Source: Psilocybe cubensis
Lineage: Eukaryota
Length of the DNA: 64,000 nucleotides
Assembly: GCA_017499595.2 (NCBI GenBank)
Contig: CM038999.1
Span: 3,286,001-3,350,000, forward strand
Direction of reading: 5' to 3'
Below, piece after piece: positions 1-64,000 of the stretch. Under the pieces are notes generated by a model. The model saw only the letters and a list, made by a program, of their open reading frames with translations. It searched no databases and had not been told where the DNA came from. The stretch's first letter is position 1; every line of letters begins with the position of its first letter. Both the position numbers and the translations under genes were made by a program.

Positions 1-601
1 AAAATGCCTTCTATTGCCGACAGGTGCCTCGAGGTCAACTTGAGGCGTCCTGAGGCACCCAAATCGGATGGACGCAATTCAAGAATTGCAACAAAGCACA
101 CGAATCTCGAAGTTAGACGTACATTTGGCGGGAAACTCACGCTGATTGACCTGATATAGCACTGCTGCCTTCTTAATGATGAATGCGATAATCAAAGGGA
201 TCTCTTGTCATTGGGAAATTTTTTTGAAATGGTGCCTCAAATAATAGTTGCCACAGGGTTAATTGCTTACATGAAAGTTTGGAGACCACTATCTGGGATC
301 TGAGACATGCACTATATAAAAGCCCCAAGTCTCCCATTTTCCAATTGACCCTTCCTGTTCTTCCCACTTCAATGAGCCCTGCAAAGGCTCTAACAAAACA
401 CGAAAGTCTTTCATTCAAGTTTTTGTCCCTGACTTGTTACTAGAGTTACCTTTGACTTGCATTGACCCTATATCCTCTTGTTTTACCTGGTTCCAGAACA
501 GACTGCACCATCTGGAACACATAAAACTCGGAATATAGACATTGTTCAAAACCATTCCCGAGACATTGTCTGTTGCAGGCCACAAATAACCCTCCCCGGA
601 A

Positions 602-1916
602 ATGAATGTAAACTTTACTTTTGACCCACAACCACAAGCAAAACACCGCTTACGTGACGATGCTCTCAAAATATTCGAGGGTAAACACTGCTCACCATAT
701 TAAATGGACCGTGGTACTCACTTCTTTTTTTTATTTTCCTCCTCTCAGATTACTGGCATCAAAACATTGGACAAACACCATCACATGTCATGAGGCGCAT
801 TCTAACAAATCAAGTCAAGGTGATTGGATCAAATTAACACCCTTCAAGCTTGCACCATTTTAAGCCATTATAGCAAATACCAGGGCATGAATATTACACA
901 TCTGCACTCACAAAGTCGTGGTTTGAACGAAGAGTAAAGAAATGGCGCCAATCTGGGGGTATGTGTATCAGAATAAGCGCATATATGCACCCAGCCCGCT
1001 CAAATTCCATCATTTTCTTTCAGCACCATCGTCCACGCTAACGGCGCGTGCGATCGAGCAACTAACGGTCTTGCTGCGCGACCAACCAGAACCTTCGCAA
1101 GTAGCGGTGGAAACATGGGCATCCATGCTTGCATCGCACGGCGTTGCGTACCAGGATGTGATCAACTGGGTGAACACAAACAAGCTCAACGTTAACAAAC
1201 CCCCTACAAACACTCGTCTACCCACTCCGGCCGATACAGCGTCGCCTTCACACTCGCCTTCGCTGCCACCGTCATCGCCTGTAATAAACCACACGGAAAC
1301 TCAGAATAACAATTATCCAAGTACCACTAGTGTGAAGCGGGAGCTCCTGCAGTCGCCGACGTTGGCCCCGCTCATAATTCCCAATGCGACTGTTACACAA
1401 CATACCAATGTTTACGTGCCGAGTCATCAAGCGGCTGGCAGATATCCACCATCCTCATCCGCCTCGCTAGCTTCCAATTCCAGTATATCATCCTCACGGC
1501 CTCCCCCAACACCTGTATCACCTGTTGGAGCCGCAGTTCAATCCGCATCCGCATTTCCTGCTAGGATAAAAAACTTGTCTCATCCTAATGCAAATACGGC
1601 AGAGCATTCTTCCGTTAAAGTTGTTGATCCTCGTCTATTACGGCAGCAGCAGCAACAACAACAACAGCAGCAGCAACAACAGCAGCAACAGCAACAGCAA
1701 TCTCTACCCACACATTCATCCGCACAGCCACAAGAATGCTCAAAGCCTACAATTACTCCTTTGTTTCATGCAATATTGCAAGGAGTTGCAGACGCCACGT
1801 CAACTCCAACTACCCAAGATACAGCTCGTCCTTTATCGTCCACCGAGTTTAACCAAATGTTTGAACTCTACGAAGAACAAATGAACCAACTTATGCAATC
1901 TCTTGAAAACTCATAA
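602..1916 (+). CDS. Atypical tandem homeodomain-like protein with Pro/Ser-rich region and poly-Q tract (putative transcription factor)
   Basis: Exons 602-680, 749-819, 874-958 and 1024-1916 join in frame via GT-AG introns. An in-frame TAA at 587 lies upstream of the ATG. The spliced N-terminus is ...KHRLRDDALKIFEDYWHQNIGQTPSHVMRRILTNQVKQIPGHEYYTSALTKSWFERRVKKW, with a homeodomain helix-3-like WFxRR. A second helical unit LTARAIEQLTVLLRDQPEPSQVAVETWASML...VINWV follows. Confidence 0.7.
1644..1700 (+). repeat. Mixed CAG/CAA repeat encoding 19 Gln
   Basis: Read directly; in frame within the 602-1916 gene. Confidence 0.95.
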
Positions 1917-2080
1917 ATATATGCAACACAACTTCCTTTCTTGTATACATTCTGTATGTCAACACTTCTGCAAACATCCCTTCAATCACTAATGTGTTTT
2001 TTTTTAAAAAAAAAAAAGAAGAAAAATGGTTATCTGTACTAGCTATTGTGTAATTGCTTTCTATGCTTCGCTTTCGTTAC

Positions 2081-2117
2081 TTGAGAGTGAGTGATGGGGA
2101 TCATCACTCACTCTCAA
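2081..2117. repeat. Perfect 16-bp inverted repeat (hairpin, 5-nt loop)
   Basis: TTGAGAGTGAGTGATG (2081-2096), loop GGGAT, CATCACTCACTCTCAA (2102-2117). Lies between two convergent genes. Confidence 0.9.
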
Positions 2118-2346
2118 CTAATACCCTATTACCCCCTCATTTCCTTTAGAAAGGGTTCACACAATGATACCATAGCACACTGCCGCAAAAGATACAAGTA
2201 ATAAACTATTATAGAAGTATCATATTATACTACAGATCTACATTGTACGCGTCCCATGTATTCTACACAAGATTCTCGAAGGGCGTCGAGTCAAATATAA
2301 ACATATAAATAAAATGGGGGGATATAATCAAACCGTGGAAGGTATG

Positions 2347-5300
2347 CTAATAATATAACCGCGATTCCTCGAAAAAGTCCCAATCGTCTTCGATGAACGC
2401 GAGCATGTAATCAACAACAGAACCGCCACCATACTCTCGATCTTCATTGCCAGCAGGGCCAACACCACCATCCATCTCAACATCATCACCCAAATTGTCC
2501 TGTGTCATATCGACTTCATCAGCGGGCGTTGATCTGGCCCGTGTGTTGTTTGCAGCCATCTCGCCAAAGTCGTCCTCATCAGCACCCACCAAGGAGATCT
2601 CCTCACGCGCGGCAATCATCGCAGCGCGCCTATCTTCTGCGTCCTCAAAGTTCTCCAGTGCCTTTGTCAACGCGCCTTCGTCTTTGAACAGCGTGCGCCA
2701 GTCGAATTCGCCCTTTTGAATGACAAGGTCGTCCAGTGATCGTTTTTGATTGGCTTTCAGCAACATCGCTTCCTCTACTGTGTGTTGGGATATAAAACGG
2801 TATATGTGGACATCACGGATTTGGCCAATGCGATGTGCTCTGTGGGCGGCCAAGTATGAGTATAACCACACTTTGCTAAAAATCGGTCGGGAAAGCACTT
2901 ACCGGTCCTCGCATTGTTTGTCCATCTGGGGATTGAAGTCGCTATCGTAGAAAATGACTGTATCGGCTCCTGTCAAACTGTTGAACGAAAAAAAAAAAAT
3001 ATTTAGCACACAGAGTCGCTTAAAATATAATGAAAAAGTGACTTTGACTTACTTGATGCCCACCCCACCGGATCTGGATGAGGCAATGAAGCAGAATATT
3101 CTTGGATCAGCATTGAATCGCTCAGTGATGTATTGCCGATCCTCAATTTTGGTAGCTCCGTCGAGTCGGAGGTAGAGGTAACCATGGAAGTTGAGGAAGA
3201 TTTCCAAGATATCCAAAATACGAGTCATCTGCGTAAAAATTAACACCCGGTGACCTCCGCTTTTCTTTTCCCGCAGCAATGTAGCCAGTCGCTGCAGTTT
3301 GCCGCAGTCGTACTGGAGCAATGATGGATCTGGAAATGCGATCTGCAATTTGACGGTGGCTCGGTGCAGAACACTGTCGAAATCCAAAGGTTGCGCCTGA
3401 ATCGTATCCTGATACCCAGATAGAGCGAGACGAGGCAAATCCAGAGCGACTACAGCAGGGGTAACGAAGGCAAAATTATCAATCAAGTTTTCCATTTCCT
3501 TCGCTCTGGTTGCGTACGATTTGACAGCTTGGTTAACACGATCTACATTGTCTAGATATGTCGCGGAAGGATTGAGGTTGGTCAAAGGAACAATCGGTTT
3601 TGTCATCCGTTCGACAACAGATATCATTTCTTCAGGGTAGAATGGCATTCTTGAACAACGAATATTGTTGAGATATCCTAAGTGGTTCCAGCGAGCGATA
3701 TCATTTGCTTTCTTGACGTAAGCCGAATATTTCTTGAAACCAGCAACGGTACGAAAATCTTTGGGCGGAGGGTCGTCCAATGTTTCTGCGTAATAGGGAA
3801 ACAATTTGGTCGCGTTCAAATTTCGCGTCGGTATGGAAGTCATAAGCGGCACGTTTTGGTGATCAACAAAACGAAGCCCCACAACATTCAAATCGACAGT
3901 CTCATCCTCATCCATTAGCAACCTTCTTCGCACCAGTAGCTCCTTGATTTCATAATCGGCAATGGCAGATCGGGTCATAGCAAAAGAGGTAACAATTGGT
4001 CGAACCTCAAAAAGATCTGGATGGTTGCATACTTTTCGTAGTTGCATCAAGACATTTGCAATTTTCTGGTAAACCCCTGACTCCAATGCATCTTTGGTTT
4101 GTGCTCGGGACATGAATTCGTCGTAGAGGAAACGCTGCCGTTTGGAAAGTGGACATAGGGTAAGATGATCAAATTTGCTGGGAAGTTCTTTCTCGACATC
4201 TCGCTTGAGTCTGCGGAGAAGGTAAGGCCGCAAGACGGTGTGTAACTTAGAGACACGTTGCATTGTTTCGTCATCGTAGGTTCCTCCCATTTCAATTGCC
4301 TTTTCCAACGGGTCTGTTAAATGAAATTAGAAGACATATATGTATGATAATTAGAAACCTTACTCGAAAACCACTCTCCAAACTCTTTCAAGTTGGCAAA
4401 GTTGGCCCCAGACATTAGGAATTGAAGGAGAGCCCAAAGTTCAGTAAGATTGTTTTGAAGGGGTGTTCCCGTTAACAGGAGCCTTCGGAATGATCTGAAC
4501 ATGAGAAGAATGTTCCACCGTTGAGATTTGAAATTTTTGATCATATGTGCCTCGTCAAGGATCATATAATACCACGGCTTTCGTTTGAAGATGTGTGCAT
4601 CTCTGCTTGCCAAAGTGTACGATGTTATGCAGACGTTGAAATGATGCTTATCATTCCACCCTTGACGGAGTTCCTTGCGTCGCTTCGTGCTGCCGTGGTA
4701 GCTGAGAACCCTGAAGCCAGGCAAAAACTTTTTGAATTCCATTTCCCAGTTTAGCAAAACGCTGGTGGGTACAACCTACAGATAGATTAGCATAGAAATT
4801 GAAGCAATATATGTATACGTACAATCAGATGTGGGCCCCAAATGCCACGGTCGCAAGCCAAATGGGCAAGTAACGCAATAGTCTGAATAGTTTTTCTGAA
4901 AATGTAATTTATGTCAACAATCGACTCTCACAATAGAAGCTACAAGGATACACACCCCAAACCCATTTCGTCTGCCAAAATTCCGTTCAACCTATTGAGA
5001 TGAAGACTTGCTAACCATTCCAACCCTGATTGCTGATACGGTCGCAAAACTCCACGAAGTAAAAGAGGAGGAGTAATTTTGGCCTCCGGGTCCCAGTCCA
5101 CAGGAGCAACAGCATACGGTTTGAGGTATTCTGGAATGTGTGCCTCCAGATCACCATCAAACTCTGGGAGATCCTTTTCAGGCGTATTTGGCTTTTTAGA
5201 GACGTTGATCGCTTCAGGCTCATCCACAATCTCGTTATCAGCACTTGGGAGATCAACCATTTCAGAATCCTCTGCATTGTCAGACAGGACAGGTGGAACG

Positions 5301-8300
5301 TCCCTGTCAGTGTTAAGAACATTGGTTTTGGGAGACGCAGAGGCCGCTTGGGGTGGTCCTGAGCGAGTTGTCGAGTCGTTGGGTTCAACATCTTCGTTGT
5401 TCTCAGGTCCAATGTCTGATTCGGATTGTGATACATAGTCTAGACCCAGCGTATTATGCGATACTGATTCAGGTAATGGTTCCGAGCCTTGCATTGGAAT
5501 ATCGCTGCTACCTGCTTTAAGAAGGTCGGATGGATGTAGAACAGAAACTTTAAGTGGTCGTTGAGGAGATGATTCAGGTTCCGGTATCGCCAGGTTTTCC
5601 AGAGTCCGATCAAAGGAGTTGTTAGAATCCATATCATCATCTCGCTGGTCCAAACCGCTATTTAGAAGCTGCGCTGTGGACACTTCTGGGTCATCCAGTT
5701 CGGTATGTTCAGAATCGAATGCTTCGGTAGTGGCACGCGACGCAAGAGACCGTGGTGTAGATAGTAGGGGGTCTAAGTTGTCTACACCCATTTCATTGAC
5801 AGAACTCTCGCCTAGCAGACTTTGGGTGCCAGCGTCATCATTTTCATCGTCGTTGTCCTCCTCCTCATCGTCATCTTCGTCGTCACCATCATCACCCTCA
5901 CCATCATTTTCATCTGCTTCGTCGTCATCCTCATCTGTGTCGAAATCGTGCATACTCCCAGAGCTACTACGAGAGCCATACATGTCGCCGCGCAATAAAT
6001 CCCCCTGTTGAGTTTCAAGAAGTTGACCTGATTGATCCAAAATGGCATCGAGATGTTCACGCCCAAGCCGGCGCTCCTCTGCTTCTTCCTCCAGTCTCTG
6101 TTGCTCTCTTAGATGCTAAGCATGTAATTGGTCAGTCAACCTGCTTGATAACAAGGCGCTGAAAAAATCTTACATAAACAGCTTTCTTCCATTCTCCAAT
6201 GACTATCATCATGGTGGATTTGGCAAGTTTCCGTAACCGTTTCTCCTCTGCCTCTTTGGCTTTAGCTTTCCTTGACTCTAATCCATCGAAGTGTGCCTGT
6301 AGTTTCGATGAAATTTGCGACGTTATCTGTAAACCAATGGATTTTTTAGGTTTGGCCTTGCCCCTAGCTATAACCGCTTCCACAATGTGATCCCATGTGT
6401 CCGTAGTTGATCGCTGTGGACTGGTGTGCTCGACAGTCGGAGGTTCAGTGCCAAAGAGAACATCAGTTCCCGGGATAAACCTTCCCTCCCTATTGAAGCG
6501 CACAACTTGTTCTCTGATGGAGGCCTCCGATTTGGCCTCTTCCTCCAGAGCGGACATTGTCATGTCTTCTTCATCGATATTGATATAGGAAGATAGAAAA
6601 GAAGGCAAAGATGAATTGAATTTCGGTTCAGGAGGAAATTGACGAGGACTTGAGATCAATGGAGGAGGTCGGCGGACAATTAATTTGATCCGCTTGATTT
6701 TGGAAGGAGAAGGAAGGACTACATTTGATTGGATTGCAAGAGGTTCACGTAAAGGAGCTCGGTCCTCGTCTGCAACAGGTGGTTTGAGCTACAAGATGAA
6801 TGTTTAGCTATATCCATAAATTTGGAGACGCATCATTTTTACCTTGATTTTGGGTGCTTTTGGCTGGACACTTCCAGGAGTAGGGATGTTAAACCTTTCA
6901 CTGCGCCTTTTGAGATTTGTTGATATCGATTCCTCCGGTGTCTCTGTGAAGCAAGGTGCCATATCATTCGTATGTGCATTCGAAGACGTTTTCCCTGCAT
7001 TGTTCATGACATCCAGGGAGACCGCCTGCTTCTCGTGGTCGGAGTGCCGCCTTTTCTTCCCTGTGACACTATGAGGTTTTCCAAGGGTTGTTAAATCCAC
7101 GAATGGCGCTGCAGCAACGATAGGTGAAGCATTATTGGATTTTATTGGTATTGATACCGTATCGGGTTCTTTCACATTTCGTGCCGATTTCCGGCGTACA
7201 ACAAATTCGGGCAGGTCTACGGGGGCAGAGACTGCGACCACGTCCGCTGCTGGCTGGTTGATCACAGTCGGGGAAGGCGGAGAAGGCGCAGACGTTGCTG
7301 GTATCGGAACTACATTTGATATCGTTTTGGAATTGGGTACTGTAACATGTTGCTCCGATTTGCGGTTAACAACAACCACTGAATCCTCGGGCACGGTAGA
7401 GGTAGTATCTGCAACGATTGCTGGTTGTTCACCAAGAGCTTCATGGGATGGTGTTGCAAATTTGGAGGTCGAAGGAGCGAGGTTCTCCGCAGGCGGTGAA
7501 GGAATGGAAGCTGAACCAAGATCATGAACAATGGGTAAGACGGAGACGGAGATGGGTGCAGAAATTGGTTCAGGAGGATAACGCGTAATAATTCGTGGCG
7601 CTGAGGATATGGATTCCTTTGTCGGTTCTTGTTCTTGTTCTTTCCTCTTTCCTTTTCCTTTTGTAGCTGCATTGTGCAACGTTTCCATTATCTCTGATGA
7701 GTTCATCTTTGATTTTCCTTTGCGTCTGGATGGCTGAGGTTGCGACAGAGAGGATGATATTGATGGGTTGGAAAGTATTTGACGCCGTTCATTATGTCTT
7801 CCGCGAGTTTGCCGTGAAGGTCCAGCAGATGGGGTGACATTATCAATAAGATCGTACTTCGACTTGTACTAGAGAACAATGTTAGTATGTCTTGAACAAC
7901 CAGTTGTGAGTAACGTGTAACCTGACCTCTCTAAACACAACAGTGCGATCTTTTTTGGCTTCCTGTAAGCAGGCTACGTCAGTATTGCTAACCGAGGCAC
8001 GTAAATTACTTACTGCAGGATCGTATGAGAGCATCATGGTGAAGTTCTCCATGTGGAAGAGCTCCCTGACCTACACAGCGAGAAGAAGAATGAATGGGTA
8101 TAGTCATAAAAGACGTACAAAGAACATACCAAGTCATCGTGTCGGTCGACTACTTGTTCCAACTCTACCTGTTTATTCGCCAACAACGCTGCTCTTTCGA
8201 ACTCTAATGTGTCCGCCGTGGATTCTACCACCTGTGCGCTTCGCCGAGTTCTCTTCTTCAAATCGTTGACCTCTTCCGCATCGTCAATAAATACCGAGCG

Positions 8301-8378
8301 TGCGGATGCGCGCACTCTACTCCTCGTCCCCGATACCCCGCTCCCGGCCACAGACCCATTCGTTCCGTTCCAAGACAT
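2347..8378 (-). CDS. SWR1: SWR1 chromatin-remodelling Snf2-family helicase (multi-exon)
   Basis: [73 protein letters not shown], a split-ATPase insertion, [20 protein letters not shown] and DRAHRIGQ. An HSA-like helix and acidic tract lie upstream. Joining of the 5' exons (to ATG 8378) is inferred. Confidence 0.93.
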
Positions 8379-8877
8379 GCGAATATCATGAACAGTGTGC
8401 TCCTACTGTTAGAGTGTTCGACCAAGACCGCGCATTCCTCTCTTGCGTTCAAGTTGGTGGCGTGAGTGATCACACGGTGCAGTAACGACGACAAAGGCCT
8501 AATCTTCAGAAATTCTGGGTGGTTTGAGGTAATTCTTGGATGGACCGGTAGCCAAACGTGTGGAGAAGTCGATTGAATTAACGCTGTAAGCTGGTTATGG
8601 CGGACGCGCCCTGTGTTTGCAAGAAGATACCCTTTGGGCTGGCATTATTTTTTGGTAGCTGATACGCCTTTGTTTGGCTATGACAAACACCCTTTACAAC
8701 CATGTAATGACGAAACTAATAGACAATATTATCGCAACCCTAATTCAGATGCACCGAATGTATAGTTGTTCGTGGTATTGATTCATGACTCGTCTCTAAA
8801 CATCGGTATCGGTACATACATACATAGAGCATTAAATAATAAGGTATAGAGTCTGTACAAGGCCACACCTGTGGGAC

Positions 8878-10315
<1,438 letters not shown>

Positions 10316-11080
10316 ATAACTCGACGTGGTAAGAGGGTATGTGAGCGATCTAGTCGTGGGCCGTCGTTGTGGGGTGTGGGGAGAAAAGAATCTACAGAAC
10401 TCCTTTCAATTATCCATTGTTCGATTAAGCGATATTGATAGGAACCGGTGCATCACATGACCAAATACAAGGGCAGCCAGGGGCAATTCGGCCAGTACAA
10501 AGACGACCATCGCTGGAACAAGGTCGCTCACCGTCTTCTTTTGATTCTATCATCCCTCAATCTCCACGGCAACTTAGGGACCGGCACATAGTTTATGTTA
10601 GTTCTCTCCTCGATTATGAAAACATACGTTTGCCATTTCAACACTTCTGACCCCGGAATCATCCGTCCGTAGTATGTCCGACACAATTTCTTCCTACGTC
10701 CATTTTTTTCAGAACCATAATAATATTCATTGTCGCACGACTCTTGAATTTGCTTACCACTGTGCGAGAGGGATATGTGATACGATAGACTATGATTAGA
10801 GACCATGATCGTCGTCGTTCGACTAATTTCTCTCTCAAAGACATCACGAACTGCCACGACATCAAGGTGTCGAGTGTGGCTGTCTGCTCGGTGATCCAGC
10901 CAGTTGAGCGTCCCTGACGTTTTCTTTTCTCGGTGATTCTTTTTCGGTGATCTTGCTCGTTTAAATTGACGCATAGAACAATTGCGGTGTGTATCTATAT
11001 TCAGTAATTGACAAGGAGTATGATGTGCTGCCTTGCCGCACAATGCACATGGGCCCGTGAGGAATTAAAGGATCAACGCG

Positions 11081-13032
11081 TCAACTGAGACCAGGCAGTG
11101 TCGAGGAGATGCGTTTAGCCATGGATTGCCACCCCGCTTGACAATTCTTCAGGATGGATCTCTCGGTGATCACCAGAGAGACTGCCAGACGCGTCCGTGT
11201 GTTGCCTTTCGGTAGTTCCTGGAGTTCATGATTCACGATAAGAATCAGACAATCAAAAATTCCAAGGTAAATGATAACATACGTCTAGCAGCTTGAAAAG
11301 ATCATAGTCAAAAGAACCAGGCTTTCCGCTGTTCCGTCCTCGGTGATCGCAAAGAGCGACACTCAAATTACTCATCCCTCTCAAAAGTTCGACTGCTGCT
11401 TTGTCGGCTTTCCCGGATTTGTTGAAAACAGGATCATTTTCATAAATCTGACCTTCATCGTCACCCTCTAAAGCCTCTAATGTGGTTTGTAGCTTCAAAA
11501 CATCCAGAGCTAATGCGGCGGGGTCCACATCAAAGTTTTTGTTGCTCTGTCGATATCGTATGAGGGATAACACAAAAAGAAGCGCCCACAGTGGATGTGA
11601 TAACCCTTCGTATTTGACGAAAAAGTGCTCCTCTTTGGTGTCTTCATAGTAAACAAGGTCGGATTGAGTAGAAAGAAGCTTCTCCACCTCTTCTACTTCT
11701 AATGCAGTTAGAACCTGAAACATATATGTCACAATATTTCGCCTCTCTGTTGTCGGTAGCCGTTCGATAAGGAATAGGTCGGTGTAAAGTTCTTGGACTA
11801 CATTATACATTGTCCAAGACAGACGCATGTTGTCGTTGGTCTCTAGCATAAAACCATACTGGTTTAGGAGTTGAGAATTTGAAAGAGTTTCTCCGTATGT
11901 ATTGAAGACTTCTGTATCTGGTGGTATACCGGCATTGGTGACCATCAAGAGGCTTGTATCCAGGTTGTCTTCCTGGTTCTCCGAGCTTGCAAGTTTGTGT
12001 TCGACATCCGTGAGATCGTCTTTATCGTGGGGACATTCTTGCAAGGAGCCGCATTCCGGACACACATTATAATCGCTCTGACGAACATGTGGTTAATAAT
12101 TTGATTAAATTTGCAACCTACATACCTCAAGATGTACTTGATTATCAGCGCCGTGGTTGAAACTGGTATCTGTAAGTAAGTACCGAGTTGTTGAGATAAA
12201 ACTAGACTTAAACGCACACATCGGCAATCGGTACCATTGACAAACCATGATACGCATCCACAAGAAAAGCACGAGACGAAACCAAAGAGAACGCGTGATG
12301 AAACCCCATCAGCGTTGGCTTAGATTCCTGGAGATGAAGCAAAAGGAGGGATTCGGCTGTATTATAATAGAACTTGTCAATTTCTTCCTGATTATGGATA
12401 CAGGTAAGATGAATCTGGCATTTAATCAGATGGTTTTCTACTTACTAGTTTTGTCAAGTTATCGTCGTTCTTAGCTTGAAGCAATTTACCAGCTTCCGTT
12501 CCAGTCAGCCAGTCCAGCGCGTCCATTGAATCCTGAGAGTTCGCATCTAATCCCCAAAACATAGGAAGGTCGACCTTCTCAGGCATGGCGTCGATATACG
12601 CGGACCATTTCGATTTAGAACCTTTTAGTCTGTAAAATGCAACAGGTATAATTGAAAAACAGGTATATGATTTGTGTGGAAATCGTACTATACATTTCTG
12701 CATACAGTGCCGTGGATAATGAAAGTTGTGCACCGAGTCCATACGGGTTAAAGGGAATATGACTTGCCAGTGAACATGTTCTGACTGACAGTATGGTGTC
12801 CTTGGGTATCCTCACCACTTCGGTTCAGTGAGTTGTGGTTCATTGTCAATTTGTCGGAATGCATCAAAAGGAAAAACGTACAGGTTTGCTTGGGAGAAAT
12901 GAAGGCATTTGTAGTGTAGACCCCAATTCCATCATGCTCATCTAACCCGATCTTAATCCTAGAATCAATAAAGAGGCCATTCGCTGTGCACCATTCCAAT
13001 AAGGCATTCACTGGCACTGGTTGATTGGGCAT
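11081..13032 (-). CDS. SET-domain lysine methyltransferase (Rkm3/SETD6-like)
   Basis: LLEWCTANG..IDSRI, VVRIPKDTILS, SKWSAYIDAMP, SSRAFLVDAYHGLSMVPIAD..FNH, VCPECGSLQECPHD, EVFNTYGETLSNSQLLNQYGF. Last exon ELPKGNTRTRLAVSLVITERSIL...PGLS*. Confidence 0.85.
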
Positions 13033-13303
13033 TCCAGATCGTCTGGTCTCCTGTCGGATGAAAGAAATTCTCAAATACAAAAAGGCCCTTATGAGATTGA
13101 ATGAGATGAGGCAGTGGAATAATCTTTATTGTTGGTGTACTCGGCGGAGGTAAGTGACGGCGAGACAGAAAAGAGATGAATGATTGCAGAGAAGACGAAC
13201 AGTATGAGTTTGAGACATTGTTTGCATCATGTGTCAATGGGATTCGGTCCAAACAATACTCACACATCCTGTTTGTCGCGACTAGTCACCAAAATATCGC
13301 ACA

Positions 13304-13754
13304 ATGCCTCGACTACCGCTGGTGGATATACTCCATAGAGGAGTAGTGTATTCGTTAGCTGGGCTGACTGTGTACGGCGTGGTTATGTCAGTTCTCATCC
13401 ATCGGGACACTATCCGAAGGGGCGAAGGTGTGTAAATATTTCCTCGTATGCATAGCATGCACTTACCATCATTCTGGGAATACAGAGGTGTGTTGTTTCA
13501 TGTATAGTCTCTGTCAATCGGTTTAATCAAACCCTCCAGATCATGCTTGAAAGAAAGGCATTGGGATTGCCACTAACCAAACCTAAGAAGGAGGTACGTA
13601 GAAAATAAATCCGCAGCTTTTTTACTTCCGATATTAAGAACATATATTACGATGTGTGCATCGCCTCGCATGCTTCCAGGAAATCTCAGAAGAAGTCGAA
13701 CAGACGCTCGCAGAACAGGCACAGGCCATCTTCAAAAACAGACGCCCTTCATAA
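13304..13754 (+). CDS. Small single-TM protein, COX14-like cytochrome c oxidase assembly factor (84 aa, not in ORF track)
   Basis: Exons 13304-13427, 13486-13487, 13540-13593 and 13680-13754 give MPRLPLVDILHRGVVYSLAGLTVYGVVMSVLIHRDTIRRGEEIMLERKALGLPLTKPKKEEISEEVEQTLAEQAQAIFKNRRPS*. D-x-x-H-R followed by a hydrophobic helix resembles yeast Cox14 (DTIHRLTVLTLVG). Confidence 0.7.
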
Positions 13755-14579
13755 TTCTCTCCGGATCTCGGAGTGCGTTACAGATGGATGTCCCATTATG
13801 TTTGCCTACTCTATCCGGATTCGCGTGAATACACGTCGCGTCGCCCATCGTCCCTATCCAGGGTGAATTCCACATATTTGGACTACCCAAAAGTATTCTG
13901 ACATACTATCAAATCCCTTTAAACACGACTATACTGCCCCTAGCGTCCGTTGCTCCCTAGAAACCTACGTCATTGTAGATGAAGACTTGTTCATCCAAAT
14001 ATCTATCATTTGCAGAATGATAGTTTCTAGTGCGATGCGAGTCCGATTGAGACTATATATATTAAGAATCTATGTACTTTTCTCCTTCTCTGTTTGATAT
14101 CAGTCAATCTTTTTGCATTGCCTTGCCCCAGAACGAGCAAGACGCCAACTTTCGAAACGAACAAGGACAACAGTGTATATTTATGGAAGGATTGGGACAT
14201 TGAGTTATGCTACAGAAAGCTACCTGATATGCGAGTGTAAATGGTGGTGATAATGACAAAGTTGTAAAATGCCAGGAACTATAAGTCGGGATGTCCTTCT
14301 ATAAATACAAAATGACAAACAATAAAAGAGACGAAACATGAAGAGGACAAAGTGGAGAAGCAAGATGTAGTATAATATTATTAAGGGAAATATAGTATAG
14401 ATACTAATGCCTGATTAATGGGTCACCGAAGTCGTTAAATACCAAAGGTGTTCGGGGGCGTTGTCTAATGTGTCAGTCATATGTGGTCTATTGATGATTG
14501 ACGAGATTGTATCGATCGTATGTATGAGCGCGAGCGGTGGATGATTGGCGAAGGGACGTCTATTTGGGCCGAAAACTGT

Positions 14580-15783
14580 TTACCAGTGACCAAGCTTGAC
14601 CTGGTTACGGTCAAAGCCAATCTCAAGCCAATTATCGACCAAAGGGACGGGCTGAGCGTTCTGGCCGATACCGAGGAATCCGACTTTTTGATATACGTTG
14701 GCCGCGCGATTGTCAAGCCCAACGTAGAGAACAATATATTTCTTAGTCTGTAGCAGGCTGGTAGAAGCTATTGTAAGTTATACGCAAAACACAGCAGAGA
14801 GATAAAACGTACTGGAAACAAACTTTGCGCACAAGCCTCTCTGCGCAGCCTTGACTCCTAAAGTCAGGGTGTGTATACACCTGCAAAGACAGAATGTCAA
14901 CCGAAGTTACAATTAGATGAGAAAAATATGGGACGAACTTTGGTAATCGCTGCTGCCACGTCAGTGTTACGAGTGGTCGCAACAATGGAGGCAATGGCGG
15001 TGGGTCGTCCCGGAAATGTCGCCGTGTAAACCCACACCTGGCCGCACTGCACGAGAATCCTGGCCTCTTCCAGTGCGGCTTGCCATGAAAGTACGAAGGG
15101 CTCCTAAAATCATATCAGCATTCCAGTGAATAGAAAAACATCGGTGGACTTTTGCTTACCGATTCCTTGGCAAAGCGGAAGCACAAGTCAGCAATGCCCA
15201 CGACATCACTAGCGACTGCAGGGCGCATTTCGCAGAAAGCATTTCTGATTGGACTGACATCCCTATTGGACCTGGCCACAGAGTCTTGAGTGGCATAACT
15301 GATCTTTGCGTGGTAGTATGGCGTAGACTCGGGAGCAATGCCGGTGATCTCGGTCCATACAGAGGCAAAGGTTAAAGTCACTGTCTCTTGAGCAAAAACT
15401 GAATAGATACGTCGAGGAGAGATTAGACGGCTATGGAACAAGGTGGTTGCAATCATCGTCAGAGCCGGCCTTATGTAGTGAGGGATGAGTTGGTCGGATG
15501 GTATGGGGGTATAGATAAAGAGTGGGTAGTCTCCCATATATCCTCGAGTGCATGACGCAATGAAATACACCGCGCCAGCGACATGAACGACAATCCATAG
15601 GTGGCCATTCATGACTTGTCCCTTGCTTTCTGCAGCATAGCATTTTAGAAGAGTAGGGAGAATCAAGTTAGCGCGAACTGGATCTGAATCCAAGACGCGC
15701 TTAGCAAAGACCGGAAATCGACGCGCTTCCGAGACGGTCACAATCTGCAGTTCAGTCGAATAAGGGGAGTTCGAGACTGGCAT
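14580..15783 (-). CDS. GNAT (FR47-like) acetyltransferase-domain protein
   Basis: C-terminal acetyl-CoA motif A VYTHPDFRSQGCAERLVRKV, then IVLYVGLDNRAANVYQKVGF...WLEIGFDRNQVKLGHW*. Start uncertain (15783 or 15852). Confidence 0.8.
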
Positions 15784-18700
15784 GATAATATGAAGGGGAT
15801 TGGATGCAGACGAAAGGGTAGAGAACGGGTGGATGATAAAATGGTTGCACACAGATGGGACCTTTTATATCATCCCATAGACTGCACTGTTAACCGGAAT
15901 CGATGGAGAAAACAACTTGTAGCGGAAGCGGCAGTGTATTCTGGTGTAATCCGAGTCTTGAGTTCCTTGCCAGGCTGGAATCGATCCTAATTCAAAGATC
16001 CTATGGGCACCGCAACCGTATGAGATACTTGATTGCATGTCATCTCACACACCAAAAAAGATCCAATCATGAGATTTAGTTCCGGCAGCCTAATTCTATA
16101 GTATTTCCACGAGTATAGACCTGATTTCGGAATTGATGGAGCTTGGATGAGGGGGACTGGGTTTCCGTAGGCACAACTTGGAAAGGTGGGCACGTCCGAG
16201 ATTCCAAGTGACTCATAGAATGCCAGGTATGAACCGTACCAGCTTGTTGCCTAATTATTCCATAAAAGGTCAAAGAATCAGCACCCTAGTCATTTCCGAG
16301 TCATACTGGAGAATTTAGCGCCTTACTTGGTTTTACATTTTTCAACCACATTCCGTGGAAATGTGCGACGTTTTCCAGTGGTACAGAGCGGACACGTGTA
16401 AGTACCTGCTCGAAACGTGCCAAAACATCAAGTTTATGCAGTACAGCCTGCATGGCAGTCGTCGATACAATTCATCGTTACTCGTTGGCGCTAAAAAAGT
16501 ATTTTCCGAATGTGTTGGGAGACAGTTGAAACCAAAGAGTCCAGACTCCATTTTCGGAAGTTGATGGGCGGATAGCACCTTCCCACGTCATCCAGTGCAA
16601 TCTCGCCGGGATTCAGCGAACCCAGGTTCAATTTGGTTTCTGTGGATTTTAGCTCAACTTCTGTGCGAGTCAATCGACAAAAGCCTAATATCCAAATTTT
16701 CGTTTCCTATTACCTTAATGATACTTAATGCACGCGGCAGAGAGCATTGGAAGGACTCCTTGGTGCAAATCTTCTTCGCAATAATCCTACCGTCCCATCA
16801 AATTACCACTGTAGAGGGTTCGCACCAGGATTCTGCATGGTTTGTCTTAAAGATTTACTTGATAGTATATGATGTCACAGTACAAATAACACTACATGAA
16901 CTTCTCAGACGGATCTTGACAACAAATTCGAGTCATATTGCCCAGTATTCGTTATCTGCTTCTTCAACTGTTGACAGTGATAAGGACTGAAATCAGCGAA
17001 CTTTTCCACTTGTAGGCGAAGAATCGACAAAAAGTTTTTTTAAACTTTACCTCGAGGCGTATTTTCCCTCGATATTTCGTCGCACGATTCTTTGTAGGCT
17101 CGCAACCTTAACAGCGAGGTCTCTTCTTGGTCTCTAAGATTCCTTCTCACGAGAAACATTACCTCTTTCTGGCCATTCAATGCATTGAATTGTGATACGT
17201 TCGCGAGCAAATGACTCGCCTGCCCGTAACAACAGTGAATGATTACCTGAACATTACCTACCGTATGTATGTGATGTACTATCGTCTCTTTAAACTGTTA
17301 TCTGTACATTCTCTGTATATCTTCTTGAATATGTTTGCTATCTAGGTAATTGCAGATGCCTGTTACCAAAATCATAATGGAATTCTGTGCTGGATGATGC
17401 ACATTGCCCGTGTTACCTGAAGTATGGCCATTCGAAATAAACAGTAAAGCGAATTCCAGAGTGCAAAAGCCATTGTGCTTTTCTAACCAGAGTTAATGAT
17501 ATCAACCACGCAAATCCGCGTGAATGACCCAATCGACGGAACTGAGGTGCATACAGATGCACAACCTGATTGAAACCTTGGGATTAGTGAATCTACACAT
17601 CCATCGGCTACTTTAGTCAACGCTGTACAAAACTAGAGTATGTAGAGTAGATATTTGACAGCCACATCGAACTCAGTGATGTCGATACACACGATTGCCG
17701 AAGAATCTGGCAGAGACAAATCTTCAAGGGGGGAGGCAGATTTGCTGAGTACTCTGGAGCAGGCAATTTTACAGACACTAACTCCGTGTTGTATCTGCCA
17801 CAGCCCACATAGTACACCCATTGTACTGTTGGTATAATGGCATTAACGGCGAACCCAACATCGCGATCGAAGATCACACCGTAAATGTGAGCTTAGCGCC
17901 TTTGGTTTCTTTTGATGTGGACCGTTTGGGTTGTAATCCAAGGCTGACAATGTGGCACCCGTAATAGTACGAATACCACTGATCCCAACATCGTGTTGTC
18001 CTGTATCGAACATACCGAACCATTTTTGCGACATGTTGCTTGTTGATAACATCCGAGCGCTTATCGCAACTGATAGACCTATAAGGAACAAAGTTTGATC
18101 AAGAATTAGTGACTGTGGCAATGCCCAAACTGCCATGGATTTGCCATTCACCCGTTAATATTATCGTGAGAATCTTTTTGAATCCGACCCAGGAGATGCG
18201 CAACTTCAATTGCAGCAAGATTCGCATGTCACCCCCCTTAAGTCCACTGAATCATAGCCTCTTCACTACGCTACAAATTTGGCCTTTTCACACGGAAAAT
18301 TCTAATTGAAATTCGGGGTAGCTGGGCCCCAAAGCGTATTCACCATTCTGAGGCCATCTGTATTATTATAAAAGACCAACGTACATCTAACATAGCAATG
18401 TAAACCAGAGGAGTAAAATTAAGCATTATCCGTGCAATGAATATGTTTAAATTTTAGAATATGACATACTAGATCATGATTGCGCATTAGAAGAAAATCA
18501 GGGTTAATCGGAACTCCAATGTGTTTGGGTTTTCATCTGAATTATTTAACCTCATCGAGTTGGCCAACGTATAAAGTGCTAACGGAACTTAATCAATAGC
18601 TATTCTCTTATTGGTGCATTGATAAAAAGCTGAAGATACGAGGTTATCATGTACTCCACGCCCTTCACTTGCGGTATTGTTATATCGTGTCTATTTTAAG

Positions 18701-21700
18701 TGGCATATGCCGCAATAGTGTGGAGATCGGATATTTCAGCTGTCCTTCTTACAGTTCACCATATGTTTTTTGATGCCACTATCCACTCCACTATCAAGAT
18801 GGGGATTGTGAAAAATTATGTTTCACTCCCTCGTTGACCGTGCATTAATCAATACTGTAGGCTTGCTTGTATCTCAATACTAGTATCACACACCTATAAT
18901 TTTTTGCAAAATTTTCCAATTACACTCACATTTCTGTTAAGGCAAGTGTCTTTTGGAACTTCCACGCATCTGTGTAGATGCCACCCAATAGGGCAAAGCA
19001 ACGCGCTTCTCGGCCTCTCCCAGTTTCCCAGAAGCCAAATGTGTCAACACATGTCTCAACTCGGTACCATCTATCAAGGATGTGACACAAGCACGCGAAT
19101 CTTGCTCCTATATAGATTATAATTAGGCGCCAGTGCTGATTTTGGGCGCTGCCAAGGTCGAATTGCCCTCTGCTACATTGTCATAACATTGTCAATTTAA
19201 GAACAAAAGAATTTATCTCGGGATAAATTGTGGGACTGTACTTCATTTTATTTACTCAGAAGGTCAACCGACTGTCTCTACACTGCTGCACCGCTGCGAT
19301 GAATAAAAAGGCGCCCGTGACATCATGGCATTTGCCGACATCATCGATTGCCATCATTCATCATTTGACTTGTGCATGACTCATGATCATCATGCATGAA
19401 GCTTGAAGCTTGAAGCCCGAGCCAATGACAGTCCAACCGGTTGGTCATCTCACATGTTGAACTTTGTTAAGGACTACTGTTTAAAACGTACCGCCCTCTG
19501 TACAGAAGCTCAAGGATCATTTGTCTCTGTCGATATTTTTAAATTTGGGCCCAAGTAAATAAGCAAAACAAGAACAACAATGAAAGACTGAGATACTAAA
19601 CTGAGAATTTTTAATGATTCACTCTCAGTTGCAAATCAGCAATATGACTTCACAATAGTTACACTTTGTACTGAACAGTGTTTGTTTTGACAAACATAGG
19701 CAGCAAAACGAGGGCTGGAGGAATACACTTCAGAAAGCCATTTGTGCCTATTGCTTCTCTTCGTTAGATCTAAAGAGCTCACAAAATAAAGTTCAGTAAA
19801 TCTCATCGCTTGTAAACGGATCTGTCAAATTTGCATCCGTTTAACACGCAACCAAATTATCACCCTCCGTTCTTTCATGTTTTCAACTTGTCTACTTGGA
19901 TACATAGTTTCACGATGCCTTGTAATTTGATGCGACCTCAAAGAGACACCAGCTCCAAGTTTGATAATAATAGTTGTTGAACTCAGTTTTTACGCTGAAC
20001 TAAATTCAACCATTAGTTGTAGAATTGGAGTGACAAAACGTGCCTGGCTAAATTGGATGTTGAGTTCAAATGTCTTTTTACGGTTTAGTGTATAGCCACG
20101 GAGGAGTAAGCCCGCCTACGAGCATGGTTGAATAAATTATACTACGAGAATCATTCTAGACATGTACCCGGCTACGATTATGGAGGTATAGACTCAACAC
20201 AACGTCTATGGATGGAATGTTAAAATCAAAGCTATGCTTTTTTAGTCAAGCTTTGTGGATTAGAATTATTTAAGACAGTAGCGAATCAATGGATCTAAAA
20301 GATGAATCCGAGTACCAAAACGGATTACATTCAACTTATGGGTAGTGTATCTGTACCTAACAAAATCCGTAAACCTAAGAGAAATCTGCAATTCGCAAGC
20401 AGAAAGTAGAGACAAGCGCCGACAATCTACTTCAAATCACATCCATGTAAAGTTTGATTTCCGTCCGATTTCCACTTGTGCTCTGTGACTTTCAAACAGC
20501 TTGTCAAAAGACTGGATGCAGTTTGTTCCAATGGAGCCTAATTGCACCCTGAAACAGTTTAAAACTCTTTCTTGAAGATTTTTTTGGCTTCTGAGTAGTA
20601 CATAGCCTGGATTTTAAGAAATCACATTGCAAATTGCAGTACTTGCACAGAACAGTATTCCTTTTGTGTACCGCCAGAACACGGATAGAATTGAGCTAAC
20701 CCTTTCTTTGTCCATGAGGGCTTGCGAGGTTAACTTATGTTTATGCTATCCTAGGTTCATCGAAGAAACCACCGATACGGTTTCCGATTGATATTGTACT
20801 TGCTGTCACCTCTTTGGCGTAAGACAGAGCTTAATGCCCCGGAAACCTTAGATTCATTTACACCCACCGTGAGGAAGTAAAACCTTAGAGCAATGGTTCA
20901 TTTTTGGATTCAATCCTGAGTCTTTTGGGGTGCATGTACCAATATACATTGTTTTTACCATACACACCATCCGTGAAACACCAATCTTGACGGCTTTCCA
21001 CGCGGTATATAACAACATCTGGCATCAAAATGTTGCCTAAGTTCATTTTGATGTTTTAAATCCCTAATTAGTGAATTTTCTTAGTAACAGTGATGAAGGA
21101 GCCATGGGTATCGGAATTATTGCACGGGGCCTCATAGATACTTCCTGGCCGACACTGATTTCATTCAAACCAAGTCGATCCATCTCTGTTCCTCATACTG
21201 TGCGACGGAGAATAGTATTTTAGATGCTGTTGAGAACAGAAATAAAGCAGAGTATTGGGATTTATATGTATCTTTTTTTTCAGATTGTTGCAATAATACT
21301 GGCTATTGGGTGTTTTGTCAAAAAGCGAGGTGTTTGCTTTCCATCAGTCAATGAGCCCCGTAGATGTATGTTGCTATTACTCATATACGCATCATTCTTG
21401 TTATTTATGTTTCGGTTTAAGGACGATGTCTCTACTATCTTTGTTTGCACCGTTGTACGGGAGCGTTACACCGATACTTTTTATCTTTGTTAGTAACGCT
21501 AAGATCTAAGAATGTAGTGGCCCTTCGTTTGAAGGTGGTATAATCCCAATTTGGAATCGTTAGCATGAAATCCTTATGCTGAATAACGCAGACAGCTGAC
21601 GTTTAGGTCTTGATGCGCAACTCCACACTGGCCCGTACTATATATATCCTCCGAAGGTTAAAAGCGCCTATACAGGCGCTAAAATTGGAAGTTTAATCTC

Positions 21701-23240
21701 CGACGTTTTCACCTCCGTGTGTTGATAATCGTTGCACAGCATGCTATGTATGCTGTTCTATGCCACTCCCTGAGGATCGGATGGATGTTTTGAGACTAAA
21801 ACATGCAGTTGGGGACGAAATGACTCTTCTTTGCCATTTCATAAATCATGCTATTCGCTCCAGTTGTTTGTCCGATTTTCAACGTCAACAACGACAGTTA
21901 TATTGGCAACGATATATCAAAGCGAGGAATCACTGCCGTAACTAACAAAAGAATGATTGATATTCATTCAACTGCAAATCTTGAAGAGCATCTCAGCGAC
22001 TTAGGAACAAGGTGGCGACATCTGCACTCAACGTCGTGATAGTTAGTAGATCAAGACGACGTAGGAGTGTGTCGCCCGAATCTTTTCAAACCTTTGAGAA
22101 AAACGTAAAAAATTGGGAAATATTCAAGCCGTGGGCGTAAAATACATTGGAACAGTGTGTATAGACGAGAATAAGTGTTCTGGAGCGTTCTAAGAGAACA
22201 CTCTCACTGACATGCATGTTTCCGCTCTGTCATTCTATTTTTCTTTCGTTAATTACGCGCAGACATCGGGTAACCACATTGTTTGTCCCAGATTCTGATT
22301 ATTGTGAAAGCAAGAAGCCAGACCATATGGCTCGATAGCAAAAAACACATCAGTCGTCAAAAAAACATATTGATGAACGATGCCAATTACGCGGTTTTAC
22401 ACTTCTCATTGCGATGCGGTGTCTGACAAACAGACTTACAGACTCACAAGACAAACTTTACGTACTGATCCGCCTCTTGAACGACGCGTCATAATTGGCA
22501 CAGACCCGACTAATCACAGAACGTTTTTTTTGAGAGAGAGGACGCGTCCATTAGTCATGACTTCTTCTTCATATGATAACATCAGTCCGTCAATGTCATC
22601 GCTCTTTTCTGGTCATCGATCAGTCGAAGCCTCATGCTCCTGCGATGTCAGGCACCAAGGCACCCCTTCAGCCTGTGTGCCGTATTACATTTTTACATCT
22701 CAGCCGAGGGATGGATCCTACACTTTCGGACGGATTCTCTCATAACTTATTCCATCACAACACAAGAAAATCTTTTCATTCCGTCTACTCGTAACTCAAG
22801 AATGACTTCCACAATCATAGCACATCTGAACATCTGGATATTTGTCTCTTTCATTCCGGTACTACATTTGTACCGAGTCAACTGTCTAATACAACTCTGA
22901 TAGTCATTGGTTAACTCAAGAAACTTTTAGAGATTTTGGTTTCTGATTTGCTCCACATAGTGCGAATCCACTCGGAACTTGGAAAGAAGGTCGAAAGATG
23001 CATAGAGATCACAGCAAGAAAGTGTATAAACGGGAACAACTCTACATGGGTGACCACTGCCTCAGCCCCCTAAGTGTGCAAGCTGTGCTAGTGTACCGCA
23101 TTCGCGCACCGAAAGCCGAAATGGCACGTGAGTTTCGCGAAACGTCATTGGCGTTAGGAACCTCGTCAACTTCAGTGGTGTGTACGTATATCACCCAACT
23201 GTGTATGCATGACTGGATATCAGAAAGCTATGTACTGCGA

Positions 23241-23264
23241 ACACAAACACAAACACAAACACAA
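23241..23264 (+). repeat. (ACACAA)4 microsatellite
   Basis: Read directly; downstream of the subtilisin gene. Confidence 0.8.
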
Positions 23265-23848
23265 AAAATATAAACTATATATACATATGACCTCACCAGA
23301 AGAAGATCCGAAGGTCCCCCAATCTGCGGGTGTCAAACAAGAAATGAGAACAAAAACAAATATGTATGTTATGTCTGAATATATGTACAACTAAGGACGC
23401 AGGTGAGCGCGCCGTGAGATGGTGACTGTGAGAGGTGACAAATGCCAGGATCATGGTTGGATAAATTGTAGATGCGATAAAAGTCTAGACTTGTGGGTTG
23501 GGATGAGATGGGAATACGACAGTGTTGGAATGCGACGCTTGGTGGGGGAGAATGGCAATGCGTATGTAAATCAAAGACAGTCGTCGGGGTATAACCAAAG
23601 GAAAGTCAAATCAACAAGGACAGAAGGCCTAAGAGAACATTGGGGAATAGTCGTTGATAGCAGAGTCCGCATGTCAAGTTGGCCAGTAACACGCCAGTGA
23701 AGGCGTTGGCCAGCCTTGTCTTTGAGTCCACCAACCATCCCCCCAGCGTCAAGAATGACGAACGGATAAACCTCAACAAGATCATTTCAGTCTACAACAT
23801 AACCTACCACGACCGAGACACCATTCCCTGCTCCTAATCATACCCCAT

Positions 23849-25505
23849 TCAGGCAGAAGAGGTGTAGTTATTGAAGATCAACTTGTTCACTGTCTTCGCT
23901 GGGAGATCAGACAGGACGTCTGGTGTCGACAGAGCAATGAGAGCCTTCTTCAACTGAGCAGGGGTGAGAGTGCTAGGGATGGGAGCAACATCGTCAGCGT
24001 TGCCGAGCACGATATCGAAGAACTTGGGGGAGGGGAGATATGTAGTCATGAAGGATGGGAGAGCACGATGCACAACAGCGTAAAGTGATGAGGGTGAGAC
24101 GGATTGGGTGAAGGGGGAAGATAGTACACGCTGGGATTGGAGGGAGAGAAGCTCATCCGCAGAGTTGAAAGAAGGGTCAAATTCCTTTGATGGGTAGATA
24201 GAAAGAAGGTAGGCAAGGAGTCCAGCGGTGTGGGGGGATGCCATGGAGGTACCAGAGAGGGTGGCAATAGCAGTGTTGCTTCCCTTGAAAGTGGACACAA
24301 TGTTCAAACCAGGAGCGAAGACGTCAACACATTCGCCGTGGTTGGAGAAATAGGCGCGTTCATCACCCAAAGTGGAGGCTCCGACAGTGACAGCATTGGC
24401 AGCAGCAGCAGGAGAGTAGTTGCAGGCGTCACGGTTGTCATTACCTATACGTGGGTTAGACTAATAGATGATTGGATTGATCATTGTACACACCAGCAGC
24501 AACGGCGAAGTGGAGTCCACCCTTAACGGCCTTGTTGACGGCGTCGTCCAAGGCTTGCGACTTTCCACCTCCAAGGCTCATGTTAGCAACAGATCCTTTG
24601 TGCTTGGTCTTTCCAGTGGAGGCAAGTTCGGCAGCAGCAGCGGCAGCCTTGACTTTGGCCTGGTTGGCAGCCCAGACGACACCAGAGACAACGTCAGACA
24701 TGCTGCCACTTCCATTGGAGCCCAAGACCTTGACAGCAATGACATTGGCCTTCTTCGCGACACCGTACTTCTTGGAGGCAATGGTACCCGCGCAGTGGGT
24801 TCCATGACCGTTGCCATCGTCGTCAACGTCGTTGGCGGGGACGGTCTTGCCCCATGAAGCACGACCTTCGAATTCCACGTGCGCCACGTTAATGCCAGTG
24901 TCAATGACGTATACGTCAACACCGTCTCCGCCGTCAGAGTTGTACAGATACTTGGTGAAAGTACCGAAAGTCAACTTGGGACGGTGACTGATACGAGCAA
25001 GACCCTATTTGGAGAATGAACATCAGAATTCAAATTGACACAACACGGGGCGGTGCAGAGAGTAAGATAAGAGATAACTTACCCAAGGAGCGCCTTTCTG
25101 GACTTCCTGTGTGCGCACAATCTGGTCCTTCTCCACATATGCGACCTCTGGCATCTTCCTGATTTGGTCTACGACCGAGTCAGTGAAACGGCCAGCGTAG
25201 CCATTGATGTGGCCGTCGTAGACCTGTTGTACACCAGCAAAGTCGTCGCCAACGAGCGGGTCCGAGGCGTGGGCGGCCTGGAGGAAGTTCATGTGGTTCT
25301 GAATGAGACTAGAAGGGATGTCATCCTTGAGCACAACGATGTATGAGTTGTTAATGGAGCCATAAATGTGCTCTGTAGCGACGAGGGGGGCTACGGATAG
25401 GGGAGAAGAGGGGGCCTGGAAGTTGGGGCTAGTGGAGAGGGGGGTGGAGAAGGCGGTGGAGGCTATTGAGACCGCCAGCAGGGACCATTGGAATAGGGCG
25501 GACAT
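23849..25505 (-). CDS. Vacuolar subtilisin-like serine protease (S8, proteinase B/cerevisin-like) with I9 propeptide
   Basis: Signal peptide; I9 region SYIVVLK...GYAGRF...VAYVEKDQ; catalytic motifs [17 protein letters not shown] and [10 protein letters not shown]; insertion [13 protein letters not shown] typical of the vacuolar clade. Confidence 0.93.
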
Positions 25506-26130
25506 GGTTGTGGTTGTAAGGAAAGACAGGCTTACGCGGAGCTGGGGAAGTCATAGTCATTTGTTGTTCCTTATTTGGCAATAGCTCCCGCCCACGTCAG
25601 TCCGATTCAGTCGAGTCACCATACGGAGCCCCTTCCGGCTTTTGCTATCGTGTATGTATTGCCTCCATAACATATAACTCACATGTCTCCTCTCTCGGGG
25701 AATCGTTCCTCGACTCCAGTTTCCGAGGGCATAACTATGTACAGATGCTGGAGCGTTCTCTTGGCACTCGAAAGTAACAAAAATGCGGTACTCCAATTAG
25801 GCAAACGGTCATACTCAATACATAGCAGTATGGCATCAGTGCGCCACTTTTTTCGCGACAATGTGCAGCAGAACGTTGGAAATGCATCATATATTTTCGG
25901 GATAGCTAGACAACGCACAATGCTTGGCTCCGCTCCAGTAGCTTCCAGTTCAATTTCAACAAACAGCAATGCGCAGCACAGTAACAGACGAAATTATCTT
26001 CCATCACAACTTTCCTTACATATACACTAGTAGGCATTGTAGCACGACAGAGCGACATCGCAGCTAAATACGTCTTGTCGCTAACAGTACCTCCACGGCC
26101 CGGTCTTCACAAGCTCGCGTCGCCTCACCT

Positions 26131-29100
26131 TTACTCGGGTTCAATCAACCCCAAAAACCCATACGACCAAAGTTGGATCGCATCAGACTCTACCCCGCTC
26201 GACAGTGCCGCTATATCCGCCACAGAAAACGTCTTTGTGCTCTGATCAAACGCATACGACCACACCTCGGAATAGATGTCTGTTCATTAAACATCCAGTC
26301 TATTTTTAGCACATGTTCGGCTACACATCCTCCCAAGAAAAGCCAAGCCACCCCAAAACGAGTGGCAGCATAGGAGAGAAGACTATCAGATAGACTGTGC
26401 AACTCACTATCAGAAGCACCGTTGATAGAGGCCCATAAGCGTGTCTGTGCATCCTGCAAGCTCTGCACGAGTTCTGCATCGCCGCACCAGGCCGGGGGTG
26501 GAGAAGGCAGTGGATTAATATCCACACTCGTTGTATTCGTTAGGCAGAATTTCAGCTGTCTTGCTAGTCCTCCGGCCATTAACGCTTGCTGGAACGACCT
26601 GAGCGACGGAGGTGACGTGTCATTTGTACCATAAGGGTAAATAGACGTTAGCGCTAGAATCCAGAGAAAGAGGTGACCAAACGTTACGCAGTTCGACTCA
26701 CCAAACAACTGTTCCATGATACGCTGTTCGGTCTAAAAGCTGTATATCGGCAGTGTTGGAATCATATGCTGGGTTGGCCACCACCATTCCAATGTTTGTC
26801 AAAAGACCTGCACAATATCTAGTATGCGATGGAGCACAATGGAAGACAAATTTACACAGCATACCTCGGGGGTAAGGCGTCAAAGCGTCAACCACACGCT
26901 GCAAAAATACCGCGCTCACGTTCGTGCCGTACATCAAATTGAATCCCAAATCCGAATTGAGGACCTACAGATTGATCGAACCGATTAATCAAAACACAGT
27001 AAGCGCGACCCTTCCAGTAAATCGCGCGATTCTCTGTAGAGCCAAATACAACGCCACCTTACTCACCTCAACTGGAGTTCCATCAGGCATCAACGATAGC
27101 GCGTAGAAGCTAACATTTCCCGTCGTCGCCGTCCCATTACCCAACAAACTGTCATCTAGGTCAACAGCTTGCACAAAGTTCTTAAGCCTCTGCTCCGCCG
27201 TATCAGCATCCACCACGACCTCAAACATGCCTGGCGCCTCGCTTTCCCACTTTTCCGCCATCTGCACAATATTCGTCGCACCGCCATCCACATCGAGATC
27301 TTGAAGGCTGAGAATCCCCGAGCGGGCGAGGCTATCTATTGCACGTAGGTTGGCTGGAACAAGCGCGACATTAACGTCGAATGGTATGGTGCCGAATCCG
27401 GTTCCGCCATTGCTGTCCCGCCAGTTTCCAACAGTCTCCCCTGGCCGGAACGCAAGCAATTGAGAAGATGTCGCTGGATTTGCAGTAAAGAATGGCAAAG
27501 CGCGGTTGACATTATAGGACGCGATCCTGATAACAAACAAACGTTATAACCTTTCGCGCAGAATGATGGTGGAGAAGGGCGCTCTCTTACCTGTTAATGA
27601 TATCCAGGTACGTTCCGTTCTGTAACGTTGCCTGCTTCGATAAAAATTGAGCAGATCGATTCTGTCCCTGAGGCAACTCTACAAAGTAGTGTTGCAGTGC
27701 AGGTAGGAGCAACAGGTCTGTTAATCGACATTTAAGATAATTTCATTGGATTGAATAGGCAAAAAAAATATATACCTGTATCAATCATCTATAGTAGTCT
27801 ATGTTAGCTGCATCATAATAGGAACAGTGAGAAGTACTATACTTTATAGTCATAAAACGGAGTGTTTCCAAGATCGGGTCTGCCATTTCCAATGTTGACC
27901 TGAATACGATAATTAGATAATTACCTCGATATAAACATACTGTTCAACGTACGAACGACGCATAATCCCCTGAGAGTATCCAATGTTATGAGAAATAACA
28001 ATTAACGAATATTTAGTATGAAGACGAACCAATTGTTTCCTCGTGGCACAAAGCACCAGTGCTATTGGCTCTTTCAATAACAGCACCAAGGGCATCTTCA
28101 ATGGCGCTTGGTGTGAGCAGCGGCATTAGCATCCGCAATGCGATAAGTGAATCCCGTCCAAAGTACTTCGAACATGAAGAAAATGGTCAAAATTCAGATA
28201 GATGGGTAGTGGGAGGACTAAACCTCACAGTTAAAAATCTCCATCCTCCCGCCGTGAACTTGTTCTGGAAAGTCAAGAACGAAACCTTACAATATCATGT
28301 TAGTGATTTGACCACATATACAAGGAAATAGAATATCAGGAAGGACCTACTTGCTCGGAAACATCTGCAGGTAAGTTTTGCAATGCAGTTTTAACACTAT
28401 CCGTCGCAGCATCAACAGGGCTCAAGAACAAGTCGCCTACATCCAGTCCCGCAAGGCTTGTCTCGTTCGTCACCACCTGTATGCGGACGTTGTATTTCGC
28501 GTCAACCGTCGGAGGTCTCATTCCAGCCACCGGTTGACGTTGGACAGTAGGTATAACAATGTTAATAACAGGAGAGGATTCATTTCGCGCGTCGACAGAG
28601 AATCTCGCAGAGCTTCCGGGTGGTACTGAGAGGTAGAGATCGACGGATTTGAACGTCTGGGCCGACGGCTTAGCTTTGAGAATGGTATTGTCAGTGGAGC
28701 TCAGGACGTCATGTGTTTCTGGAGATACAGATGTGCTGTTTATGTACTGCCTGTGGAGCCTGACCTCTGTCGGGGAATGAGATGCCAAGGTATAGTTAAA
28801 TATTTCGTGCATAGTCCCAGAGCCTTCGACGTAATCTTATGTTCGACATAGTTGATCTCGCTCAATTACAATGTCCACGCTCATCATTATTCGAAAGTCT
28901 CACCTCTTAAAGCTCGTACAGCACCAACAATTGTAACGCCTAAAGTCGCATTGGCGGTAAGCGTCATATCAGCCTGAATTCCGCGGTTTCCGTCCGCCAG
29001 GGAAACACTTTTCATCGAGCCATTCACCAGTTCCAGGTTGAGAGGAACCGAAGAGGGTTCTTTTTGGGGTAGGAAATAGACCAACGCTCCATTATTCCCT

Positions 29101-29348
29101 GCTGGAAGAGCCGCAACAAGACGTCGGGTAACGTTGTTACTGGCGGTGGTGCTCGTCAGCAGTAATTGGGCGGTCGTGATGTTATCCCGATAGAAATAGT
29201 TCTCGTTACTTCCACTTGTGACGTGAAATGTCGTGGCCGATACAAGAGGGGGGGATTTAGCAGCAGCGAACAGTAATACACCATCTCCAAGATAAAATTC
29301 CCGAGCAACGAGCGAATACACTAGGAAAAGTGCGGTAAGAATGCCCAT
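26131..29348 (-). CDS. Secreted uncharacterised six-hairpin glycosidase-like protein (glycogen-debranching-like FGRDS family)
   Basis: Hydrophobic N-terminus MGILTALFLVYSLVA (alternative ATG 29417). Spliced motifs KFTAGGWRFLTYFGRDSLIALRML, LCHEETIG, PFYDYKMIDTD, VGNWRDSNGGTGFGTIPFDVN, AYHGTVVWSFQQALMA, ESDAIQLWSYGFL..*. Confidence 0.72.
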
Positions 29349-31431
29349 GACAATCCAAAGGAAAAGTGGGCCTTTTTTCGACAACACCAAGTCATGCATA
29401 ATAAATATGCCCCCCATCGTGTGTTAAACATAGAAAAGAAGGTTGTCTAGAGGCATATGGAATGGAGCAGAACCTGGGATACCAAACCCGCTCGACGTCA
29501 AGCTGTTTTCCAGAAAGGCGGCCCGCCGTGCGCCATGACCCTATGGACACGCGGTTAACGAAACCCTTTGGCCATCGTGATCCACCGCCGAACCCGTATA
29601 ACAGATTCTATATTTAGTGCATTTGCGCAACTAAGTACGCGATGTAGGAATGAAGGCAGAGTTAGAGCAGAGAAAACCAAGAGGTGAGACGCGGATTCCA
29701 AGAACAAGAGCGTCGAAATTGACTTCCGGTCTAGCCAAATCCCAAGCAAAGTCCTTTTTCATGAACTGATGCAACCAGTCCAGCGCTGCATGTATACGTG
29801 GTCGAAAGAAGTGAAGAACGTTATGAGCCACGAGGTAGAACGAAGAAACGCACTTTGAGCGCAACTCAGTTTTCATCTGCAAAAAGGTCCGGGCCTCGGG
29901 AAAGTTGGTCGCCGGTTGGACCTTCTGAGTTTAAAAGGTTCAGAGTCCGAATGCCAACTTTATTGAAGTTGCGCACTTCAAGAAACAAACTTGCGACATT
30001 TTCTTCTGGACCGTGCTTAAGGGCTCCCTTACTGGTTTCTTCCTGCTATGACTAACGTACAATGGGCCTCACATATCCTATTCAAAACATGCTTAATCTC
30101 TCACTCGTTGGCAAGCTCGGAAATGGTACCAAAATCCCACATAGTATCATAAACCTGTTGGTTACCTTTGTTTCGTATCAATATGGTACCGTCCTCATGG
30201 TCTGTTGACTTCCAGGTTCTAACTTTCACACCCTCTTTGACTACGGATCTACAATACTTGAGCTCCGCCCGTATGTTACCAACATCAACCGCACACTGCT
30301 TGTCGGACCCAAGTTCCAGAGTACCATCCAGGTCTTTTCTGTCCTTTGCACCCTCAATTCTAAGCGAGTGACGTAGTATTTTGGGGTTAATTTTTCATAC
30401 TATAGCTTATTAGTACAAATTTTAGAAGGTATTCTAGATTCAGTCAGGTTACTCATCCGTCGGGACTGACAAAAAATTGAAATGTCACTTGGCCGTCTGT
30501 AAATGGTGAATTGCTGATTACTCCATGAAAGAACGATGACTGTCAACGTTTTAGGTGCAAATCACATAATTTACGAAAGTGATACTCGGCGACACTCGCA
30601 AATTTCCCGTGAAAGATGCGTAACAGTGGTGTATTAGCATTTCATCCACCGTTTTTACTGGTTTTTGTAACACTATTTCCGTTATATCTCGTCATTGCTT
30701 ACTATGCGTTCAGAATTTCAGCAACCCTCACGTAAATGTGGGGTCTGCATGACATTAGCGCATCATCATTATTTTTCTTGGACAAAGTAGAGAATACTGC
30801 TTGGCAGTCGAAAATTAATTATGGATTCAATTTGGACTTGAACGTTCTTTCACTTCAGTAAGCGGAAAAATCCGAATTTGTGTAAGGGACTGGAACTAGT
30901 CTTGTGTTCCAGGTCTACCAAGTTTATTAAGAGACCCAATTAAGAGGGATCCTGGCGCTATTAGGTGGTTGATCTGCACATCTCCGAGGTTATCAACCAA
31001 GGCGCCTGGGCACGAAGCTGAATGATTTACGACACGTTCCTTCTTCTCGAACGTTTCATAGATCACAGGACAGTCTCTAGCCTCCGCAGTGCTCCATCCG
31101 ATATTCAAAATCATAAGTTACTCCTCGTCGTGGGTAGACCTAAATTTAAAAAGTCATCTTTTGCTCTTTTGCCAAGTGATGGAATGAAAGCTTGTACAGG
31201 TCTTAAAGTCTCCCTATGTTCTAACCTTCAATATTTGGAGATAATAAACAACTCAAAGATACTTCGAGACTGCGATTTGACCGTCGCTTACTTGCTTGTG
31301 CTCAATGTGGGATAGCTTCACCCATTATACACGGATATGCAAATAAGCAGTCTGACGTGAGCAATGCTTTCAGCTTCAAGTGACCTCGAATTCTGACCTC
31401 CGAACACTTTATCTTGGCATAGCCGAATGCC

Positions 31432-31438
31432 TATAAAT
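31432..31438 (+). promoter_or_regulatory. TATA box of Cys-rich peptide gene 1
   Basis: TATAAAT about 55 bp before the first predicted 5'-UTR intron donor. Confidence 0.5.
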
Positions 31439-31660
31439 ACTCAAGATACTTTGTCTACACCCTCATCGAAAGGTCAGCCTCATCAAAGGTGAGCTTCCTG
31501 ACTTTTCTTACACAGTTTGACGTTAACTTTTGACACTTTATGTCTGTTTTAGAGCATTGTCTAAAACGCGACTTGTACATTGAAACCCAAGTACGTCACT
31601 CGTTCACTCCAAGACTCTGAGAACTCATTCATGAAAACCTTTTCCTTAGGTTTCTACACG

Positions 31661-31969
31661 ATGAAATCAATCTTTGCCAACATCCTTTTGCTCTCCTCCA
31701 TCGTTGTGAGCTCTAACGCTTTGGTGACCCGTCAAGACGTATGCGCGACCGTTTGCCGCCCAGTAAAGCCGGTCTGTAAGCCCGGACAACAAGCCACCGG
31801 AGTAGAAGGCTGCTGGGGATGCTGCGTGGATATTGTTCCGGCAGCTCTGACACCTGATGATCCGCCCACTGTTTGCACCGCTGTATGCCGCGAAGAAAAG
31901 CCTGTATGCCCAGAGGGTGAGGCCCCAACCGGACAGGAAGGATGCTGGGGATGCTGTGTTGCGGTGTAG
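31661..31969 (+). CDS. Small secreted cysteine-rich protein 1 (102 aa; two C-x3-C-x6-C-x11-CWGCC modules)
   Basis: MKSIFANILLLSSIVVSSNA signal, then CATVCRPVKPVCKPGQQATGVEGCWGCC and CTAVCREEKPVCPEGEAPTGQEGCWGCC. Confidence 0.9.
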   Translation: MKSIFANILLLSSIVVSSNALVTRQDVCATVCRPVKPVCKPGQQATGVEGCWGCCVDIVPAALTPDDPPTVCTAVCREEKPVCPEGEAPTGQEGCWGCCVAV

Positions 31970-32543
31970 ATAGTGAGCAGAGCGGGAGTGGGGGGGGCTA
32001 AACAAATCTCATGTTGAAGAACTCGAATTTACTTTCATTCCAAAAACTCTTCTACGCAAAGTAGTTAGCCCCAAAGCCACGACTTGAATATTCTGTAAAT
32101 AAATATCCATTGCCTACACACATCACCGGGGATTCAGTCCTCAGATTAGAATAAATGTTCCACTCAGAGCGTACCGAAAGTTTCGGATAAGATGAAACTA
32201 CATCAAATGAACGCTCGGAAAATCTGTATTAGAATGCAGGCTTTGGTTGTCATGAAGAGACAATGTCATTGCCATTTTGATCTCCATTCGGTGGGCAAGA
32301 ATACTTAAAAACAGGCATCGAGAAGAGGAGAACATCCCATAGAAAACGCTTCTGGCTCTTTGGTGAGTACAGCTACTTTCAAGGACAAGTGCCTTTTTTT
32401 ATTCAGCTTTACGCAGAGTACCAACTTCAGCGCCTAATCACCAAGACTGTTTGCATAGTGGGTGTTCTGATTTATCCGAAACGAGAAATTACGCACTGAC
32501 ACTGTTTTTCATAGTCGTATAGAACCGTCGAACACCTGAGAAA

Positions 32544-32723
32544 ATGAAGTTTTTTACAGTCGCAATAGTAGCTATAACATTCCTGACAAGCGCCCACGCC
32601 TCCGTAACTACACTTAGGCCTTGCGGGGTGGCTTGTGGGGAGGATAAACCCGACTGTTTTCCAGGAGAGGCACCGACTGGAGGACCTGGGTGTTGGGGAT
32701 GTTGCGAGCCCATACGTAGCTAA
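32544..32723 (+). CDS. Small secreted cysteine-rich protein 2 (59 aa; one module; below ORF-track cutoff)
   Basis: MKFFTVAIVAITFLTSAHASVTTLRPCGVACGEDKPDCFPGEAPTGGPGCWGCCEPIRS*, translated by hand. Confidence 0.9.
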   Translation: MKFFTVAIVAITFLTSAHASVTTLRPCGVACGEDKPDCFPGEAPTGGPGCWGCCEPIRS

Positions 32724-33490
32724 ATGCAATAACTGTGTCCCATAATTCATTCTACCGACTTATCTTCCGACTCGACCTGAAGATCCGTGAGAAATTGAAC
32801 GCAACGATTAGACCTACAGTATCATTCTTTAATTCATGAACTTCATAAATAGTAGTGATACATGGGAACTGTTTTAAGGCTCGTAGAGTATACTAAATTG
32901 ATAGAAATAACTACAATAATTGGATGTCTACCTCTTGGAGCCCATTGACACGGCAAGCATCTAACAAGGCGTCATATCAAACGACAATCAAACATTTTTC
33001 AACATCAAATAAATACCATTGAGTCTGTTTAATAATAAGCTCAGGTTATAGGACCTTAGTGTTGGAGGGGTCAATAGATTGAAATGAATGTTGGTATTTT
33101 TCTCATGCTAATTAGACACGAATGAAGTATTGTCAACGGAGATGAAATGAATTACAATATCAAATATTAAACACGGATATTTTGCTGGACTCTAGATATT
33201 GATCTAACAGAAATAGTAGACGTTCCTGGGCGGTCGCCAAAAATATCAATTGCAGTGTATAAATGAACGAAACGAGGTTTTTCTGGTTTTAATTCTCAAT
33301 CTAAGTCACCCATATCATTGTTCAGCGCAACAGGCCTACTGCCCTCATTTTGGTATGTGCTCATATGATTCACGGCAACAGTATACATTTACTATACACT
33401 TCTTCGTAGATTTCCATAAGAGTAACAAGAATAGTCAGAATGATTTTATAATTGACCTTGTTTGGCCATCCACTTACCAAAACCATAGAT

Positions 33491-33757
33491 ATGAAGGTCG
33501 TTTTTGCAATTGCCGTCATGGTACTATCGATTGTCGCTAGCACTCGTGCTGCCCAAGAGTGTCCAGATATATGCAGGGAGGTAAAGCCAACCTGTCCACC
33601 TGGGGAAGCACCAACTGGAGGAGATGGTTGCTGGGGATGTTGTAGGAAGATTTGTGGTTCGGCGTGTCTTCCTACCAAACCGTTCTGCCCGGAAGGAGAT
33701 GTAGTCGTTGGAACCACTGGCTGTTGGGACTGTTGTCCAGAATCTACCACAGTTTAA
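33491..33757 (+). CDS. Small secreted cysteine-rich protein 3 (88 aa; two modules)
   Basis: MKVVFAIAVMVLSIVASTRA signal, then CPDICREVKPTCPPGEAPTGGDGCWGCC and CGSACLPTKPFCPEGDVVVGTTGCWDCC. TATAAAT at 33258. Confidence 0.9.
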   Translation: MKVVFAIAVMVLSIVASTRAAQECPDICREVKPTCPPGEAPTGGDGCWGCCRKICGSACLPTKPFCPEGDVVVGTTGCWDCCPESTTV

Positions 33758-34362
33758 TTCGTCATGAACAGATGTAAACGTGGGACAACAAAATGTAGTT
33801 GCCACTTTAAAACAAATACACTTGATTTAAATCTTAGTCAATGCTATGAGAAATTCATACTGAATGACAGTGGTAATGAGGATATCAGGTCCTTACCAAA
33901 GATAGCGAAATAGTCCAAACCAGTAGAAACTCTCTATGTACAATGTGGTTATCGGGATTCAGCTAGCCATGTCGGCGTAGCCTGGACAATGGCGAAAAAT
34001 CCGCGGGGCTTAACAAACTTCCTAGCAGAGATTGGACGAATACATTTAAATGCATAGCATGTAACTTGTACATCACTATAGTTTCATATTATCATAACGA
34101 GAACAAGTTGGTCATCCATATAACAATAGGGACAAGGTAGAAAGGATAGCGCTTACTTCAGATGTATGACCTCTCGGAACGCCGTTAGCCACCAGTTGCG
34201 CCATGCTTTGGCTGAAACCTCAAATGTACAAGTGCCTACCACATGGAATTGATCAAATAGATAGGCGATGTATGACTATATACCCCTGTATAAAAGGCGC
34301 GTAAAACACAACAAAGTCTGCTCGTCGACACTCAAGCGATACACCTACAACTCATAACAACC

Positions 34363-36338
34363 ACGAAATATCTCGGAAACATTGTGTTGCTTTCCGCCTT
34401 GACTTGCCATTGTGGCGTGCTAGCAGCTGACTCCGGCGCAGATTCAACCAATGGATTGGTTGTGAATACTCAGCAAGGCCCTGTGTCCGGGTCAATGGCA
34501 ACTGCAAACGTCCGCCAATTTCTTGGTGTACCGTACGCTTCCGCAGGGCGTTGGGAGGCACCGACACTTCCGCTTAATCGTACCACAATTTTCAAAGCGA
34601 CAAAGTTCAGCGACGCATGCGTTCAGAATTTGGCCCCATCCAACTTGGAGTTCCTAAAACTGTCAGGAGGTCAAGGAATCGGTATTCCAGAGTCGGAAGA
34701 TTGCTTAACCGCCAACATATGGGTGCCTAGTCTCAACAGAAAGCAAAAGACCGCTGTGCTGATATGGATTCATGGTGGCGGGTTTCAGTGGGGAACAGTA
34801 TGCTCAATGTCTCACCATATCACCTGTTCTGCAGCTAATCCTATCTCCCAAGAGCAACCTTGCCATCTACAATGGCCAGAATTTTGTTCGCGACAACGAT
34901 GACATCGCCATAGTCACGTTCAACTACCGCTTGAACGTGTTTGGCCAGCCAAATGCACCCCAGCTTTTGAGCAAGACAAAATCGCAGAACTTTGGCTTAC
35001 TCGATATTGACGCTGCCATCCAATGGGTTCATACTAATATTGCTGCATTTGGAGGCGACCCTGAGCGCATCTCGTTGTTTGGCCAGAGCGCCGGGAGTAT
35101 GGCTGTGGATGCGTATTCGTTCATGCATCCAAACGATACAATTGTCAAAGGTGGCTTTGCCTTATTATATGCACGACCTGCAATCTGAAAATCTGTACTC
35201 AGGGACAATTCAAATGTCCGGAACGTGAGTGGACTTGAATAAGAATAGGACAGAAGTACCGATTCTGAAAAGTGTCATCCGTTGACCTTCTCAGCCTCAT
35301 ACAAGGCGATTCTCCAGGAGGGTTGGCGAATGCAACATATGAAGGCGACATTTGGAATAGTTTGGCAGAGAGCCTCAACTGTGGAAATGGCAAGTCCAAG
35401 TTCAATACTCAAACTTTTACTAAACTCCTACCTATTTTAGATCCCGATGACGCGCAGCTCGCCTGCATGAAAGCAGTTCCGTTTAGGACGTTGGAGGATG
35501 CTGTCATGAAATTTGGTGCCATTGTATTCAAAGCCTTTATAGATGGTGCTCAGTTTTCTCACCCAATTTTATAAGAAGAAACTGAAGTTGTGATGTTCCA
35601 TTGTAGATATCACCCTTTTCACTGATCTTCCACAGCGCATAGCATCTGGAAAGTTTTTGAAGGTGCCTTTGCTGTCGGGTAGTGTCCTGAACGAGAACGA
35701 CATATTTGTGGTTGCTGCTGAACTCACTACCCCTCCTAGTATTGTTTTCCCCTTGTTAACGGAGGTAGCTGCAGATCTCCAAACGCAGGTACGCGGATTT
35801 TTATTCCCTGATGTGTGGGTGCAGCTCATTTGTTTGGGCAGGTTGCTTTCACTTGTCCAGCTGGAACCAATGCCCAAGATCGGCTCAACGTCAATTTACC
35901 TGTCTGGAGATATCAATATCAAGGTGTGAAAAGAGCGATCGATTTACAACATTTAATTGACGACAAGTTTCTCTGCCAGCTGTATTTTCCGACCTCTCCA
36001 CGCGTCCAGAGTTGAGGTCCTACCATCAGGCAGAAGTCCCCATCGTATTCGGCACCTACGATACAGCGATTTCCGCTGTGAAGTCTACTACCACAGAGGT
36101 AAATCTGTCCAAGTATATGCAGAAAGCTTGGGTAGCGTTTGCCAGAGATCCTGCGAATGGATTGACCAACTATGGCTGGCCAACCTACAACGCAACATCA
36201 GACAGCCTTGTGCAGCTCGGCGGACCAGCTAATCCATCCGGATTATCCCTCGGACAAGGCTCTTTGCTTGACCACACCTGCAATCATTCTGATGAATTGC
36301 TCACCTTTGCTATCCAACTATCTTCCAACTTCGCTTAG
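34363..36338 (+). CDS. Secreted type-B carboxylesterase, copy A (start codon appears to be ACG; possibly non-AUG or an incipient pseudogene)
   Basis: QFLGVPYA, SEDCLTANIW, WIHGGGF, FNYRLNVFG, NFGLLDIDAAIQWV, FGGDPERISLFGQSAG, catalytic Glu region GSVLNENDIF and His region RSYHQAEVP. TATAAAA at 34289. Confidence 0.85.
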
Positions 36339-37681
36339 AATACTTGAGTAAACTTGATAATACAATTCGGATGTGTTCAGGCATTCTTCCGGCGGAATGT
36401 GACGCAGTTGCCTGCCAATGAGTTTGGATCTACAAGGTTGAGCAGTGGTGAAATGTTCATCATAGTTTTTGTCTACGTGGATCTGCGCATGCGTTCGCTG
36501 AAGTGGCATTTGACAAGATAAATGCGATGTGGCATGTTGAACGTCGATGAAGGCCAGTTGGAAAAATGATTGGCCTATTCTCGGCATAGTTCTAAACTCC
36601 GACGGCTTCAACGCAGTTCGCCAACCTCCTATCTTCGACGTGATCCAGAACACCCAAAGAACACCATGATAGCAAAGAGTTTACGCATGATTCAGCCACT
36701 CTGAGGCGAAGAAGGTCGATACTCTAGACTTTCCTCTCTCTCACGTATTAGGTAACTCCCTCCGTCAGTTTGAAGCGAGCTATTGTTATATATGGTGCGC
36801 AGTTTCAGGATGACCTACTACTGTTCCAGTAATCAACTCCGAAGGTCATTGGAGACTTACTACAACCCACGTTAGTACAAAATTATCGATTCTATTCCAA
36901 TATTAATAATTAATGGTACTCTCAATCCATACGGCTGGTTTCAAGCCTGAACCTCAGAATTTGATTTTCCCACACGTTGTCTTCTTTGAGAACACTTGGT
37001 CTGGTCTACAGATCAAGCATTTTCACCTACCAATTCTATGGGTTAAACGCCATGGCCCAAGATGATAAGATAAAGTATCATCATCCCATTAATCGGGACA
37101 ATTTAATGTCAATGTCTAATATTTGCGCAGTCTGTTAATACGATGGAAACGTCCCCGATTGCTAACGGTGAAAATGGCTAGGTTAGGTGCGTGGGTTATT
37201 TCCACGAACGAATTGCTTCCTGGATGCTCAACTGACTCAAGAATATAATTAGAGCCGAGATGCTGCGAGTAATTAGGTATTTTAAATATGGCAACATTCA
37301 CCATAGGGCAATCCTTTTGCATTTACTAAACCTACTCAATTTTAAAATGTTGCTAAAGAGTAACTTGTCCTACCACGGATGATTTGACGCAACGCCTTTA
37401 GACTGTAGCCGAACCTACGGATGGAATTCCTAAACGCACGGATGCTGAACACGACGCGCATACACGCGCGTTCCAGGTCATTTCAAGCAGGATACTCCAT
37501 GGTCTAAAGAATTATGACTGCCTGTCTCTGTTCAAATCAGAATGAATGTGATTTGACGGCGCAGTAAGCGGGATTTCTGACGTCAAGCAGATGGGCTGCC
37601 GCTTTCATCAAGTTGAAAATAGAATGGGCAGGAAATGATTTAACAAGAAGGAGCAAAGACCATTAAACTGTAGGTCTCTAA

Positions 37682-39607
37682 ATGAACCTTTCATTGGTGC
37701 TTCTATCTGCCTTTCTGCTGCCGGTGTACGCAGTCGGTGCCCCTGGGCTAACCGTACAGACGCAACAAGGCCCCGTCGTAGGGACTCTTGTTGTGCCTAC
37801 TGTACGACAGTTCTTGGGTATACCTTATGCTACTGCCGATAGATGGAAACCCCCTCATCTCCCTGCTGTTCGGAAAGGCGTCTTCCAAGCCACAAAGTTC
37901 GGCGACTCTTGTATCCAGGAGCTCAGTCCACCAAATGTGGAGTTCTTGAAGCTTGCTGGTGGGCTGGGGATTAATGTCACCTCTTCAGAAGACTGTATGA
38001 GCGTCAACATATGGGCACCTAGTGTGGAGAGGAAGCAGAAAACGTCAGTGATGATATGGATATATGGAGGTGGCTTCGTCTTCGGAACGGTAGATTTTTT
38101 TTGTAGTCCCTCTGCAACATGATACTGACAATCGACGCTGAAAAGAGTAATATACCTGTGTATGACGGGCAGAACTTTGTACGAGACAATGATGATGTTA
38201 CCATTGTGACTTTCAATTACCGCACGAATATCTTTGGGCAACCAAATGCCCCACAGTTGGGGAAAGACAACCTCAATTTTGGCCTCCTTGATATTGACGC
38301 TGCTGTTCAATGGGTCCATGCAAACATCGCTAACTTCGGAGGCGATCCGGATCGAATTATTCTCTTCGGCCAAAGTGCAGGAGCGGCGGCAACCGATGCG
38401 TATACATTTGCCCATCCCAATGACACCATTGTCAAAGGCAAGTATCGGCAAGCACGTATTTTAGCAATTACCCTATCTGACCTTACCATCCAAGGTGTCA
38501 TACAAGAGTCCGGAAGGTATGTCGTTGGTTGAATATGCTCTAAACGGTTCCAATAAACCCATCTGCAGCATATCTGGTTCTGGTGTTCTGGTCATAGCGT
38601 CTACCTCTGCCAACCAGAGCGCATGGAATACAGTTGCAGCATCCGTAGGTTGTGGCCAAGGTACCGTTTGCACAATTGTTTGTACCAATGGTGCAATTCG
38701 TCGATTTTGACATTTCTGTCCCAGCTCCGACCCCCAGCCAATTTGCATGCATGCAGAAAACCGAAGCGAATACTCTAGAAAATGCCGTAGTCAGTACAGG
38801 TGCAACTTTTAATCTTGTAATTGACAGTAAGAAATGAAAACTCGCAACAACCCTCTGGCAGAATGTTAATCAACTAAAACAGACACCACCATCTTCGCGG
38901 ATACCAATGCACGCGCCGCGAATGGTCAATTCCTCCACGTACCTCTGCTCGGCGGAACTGCTGCAAATGAAGACGATATCTTCATCGTTGCACAAGAGTT
39001 AGTGACGGCGGGGATTGTTATTCCGTCGGTCACAGAAATGCTGTCAGACGTTGAGACGCTTGTAAGTACCATATTCCCTGCCGTCATGTCATTCTGTCTG
39101 ACTTTTTTGCAAGCTCGGATTTACGTGCCCGGCTGGAGTCACAGCTCTACATCGTATCAACGCGAACGTTCCCACTTGGAGATATCAACATCAAGGTAAG
39201 GATCAATGTTGGAGAGCAAAATGAACAAGTCGGAATGATTCCACATTGTAGCCGTGTTTCCGGATATCTCGACACGTCCGGACCTGCGCGCTTATCACGC
39301 TTCCGAGATACCCTTGGTCTTTGGAACCTACAATGTCAGCGATATTCCTGCAACACAGGAAGAAGTAGCTCTGTCTCGATACATACAAAGTGCATGGGTG
39401 GCTTTCGCTCGTAATCCTGCGCAAGGCTTGCTTGACTTCGGATGGCCAATGTACAACCCAAACACGACCAGCCTGGCACAACTAGGAAACGCCGCGAACC
39501 AAACCGGAGTGGTTTTCACACAAGGAAACTTGGTCGATTTTGCTTGTGGTAACCAGGCTGCACTAATCGAAATCCAGAATCAACTCTTGGGCATCTTAGG
39601 AGCCTGA
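37682..39607 (+). CDS. Secreted type-B carboxylesterase, copy B
   Basis: Signal peptide; SEDCMSVNIW, WIYGGGF, FGQSAG, GGTAANEDDIF, RAYHASEIP. Confidence 0.9.
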
Positions 39608-39853
39608 CACTGATCAATCCTGGAAAAGCATATGACGTATAATAACGTACCAATTTTGACGATGGTTGAAGGAGGGTAAAGGATGAACATAGGGTACATG
39701 AATATTATACTTTCCATTATTTTCATTGAAGGTGACAGACCATGCAAAATAGTTGGCTTCTTTTCTGGATAGGGCAAATGGGTAAAAGGCCGAATCCCTC
39801 TGCGAAGTTGGTAATGAGACTTGTTGTTCGAACATAGCGACAAAAATATTATC

Positions 39854-39980
39854 CTGGCAACTCGGCAATTCAGCTAATGAGACCGGAGTCGTCTTCGCAT
39901 AAGGAAGAATTGTTGACTTCGCGTGCGCAAATGCCACTGTACTGGCAGATATTAAAAATGAATCTTCAGCGACGCTATGA
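39854..39980 (+). pseudogene. Relic 3' end of a fourth carboxylesterase copy
   Basis: QLGNSANETGVVFA*GRIVDFACANATVLADIKNESSATL* aligns with copy B QLGNAANQTGVVFTQGNLVDFACGNQAALIEIQNQ. The CAA codon has become TAA at 39900. Confidence 0.85.
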
Positions 39981-40405
39981 TAAGATGCCAACAAAATAGT
40001 CTTACGTAAACACACACTGCAGCAGGTGTCCACAGTCATGTTACCCATCGAATGAAAAAGTCCAGATTGAGCGCTGCAAAAAGAAGGCGTCGAAGGGAAT
40101 GCTGGGAAAGTTGAAACACGGATCTCATGCCGCGTCATGCTTTACAGCATATGTCGATATGAAATGAGCTGCATAGTCACCCGTAATATGCAACAAAGGC
40201 AACTCTGGAACTGCCTTGAGGCGTTGTTCTTCAAGATTTCTGGGAAACACAATCCATCTACGTCCCGAAGCTATCATCGGTCCGGTGCCTTTCTTTCCAT
40301 GCTGCGGCTAAATCTCCACAGACAGCTTCGAAGCGAACCCAATGACTGAAAATAACTTTCCAACTAAACATTTTAACCCGGTCACTGAAGGTCTGCGAAC
40401 CAACG

Positions 40406-42303
40406 ATGAGGTCCAATCTTCTCTTCTGCGTTTTCGGATTTCTACTCCAGGTCTCAGCACAAAATTCTGGGTTGACGGTGTCGACGCAGCAGGGCCCCGT
40501 GACTGGAACGTTGGTGCTACCCACTGTACGGCGATTTTTGGGTATTCCTTTTGCCACCGCAAAAAGATGGCAGGCCCCTGAACTCCCAGCAAAACGAAAA
40601 GGCGTATTTCAGGCAAACAAGTTCAGCGACGTATGCTTTCAGGAAATGAGTGCGTTCAATGTCGGATACCTCGTGCTGGCGCAACAGACACAAGGAATCA
40701 ATGCCACTTCGTCGGAAGACTGCTTGACCGCGAACATCTGGTCTCCAAGCGTCGATAGGAAGCAGAAAACGGCAGTTATGGTCTGGATTTATGGAGGAGG
40801 ATTTACGTTTGGATCTGTAAGCATATTCATTTGAGAAATATTTCATGTTCAATCCGTTGAACCACGAGATCAAAAGAGTAACTTACCATTATACGATGGC
40901 CAAAACTTCGTGCGCGACAACGACGACGTGACGATCGTCACTTTTAACTATCGCCTCAATATATTTGGGCAACCAAATGCGCCACAGCTAGGAGCTGGGA
41001 AAAACGTGAATTTTGGACTTCTGGATATCGACGCGGCGATTCAATGGGTCCATGCTAACATAGAGAACTTCGGAGGCGACCCTGATCGAATTGTAATTTT
41101 TGGGCAGAGTGCAGGAGGAGTGGCAGTAGATGCGTATGCGTTTTCACACCCTCATGATACTATAGTCAAAGGTGAGAACCTTTTTGCATACACAAAAACT
41201 AAACAAATGACTGACTATCAGCTTTGTGAATGATAGGACTTATCGAGGAATCAGGAACGCAAGTGTCTTACCTATTATCAACCACATATACTGATAAATA
41301 ATTACAGAATTTCAGGATCACCAGGAGCAGCAAGCCTAGCAATGCTGCCTGGTAACCATTCTGACTGGACCAGTGTAGCTGTAGCCGTAGGATGTGGAGC
41401 AAGTAGGTTGAATCGTGATTTATCCAACACCAATCTGATGGAATGGATAGATGGAACCCCCCAGCAGTTCTCATGTATGCAAAAGGTACCAGCAGAGAAA
41501 CTTGCAGAGACGGTGGTCAGCACAGGAACGAGCTTTAGTATCCTTATCGATGGTAAATAAAGCGAAATACGCTCATGAATAATCAAAATATTTACCTGAT
41601 CAACTCGTCCCAGGAGTCACCATTTTCGACGACAACCCAGCTCGGCTAGCGAATGGCAATTTCCTCAAAGTCCCGCTGCTGGGTGGAACAACGGCCAACG
41701 AGGATGACGTCTTCCAACTTGACACGGAATTGATAACCCTTGGATTCGCACCGCCAGTATTGACCGAAATGATTTCAGACATCAACACCTTGGTAAGAGC
41801 TTTAGTTACCTGTGCCGATCAAACGACCGAACCCATTTTGATGTGGTTCATGGCAGGTCGAAGAAACTTGTTTGACAGGTGAAGCGGCTGTCTCTCGAAT
41901 AAACGCCAACGTCCCAACATGGCGCTACCAACTGCAAGCCATCTTCCCAGACCTCACAACTCGCCCTGAGCTACGGGCGTACCATTCCACCGAGATTCCG
42001 CTCGTTTTTGGGACATACAATGCCAGCACCCTTGGTATTCCAGCAACACCGACTGAAATGGCGTTGTCAAGATACATGCAAAGTGCGTGGGTTGCCTTTG
42101 CCCGCGATCCGACCGAGGGCCTCCTTAACTTCGGGTGGCCCTTATACAACCCAAATACGACAAGCCTGGCACAACTCGGGAACATAGCGAATGCAACTGG
42201 TGTAGTGTTTACGAAGGCAAATTTGATAGATTTTGGTTGCAACAATGTGGCAGAGTTAACGGCTATTGGGAACCAGCTCACGGCGATATTATTTGGTGGC
42301 TAA
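40406..42303 (+). CDS. Secreted type-B carboxylesterase, copy C
   Basis: Signal peptide; SEDCLTANIW, WIYGGGF, FGQSAG, GGTTANEDDVF, RAYHSTEIP. Confidence 0.9.
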
Positions 42304-42661
42304 GAGAACGAGAAGAGTGATGAGCGTCGTACAATTACCATGTTTGGAAGTCATGTACCATTTTTTAGGACAAGGAAATTTATCGGTTTGGACCGAAGAT
42401 GAGACTTCTAAGGTGCAGCACAAAGAGGAGATATCGAAGTGGTCGGGTGGCAAAATCAATCCAATTTCAAACTGCGCGGTAAAAGGTTATACCCCAACCG
42501 TCAACATCCTTTGTCACGAAAAGGCCGATGGCAAAGCAGTGGCACTCTTGCGTTGCTGAGGCTATGAGAAACAATGGACGACGTTCCACAGTGGCCCAAT
42601 CAGGTTTGGTATAAAATGGCCCGACCTTTCTTCGTTATGCTCACTTTTGCACCCACAAATC

Positions 42662-43449
42662 ATGCTGCGTCCTGTAAGTCGATGTTTTATGGTCCCCTCC
42701 TTTGACTCAATAAGGAATAGGAACCTACAGAAGAATTAATTGCCGAAACTAAGGCGGACGGTATGGTACCCATCAGCACACAGAAACCAAAACTGCAAAA
42801 CGATACCGATTCTGAAGACGAAGGAGAACACGTTATATCGGCGTTTGGAGACATTTCGTTGTCCAATATAGATTTTCTTCCTGGACCACCCTCTGGATTG
42901 TCACCGACTCCAAAACCATGTCGGGGGATTATATCTAACGACGTTGTTCGTCCTGGTTGTCCTTCGTCTCTTCTCTTTGAAACCTATAACTGACAGATGG
43001 ACCAACAGCCCCCTGCACCAACTCTACGCCGCAAGCGACCACTTGGCCCCGTGAAAGCAAGTATGCGAAAGAAAGAGCCGACTTTTGAAATGATGGTGCA
43101 GGAAATGCAAAAATCACGGAGGATATCGAGACCTTCTGACATACCCTCTAATGGTAATGGAAGTCTTTTGACAGACTTGAAGAATTTCGGACCAGAGGCG
43201 GTGATAGCAAGAGTAGACGCGGTGATATCCAGCGCTGGCTCGCACGAAGGAGTCCAAAATAACGCGCCTCCTAAGACATCACTGACAGCAAAGGCGTGTG
43301 CAGGTGTGCCGGATGAAAATGGGGTAGGGCCCGTGGTCGCCGCCAACCAACCGAAGAAAAACGGATTGCGGGGAAACGCCAAGCTGCCCAAACGCCTTCC
43401 CATTCCCCGATGGGATGTTGATAACGAATCGGTTAATCATGGGTGTTAA
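42662..43449 (+). CDS. Hypothetical hydrophilic protein (3' end uncertain)
   Basis: TATAAAA at ~42610. ATG 42662 (MLRP), GTAAGT intron, exon EPTEELIAE...SNDV, GTTCGT..CAG intron, then the 42997 ORF in frame. No recognisable domain. Confidence 0.55.
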
Positions 43450-43896
43450 AGTGAATTGGTTGTTCTTTTTGAGTCGAAATGACATTCATAATGCTATGTC
43501 GAGTAGTCGGACTAGGTTGGAGTAGTTTGACTAGATCCCTTTGTAATGTGGATAATGGTTTCGGACAAGGAAGAGTTGCGTGATGTATCCGCCTCGTTGA
43601 CGTGACCCGCTGTGACTCCCGGTTGGTTGAACGTGCTCGAGCTTTTTTGTCCTTGCAACTCGAGGGTGGCAAGGCCGTCCGCATGTTGTAAATCCATTTT
43701 ATTCCTTGCGAACCCGCCACAATTATCTATCTGGGTCCTTCTTTGTTCTCTCCTGGTCCTCTGTGAAGGTCTCACCAAGTTTTGTTCGCGTCTTGGTGCC
43801 ACTTCGTGAGATTTGGAGTCATTTCAATTGCACCACCTCTCCATTCTGACAGCCATTTCAATGCTAGATACGACTGCGGGAATTCCAATCTAATTA

Positions 43897-45942
43897 ATGA
43901 ACACAAATCCTGGAAGTTATGTTGGTGAGGAGGACTTGGATTGGGAGATCGTTCCTTTCGATTGGTGGAACACCTCGTTCATGGCAGTCTCGTGGTCCTA
44001 CAACTATCTGCAAGGCAGTACACCACACCGAACTCGCTTTCAAGGCTCGCTTTTTGTTTCTGAAAAATCGACGTTGGGGTGTTCGCCTTCGCCTGTAGAT
44101 CTTTCTCCCAGAGTCTTGAGTAAAGCACGCCGAAGTTCCGAAGAAGACGATGAATTGAATTTGGAATTGGTTGGGGTGAAGTTTGCCTTGGAGGCCGTTA
44201 AGGCATACGAGAAGGATGTTGGGTTTGACTTTTTGGACCTTGGTATTCTGTCGTCGTCGTTGGCAAACAAACTCGATTTGAGTGCAGACGTTGACGAGAA
44301 AGATTTGCAAGTCGGAAAGGATCAGTGGAACGAGATGTTGGAGGAACTGATGAATGGCCCGGCCTTTGAAAGCACGACAGATAGTGATGAATCGTTGGAA
44401 AGCTCTTTCATAGATTCCATATCGTCTTATGGTAAGTTCATTCATCGAACCTCTGTTCGTTTGCCTATTGACATGCTTTCATCTTAAGGTTCTATTGACT
44501 CAATTCCCATGCCGACAACTCCAAAGCCAAAGCCTTACTTCAGCGACGTGGAAATCAAGACATCCTCCCCCAGCGGAAGTCCTGATGGAAACCGGAGGCA
44601 CGCACCCCACTTGTCACCAACCAGGTCCCTCAGTGCGACGGCGTCTTCATTCGTCCCCACCTTTTGCTCACAGTTAAGCGACGAGCCCACCCAGTTAGCT
44701 TTATCATCCGAAAACCCCACAACCCCTCCTTCCCTCTTTTCTCCTTCCTCGGCCTTTGCCAATTTCACATTCCCTACATTGAACCCAGCTTCGCCTTCCG
44801 CTACCAAAGTCAAGAAAGACGATCAAGGCTTCTTCAGCGATGTGCAGGGCGATGGTTCGGCAGCTGCACGGTCTTCGTCTGATTTGTTGCCTGCGTTCTT
44901 GCAAAATCCATCTCAGCGCAACCGTTCTCGAAAATCCAGGACCCGTGAAATCGTTGATCAGCTTCGGTCTCAAACCGCTCCGGATTTCACTAAGTCAAGC
45001 CCCAATCTTGACATTAGCATGATTACACCTAATTATGCTAGCCTTAGTACAAGTCCAACAAGCGAAGAAGACACGACTGCTGCAAAACCTCGGCTGAGTG
45101 TCTCTGAAGATGGAGGCGGTCCTTCTCGTCTTTCAACACCTTGGGATGATGATGATGGTTGGATCGACATCAGTCAACCTGTCGCTATGCCTGAAGCTGA
45201 ACAAAAATCGAAACGAACTCGAGAGCTTTTCCTTGCTCTCACACGGCGACGGACAGACTCATCATCCTCAGGCGATCCTAAGGAAACTAGGTTAGCAGTG
45301 GATTCTGCACTGCCAAACCCACGCGATATGTCAACATCTCCATCGCCTGCACCGTCACCGTCACCGTCTCCTTTAAACACATCCACCTCCAACGCTGCGG
45401 CAAGTTCCGATGGTTGGATCGAAAGTAAACCTAACGTGCCACCAGAACCGCAAAAGAAGTCCAAGACGGCGCCATCCAACCCCAAGGATTCTCACTCACA
45501 TTCGCGGAAGAGGTCCTCCCACCACAGCTCCCGCACATCTATATCATCCACCTCTTCTTCTCATGTACAAACCTTCAGTGCAGCTTCCCCATGCTATCCC
45601 CAGCTCTCGCCTACGTTAATCCCACATCCACACTCCCAGCACATGGTTTCTCCTCAAACAGCCGCGTTCCCCTATTTCTTTCCTGCGTACCCAGCAGTTC
45701 CCATGACTTCTCCTTACGCTGCGGCGTTTTTGCAGATGCCAGGTTATCCGATGGGTATGCCAATGCATGGGCATGGTGCCCATCTGGTTCCAACTGCTGG
45801 CACAGTTGTTCACCCCATGGCCGGAATTCAATATATGATGCCGACTCTTGGGGCTCCAACGAAGCCTGCTATGAACATGGCGTCAGCGATATCCTCGCCA
45901 AATGTGACAACGTCTCACAGGGCGAAGCATACTCTGTGGTGA
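43897..45942 (+). CDS. Hypothetical low-complexity Ser/Pro-rich protein with acidic W-x-x-I/V motifs
   Basis: ORFs 43897 and 44509 join in frame via intron 44432-44488. In-frame stop just upstream of the ATG. Confidence 0.75.
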
Positions 45943-46485
45943 ACGTCACAAAAAACAATACACATTATTATTTACTAAACCTCATCCTCTTCGTAACCTT
46001 CATAACCATCCATCTTCTCTATTTCCTTCTTCTCTTTAGTATGCATGTATTCTTTTCCAGCTGTCTCTGCTCTGCTAGTTGATATGGTTTGCTTCTGGAC
46101 CTTTTCCCCTTTATTGCATTAAGTAGTTTGTGAATATACATCAAAACCAACTCATCGCGTAGTTCAAATCCCGGATCCTTCTTAGCACCTATTCTCTTGC
46201 TTCTCCTTTTCTCCACTTTTTGTGCCTGTTGCATTCACGTTGGAAGTTGGCCTCTGATATTACCAGCCAGACGGGTTCTAACGCCAACACATTCTCATAT
46301 TTTGGGCCAGTTTTTTCTTGGTTTTCTTGCTCAATTGTTATATATACAATCTTCGGCAGTCAGATGCATCGCAGAAACATTATCTTTCATGCAAGTTCTG
46401 GTATCATTTTGGATAAATGTATATGTGGGTGTAGAAAACACGCATGCTACCCATACTCTACATGCGTCCTCCCCCAAGTTGCTGT

Positions 46486-49400
46486 TTAATCGATTACAAT
46501 GCTCCAATCCTCTTTGATCAAAACTCTAGGATCTTTGATCTCCAAGACACTAGGGCTTCCACCCTTCTTGTCGCTGGCGGCAACACCAGGGGTATACTCA
46601 TACACAAGCTCACCGCCGCCCTGCACTTTAACGCTGCGCGGCTTACTGCGCAGGCCCAACACCACTATTTTCTCCACACGGACATCTGCAACACTCTTCA
46701 CAAACTCGTTTGCCGGATTATAGGTCTTGAGCGCAACGCCGTCAACCGCTTCGTCTGGCTTCGCAGCAGCAAGATCCGCGCTTGAGATGCGCAGCCCGTG
46801 CTTGCCGTGCTCCTTCGCTGAGAACTCTCGCCAGATGAGGTCGCCCTGCATGTGGTTGTACGACTCGCCATCGTCGAGGTAGAGTTCGCCGCGCGCGCTG
46901 CCAGATTTGCTCAGTGCAATCTTGAGGGTGAATGGATCACGCTTCATGAGCGATGAGGCCCGCCTTGGGCGTTCGCGCGTGGCGAGAATGGAACCGCCGC
47001 GCAGGAAGAGGGGCAACTGGTGGAGGGCAGCAGGGACGGTGATTTCCTTTCCTTTGGCGGCGCCGCGGTAAGCTTGATTGGTAAGGTAGTCATAGTATAC
47101 CTAATCGTAGATTTAAGATTCGACGAGCGAGAGAAAGATATGAGTACATACTTCATCCTCAGCGAGGTAGACCTTCGCCTCTGTGGCTCCCTTTTCTGTG
47201 ACAGGTTTGACAAGTAATCCAGTTGATCCAATATAATATTGGTCGTCAATGTCGAAGCCAGCCTTATCCTTAGGGAACATAATGAACTGAGGCCTGATAA
47301 ATAAATCAGGAACATGACTTCGATAAAATGTATAATATGCAATTTACCTCAAGATTGGCATTCCAGTAACGGTTGTCTCGCGGAACGCGGTGTACCACAC
47401 AGGCAGCAAGGTGTAACGAAGGCGTAGAATATCCTTGACAATCGACTTGTAAGGCTCATCCAACAGGAACGGTTCGCGACGCTTAGTGTCGATGTGGGCG
47501 TGAGCTCTGAAGAACGGAGCAAACGCGCCAACTTGATACCACCTAACTAGCATCTCCGGCTCAGGGTTTCCAAAGAAACCACCAACGTCAGCTGGAATGC
47601 ACAACCAAAGCGTTAGAACCAGAAGCCAAAGCAGGCCAGATTATGTACATACATCCTGCAAAGCTGAGGCCTCCTAGGCCGTTAGCCAACACCATCTTTA
47701 TCCCAACGGCCATGTGCTCCCATGTACCAAGATTGTCTCCAGTCCACATCGCGCCAAAGCGTTGAGATCCTGCGAAGAATGCACGAGTCAAGACGAAGGG
47801 CCTCATTGGAGGGTTTGTTCGTTCTGCCACTGCTTGGTAGGTCAAATTGGACTGGTATGACACATCAGAAAGCATACATTTAGTAGCTGCCGCAAATTAC
47901 TCACGTAGAGCATACCGTTGATGTTGTGGACATCACGGTGTTCCCATCCTCCATAATGGATATTGTCCTTTGGCATCGTAATTTCGGGGCCGTTGAAGAC
48001 GGAAGGCTGTAATCCATTAAACCTGAGGTCAACGGTGAAGAAATCGGTCTATGAAAATGGATTTACCTCATTCATGTCATTCCAGATATGAATGTCAGTT
48101 GTGCTCTTAGTCCAGGTCCATTTGTCTGGATTGCCTTCGGGTTTGAAGATACCCTTCCACCAGTCCCATGAGGCAGGGTTGAAGAAATCTGTCCAAGAAC
48201 TGCTTCCAGGCCAACACCATCCCTCATATTCGCCCTCTCCAGATTTTGGCTTAACAAGGATGCCAAGTTCGGAAGCTTGTTTGAATGCAGGGTAGTTATC
48301 ATCCCTCTTGAGATGGGGATCGACAATGACGACCATCTGAAAAGGAAAATTTAGTGACGAGCGGGTGAGAGTTGTTTGTTCGCTGACCTTTCTGCCATTA
48401 GCGGCAACATCATTGGTCATCTCAACAGGGTCGGGGAAGTTCTTCTCCTTCCACATGAAGTACTCGTGATCTTCAGCATACTCAATATCGAGCCAGAAAA
48501 CATCGACTGGCATATCCTCCTCATCGAAACGTTTCTGGACTGTACGAACATCATCACTGCTGACATAGTTCCAACGGCATTGATGATATCCCAAACTCCA
48601 GGCCGCGGGAAGAACTGGTGCCCCCGTAAGACGCGCATATTGCTTGAAGACGTCCTCCGCAGTGGGTCCTGGAAGGAGGAAAGTATCAAGAATACCAGAC
48701 TCGGATATCCAGTGAGTTTGGGTTGATTTGTCCGAAGCGTGAGAGACGTCGATCCAGGTTTCAGAGCCAACTACGTGGAACACGGCGACCGTCGAGTCGA
48801 CAGAGTGAGCGTGCATAAGAGGAATAGAGCCGTATAGAGAAACGGGAGAGGATGCGAGATATTCGAAAACGTCGGAATTGTATAGGCGATAGGGGTCCGA
48901 GAAGGTGGGGTCTTCGCCTGCAGTTGAAGGTAAAGCAAGGCGCGTGGCATGCTGGGGAATACCATAGACAGTTCCATGATTTGGGAAGTTAATGTCGAGA
49001 GACAAGGACTCAGGGCCTGTGTGGGGTCTTTAGCGAATCTCAACATAACGTCATTAATAGAGAGCGCACCCTTTGGCTTTGAATCTGTCCATGAAGAGAA
49101 AGTTTCTTCGAAGAGCGCATCCTCAGTTTCGCCCTCGAACCAGGCTGTGGGACGAGTCTTCACCTCGAGAACCTTCTGAGTTCCAGCTTCCTCTTCTGCA
49201 CTTTCTCCTTCAACAGGTTCTGGTTCCTCTGTTGAGGTTGGAGGCTCGACTTTATTGCGGAAGTGTTCCATGTGTAGTAGTCCATCCCCATTCAAAACGA
49301 TTTGTTCCTTTCCGTTACGAAGCAAAGATATCTGCAGAGGTTGGTGTTTGACGATGACCTCGAATTCTTTCTTCTGCCCATATGTGGCGCGTGTTGCTCC

Positions 49401-49805
49401 TTTCGACTTCGCCCATTTTATGTCCTCGCTGATCACAGGTTCCGCAATGAGTGCCCAAGATGCAGTCTCATCGTATCGTTTACGAAGACCCCCAACCTCA
49501 TCCATCCGCACTCGAACAACACCATCGTCTTGGATGCGAACCTCCAAACCGAAATTGATTTCTTCGTAGAGGCCCTTCACGGCTGCCGTAAATACAGCTT
49601 GGCTAGGAGAAATGTTGATGGAGTCCTCTTGAATGCGGTACGGCGAAACCCAAGACGACTTTGCTTCTTTGGCGCGTGCTGAGAGTGCGCGACCGCGCCT
49701 ACAGAATCCCGATTGCGAGCATGTCTTGAAATCGTGAGCCTTGAATGCCCAGGAATCGCTGACCAGTAGGAGTGCTACGGTGCCAAGGATAGACCAGGAC
49801 CGCAT
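46486..49805 (-). CDS. GLS2: ER glucosidase II alpha subunit (GH31)
   Basis: Signal plus [51 protein letters not shown], nucleophile motif [36 protein letters not shown]. Confidence 0.95.
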
Positions 49806-49916
49806 TTTAAGCGTATATCCCTCTGCCTATTCCTTAAATCTGCGGAGAGATAGAAAGTGGAGGGGTTCTAGTCAAAAGATTTATTGCGTTGGCAGTCGCC
49901 TACAGCTTTCGAGTGT

Positions 49917-49940
49917 CCACGTCGCGCACACCCACGTCGC
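49917..49940. promoter_or_regulatory. Tandem CCACGTCGC motifs, UPR-element-like, upstream of glucosidase II
   Basis: Identical 9-mers at 49917-49925 and 49932-49940, 112-135 bp upstream of the GLS2 ATG. CCACGT core of Hac1/XBP1-type bZIP sites. Confidence 0.45.
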
Positions 49941-50273
49941 AAATGGAGATATCTAGGTCATGTGATCATTCGGTTCACGCTCAGACTTGATTGCATTCTT
50001 TTCTTTTCTTTCGATGCCACAACTTGCCTCCAACCTCTATTTGACTTCAGTACACGTTTATGTTATCCGGTCATATCTGTCCCCCATCATCTTCTTGCGA
50101 GGAGGTAATGCATACCGAAAATCATTAATTACTTTACTTTACCTCCATAGGATGAACAAATTTCCCAGTAACTCCCTATCTATTCTAGTCCGCTATAAAT
50201 ATGTGGAAGGTGCAGAAGCATTCATCCAATTTGGTCTTCAAGGCATCCCCACACATACCCCACGAACCATTTT

Positions 50274-52630
50274 ATGGATTCAACCAAAGAAATTTCTTCT
50301 AGAAATGAAAAAGTCGTATCTTTATCAGAGAATCGTCTCAAACTGGACAACACAGGACTTCCGTTGATTCCACAACCAACGAATTCACCAATTGACCCTC
50401 TGAACTACCCAAATGTGTGTCTAATCCACTTGATCCGATAATAATACAAGGGAAATACATTTCTAATGCAATGCCTTTAGTGGTTGAAGTACACAATCCT
50501 GGCTCAAGTATCCTTTCTTGCTTTCTTATCCACGATGAATGTCGCCATCGTCAATCCGGCAGTCATTCTACTAGCCGAGGAGTTCAACCTGAAGCCAGTA
50601 ACTGCAACATATCAGACCACTGTCGCAATCGGTACAAGCGCACTGGGTCCACTTCTTCTTACTCCAATAGCAAATGTCTACGGTCGGCGACCAGCGTACC
50701 TGTTATCTGTATTTCTCGGCTTTGCATCTGCTGTTGGTTCAGCCAAGGCAACATCGTTTCGCACACTTATCGTTGCTCGAATATTCAATGGGATGGGCTC
50801 TTCGGCTGCTCTTGGACTAGGTGCTGGAACGGTGGTAGATCTCTTCTTTGAACACCATCGAGGCAGGGCAATGGGGATATTCGCTTTGATGTCCACGAAT
50901 GGTGCTCATTTAGCTCCCATTGTAGGTAGATATGCTTGCGTTGTCATCCGGCTAACACATGATTTTCTACGTCTCAAAGGTCGGTGGATACGTCGCACAG
51001 GCAAGAGGTTGGCGATGGACCTTTTGGGTTGGAGCAATTTTAAACGGCGCGTTCTTTGTCATGGCATGCATATTTATGCCGGAAACTATATTCGATCGAC
51101 CGAAAGAACGTAGCACCGATGAGAATGTGTTGGACGATCTCAAAGACAGTGAAGAGAGGATAGAGGATGCTATAACGGGTGACGTGTGCAAGGCGCCTCC
51201 AATGTCCCTAAAGACCTACATACGTCGGCTTTGGATATGGGATCTCGACAAACCTGCTACACGAAAAATAAAAGCAACTGACTTCCTCGTCAAACCGTTG
51301 AGCATGCTCAAATATCCTTCTGTGGCTTTTCCAGCGTTGTACTAGTAAGAGTTTCCTCCCCACTCGGTGCATTCGATTATAACGAAAATATCACCTAGCG
51401 CCGTGACGTATGGTTTCGCATCTATCGAACCTGCTCTCACAGTGGCGACATTATTCACCAAAATATATCACTTTGACACCATTAGAAACGGGTCAGCTTC
51501 GCTTTAATTCAAATTGCTCACTACATGCCTGATAAAAAACGCCACGACCTAGCCTGGCCAACGGCGTGAGTCTCCTGGTTGGAGCGTACGTGTTTACTTT
51601 CAAGTTCTGAGTTAAATGATATTCATACACCTGATAGGACATTGGGAGAACTGTGTTCAGGCCCTGTAACAGACGCCATGATGGCTCGTGCACGGCGGCA
51701 GGCTCTTATACGGGGTGAAACCGCCGCACCAGAGGTGCGCCTTCAAGGAATCTGGACAGGGGCCGTGACTGTCCCCCTTGGATTGCTCATGTATGTACTT
51801 TTTTGGAATATGTCAATGATATATCAATGACTAATTAAATGTTTAGATGCAAGTCATTCCGTTCCGAATGCGAATGTCAGAGATGATCTTAAACCCTGTT
51901 GTTAGATGGGTTAACAATCCACTTTTCAATTACCTTCATCGCGCCGTGCATAGGCATGGGTGCGTTAACTTTGCTTTTTTTGCGTAAAAATAAATTTTAA
52001 GTAACTCATGTTCGGCATCCACGACCTCCTTACCAGCGGTAGCCTGCTTTGGAAGTGAGAACCTTTGTTATTCGTGTCGGCTTTCATACTGAAACAGACA
52101 CCCAGTCCAAATCGTTACCTCTGTATGCTACACGTACAGCTGCAGCGATTGCTACCGCTCGAGAAGTAACGACGTCAGCCAATGCTTCAAGTATGTTACC
52201 CCATGGACGAGTTCAACTCACCCTCCGATCCTTACCAACTGCTCTGCAGCTTCTTTCGACAGGTGCTCGGCTTGACCTTGGGATTCTACTCGTGAGCGCT
52301 CTGCCACAGTATGACTTATTGTTGTAATGCTCATTTTGAACAGAATCCCTTTCGGTGAAAAGGTCACATTTCTTTCTGGGTACCAATCTTGACTTTTGAA
52401 GAGACTTATTTTTGGGAATTTTTCCGTTTCCTTCGTCAGATCGGCTTCGAATGGTCCTTCACCTTTTTTGCTGGTATATGGTCCGTCCTTACTTATCTCA
52501 TTCGTATACGAGTCGTTTCTTATGCTTCCCATTGTAAAGTATCGTCTCTTTTTTACCGATTGTTTTCCTCATGTATCGAGGAGCAAAATGGAGGCAATAT
52601 CTTGGTAACCCGGATTCCAAGTCGGAGTAG
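50274..52630 (+). CDS. MFS transporter (DHA1/HOL1-like), many short exons
   Basis: LIPQPTNSPIDPLNYPNWLK, motif A PIANVYGRRPAY, ARIFNG, DLFFEHHRGRAMG, GWRWTFW, MPETIF, PEVRL. Ends IVFLMYRGAKWRQYLGNPDSKSE*. Confidence 0.9.
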
Positions 52631-53218
52631 GGCTGCAGGGAAGTTTGACACTGGTGGTATCGTCATCCACAGTCAGCCACCATTATTCCGATCGAGCTTG
52701 TATGACCGATGTATTTTTGAGAGAGCAGGTTGTCGTTATCCTTATTTTCTCTCTAATTGTTTGGAGCGAAATGAGGGACGAGCTATGACGTTCGGCAAGT
52801 AGTTTGACAGGGTGTCAGTGAATTTTAAGCAAGTATGGGCGTGAGCAGGGGTCATTCGATGATCGGTGAAACTGTCACTTTTGTCAACTCCAAGTTTCAA
52901 TAATTCCACAACCATCGTAACTGATGCCAATTAATACATGCGCAGCATGTCAGCAGAACTAGCTTTGAGACCATAAAAGCCTACAAGGTAGGCCAATTTT
53001 AAGGCATAGACGATACTGAACATTGTCCTCGACAGGTGCCCTTTCTGTCTACGACTCGTCTTTTAGTAGATAACACGCTAACTAATATTTATAGCTCACT
53101 ACAATTTGTACACACATTTTCGCGGCCAGATTGAACATCTTTTACATGTAAGCGCTGATTCTAGTGCTTCCACCATCTAATTAGCAACTAATCCCTGATT
53201 AACCAGCTATCACCACCA

Positions 53219-53533
53219 ATGAAGCTACTCACCACATCTACCATCCTCCTCGCATCTCTCCTACACGCCTCCGCCGTGCCTCAAATCAGAGTGACCTCAC
53301 CAATAGGCGTCGCCTGCTCCACCATCGTCTGCCAACCAGAGACCTTACCAGCCTGTCCCACTGGCTTTGCACCCAGGGTCTTTGGCGATGGGTGCACGGG
53401 GTGCTGCACGGTGCAGGTCCAGGATTGCAAGGACGTCTGTTTGGCTGAGAAGCCTTCGTGCCCTGCGGGACAGGTTCCCCTTGGGAGCGAGGGGTGCTGG
53501 GGGTGCTGTGTTACTATTGCTCAGACCGCTTGA
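53219..53533 (+). CDS. Small secreted cysteine-rich protein 4 (104 aa; two modules, the first divergent)
   Basis: MKLLTTSTILLASLLHASA signal, then CSTIVCQPETLPACPTGFAPRVFGDGCTGCC and CKDVCLAEKPSCPAGQVPLGSEGCWGCC. Confidence 0.9.
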   Translation: MKLLTTSTILLASLLHASAVPQIRVTSPIGVACSTIVCQPETLPACPTGFAPRVFGDGCTGCCTVQVQDCKDVCLAEKPSCPAGQVPLGSEGCWGCCVTIAQTA

Positions 53534-53579
53534 TTTGAATTTTGATATAAATGATATTTGAGTGTGTTATAGGCGACTA

Positions 53580-54747
53580 CACAGCACAAAATTGTAAAAT
53601 GTGAAACGCGCAAATTGTGGGAGATTATGAAAAGATCTGGGAATGTGCCGAAAATGTGACTGCCGAAAATGTGAAAACGTTGCATTCTACGAGATTTTGA
53701 CAGATTTTGGAAGCCGAGAATGTGACAAAAATTCATTCAAAATGTCCTGCTCTGGAAAAGAACTTAGTGAATTTTTCAATCAAGGATATCACGTGCTTCT
53801 GCCGCTCGATTTAGCACGGAGCCTGAATCACCAGGTCTTGCGCTGTTCCTTCTCTTTCGCCTTTGTTGCATCCATCACCTACTCGTCCTTGCCACTTACT
53901 CGCCATTGTTACCTACTCGCCATTGCCACTCTACTCGCCATTATCACCTGCTCGCCAATGCCACTAACTTGCCATTGTCACCCACTCGCCATTACACCTA
54001 CTCGTGACACATTATATCTCCCCGCCAATCACTCATCATTTCTTTCGACTCGGCGAGCGAACCGGAGATATGCTGTGATCTCAAGAAGTAGAAAAAAAAT
54101 TAGCGGGTAGTAGGCGGGCACTATTAGTATAAGCTGGTGCGTATTAACTTCAATGAATCTGTATGACCGCCGCCTTGCAGACCAACCCCTAACCTAACCA
54201 ACTTTAACACTATCACAAGCATAAGGTGTGTTAAAGAATCTTACCAAGTAATTTAACACTCATGTATAAAGCAAGGTGGAATTGGGTTGGACATTCTAAC
54301 GGCGGGGTGTTTATCGGTTCATGGTCGTGAAGCCTTTAGACGGTACTGCCAATGCGGGCAGTTCGCATACATTGTACTCTTTCTCTCTAGATTATTACTT
54401 GTATATCTCTTCACCACTATAATTTTTTATAAAACCTGTTGTATTCTACTGGACAAAACTGTAGTATGCTGCTGGAAGGGACCCCAAGGAATGTATACCC
54501 CGCTACTGCCAGTAGACCCTGACTGTACCCTCGATTTATTTTTACCCCAAGTAAAATGTTCCGACCAAAACTACATACATTCTGAGTATATTCCGAGTAC
54601 ATTCTGAGCACATTGCCGTCTAAATTGAGGAAAGGTCCTACAATGTCTAAACGTGCACATTTCAAGTACATTCCCGTCATATTGCCAGGGATTGTGACAA
54701 TACGACGGGAATATGCCGGTCGTCACATTTTACAATTTTGTGCTGTG
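53580..54747. mobile_element. Non-autonomous DNA transposon (CACTA/CMC-like), 1168 bp
   Basis: Perfect 25-bp TIRs CACAGCACAAAATTGTAAAATGTGA (53580-53604, reverse complement at 54723-54747). CTA on both flanks (53577-53579, 54748-54750). Subterminal AATGTG/CACATT repeats. No transposase ORF. Confidence 0.9.
53874..54005 (+). repeat. 17-bp minisatellite (~7.7 copies) inside the transposon
   Basis: Units such as GCCACTTACTCGCCATT, GTTACCTACTCGCCATT and GTCACCCACTCGCCATT. Confidence 0.85.
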
Positions 54748-54966
54748 CTATTAATAATTTCACCCCGATTTTTTAAAGGCGTTCTTTTGTCTCGGCAAGT
54801 TGCGGCTTTAGCTGACTTGGAAATATTCTTTGACTCAGAGTGAACATTTCGCATTTATTCTTAGTTTTTAGCTTTAATAAAGAGTACTACTCGTCAAATA
54901 ACAAGGCATAGTTCCGCTTCAGACCCTATCTCGTACATTACCCAGATATCCCTGATCCCACCGCCT

Positions 54967-56505
54967 TTACAAGCACTGAAGTGAAATTATGTTTAGCCAA
55001 ATGTCCTCGTTTACCGAGTGTTACACACCTGAGAGTAATAGGGCGGAGAGACGGCTTTGCACGTCGATCCGCTTTGGCAGACAGTAGGACCCGTCCAACC
55101 ATTTCCTAATCCATTTATTAGATTTAAGCCACTTCATTTGTATGGATATAACATCCTTACCTCCACATTGTCCGTATTTAGTCTGTTGAGGCGCAGGAGC
55201 AGGCGCCGTAGTGGTAGCTGGCGGAGCAGTAGAAGTAGCAGTAGAAGTAGACGAGGCAACCGTAGAAGAACCTCCAGCATCAGTCGAAGAAGTCCCAACA
55301 GGCGGAATGGCATCTCCGCTGAGAGTAGGGACGATCCACGTAACCCAATTGCCAGGCACAAACCCGGCATTATTAGCGCCGTCCGTGTGCATGATATTGG
55401 TGTTCACACCCGACTGGCCCTTCAAAAACCTATTGACGAACGCAGCGACGTCCCCGTTCTGCGACGACGGCATCGCGCAGTGCGCGTGGTTCCCCACCAT
55501 AGAAATTCCCATGGAATCACTAATACCCAGCGCCTGGTAGCTTTTAGCGCCCGTTGTCTGGCACCCCCAGACAGACTCCGGACCAAGCCAGTCGATCCCG
55601 TCGTTCTCAATGATCAGCAGCCCGCGCGGAGCGACTAGCGCAGCGAGCATGTGGTGATCGAACGGGAGCGCGGGGAGGTTATTCACGTATTGGTTGAAAT
55701 TAGGCGAGAACCACACGTTCTCGCCGACAATCTCGACTGCGTCCTGCGTGGACACGCCAGCTTGGAGCATGGCTTTCGAAATCCGCCAGCACCCTGCGCC
55801 GCCGGACCCGGACTCCTGCACCAGCCCGAGCGCAATGCGCGGCTCGAACGCGGCGGCGACGAACGCGCCTTTCCCGTTCCGCGAGCAGCCTGTGACGCCG
55901 AGTTTGCTGGTGTCGATGTTGTGCGTGGTGCTGCTTGACTCGAGGACATCGATGATCCGCGAGATACCCCATGTCCAAGCGATCATGGCGCCTGCTGAGT
56001 GATTGGCGCCGTACAGCGTGAAGAATTTTCCTTTCCCGCGGCTCGTCGAGTCGTTCTGCAGGGCAATATCGTCGTTGTTGAATGTGATTGTTGCGACGCC
56101 TGCCTGGCTCGGAATGCTCATCCCCCCTATAGCGATGATAGCAGGGTATTTGCCGCTTACACCAGAAGGAGGGGTGATGGTTGCGGTAAATGAGATGGAG
56201 GTTCCACCATTACTGGCTGTCACGGAGATGGTGTTTCCAGAGACGGAGCCGGTGACTGACGATGGTTTGGGTGGGAGCGTGCCGAGCTCGTATTTCTGGA
56301 ATAAGGCGCTTATTTCGGCTTGACGACATGCGAATTGCTCTTTGGTTGTGACAGCGGTGCCGTTGAGGAAGACGAAGGGACTGCTGAGCTTGGAATCGGA
56401 AAAGTTGATGGAGGATGGAAGAGTGCCGCAGCTCGACTGTGCTAGAGCTGGGAGAGCGACAGAGAGGTATGCGAGCAGGAATTTGAAGCTGCCTTGGAAT
56501 TTCAT
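54967..56505 (-). CDS. 4-O-methyl-glucuronoyl methylesterase (CE15) with S/T linker and C-terminal CBM1
   Basis: Signal peptide; GVTGCSRNGKGA, QESGSGGAGCWR, PFDHHMLAALVAPRGL, HAHC. Spliced CBM1 [36 protein letters not shown] (9-nt last exon 54967-54975). TATA on the minus strand at 56551-56557. Confidence 0.95.
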
Positions 56506-58452
56506 GGCTGTTGTTGAACTATAGAAACATGTTAGCTAGAAAAGCAAAGCTTTTATACCTTTCAGCGTCGAATTTGTGTAGATCCACCGGGCCGCTCCTT
56601 TACTCATGTACGAGTTTGTTTGCTGAGCGAGGTACAGTCATTGCGGCAAAAATACCCATTGCTTCATGATTCTCCTTCGGTACTACTTGTTCAACCCAAG
56701 TATGTCGGACCTCGATGCCTTATAAGGTGGGTCCTCGAGCGGCTTACATATTCATTTTTATGTACTTCAATGAGAAAAAGAAAAAATAAATGAGAAAAAT
56801 TTGTCTATGGTGATAACATCAAGGCAAGTAGTACATGGCTTGTGTGTGCGCGCACCGACAAACAATTGCTTTTCTTGGTCGACGGACTCATCCGGCCCGC
56901 CACAAGATTGAGAGATGAGTTGTGAGTCGACACCCCTTTGCAACGACACCGTCTATTGCCGATGATCAACCGATGGAAGGAATTCGAAAAAGAGGCAAAT
57001 ACTACGCGTGGCTGCCTCGTGGTCGAGGGACCGGGGAAATTATTATCAGAATGAAACTTCCGTTGGAGTCAAAAACATCGAATGCGTGACCGAAAAACAT
57101 CCGTTGAACTGAAAGAAGCAGATTGAGCAGTGGGGGATTTGAGCCCGAGCGTCGTTCAATTGCCATCGTGGTCATGGAAGCGTGTATTTGAGTTTCTTGG
57201 CGTTGCAGAACATCAGTGGGTTTTTTTGGCCATTAGCTCAAGGCGCTTACCCCTGTGGAATAGGCGGCCCGCTGGGGTATACGAAAATTATCCTACGATG
57301 ATCCCCGTGTGGGGTGTGTATATCCTACCGAAGTTACTTGCAGCGATATAAGCAGAATAGTCTGCGGATTTTAATTTGGAATGTGGCAAGCTCTCTCTGG
57401 AATGCCCAACTGCGAGGTCAGGGCAAATATATGCGCATATAGAGTCATTGACATGGTAGATTTGAGAGCATATGCGTACTAATTTTTTTGTAATTGTGTT
57501 CACAACGTCTGTCGAATAAGCGAGCGAACTCGTATAACTAGGAAAGGTCTCCTTAGCCCTGAATGCGATGTTGAGTCGGTTGTAGTAATGATCGTAGAAG
57601 CAGTTATATGCGCGGCAGATTCAGATTACTAACGACATCGCGTTGGGAAAGAGGCAAGCATTTAAAAAGAGCCTAGACTGGCGGGGCATATCCATCAACG
57701 CAGCCAGAAGGGGGCGGTCGCGGTTATTATCCTCAAATTCAATGACCGTTCATGACGGTGATGAACTTTCGCGAGCCAGTTGTGAGACCATGCCTTGTCC
57801 AGTATTCTGATGGGAGCGTAACAGTTCATGCGCGCGTTCATGCTCATGACTTGGCGGATAGGTATCTGACAAGATGTCGCAACGGTTCACGGTGCAGAGA
57901 AGAATGAGCCGGGGTGGATTATGGGCTTCAGCTGTGGGGGGTGAGTATGCCAGATAGGGTATTGCTTGGCCGGATGTTCCGGAGGGTTGACTTGATTGAA
58001 GCAACGCAGAGTGACAGCCAGTGTATTTCACCCTCAGACTGAAACATCAATCGGAGTCGGGAGGACAGTGAAGAAAGTTGCAAGTCGGAAGTGATTGGCG
58101 CATTATGTACGGAAAGAATATTCCTCCAGTAATGCGAAAGAAGCAGTTGGCTCTCAATCATCAATGACGTACAATGCTGGCTACATCAAGGTCAGGTCTG
58201 CCACAGTGGATCTGTTCGACCTCAATTAAGGAGTGGTGGAACTCCGAGGAAGGCCAACCGTTCATAACGACAAGTGCAACTAGTTGGCCAGTAGCTGGCA
58301 TACATTGAGAGCTTTGAGGCCAGACAGGGGGCTTAATTATGCGTGAGAAAGTATTAATAATATAAACTCACGTCATTGGTCAACAAAGTTGTGCGCCGTC
58401 CGGACCACAGTTTTTCAGCGCTGCACCCATCTTATATTGGAATCCGATTCAC

Positions 58453-61400
58453 ATGAGCCACAGCTTACTTCCACCCGATCCACCTGCATCATCTGCAGCG
58501 TCGACCACCTCCATCATGGCAATCGACTCAGTTTCCCCGGAGCCCACCCAGGAGACAGAGGAAAGGACTGCTTTGCTGGATGTTGAACGAGGGCCTGATT
58601 CTTATGGCGCTGCAGGCACTCCGCACTACTGTAAGCACTCCCTTATCTTTAATCTCTGAACATCACTTTTTTCGGCGTCATCCAACGAGCAGAAATCAAT
58701 CTGTACGCTCAAATGATTTTGCCTCGTGGTCGTACGGATTCCCACCGCGCCTGCAAACCTAGGGGCCAAGCTTGCGCTAACCCATCCTCTAATAGTGCCA
58801 TCCAACTCTCACCAGAAACGAGATATACTGTTAAAAAGGATCAAGTACTATATACCATCCACCGCATGGATACCCAGTTACTCCCCGTCATTGTATGTCC
58901 AATGACCTCGGACCCCTGTTCGGCTCAATCTCACCAATTCCTTTCGCAGATTCGGTGGCGATTTTTTGGCTGGAATTACAGTCGCTTCTATGCTCATTCC
59001 CCAGTCCGTCAGTTACGCCACGTCTTTGGCAAAGCTTAGTCCAGTTACGGGATTGGTGCGCCGTTTTCTTATTGCACACTTTCCTTCTGCTCATGAGATT
59101 TTTTTTTAGTTTTCAGCGTCCATTCCAGGCATTGCATACGCTCTTTTGGGGACCTCTAAGCAGTTGAATGTAGCCCCTGAAGCTGCTCTAAGTCTTCTAC
59201 TTGGCCAAGCTGTTTCCGAGATCCGTCACGATTATCCTGATCCCCATGACGGCCAGGCGGATCTTGTTGGACTTAGCGTAGCTACAATGATCACGCTTCA
59301 GGTTAGTTATAGCACCTTGGGTTCTAAACGTGTCTAATTACTATCTGCGCAGGTTGGTTTGATCTCGTTCCTTCTTGGATTCTTTCGACTGGGATTCATC
59401 GATGTTGTATTGAGTCGGGCACTCTTGCGGGGTTTCATTTCGGCAGTTGCTGTTGTAATTATGATGTGAGCCATTTCATTTGTTACTAGCTATGCTCATC
59501 TTTAACGGTGTTATAGCGAACAGTTTATTCCCATGCTTGGCCTCACTGCGCTCCTGCACAGTGCTGACCCCGAAACAACCTATGACAAGGCCATATTCCT
59601 TATCAAAAATGCGTTCACCCACTCCCATGTACCTACTACGCTCATCAGTTTCTCGGCCCTTTTCACCTTGGTAGCCCTACGATCCATAAAAAACCGATTT
59701 AAGAACACCTGGTGGATTTATCGCGTGCCTGAAGTCTTGGTCGTGGTCATTGTGTCAACTGGTAAGCAGTTAATTCCAATCCTACTCAGACAAAACTAAT
59801 AAACATGCGTTTAGTGTTATGTGAACAACTTAGATGGGACAAATTGGGCGTGAACATCCTTGGAGCAGTTGACGTCCAAAACAGTAGTTCATTTATCGAG
59901 TTCCCCTTCCGCCGATCCAACTTTAGGTTCCTTCGGCGCACAACGTCCACCGCAGTGTATGTACACATCAGTTTGCATAATACCCCTTCCAACCGTTCTT
60001 TTACTGACGTTTTTAACAAATCGCAGTGTCATTGCCGTCGTCGGATTCTTGGACAGTATCGTTGCAGCCAAACAGAACGCCGCGCGATTCGGGTATTCGA
60101 TCAGCCCCAATCGCGAGTTGGTGGCACTTGGAGCTGCTAATCTGGCCGGGTCGTTTATTCCGGGAACGCTGCCGGCATTTGGATCCATCACGAGGTAAGT
60201 AGGGGGAATTCTGAATCACGTCTCTAAGGATGTGATAATTTTGAGAATCTCTCTCCCCTGACCTATTCCCCTCCCGCTCTGTCTCTCTCTGTGTGTAGGT
60301 CACGAATCAACGGTGATGTAGGAGGACGTACTCAGATGGCATCGTTGGTTTGCTCCAGTGTTATTCTGCTGGCTACGTTTTTCCTTCTGCCTTGGCTTTT
60401 CTTCCTGCCGAAATGCGTTTTGGCTGCTATGTATGTGATAACGTTCTTTGACGATGGGGATATGACTGATTTTTTTTTTCGTATAGCATCGGGCTTGTGG
60501 TTTATTCACTTCTTGCCGAGGCTCCCCATGAAATTTTATATTACTGGAAGTAAGAATCCAAATTTCCTCGCTTCATACTACCCAAAAAATTCCTTCTGAA
60601 CACGGGGCTAATTTATTATAGCATGGGAGCGTGGGTTGACTTAACCATCATGGGTCTCACCTTTTTCCTTTCTATAATCTGGAATATCGAAGTGGGAGTG
60701 GTAGTGGGACTAGTCGTCTCGCTCCTGTTGGTCGTACACCGCTCGTCGAAAACGAGGATGACTATTTTGGTGAGGGTCTTAAAATCTCTTTCTCTTTCTC
60801 TCTCTCTCTTTTTGTGTCCCACGCTTGTTATGAAATTTGCGAGAGTTGACGTCCATTGACTTCTTGGTTTAATGTTCTTTGTTCTTCTTCTTTAGGGCCG
60901 TATTCCCGGTACGGATCGATGGAAACCTTTGAAGGAGAATCCTGAGGCCGAGGAAAGTGTAGCAGGCGCATTGATCGTACGGATTCGCGAGAACTTGGAC
61001 TTTGGTGAGTGGACTCTGTTCGACAAGTTAGCGTATTGGGAGAATTCTGTGTTTAACTTGGTTCGTTGTTCACAGCCAATACCGCTCAAATAAAAGGTAA
61101 TGCTGTTTTCTGCATTGATAGGTGAATAGTGGCTAATTCGAGTTTGTCTATGTATCGTATCAGAGAGACTTCGTAGGCTGGAATTGTATGGGATTCATAA
61201 GTCCCATCCGTCGGAGGAGCCTAGACGCGGGCAGACGTCTGTGTTGGTCTTCCATTTGGCTGATGTGGATAGCTGCGATGCTTCGTGAGTCTTCACTTGA
61301 ACCTCTTTTGTTACATTCACTGAACAAAGTTTGTTATCATAGCGCCGCGCAGATATTCTACGAATTGCTTGAAGAATACAAGGTATTTCTTGTCTCTATT

Positions 61401-61644
61401 CATTTCCCCCCATGCCATTTTTATTGACTTACGGTGGTTGTGCTGTGTCGTGTCTCAGAACCGCGGTGTTGGACTGTTCATCACGCATCTCAGGCCGACT
61501 GTAGAGAAAACCTTCATCAAAGCACATATCTTTGACTTGCTTGGGTCTGGTGCGTTTAGAGACAATGTCGCTGATGCGATGGCGATCGTCGAAGGATCTG
61601 CGTATGCTCGTATGCGGGAATCGAATTATCTTGGAAGTCGGTGA
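58453..61644 (+). CDS. SulP/SLC26 sulfate-anion transporter with STAS domain (yeast YPR003C-like)
   Basis: GDFLAGITVASMLIPQSVSYA, LGTSKQLNVAPEAA, SPNRELVALGAANL, AFGSITRSRIN, LGRIPGT, VRIRENLDFANTAQIKERLRRLELYG. N-terminal acidic dileucine-like ERTALL. Confidence 0.92.
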
Positions 61645-63103
61645 AACGATTACGAATTACGAAACGTGTACAGAGACGATCACGATCACAAAAAAAAACA
61701 CAATGTAATGGACGACGACCACGACAATGACGTTAATGAAGGATAAATCGATAGATTGTGGACGGACGCAAAAAAAATTATTATCATACTACAGACGGAT
61801 ACACTCTCTGATCGATCGCGCACATTGGGATCGTTGGGAACGGAAAGGAAGGGATATACGACGAATGGATATTGCGGGTCAATAATGGAGGAAGGGTGGT
61901 GTAGAGCTTCATCTACTTGCTGATTTTGGTTATACCTTGGATATCAAAATGTTTTTCTTCCGTCATTCACTTGTCGCGGTAACGTCGACTCTATACTTTC
62001 ATCCATCCATGCTGCACTTGCACTTACATTTTTTTTTTACTCTATCTCTCCCCCTTTTAATAGACACCATGCCCATGACCATGAACCATGCCCCCCATGC
62101 ACGACATTACCAGATTTGAATTTCTGATGTTCAGCGTTTGACTTTTCACGGTTATGTTTCCATTTCCACTTGTATATCTGGTTTACTATTACCCCCACCG
62201 CAATCTATAGATGTTCTGCAATCTCCTTGGTCCGTTGCGGAATTTTCCATTTTGTGTTTGTGCTGCTTTATGGACTCCGCTGCTCTTTCCCGATTTGGGC
62301 GTTTGTGCCCGTCGTCCTCTGCGTCTCTTGGAGTTGGTTGCGCTCTTTGTTCAATCCAACTTGCAATCTTCACTGGGGTATGGAACACCGCAAAGTTCAT
62401 TCTTCCCTGCGTCATTAAGCGTGGTTTTTTTTTTTTGGCTATGACGTACCTTTAATTTCACGCGGAATTGGGCTCACCTTACAATATGCAAAAGTAGGAT
62501 GCCCTGCGAAACACGAGTGTCTCAGACGTGTAGTACTAGTAAGTAAGGTCCGTGTAAAAACTATTAGAGTTGACTGACCTAATCTCCTTTCTCCCCGGAT
62601 TTGTTTTTGGGGGAATTAGAAATCCAATGGACTCATTTTAATTTTTCAAAGATATAGGCCGTCGAACACAAAACTATCAAGGACGCTAAAGGTGCTTTGA
62701 TCGACGGTTGGTCACTCTTCCCAACCTGGATGTATGCGGAAGGTGTGTTTCCCAATTTGGAAGTTCGATCCATTACCATTTTCGTCGTACTTCCTTTTTC
62801 AGGCCACAAATCACACCGATTATATCTCTGCCTAGACTACTATGACAAAGTCCCTTTTCACGCTCTTTGTTTTATCTTGCGGGGTGGTGGAGACGACGCT
62901 TTCCATCTCACATCTTCTCGCCGCCCCACTTGAAAAATGTAACCCTTTTTGTTTTTTTTTGTTAACGTCGCCGTTCAAACACGCCGCTCTTCATTGTTTG
63001 AGGGGATTCAAGCTAGACTGACTTTTTCATATTTAATCTTGCTATTTTTCCCCTTGTGTGAGGCTTGCTTGCTCTCTTTCGCTTTCACCGCCCATCAGTC
63101 CAG

Positions 63104-64000
63104 ATGGGGTCCAATTTCCACGCCGTGTTCTATGTCCTGGCGATTGCGCTGGTGCTATTCGAGACATGCACCGCGAACCCGCTCCCACTCCCCCAGCCTG
63201 GATCTCAATGCATTGTTGGGTATTGTCCAAAGTACTTTGCGAACTTCCCGCCGCGGGGGAGGAGGGCGCCGTCGCCTACGATCGAGTTCAAGACGAACGC
63301 CCAGCGCCTCGCGGGTGGGATCCCGCTCAACCCGCCCATCTTCCGTATGAAGAACGGTGAGCTCGTCTTCATTGCTTTTGTGCTTCTAAATCAAGTACTC
63401 ATGGTACATCTTGCTAGCCCCGCTGTGGAACCGCTCCCCTGCGCCCGCGTCACCTCCCCAACCGCGCGCGTCGCCTGATTCAGCGCGCATTTCAACCATC
63501 GAGCGCTGTGGTGTCGTCGCTCTCCGGGACGATAACGATAAATTGGTTGGATACGTTGGGAGCAACGCACCTGACTCTGCGTATATCCGCGTTCAAGAAG
63601 ATCTTTCGGACGCTGTGACGGTCTGCTTCACCACCCGCGTAGGCCGCGTGCGCGCGCGGAACGTGCCGTTCTTTTTGGCTGTATGTGTTACCTTTATTCA
63701 CTTGTTCATGCGTCTTATGTCATTGTCATTGTAGAGTGAATGGGAACTTCGCAGGGCGTTCCCTCTGCTTGGTTTGGTGCAAGGTGTGCATAATAATGAT
63801 ACTAATATTGGGCCTCAGTCTACACAGTAAGTCACCACGATTCCCTGCAAATTCCCTCCCGTAATGACTGACATCGTCGTTGTTTAGCTACCTTATCTTT
63901 GGCGGTGTGGAGCTTCCTGGAAGTATGTGCTCAATGTCATCTTATGATCAGCCTAGATTCTGATGTTCGGATTCTATAGCCCCACCATTGACCCCTGCTG
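63104..64000 (+). CDS. Small secreted Agaricomycete protein with TNAxRLAxGxPLxPP motif (truncated by window end)
   Basis: Signal MGSNFHAVFYVLAIALVLFETCTA; TNAQRLAGGIPLNPP; later exons LVGYVG, FPLLGLVQG and YLIFGG...TPP. Confidence 0.65.

Follow-up and report, generated by a model that had tools for sequence, protein, structure and literature searches.

This study identified, in a 64-kb stretch of DNA (the window), four genes that encode members of a family of secreted six-cysteine mini-proteins, and the analysis confirmed that this family is real and has a fixed cysteine framework. By analogy with the plant Pin-II inhibitors, the best reading of these proteins, to which we assign a probability of roughly 40%, is that they are secreted serine-protease inhibitors in which the C-x3-C segment would serve as the reactive loop. 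A broader proposal is tentative and rather more doubtful than likely, namely that fungi in at least four phyla possess secreted canonical serine-protease inhibitors of a class that has been overlooked, with a 28-residue, three-disulfide module, a Pin-II-type C-x3-C loop, a scaffold of approximately half the size, and no solved structural relative; under this proposal, the CWGCC subtype may in addition have passed between mushrooms and Aspergillus, and a bacterial lipoprotein may be its cousin.

A sequence-only reading of the window had reported three tandem genes and a fourth gene approximately 20 kb away, each encoding a signal peptide and one or two modules, seven in total. These points held: the four open reading frames carry two, one, two, and two modules, respectively (Table 1), and all four proteins begin with MK followed by a hydrophobic stretch, as judged by crude hydropathy. 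The four proteins are probably exported. In gene 1, a Pro/Thr/Asp linker connects the two modules. Gene 4 adjoins a GH31 glucosidase gene, and the equivalent position was found in loci L004 and L005. A functional tie to the adjacent carboxylesterase cluster was rejected, its homologue being present in none of the 22 fetched loci, most of which were short. A poly-Cys match at 1643-1732 on the reverse strand was also discarded as the complement of a poly-Gln tract. Exact copies of the four window proteins were absent from a collection of 15 billion sequences, and an Rfam scan of positions 30000-35000 yielded no match.

Table 1. Positions of the genes, modules, and transcript features in the window
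Feature	Position	Strand	Description
TATAAA box, gene 1	31432..31437	+	28 bases upstream of the gene 1 transcript contig start (31460)
Gene 1 5'-UTR intron 1	31489..31552	+	GT..AG; spliced out in X1 contig, present in X2 and X3
Gene 1 5'-UTR intron 2	31591..31649	+	GT..AG
Gene 1 CDS	31661..31969	+	102 aa; signal peptide, short propeptide with a terminal Arg that precedes Gln, two modules
Gene 1 module 1	31742..31825	+	loop CATVC
Gene 1 module 2	31874..31957	+	loop CTAVC; module modelled with AlphaFold
Gene 2 upstream intron signals	32363-32514		inferred only
Gene 2 CDS	32544..32723	+	59 aa; signal peptide and single module
Gene 2 module	32622-32705	+	loop CGVAC
TATAAA upstream of gene 3	33258		
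Gene 3 CDS	33491..33757	+	88 aa; signal peptide and two modules close together
Gene 3 first module	33560-33643	+	loop CPDIC
Gene 3 second module	33653-33736	+	loop CGSAC
Antisense spliced transcript over gene 3	33512..34041	-	one contig, one run
Gene 4 CDS	53219..53533	+	104 aa; signal peptide, divergent module, and canonical module
Gene 4 divergent module (window module 6)	53315-53407	+	spacing x4, x7, x12, x2
Gene 4 canonical module	53426-53509	+	loop CKDVC

Runs X1 and X5, which belong to a single study, were presumed to be RNA; this is a guess, and no run is recorded as RNA. A spliced contig for gene 1 was found in X1, and the start of the gene was placed at 31661 because the second intron excises an in-frame upstream ATG at 31631. 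The antisense transcript over gene 3 has introns at 33744-33805 and 33844-33896 with minus-strand GT..AG borders and contains no convincing open reading frame. The X1 and X5 contigs comprised none for gene 2 and only the antisense contig for gene 3, which is not evidence of silence. Runs X5, X2, and X3 carry a CTTVC allele of the module 1 loop, and the X3 allele of gene 2 has five residue changes and retains all six cysteines.

The spacing originally proposed for the module, C-x3-C-x6-C-x11-C-x2-CC, was exact in six of the seven modules, and when the window was translated in six frames, this pattern occurred six times, compared with zero times in every one of 30 base shuffles. The proposed GCWGCC consensus was exact in five modules; the remaining two read GCWDCC and GCTGCC. 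The claim of a fixed scaffold with variable loops was borne out: the residues of loop 1 vary, and among the CWGCC modules, Pro10 (100/100), Gly20 (99/100), and Trp25 (100/100) are nearly invariant. Loop 1 has the x3 length in 210 of 240 distinct modules and other lengths in 30, window module 6 included. When the six exact modules were compared pairwise (15 pairs), synonymous differences were found at 143 of 241 codon pairs with identical residues, and third-position differences (275) were approximately twice as frequent as those at the first (129) and second (135) positions. This pattern points to selection on the protein.

Relatives were obtained through an alignment-based homologue search; a single-sequence search with gene 3 gave no candidate. 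The relatives belong to named Basidiomycota, Ascomycota, Mucoromycota, and Zoopagomycota, contain from one to at least seven repeats per protein, and form two subtypes, CWGCC and CWTCC; tandem repeats and tandem genes recur among them. The earlier idea of a local novel system was not upheld, because the module is widespread in fungi and has already been deposited in unnamed proteins, and because nothing found ties it functionally to its neighbours. The accompanying statement that the family could not be assigned was sustained, as no searched family library or solved structure names the six-cysteine module. Deposited members include Agaricus bisporus XP_006461502 ('small cysteine-rich protein') and Psilocybe cyanescens PPQ89004. 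Public records label the members as hypothetical, 'small cysteine-rich', or, automatically, 'pathogenicity protein', with 'multiple drug resistance' as another misnomer; the 'pathogenicity' label is carried by members from Fusarium poae and F. sporotrichioides, and its source was sought and not traced. A P. cyanescens gene model joins the counterparts of genes 1 and 3 as one protein (P0065), to which the gene 1 protein is 73% identical in the N-terminal part and the gene 3 protein 74% identical in the C-terminal part. Only one of 204 pattern matches in prokaryote genomes survived tblastn, and it was a chance frame that contained no module; the module was found in 0 of 145 viral contigs, and the bacterial-looking relative P0100 in 0 of 86 loci.

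The joint loss of C2 and C4 in four modules of two relatives (P0072 and P0123) indirectly supports a C2-C4 bond, and this paired loss led us to reject a TIL-like C3-C4 pairing. C1 and C6 are lost jointly in one module of P0149, a pair that is also missing from potato Pi7C in the available part of its description (PMC3073943). Variants with C4-x3-CC or a displaced last cysteine preserve the C4+4 position, and these shifted variants suggest C1-C5 and C3-C6 bonds; a C1-C6 bond is therefore contested. Each module probably contains three disulfides. The signal peptides and the paired cysteine losses point to disulfides rather than metal thiolates, which argues against the proteins being free-thiol extracellular metal chelators. 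This role and that of a membrane- or lipid II-directed antimicrobial, such as plectasin or copsin, together form an explanation that we consider quite improbable. It draws on the small, cysteine-rich, secreted nature of the proteins, on the automatic 4Fe-4S names given to three relatives in UniRef, and on the induction of 12-Cys defensin-like proteins in C. cinerea by bacterial contact, as described in the available part of PMC6461984. However, among the six exact window modules, five have a negative net charge (-1 to -3), the modules of the family are neutral to acidic on average (mean -1.2, n=100; 0.0, n=47), and they lack the CSab framework, whereas antibacterial defensins are usually cationic (PMC5234102). 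Within the list of functions that the sequence-only reading had offered (inhibitor, toxin, antimicrobial, or effector), the net charge thus disfavours a cationic antimicrobial, and a putative inhibitor is the best-supported lead.

If the serine-protease inhibitor reading is correct, the four genes would make exported, disulfide-stapled repeat mini-proteins, and every 28-residue module would fold alone, its N-terminal segment fastened to a short beta-hairpin. The module would inhibit extracellular serine proteases in the substrate-like (canonical) manner: the C1-x3-C2 segment, fixed by disulfides at both ends, would occupy the active site of the enzyme with its middle residue as P1. Repeats and paralogues with differing loops would broaden the set of blocked enzymes, and the targets might be proteases from microbial competitors, from animal grazers, or from the fungus itself. 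We count for this reading the variable x3 loop on a fixed scaffold, the paired cysteine losses, the non-helical loop and independently folding repeats of the AlphaFold prediction, the neutral-to-acidic charge, and the recurrence of tandem repeats and tandem genes, as in Pin-II precursors.

The available part of PMC3073943 describes the Pin-II reaction centre as a C-x3-C segment held by C1-C6 and C2-C4, with CTLEC and CTKEC among the natural loops. These loops were found in 6 and 1 of 154 proteins examined, respectively, which favours the inhibitor reading; the commonest Pin-II loops, CPRNC, CTLNC, and CPRYC, were found in none, which counts against it. Glu at P1' always occurred with Thr at P2 (9/9 among 225 loops, 6/6 after dereplication, and 4/4 within the Gly20 subtype, p = 0.004). 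A P2 Thr and P1' Glu pair braces canonical inhibitor loops. Of 7,637 residue pairs tested, however, Thr-Glu comes only 43rd, in a ranking that ignores shared descent and fails correction over all pairs, and three Aspergillus-like cases are near neighbours. In 144 of 174 loops, the position preceding C1 (P4) holds a hydrophobic residue or Pro, and P2 is Leu, Thr, or Pro in 51, 28, and 13 of the 174, respectively. At P1, Ala (49/174) and Asp (20/174) are the most frequent residues, Lys or Arg is present in 40/174 and Leu or Met in 17/174, and Phe, Tyr, and Trp are absent; such a composition would also suit an ordinary exposed or helical position. At P1', Val or Ile predominates, perhaps for structural reasons. 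Also against the inhibitor reading, a textbook reactive loop is present in none of the seven window loops; the window P1 residues (Thr, Ala, Val, Asp, Ser, and Asp) would suggest enzymes of the elastase or subtilisin type, not trypsin.

We searched family libraries and structures for similar proteins. Pfam gave no match at cutoff to the four window proteins, to 30 relatives, or to 49 members of the alignment, NCBIfam gave nothing at cutoff, and the best PDB sequence match (E 0.087) was unrelated. AlphaFold predicted a confident small hairpin unit with a non-helical loop and independently folding repeats; the predicted module has a small antiparallel sheet and a CC pair in the last strand, and module 1 also has a short N-terminal helix. 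The sequence-only reading had proposed an AlphaFold and Foldseek check, which returned 36 and 33 weak Foldseek rows and no significant fold match. VIA-align gave no match at Z >=2, although fold tools detect tiny domains poorly, and the ESM Atlas structure rows had a TM of at most 0.40. The top ESM Atlas feature scores (0.81-0.82) were those of an Ascomycota 'Pathogenicity protein family' cluster and then a viral MGF 110 family, both taken as leads only. Pin-II, TIL, and serine-protease-inhibitor entries were absent from the 36 Foldseek rows of the module, which included follistatin/SPARC at E 8, and the set of 33 also contained no Pin-II entry; two Pandoravirus 'Kazal-like' fold rows (E 5.7) were not taken as evidence.

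Alpha- and beta-defensins were the most frequent class among the 36 module rows, with 12 (E 3.3-9.9, query TM 0.20-0.40, rmsd 3.9-6.2 A). These rows, together with the last-strand CC pair, the small sheet, the helix of module 1, the supported C2-C4 bond, and the suggested C3-C6 and C1-C5 bonds, are consistent with a trans-defensin-type scaffold whose target in grazers, competitors, or hosts would be a protein other than a serine protease, such as a glycosidase, a carboxypeptidase, a receptor, or an ion channel. The 'pathogenicity' name of the Fusarium relatives also counts for this explanation, which we regard as unlikely but credible. However, the defensin rows are weak, VIA-align did not reproduce them at its threshold, C1 is lost together with C6 in P0149, and the name is of untraced origin; in addition, the fungi that carry the family include decomposers, mycorrhizal species, and insect pathogens.

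The near-invariant Trp25 and the Pro/Thr-rich linkers between repeats suggest a different role, in which the modules would act in the cell wall or on the hyphal surface as multivalent units that bind carbohydrates or surfaces, and the Trp would provide the binding platform. Relative P0076, which has a C-terminal Thr-rich stalk and a hydrophobic tail resembling a membrane anchor signal, agrees with this role, as does the mean of 3.6 aromatic residues per CWTCC module. The mean of 1.3 in CWGCC modules, the window's type, is nevertheless lower than a sugar-binding platform would lead one to expect, and packing against the invariant Pro may be all that the Trp does. Moreover, no module was fused to an enzyme domain among 162 proteins, the 30 relatives carried no Pfam domain at cutoff, and the sole carbohydrate-binding match was a single CBM1 Foldseek row at E 9.9. 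We consider this role improbable.

Pro-Gln or Arg-Gln directly precedes the first module in 24 of 48 CWGCC-type precursors and would give a blocked N-terminus. This feature, the small, stable, paralogue-rich nature of the proteins, and the regulation suggested by the gene 3 antisense transcript could indicate secreted signalling ligands of development or self/non-self recognition that processing frees as single modules. However, the window proteins have no dibasic sites between modules of the type expected in Kex2-processed repeat proteins (KEPs), the module motif was missing from the supplements of two KEP surveys, and no receptor gene neighbours the genes; such ligands therefore seem a small chance.

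Small secreted cysteine-rich proteins form a large and largely unexplained share of fungal secretomes. The present family can now be delimited: its cysteine framework is fixed, it has two subtypes, and it extends over four phyla, while public records list its members as hypothetical, fused, or misnamed proteins. Well-known mushroom protease inhibitors are mostly cytoplasmic beta-trefoil proteins. If the inhibitor reading is true, a secreted, disulfide-rich inhibitor class would join fungal defence and competition, and the module would offer a very small natural scaffold as well as an example either of convergence towards plant Pin-II or of distant relatedness to it. This hypothesis is cheap to test because the modules are short enough for synthesis. 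Motif literature searches gave only primer or chance matches, no paper citing six family accessions was found, and topic searches found no description of the family, with most subscription papers, as well as MEROPS, InterPro, gene-ID-only supplements, and sequence figures, lying outside the search. CWGCC and CWTCC were absent from the supplements of PMC7329392, PMC6339444, PMC6461984, and PMC8715435 (12 of 13 files).

The module was compared with known families. As the sequence-only reading had claimed, its cysteine spacing does not match that of hydrophobins, cerato-platanins, or CBM1; none of these gave a Pfam match at cutoff, and one cerato-platanin row (E 0.33) fell far short. TIL domains (MEROPS I8) have a C-x3-C loop and a C-x11-C stretch, the bond of which would equal C3-C4 here. 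Like the fungal modules in their putative function, they inhibit serine proteases; they are small, secreted, and rich in disulfides and expose a reactive loop, but they have 10 cysteines and five bonds, and the fungal modules give no Pfam match. The connectivity of trans-defensins is 1-5, 2-4, 3-6 (beta) or 1-6, 2-4, 3-5 (alpha). Alpha-, beta-, and big defensins resemble the module in having six cysteines; they also have a small beta-sheet with a last-strand CC pair, as predicted for the module, and a C2-C4 bond, as the paired loss supports for it. However, their antimicrobial members have a cationic surface, whereas the fungal modules are non-cationic and arranged as repeats, and the fold similarity is not significant (TM <=0.40). 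In its available part, PMC8877149 describes fungal defensins as cis-type only. The earlier exclusion of CSab defensins also stood, as the framework C...C-x3-C...C...C-x1-C (PMC5234102) does not occur: in the module, C-x3-C comes first, the end is C-x2-CC, and the predicted fold has no central helix. Fungal CSab defensins and the C. cinerea copsin and defensin-like peptides nonetheless share with the module a fungal origin, secretion, abundant cysteines, paralogue clusters, and an N-terminal Gln.

The plant Pin-II (Pot II) family (PF02428) corresponds to MEROPS I20, and the spacing of its first six cysteines is similar to that of the fungal module. The fungal modules have neither the eight cysteines of this family, nor a PF02428 match, nor a match to its fold, a three-stranded sheet opposite the loop; each Pin-II repeat of approximately 50 residues contains four disulfides, compared with six cysteines in 28 residues here. 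In the fungal module, C3 and C6 flank the predicted hairpin, whereas the H-fragment supplies two of the three Pin-II strands (PMC2259423). Pin-II precursors are also tandem repeats (PMC2259423), and the two families are alike in being secreted tandem repeats with a C-x3-C loop, variable on a fixed Cys/Gly/Pro scaffold, that in the fungal module is putatively tied at both cysteines, with the C2-C4 bond supported by the paired loss.

The window is fungal DNA whose genes are interrupted by introns. A six-frame scan recovered the four genes (genes 1-4, of which genes 1-3 lie in tandem) and seven six-cysteine modules described in the sequence-only reading, and confirmed the exact spacing C-x3-C-x6-C-x11-C-x2-CC in six modules; the one departure, the first module of gene 4, has x4, x7, x12, and x2. 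The window contained the exact pattern 6 times, whereas none of 30 shuffled versions contained it. All four products start with MK and a hydrophobic stretch, as judged by a crude hydropathy test. Among the six exact modules, synonymous codon differences were present at 143 of 241 identical-residue codon pairs, and the codon-position differences numbered 275 at third positions compared with 129 and 135 at the others. Because codon choice and third positions have diverged, the protein sequence is what was kept. False motif matches arise at 1643-1732, where the reverse strand of a CAG/CAA poly-Gln tract translates as poly-Cys.

Genes, introns, and antisense transcript of the module cluster (window coordinates)
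Feature	Position	Strand	Basis
Gene 1	31661-31969	+	six-frame scan
Gene 2	32544-32723	+	six-frame scan
Gene 3	33491-33757	+	six-frame scan
Gene 4	53219-53533	+	six-frame scan
Gene 1 upstream intron 1	31489-31552	+	GT..AG, skipped in X1 contig
Gene 1 upstream intron 2	31591-31649	+	GT..AG, skipped in X1 contig
Antisense transcript over most of gene 3	33512-34041	-	two GT..AG introns; one contig, one run

To examine transcription, we used sequencing runs, of which five were listed, none recorded as RNA, and four were compared with the window; the RNA status of run X1 is a guess. A 500-base X1 contig spanning 31460-32082 skips both introns upstream of gene 1, whereas runs X2 and X3 retain them, which makes transcription and splicing of gene 1 very probable, on evidence from one study. 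The second intron takes out an upstream ATG at 31631, placing the gene 1 start at 31661, and TATAAA lies 28 bases upstream of the contig start. Comparable TATA and 5'-UTR intron signals were inferred from the sequence upstream of genes 2-4. Coverage of gene 3 in X1 consisted only of the contig spliced on the opposite strand. No convincing ORF was found in this antisense transcript, which begins about 215 bases before a carboxylesterase contig and is possibly driven by a bidirectional promoter.

Among the 40 of 57 allelic differences examined, genes 1-3 carried 8 residue changes and one silent codon; all cysteines were unchanged, and two changes hit the C-x3-C loops (C1 to C2, numbering the module cysteines C1-C6) of genes 1 and 3. 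Around gene 2 (32508-32860), the X3 allele had 7 coding substitutions causing 5 residue changes and, further downstream, a number of indels, one of them an 18-base insertion. This divergence from the window exceeds that at genes 1 and 3, and the X3 sequence is possibly a divergent haplotype.

Module genes were identified in at least 21 loci on metagenome contigs (at least 23 of 589 matched stretches), three in tandem in locus L001 and two in L002. In loci L004 and L005, the module gene and a GH31 glucosidase gene are divergently oriented, an arrangement shared with gene 4, where the pair spans 46486-53533 with an MFS transporter in between. Three tandem type-B carboxylesterase genes (PF00135; 34294-42303) lie immediately downstream of the cluster; none was found beside module relatives in 22 loci, most of them short. 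A subtilase gene (PF00082; 23849-25550, minus strand), which we take to resemble the conserved vacuolar type, lies about 6 kb upstream and is probably not a linked target of the cluster. Also on the minus strand are a multi-exon gene for a membrane-anchored protein (26989-29423), without a Pfam match for the two exons tested, and a fungal glucuronoyl esterase gene (PF22244; 55021-56535) that also encodes a Ser/Thr linker and the beginning of a cellulose-binding-like module.

Searching with a profile of the four window proteins yielded 51 relatives among 351 candidates, a module profile yielded 118 cluster representatives (E <=0.001) among 1.84 billion, and a third search yielded 9 relatives from 2,758. 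By a loose pattern, 142 of the 162 collected proteins carry one or more complete modules, with a maximum of 7; the remaining 20 were truncated models, variants, or chance matches. Loop lengths were tightly kept among 240 distinct modules (x3 in 210, x6 in 225, x11 in 202, and x2 in 236), and the 164 exact modules ended in CWGCC (100), CWTCC (47), or otherwise (17). The named matches, which are a part of all and not readable as absence elsewhere, placed CWGCC members in agarics (Agaricus, Cyathus, Macrolepiota, Galerina, Gymnopilus, Agrocybe, Panaeolus, Psilocybe cyanescens, and others) and in Aspergillus, Malbranchea, and Conidiobolus, and CWTCC-type members in Fusarium, Ophiocordyceps, Trematosphaeria, Westerdykella, Pseudogymnoascus, Phlyctema, Aspergillus egyptiacus, Amanita rubescens, and Cunninghamella. 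In P. cyanescens, the model PPQ89004 (P0065) joins a gene 1 counterpart (73%) to a gene 3 counterpart (74%); the cluster thus predates the species. The genes are real, and the module family is old and widespread.

Module 2 matches three Aspergillus species at 23-24 of 28 residues, compared with 9-14 of 28 for CWTCC-type ascomycete modules, which may reflect transfer or, alternatively, two subtypes of ancient origin and patchy loss. For the close Aspergillus modules and a Conidiobolus protein of the same subtype on a 48 kb contig (P0011, P0020, P0021, and P0025), transfer and contamination are candidate sources. Public records of several members (P0065, P0036 [EIT73800], P0017, P0031, P0034, and P0156) carry annotation errors or automatic names; they include the two-gene fusion and the labels 'multiple drug resistance protein', '4Fe-4S ferredoxin-type', 'CFEM', and 'Kazal-like'. 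Besides its two modules, protein P0076 has a stalk rich in Thr and, at the C-terminus, a hydrophobic tail resembling a GPI-anchor signal. Searches of prokaryote genomes and viral contigs with these patterns found no true members. The lipoprotein-like protein P0100 contains related repeats with the last cysteine displaced (E 2e-7 in the module-profile search, profile probability 46%); they keep the C-x6-C-x11-C core with a longer first loop. P0100, for which no locus was found, is a possible bacterial cousin.

All six cysteines were present in 232 of 333 profile-matched stretches. Joint replacement of C2 and C4, seen in two modules of P0072 and in two of P0123 that are near-duplicates, supports a C2-C4 bond. 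Variants ending in C-x3-CC and the P0100 repeats retain a cysteine four residues past C4, which suggests that C3-C6 and C1-C5 may be the other bonds. One decayed module (P0149) lacks both C1 and C6, and three further modules lose C6 alone.

The modules could not be assigned to a named family, as the sequence-only reading had held: Pfam gave no match at cutoff for the 4 window proteins, 30 relatives, and 49 alignment members, nor NCBIfam for 9 proteins, and no PDB sequence matched below E 0.087. AlphaFold predicted module 2 (mean pLDDT 83) as an extended N-terminal part, a bridge involving the residue that follows C2, and a hairpin with C4-W-G-C5-C6 on its second strand; the gene 1 modules were predicted to fold separately, each at about 90, joined by a low-confidence linker. 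Foldseek returned no match with E <=0.001, and VIA-align no Z >=2 among 48,161 chains or 34 re-aligned Foldseek rows, neither being proof of a new fold. Defensins made up 12 of the 36 weak Foldseek rows (TM 0.20-0.40); a defensin-like binder aimed at another protein target is a rather unlikely reading of the modules.

We propose canonical protease inhibition as the putative function (probability about 0.4), a testable guess for which plant Pin-II inhibitors are the closest functional model, with a putatively similar loop action. The Pin-II reaction centre, in the available part of PMC3073943, comprises five residues, C-x3-C, held by the bonds C1-C6 and C2-C4, and CTLEC and CTKEC are among the loops found in nature; the portions seen of PMC2259423 and PMC8188708 describe a variable P1 on a conserved Cys/Gly/Pro scaffold. 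In the fungal modules, Pro10, Gly20, and Trp25 are fixed, and variation concentrates around C1-C2 and in turns. Among 154 fungal proteins (162 minus 8 spurious), 6 contain CTLEC and 1 contains CTKEC. Of 174 dereplicated loops, 144 have a hydrophobic residue or Pro at P4, and 40 have Lys or Arg at P1. A Thr(P2)-Glu(P1') pair braces canonical loops. Glu at P1' appeared solely alongside Thr at P2 (9/9 among 225 loops, 6/6 among 174 dereplicated, and 4/4 in the Gly20 subtype), a pair picked before testing that ranks 43rd of 7,637 with relatedness not removed. Nevertheless, P1 is most often Ala (49/174), often Asp (20/174), and in no case aromatic; the loops most frequent in Pin-II do not occur in the 154 proteins; the first loop has another length in 30 of 240 modules; and none of the window's loops (CATVC, CTAVC, CGVAC, CPDIC, CGSAC, CSTIVC, and CKDVC) is a textbook inhibitor loop. 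Surface or glycan binding is unlikely, and signalling is improbable. Antimicrobial action or metal binding has similarly little probability; the neutral to acidic charge of the modules speaks against a defensin action directed at membranes or lipid II, and antibacterial defensins are mostly cationic according to PMC5234102.

The 'novel system' of the sequence-only reading is not a multi-part system; by the literature and family libraries searched, the module family is undescribed. No published description was found in literature mostly outside subscription journals and figure sequences, and the family is not the subject of the parts available of PMC3689799, PMC8715435 (including 12 of 13 supplement files), PMC5094085, or PMC4659598. 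The modules differ from Pin-II in having six cysteines without a Pfam or fold match, and from TIL inhibitors, which have ten cysteines in the excerpt of bioRxiv 10.1101/2024.10.04.616518. They also fall outside CSab defensins, by the framework in the sections seen of PMC5234102, Coprinopsis copsin-like peptides (partial text and supplements of PMC6461984), and KEPs, the Kex2-processed repeat proteins (supplements of PMC7329392 and PMC6339444). For trans-defensins the observations are mixed, with a predicted hairpin and bridge, a terminal CC, and support for a C2-C4 bond beside weak Foldseek rows (TM 0.20-0.40), no VIA-align match, and no cationic charge; fungal defensins are described as cis-type in the available portion of PMC8877149. 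Secreted disulfide-rich fungal mini-proteins are already well known as a kind; the six-cysteine framework of this family is not catalogued.
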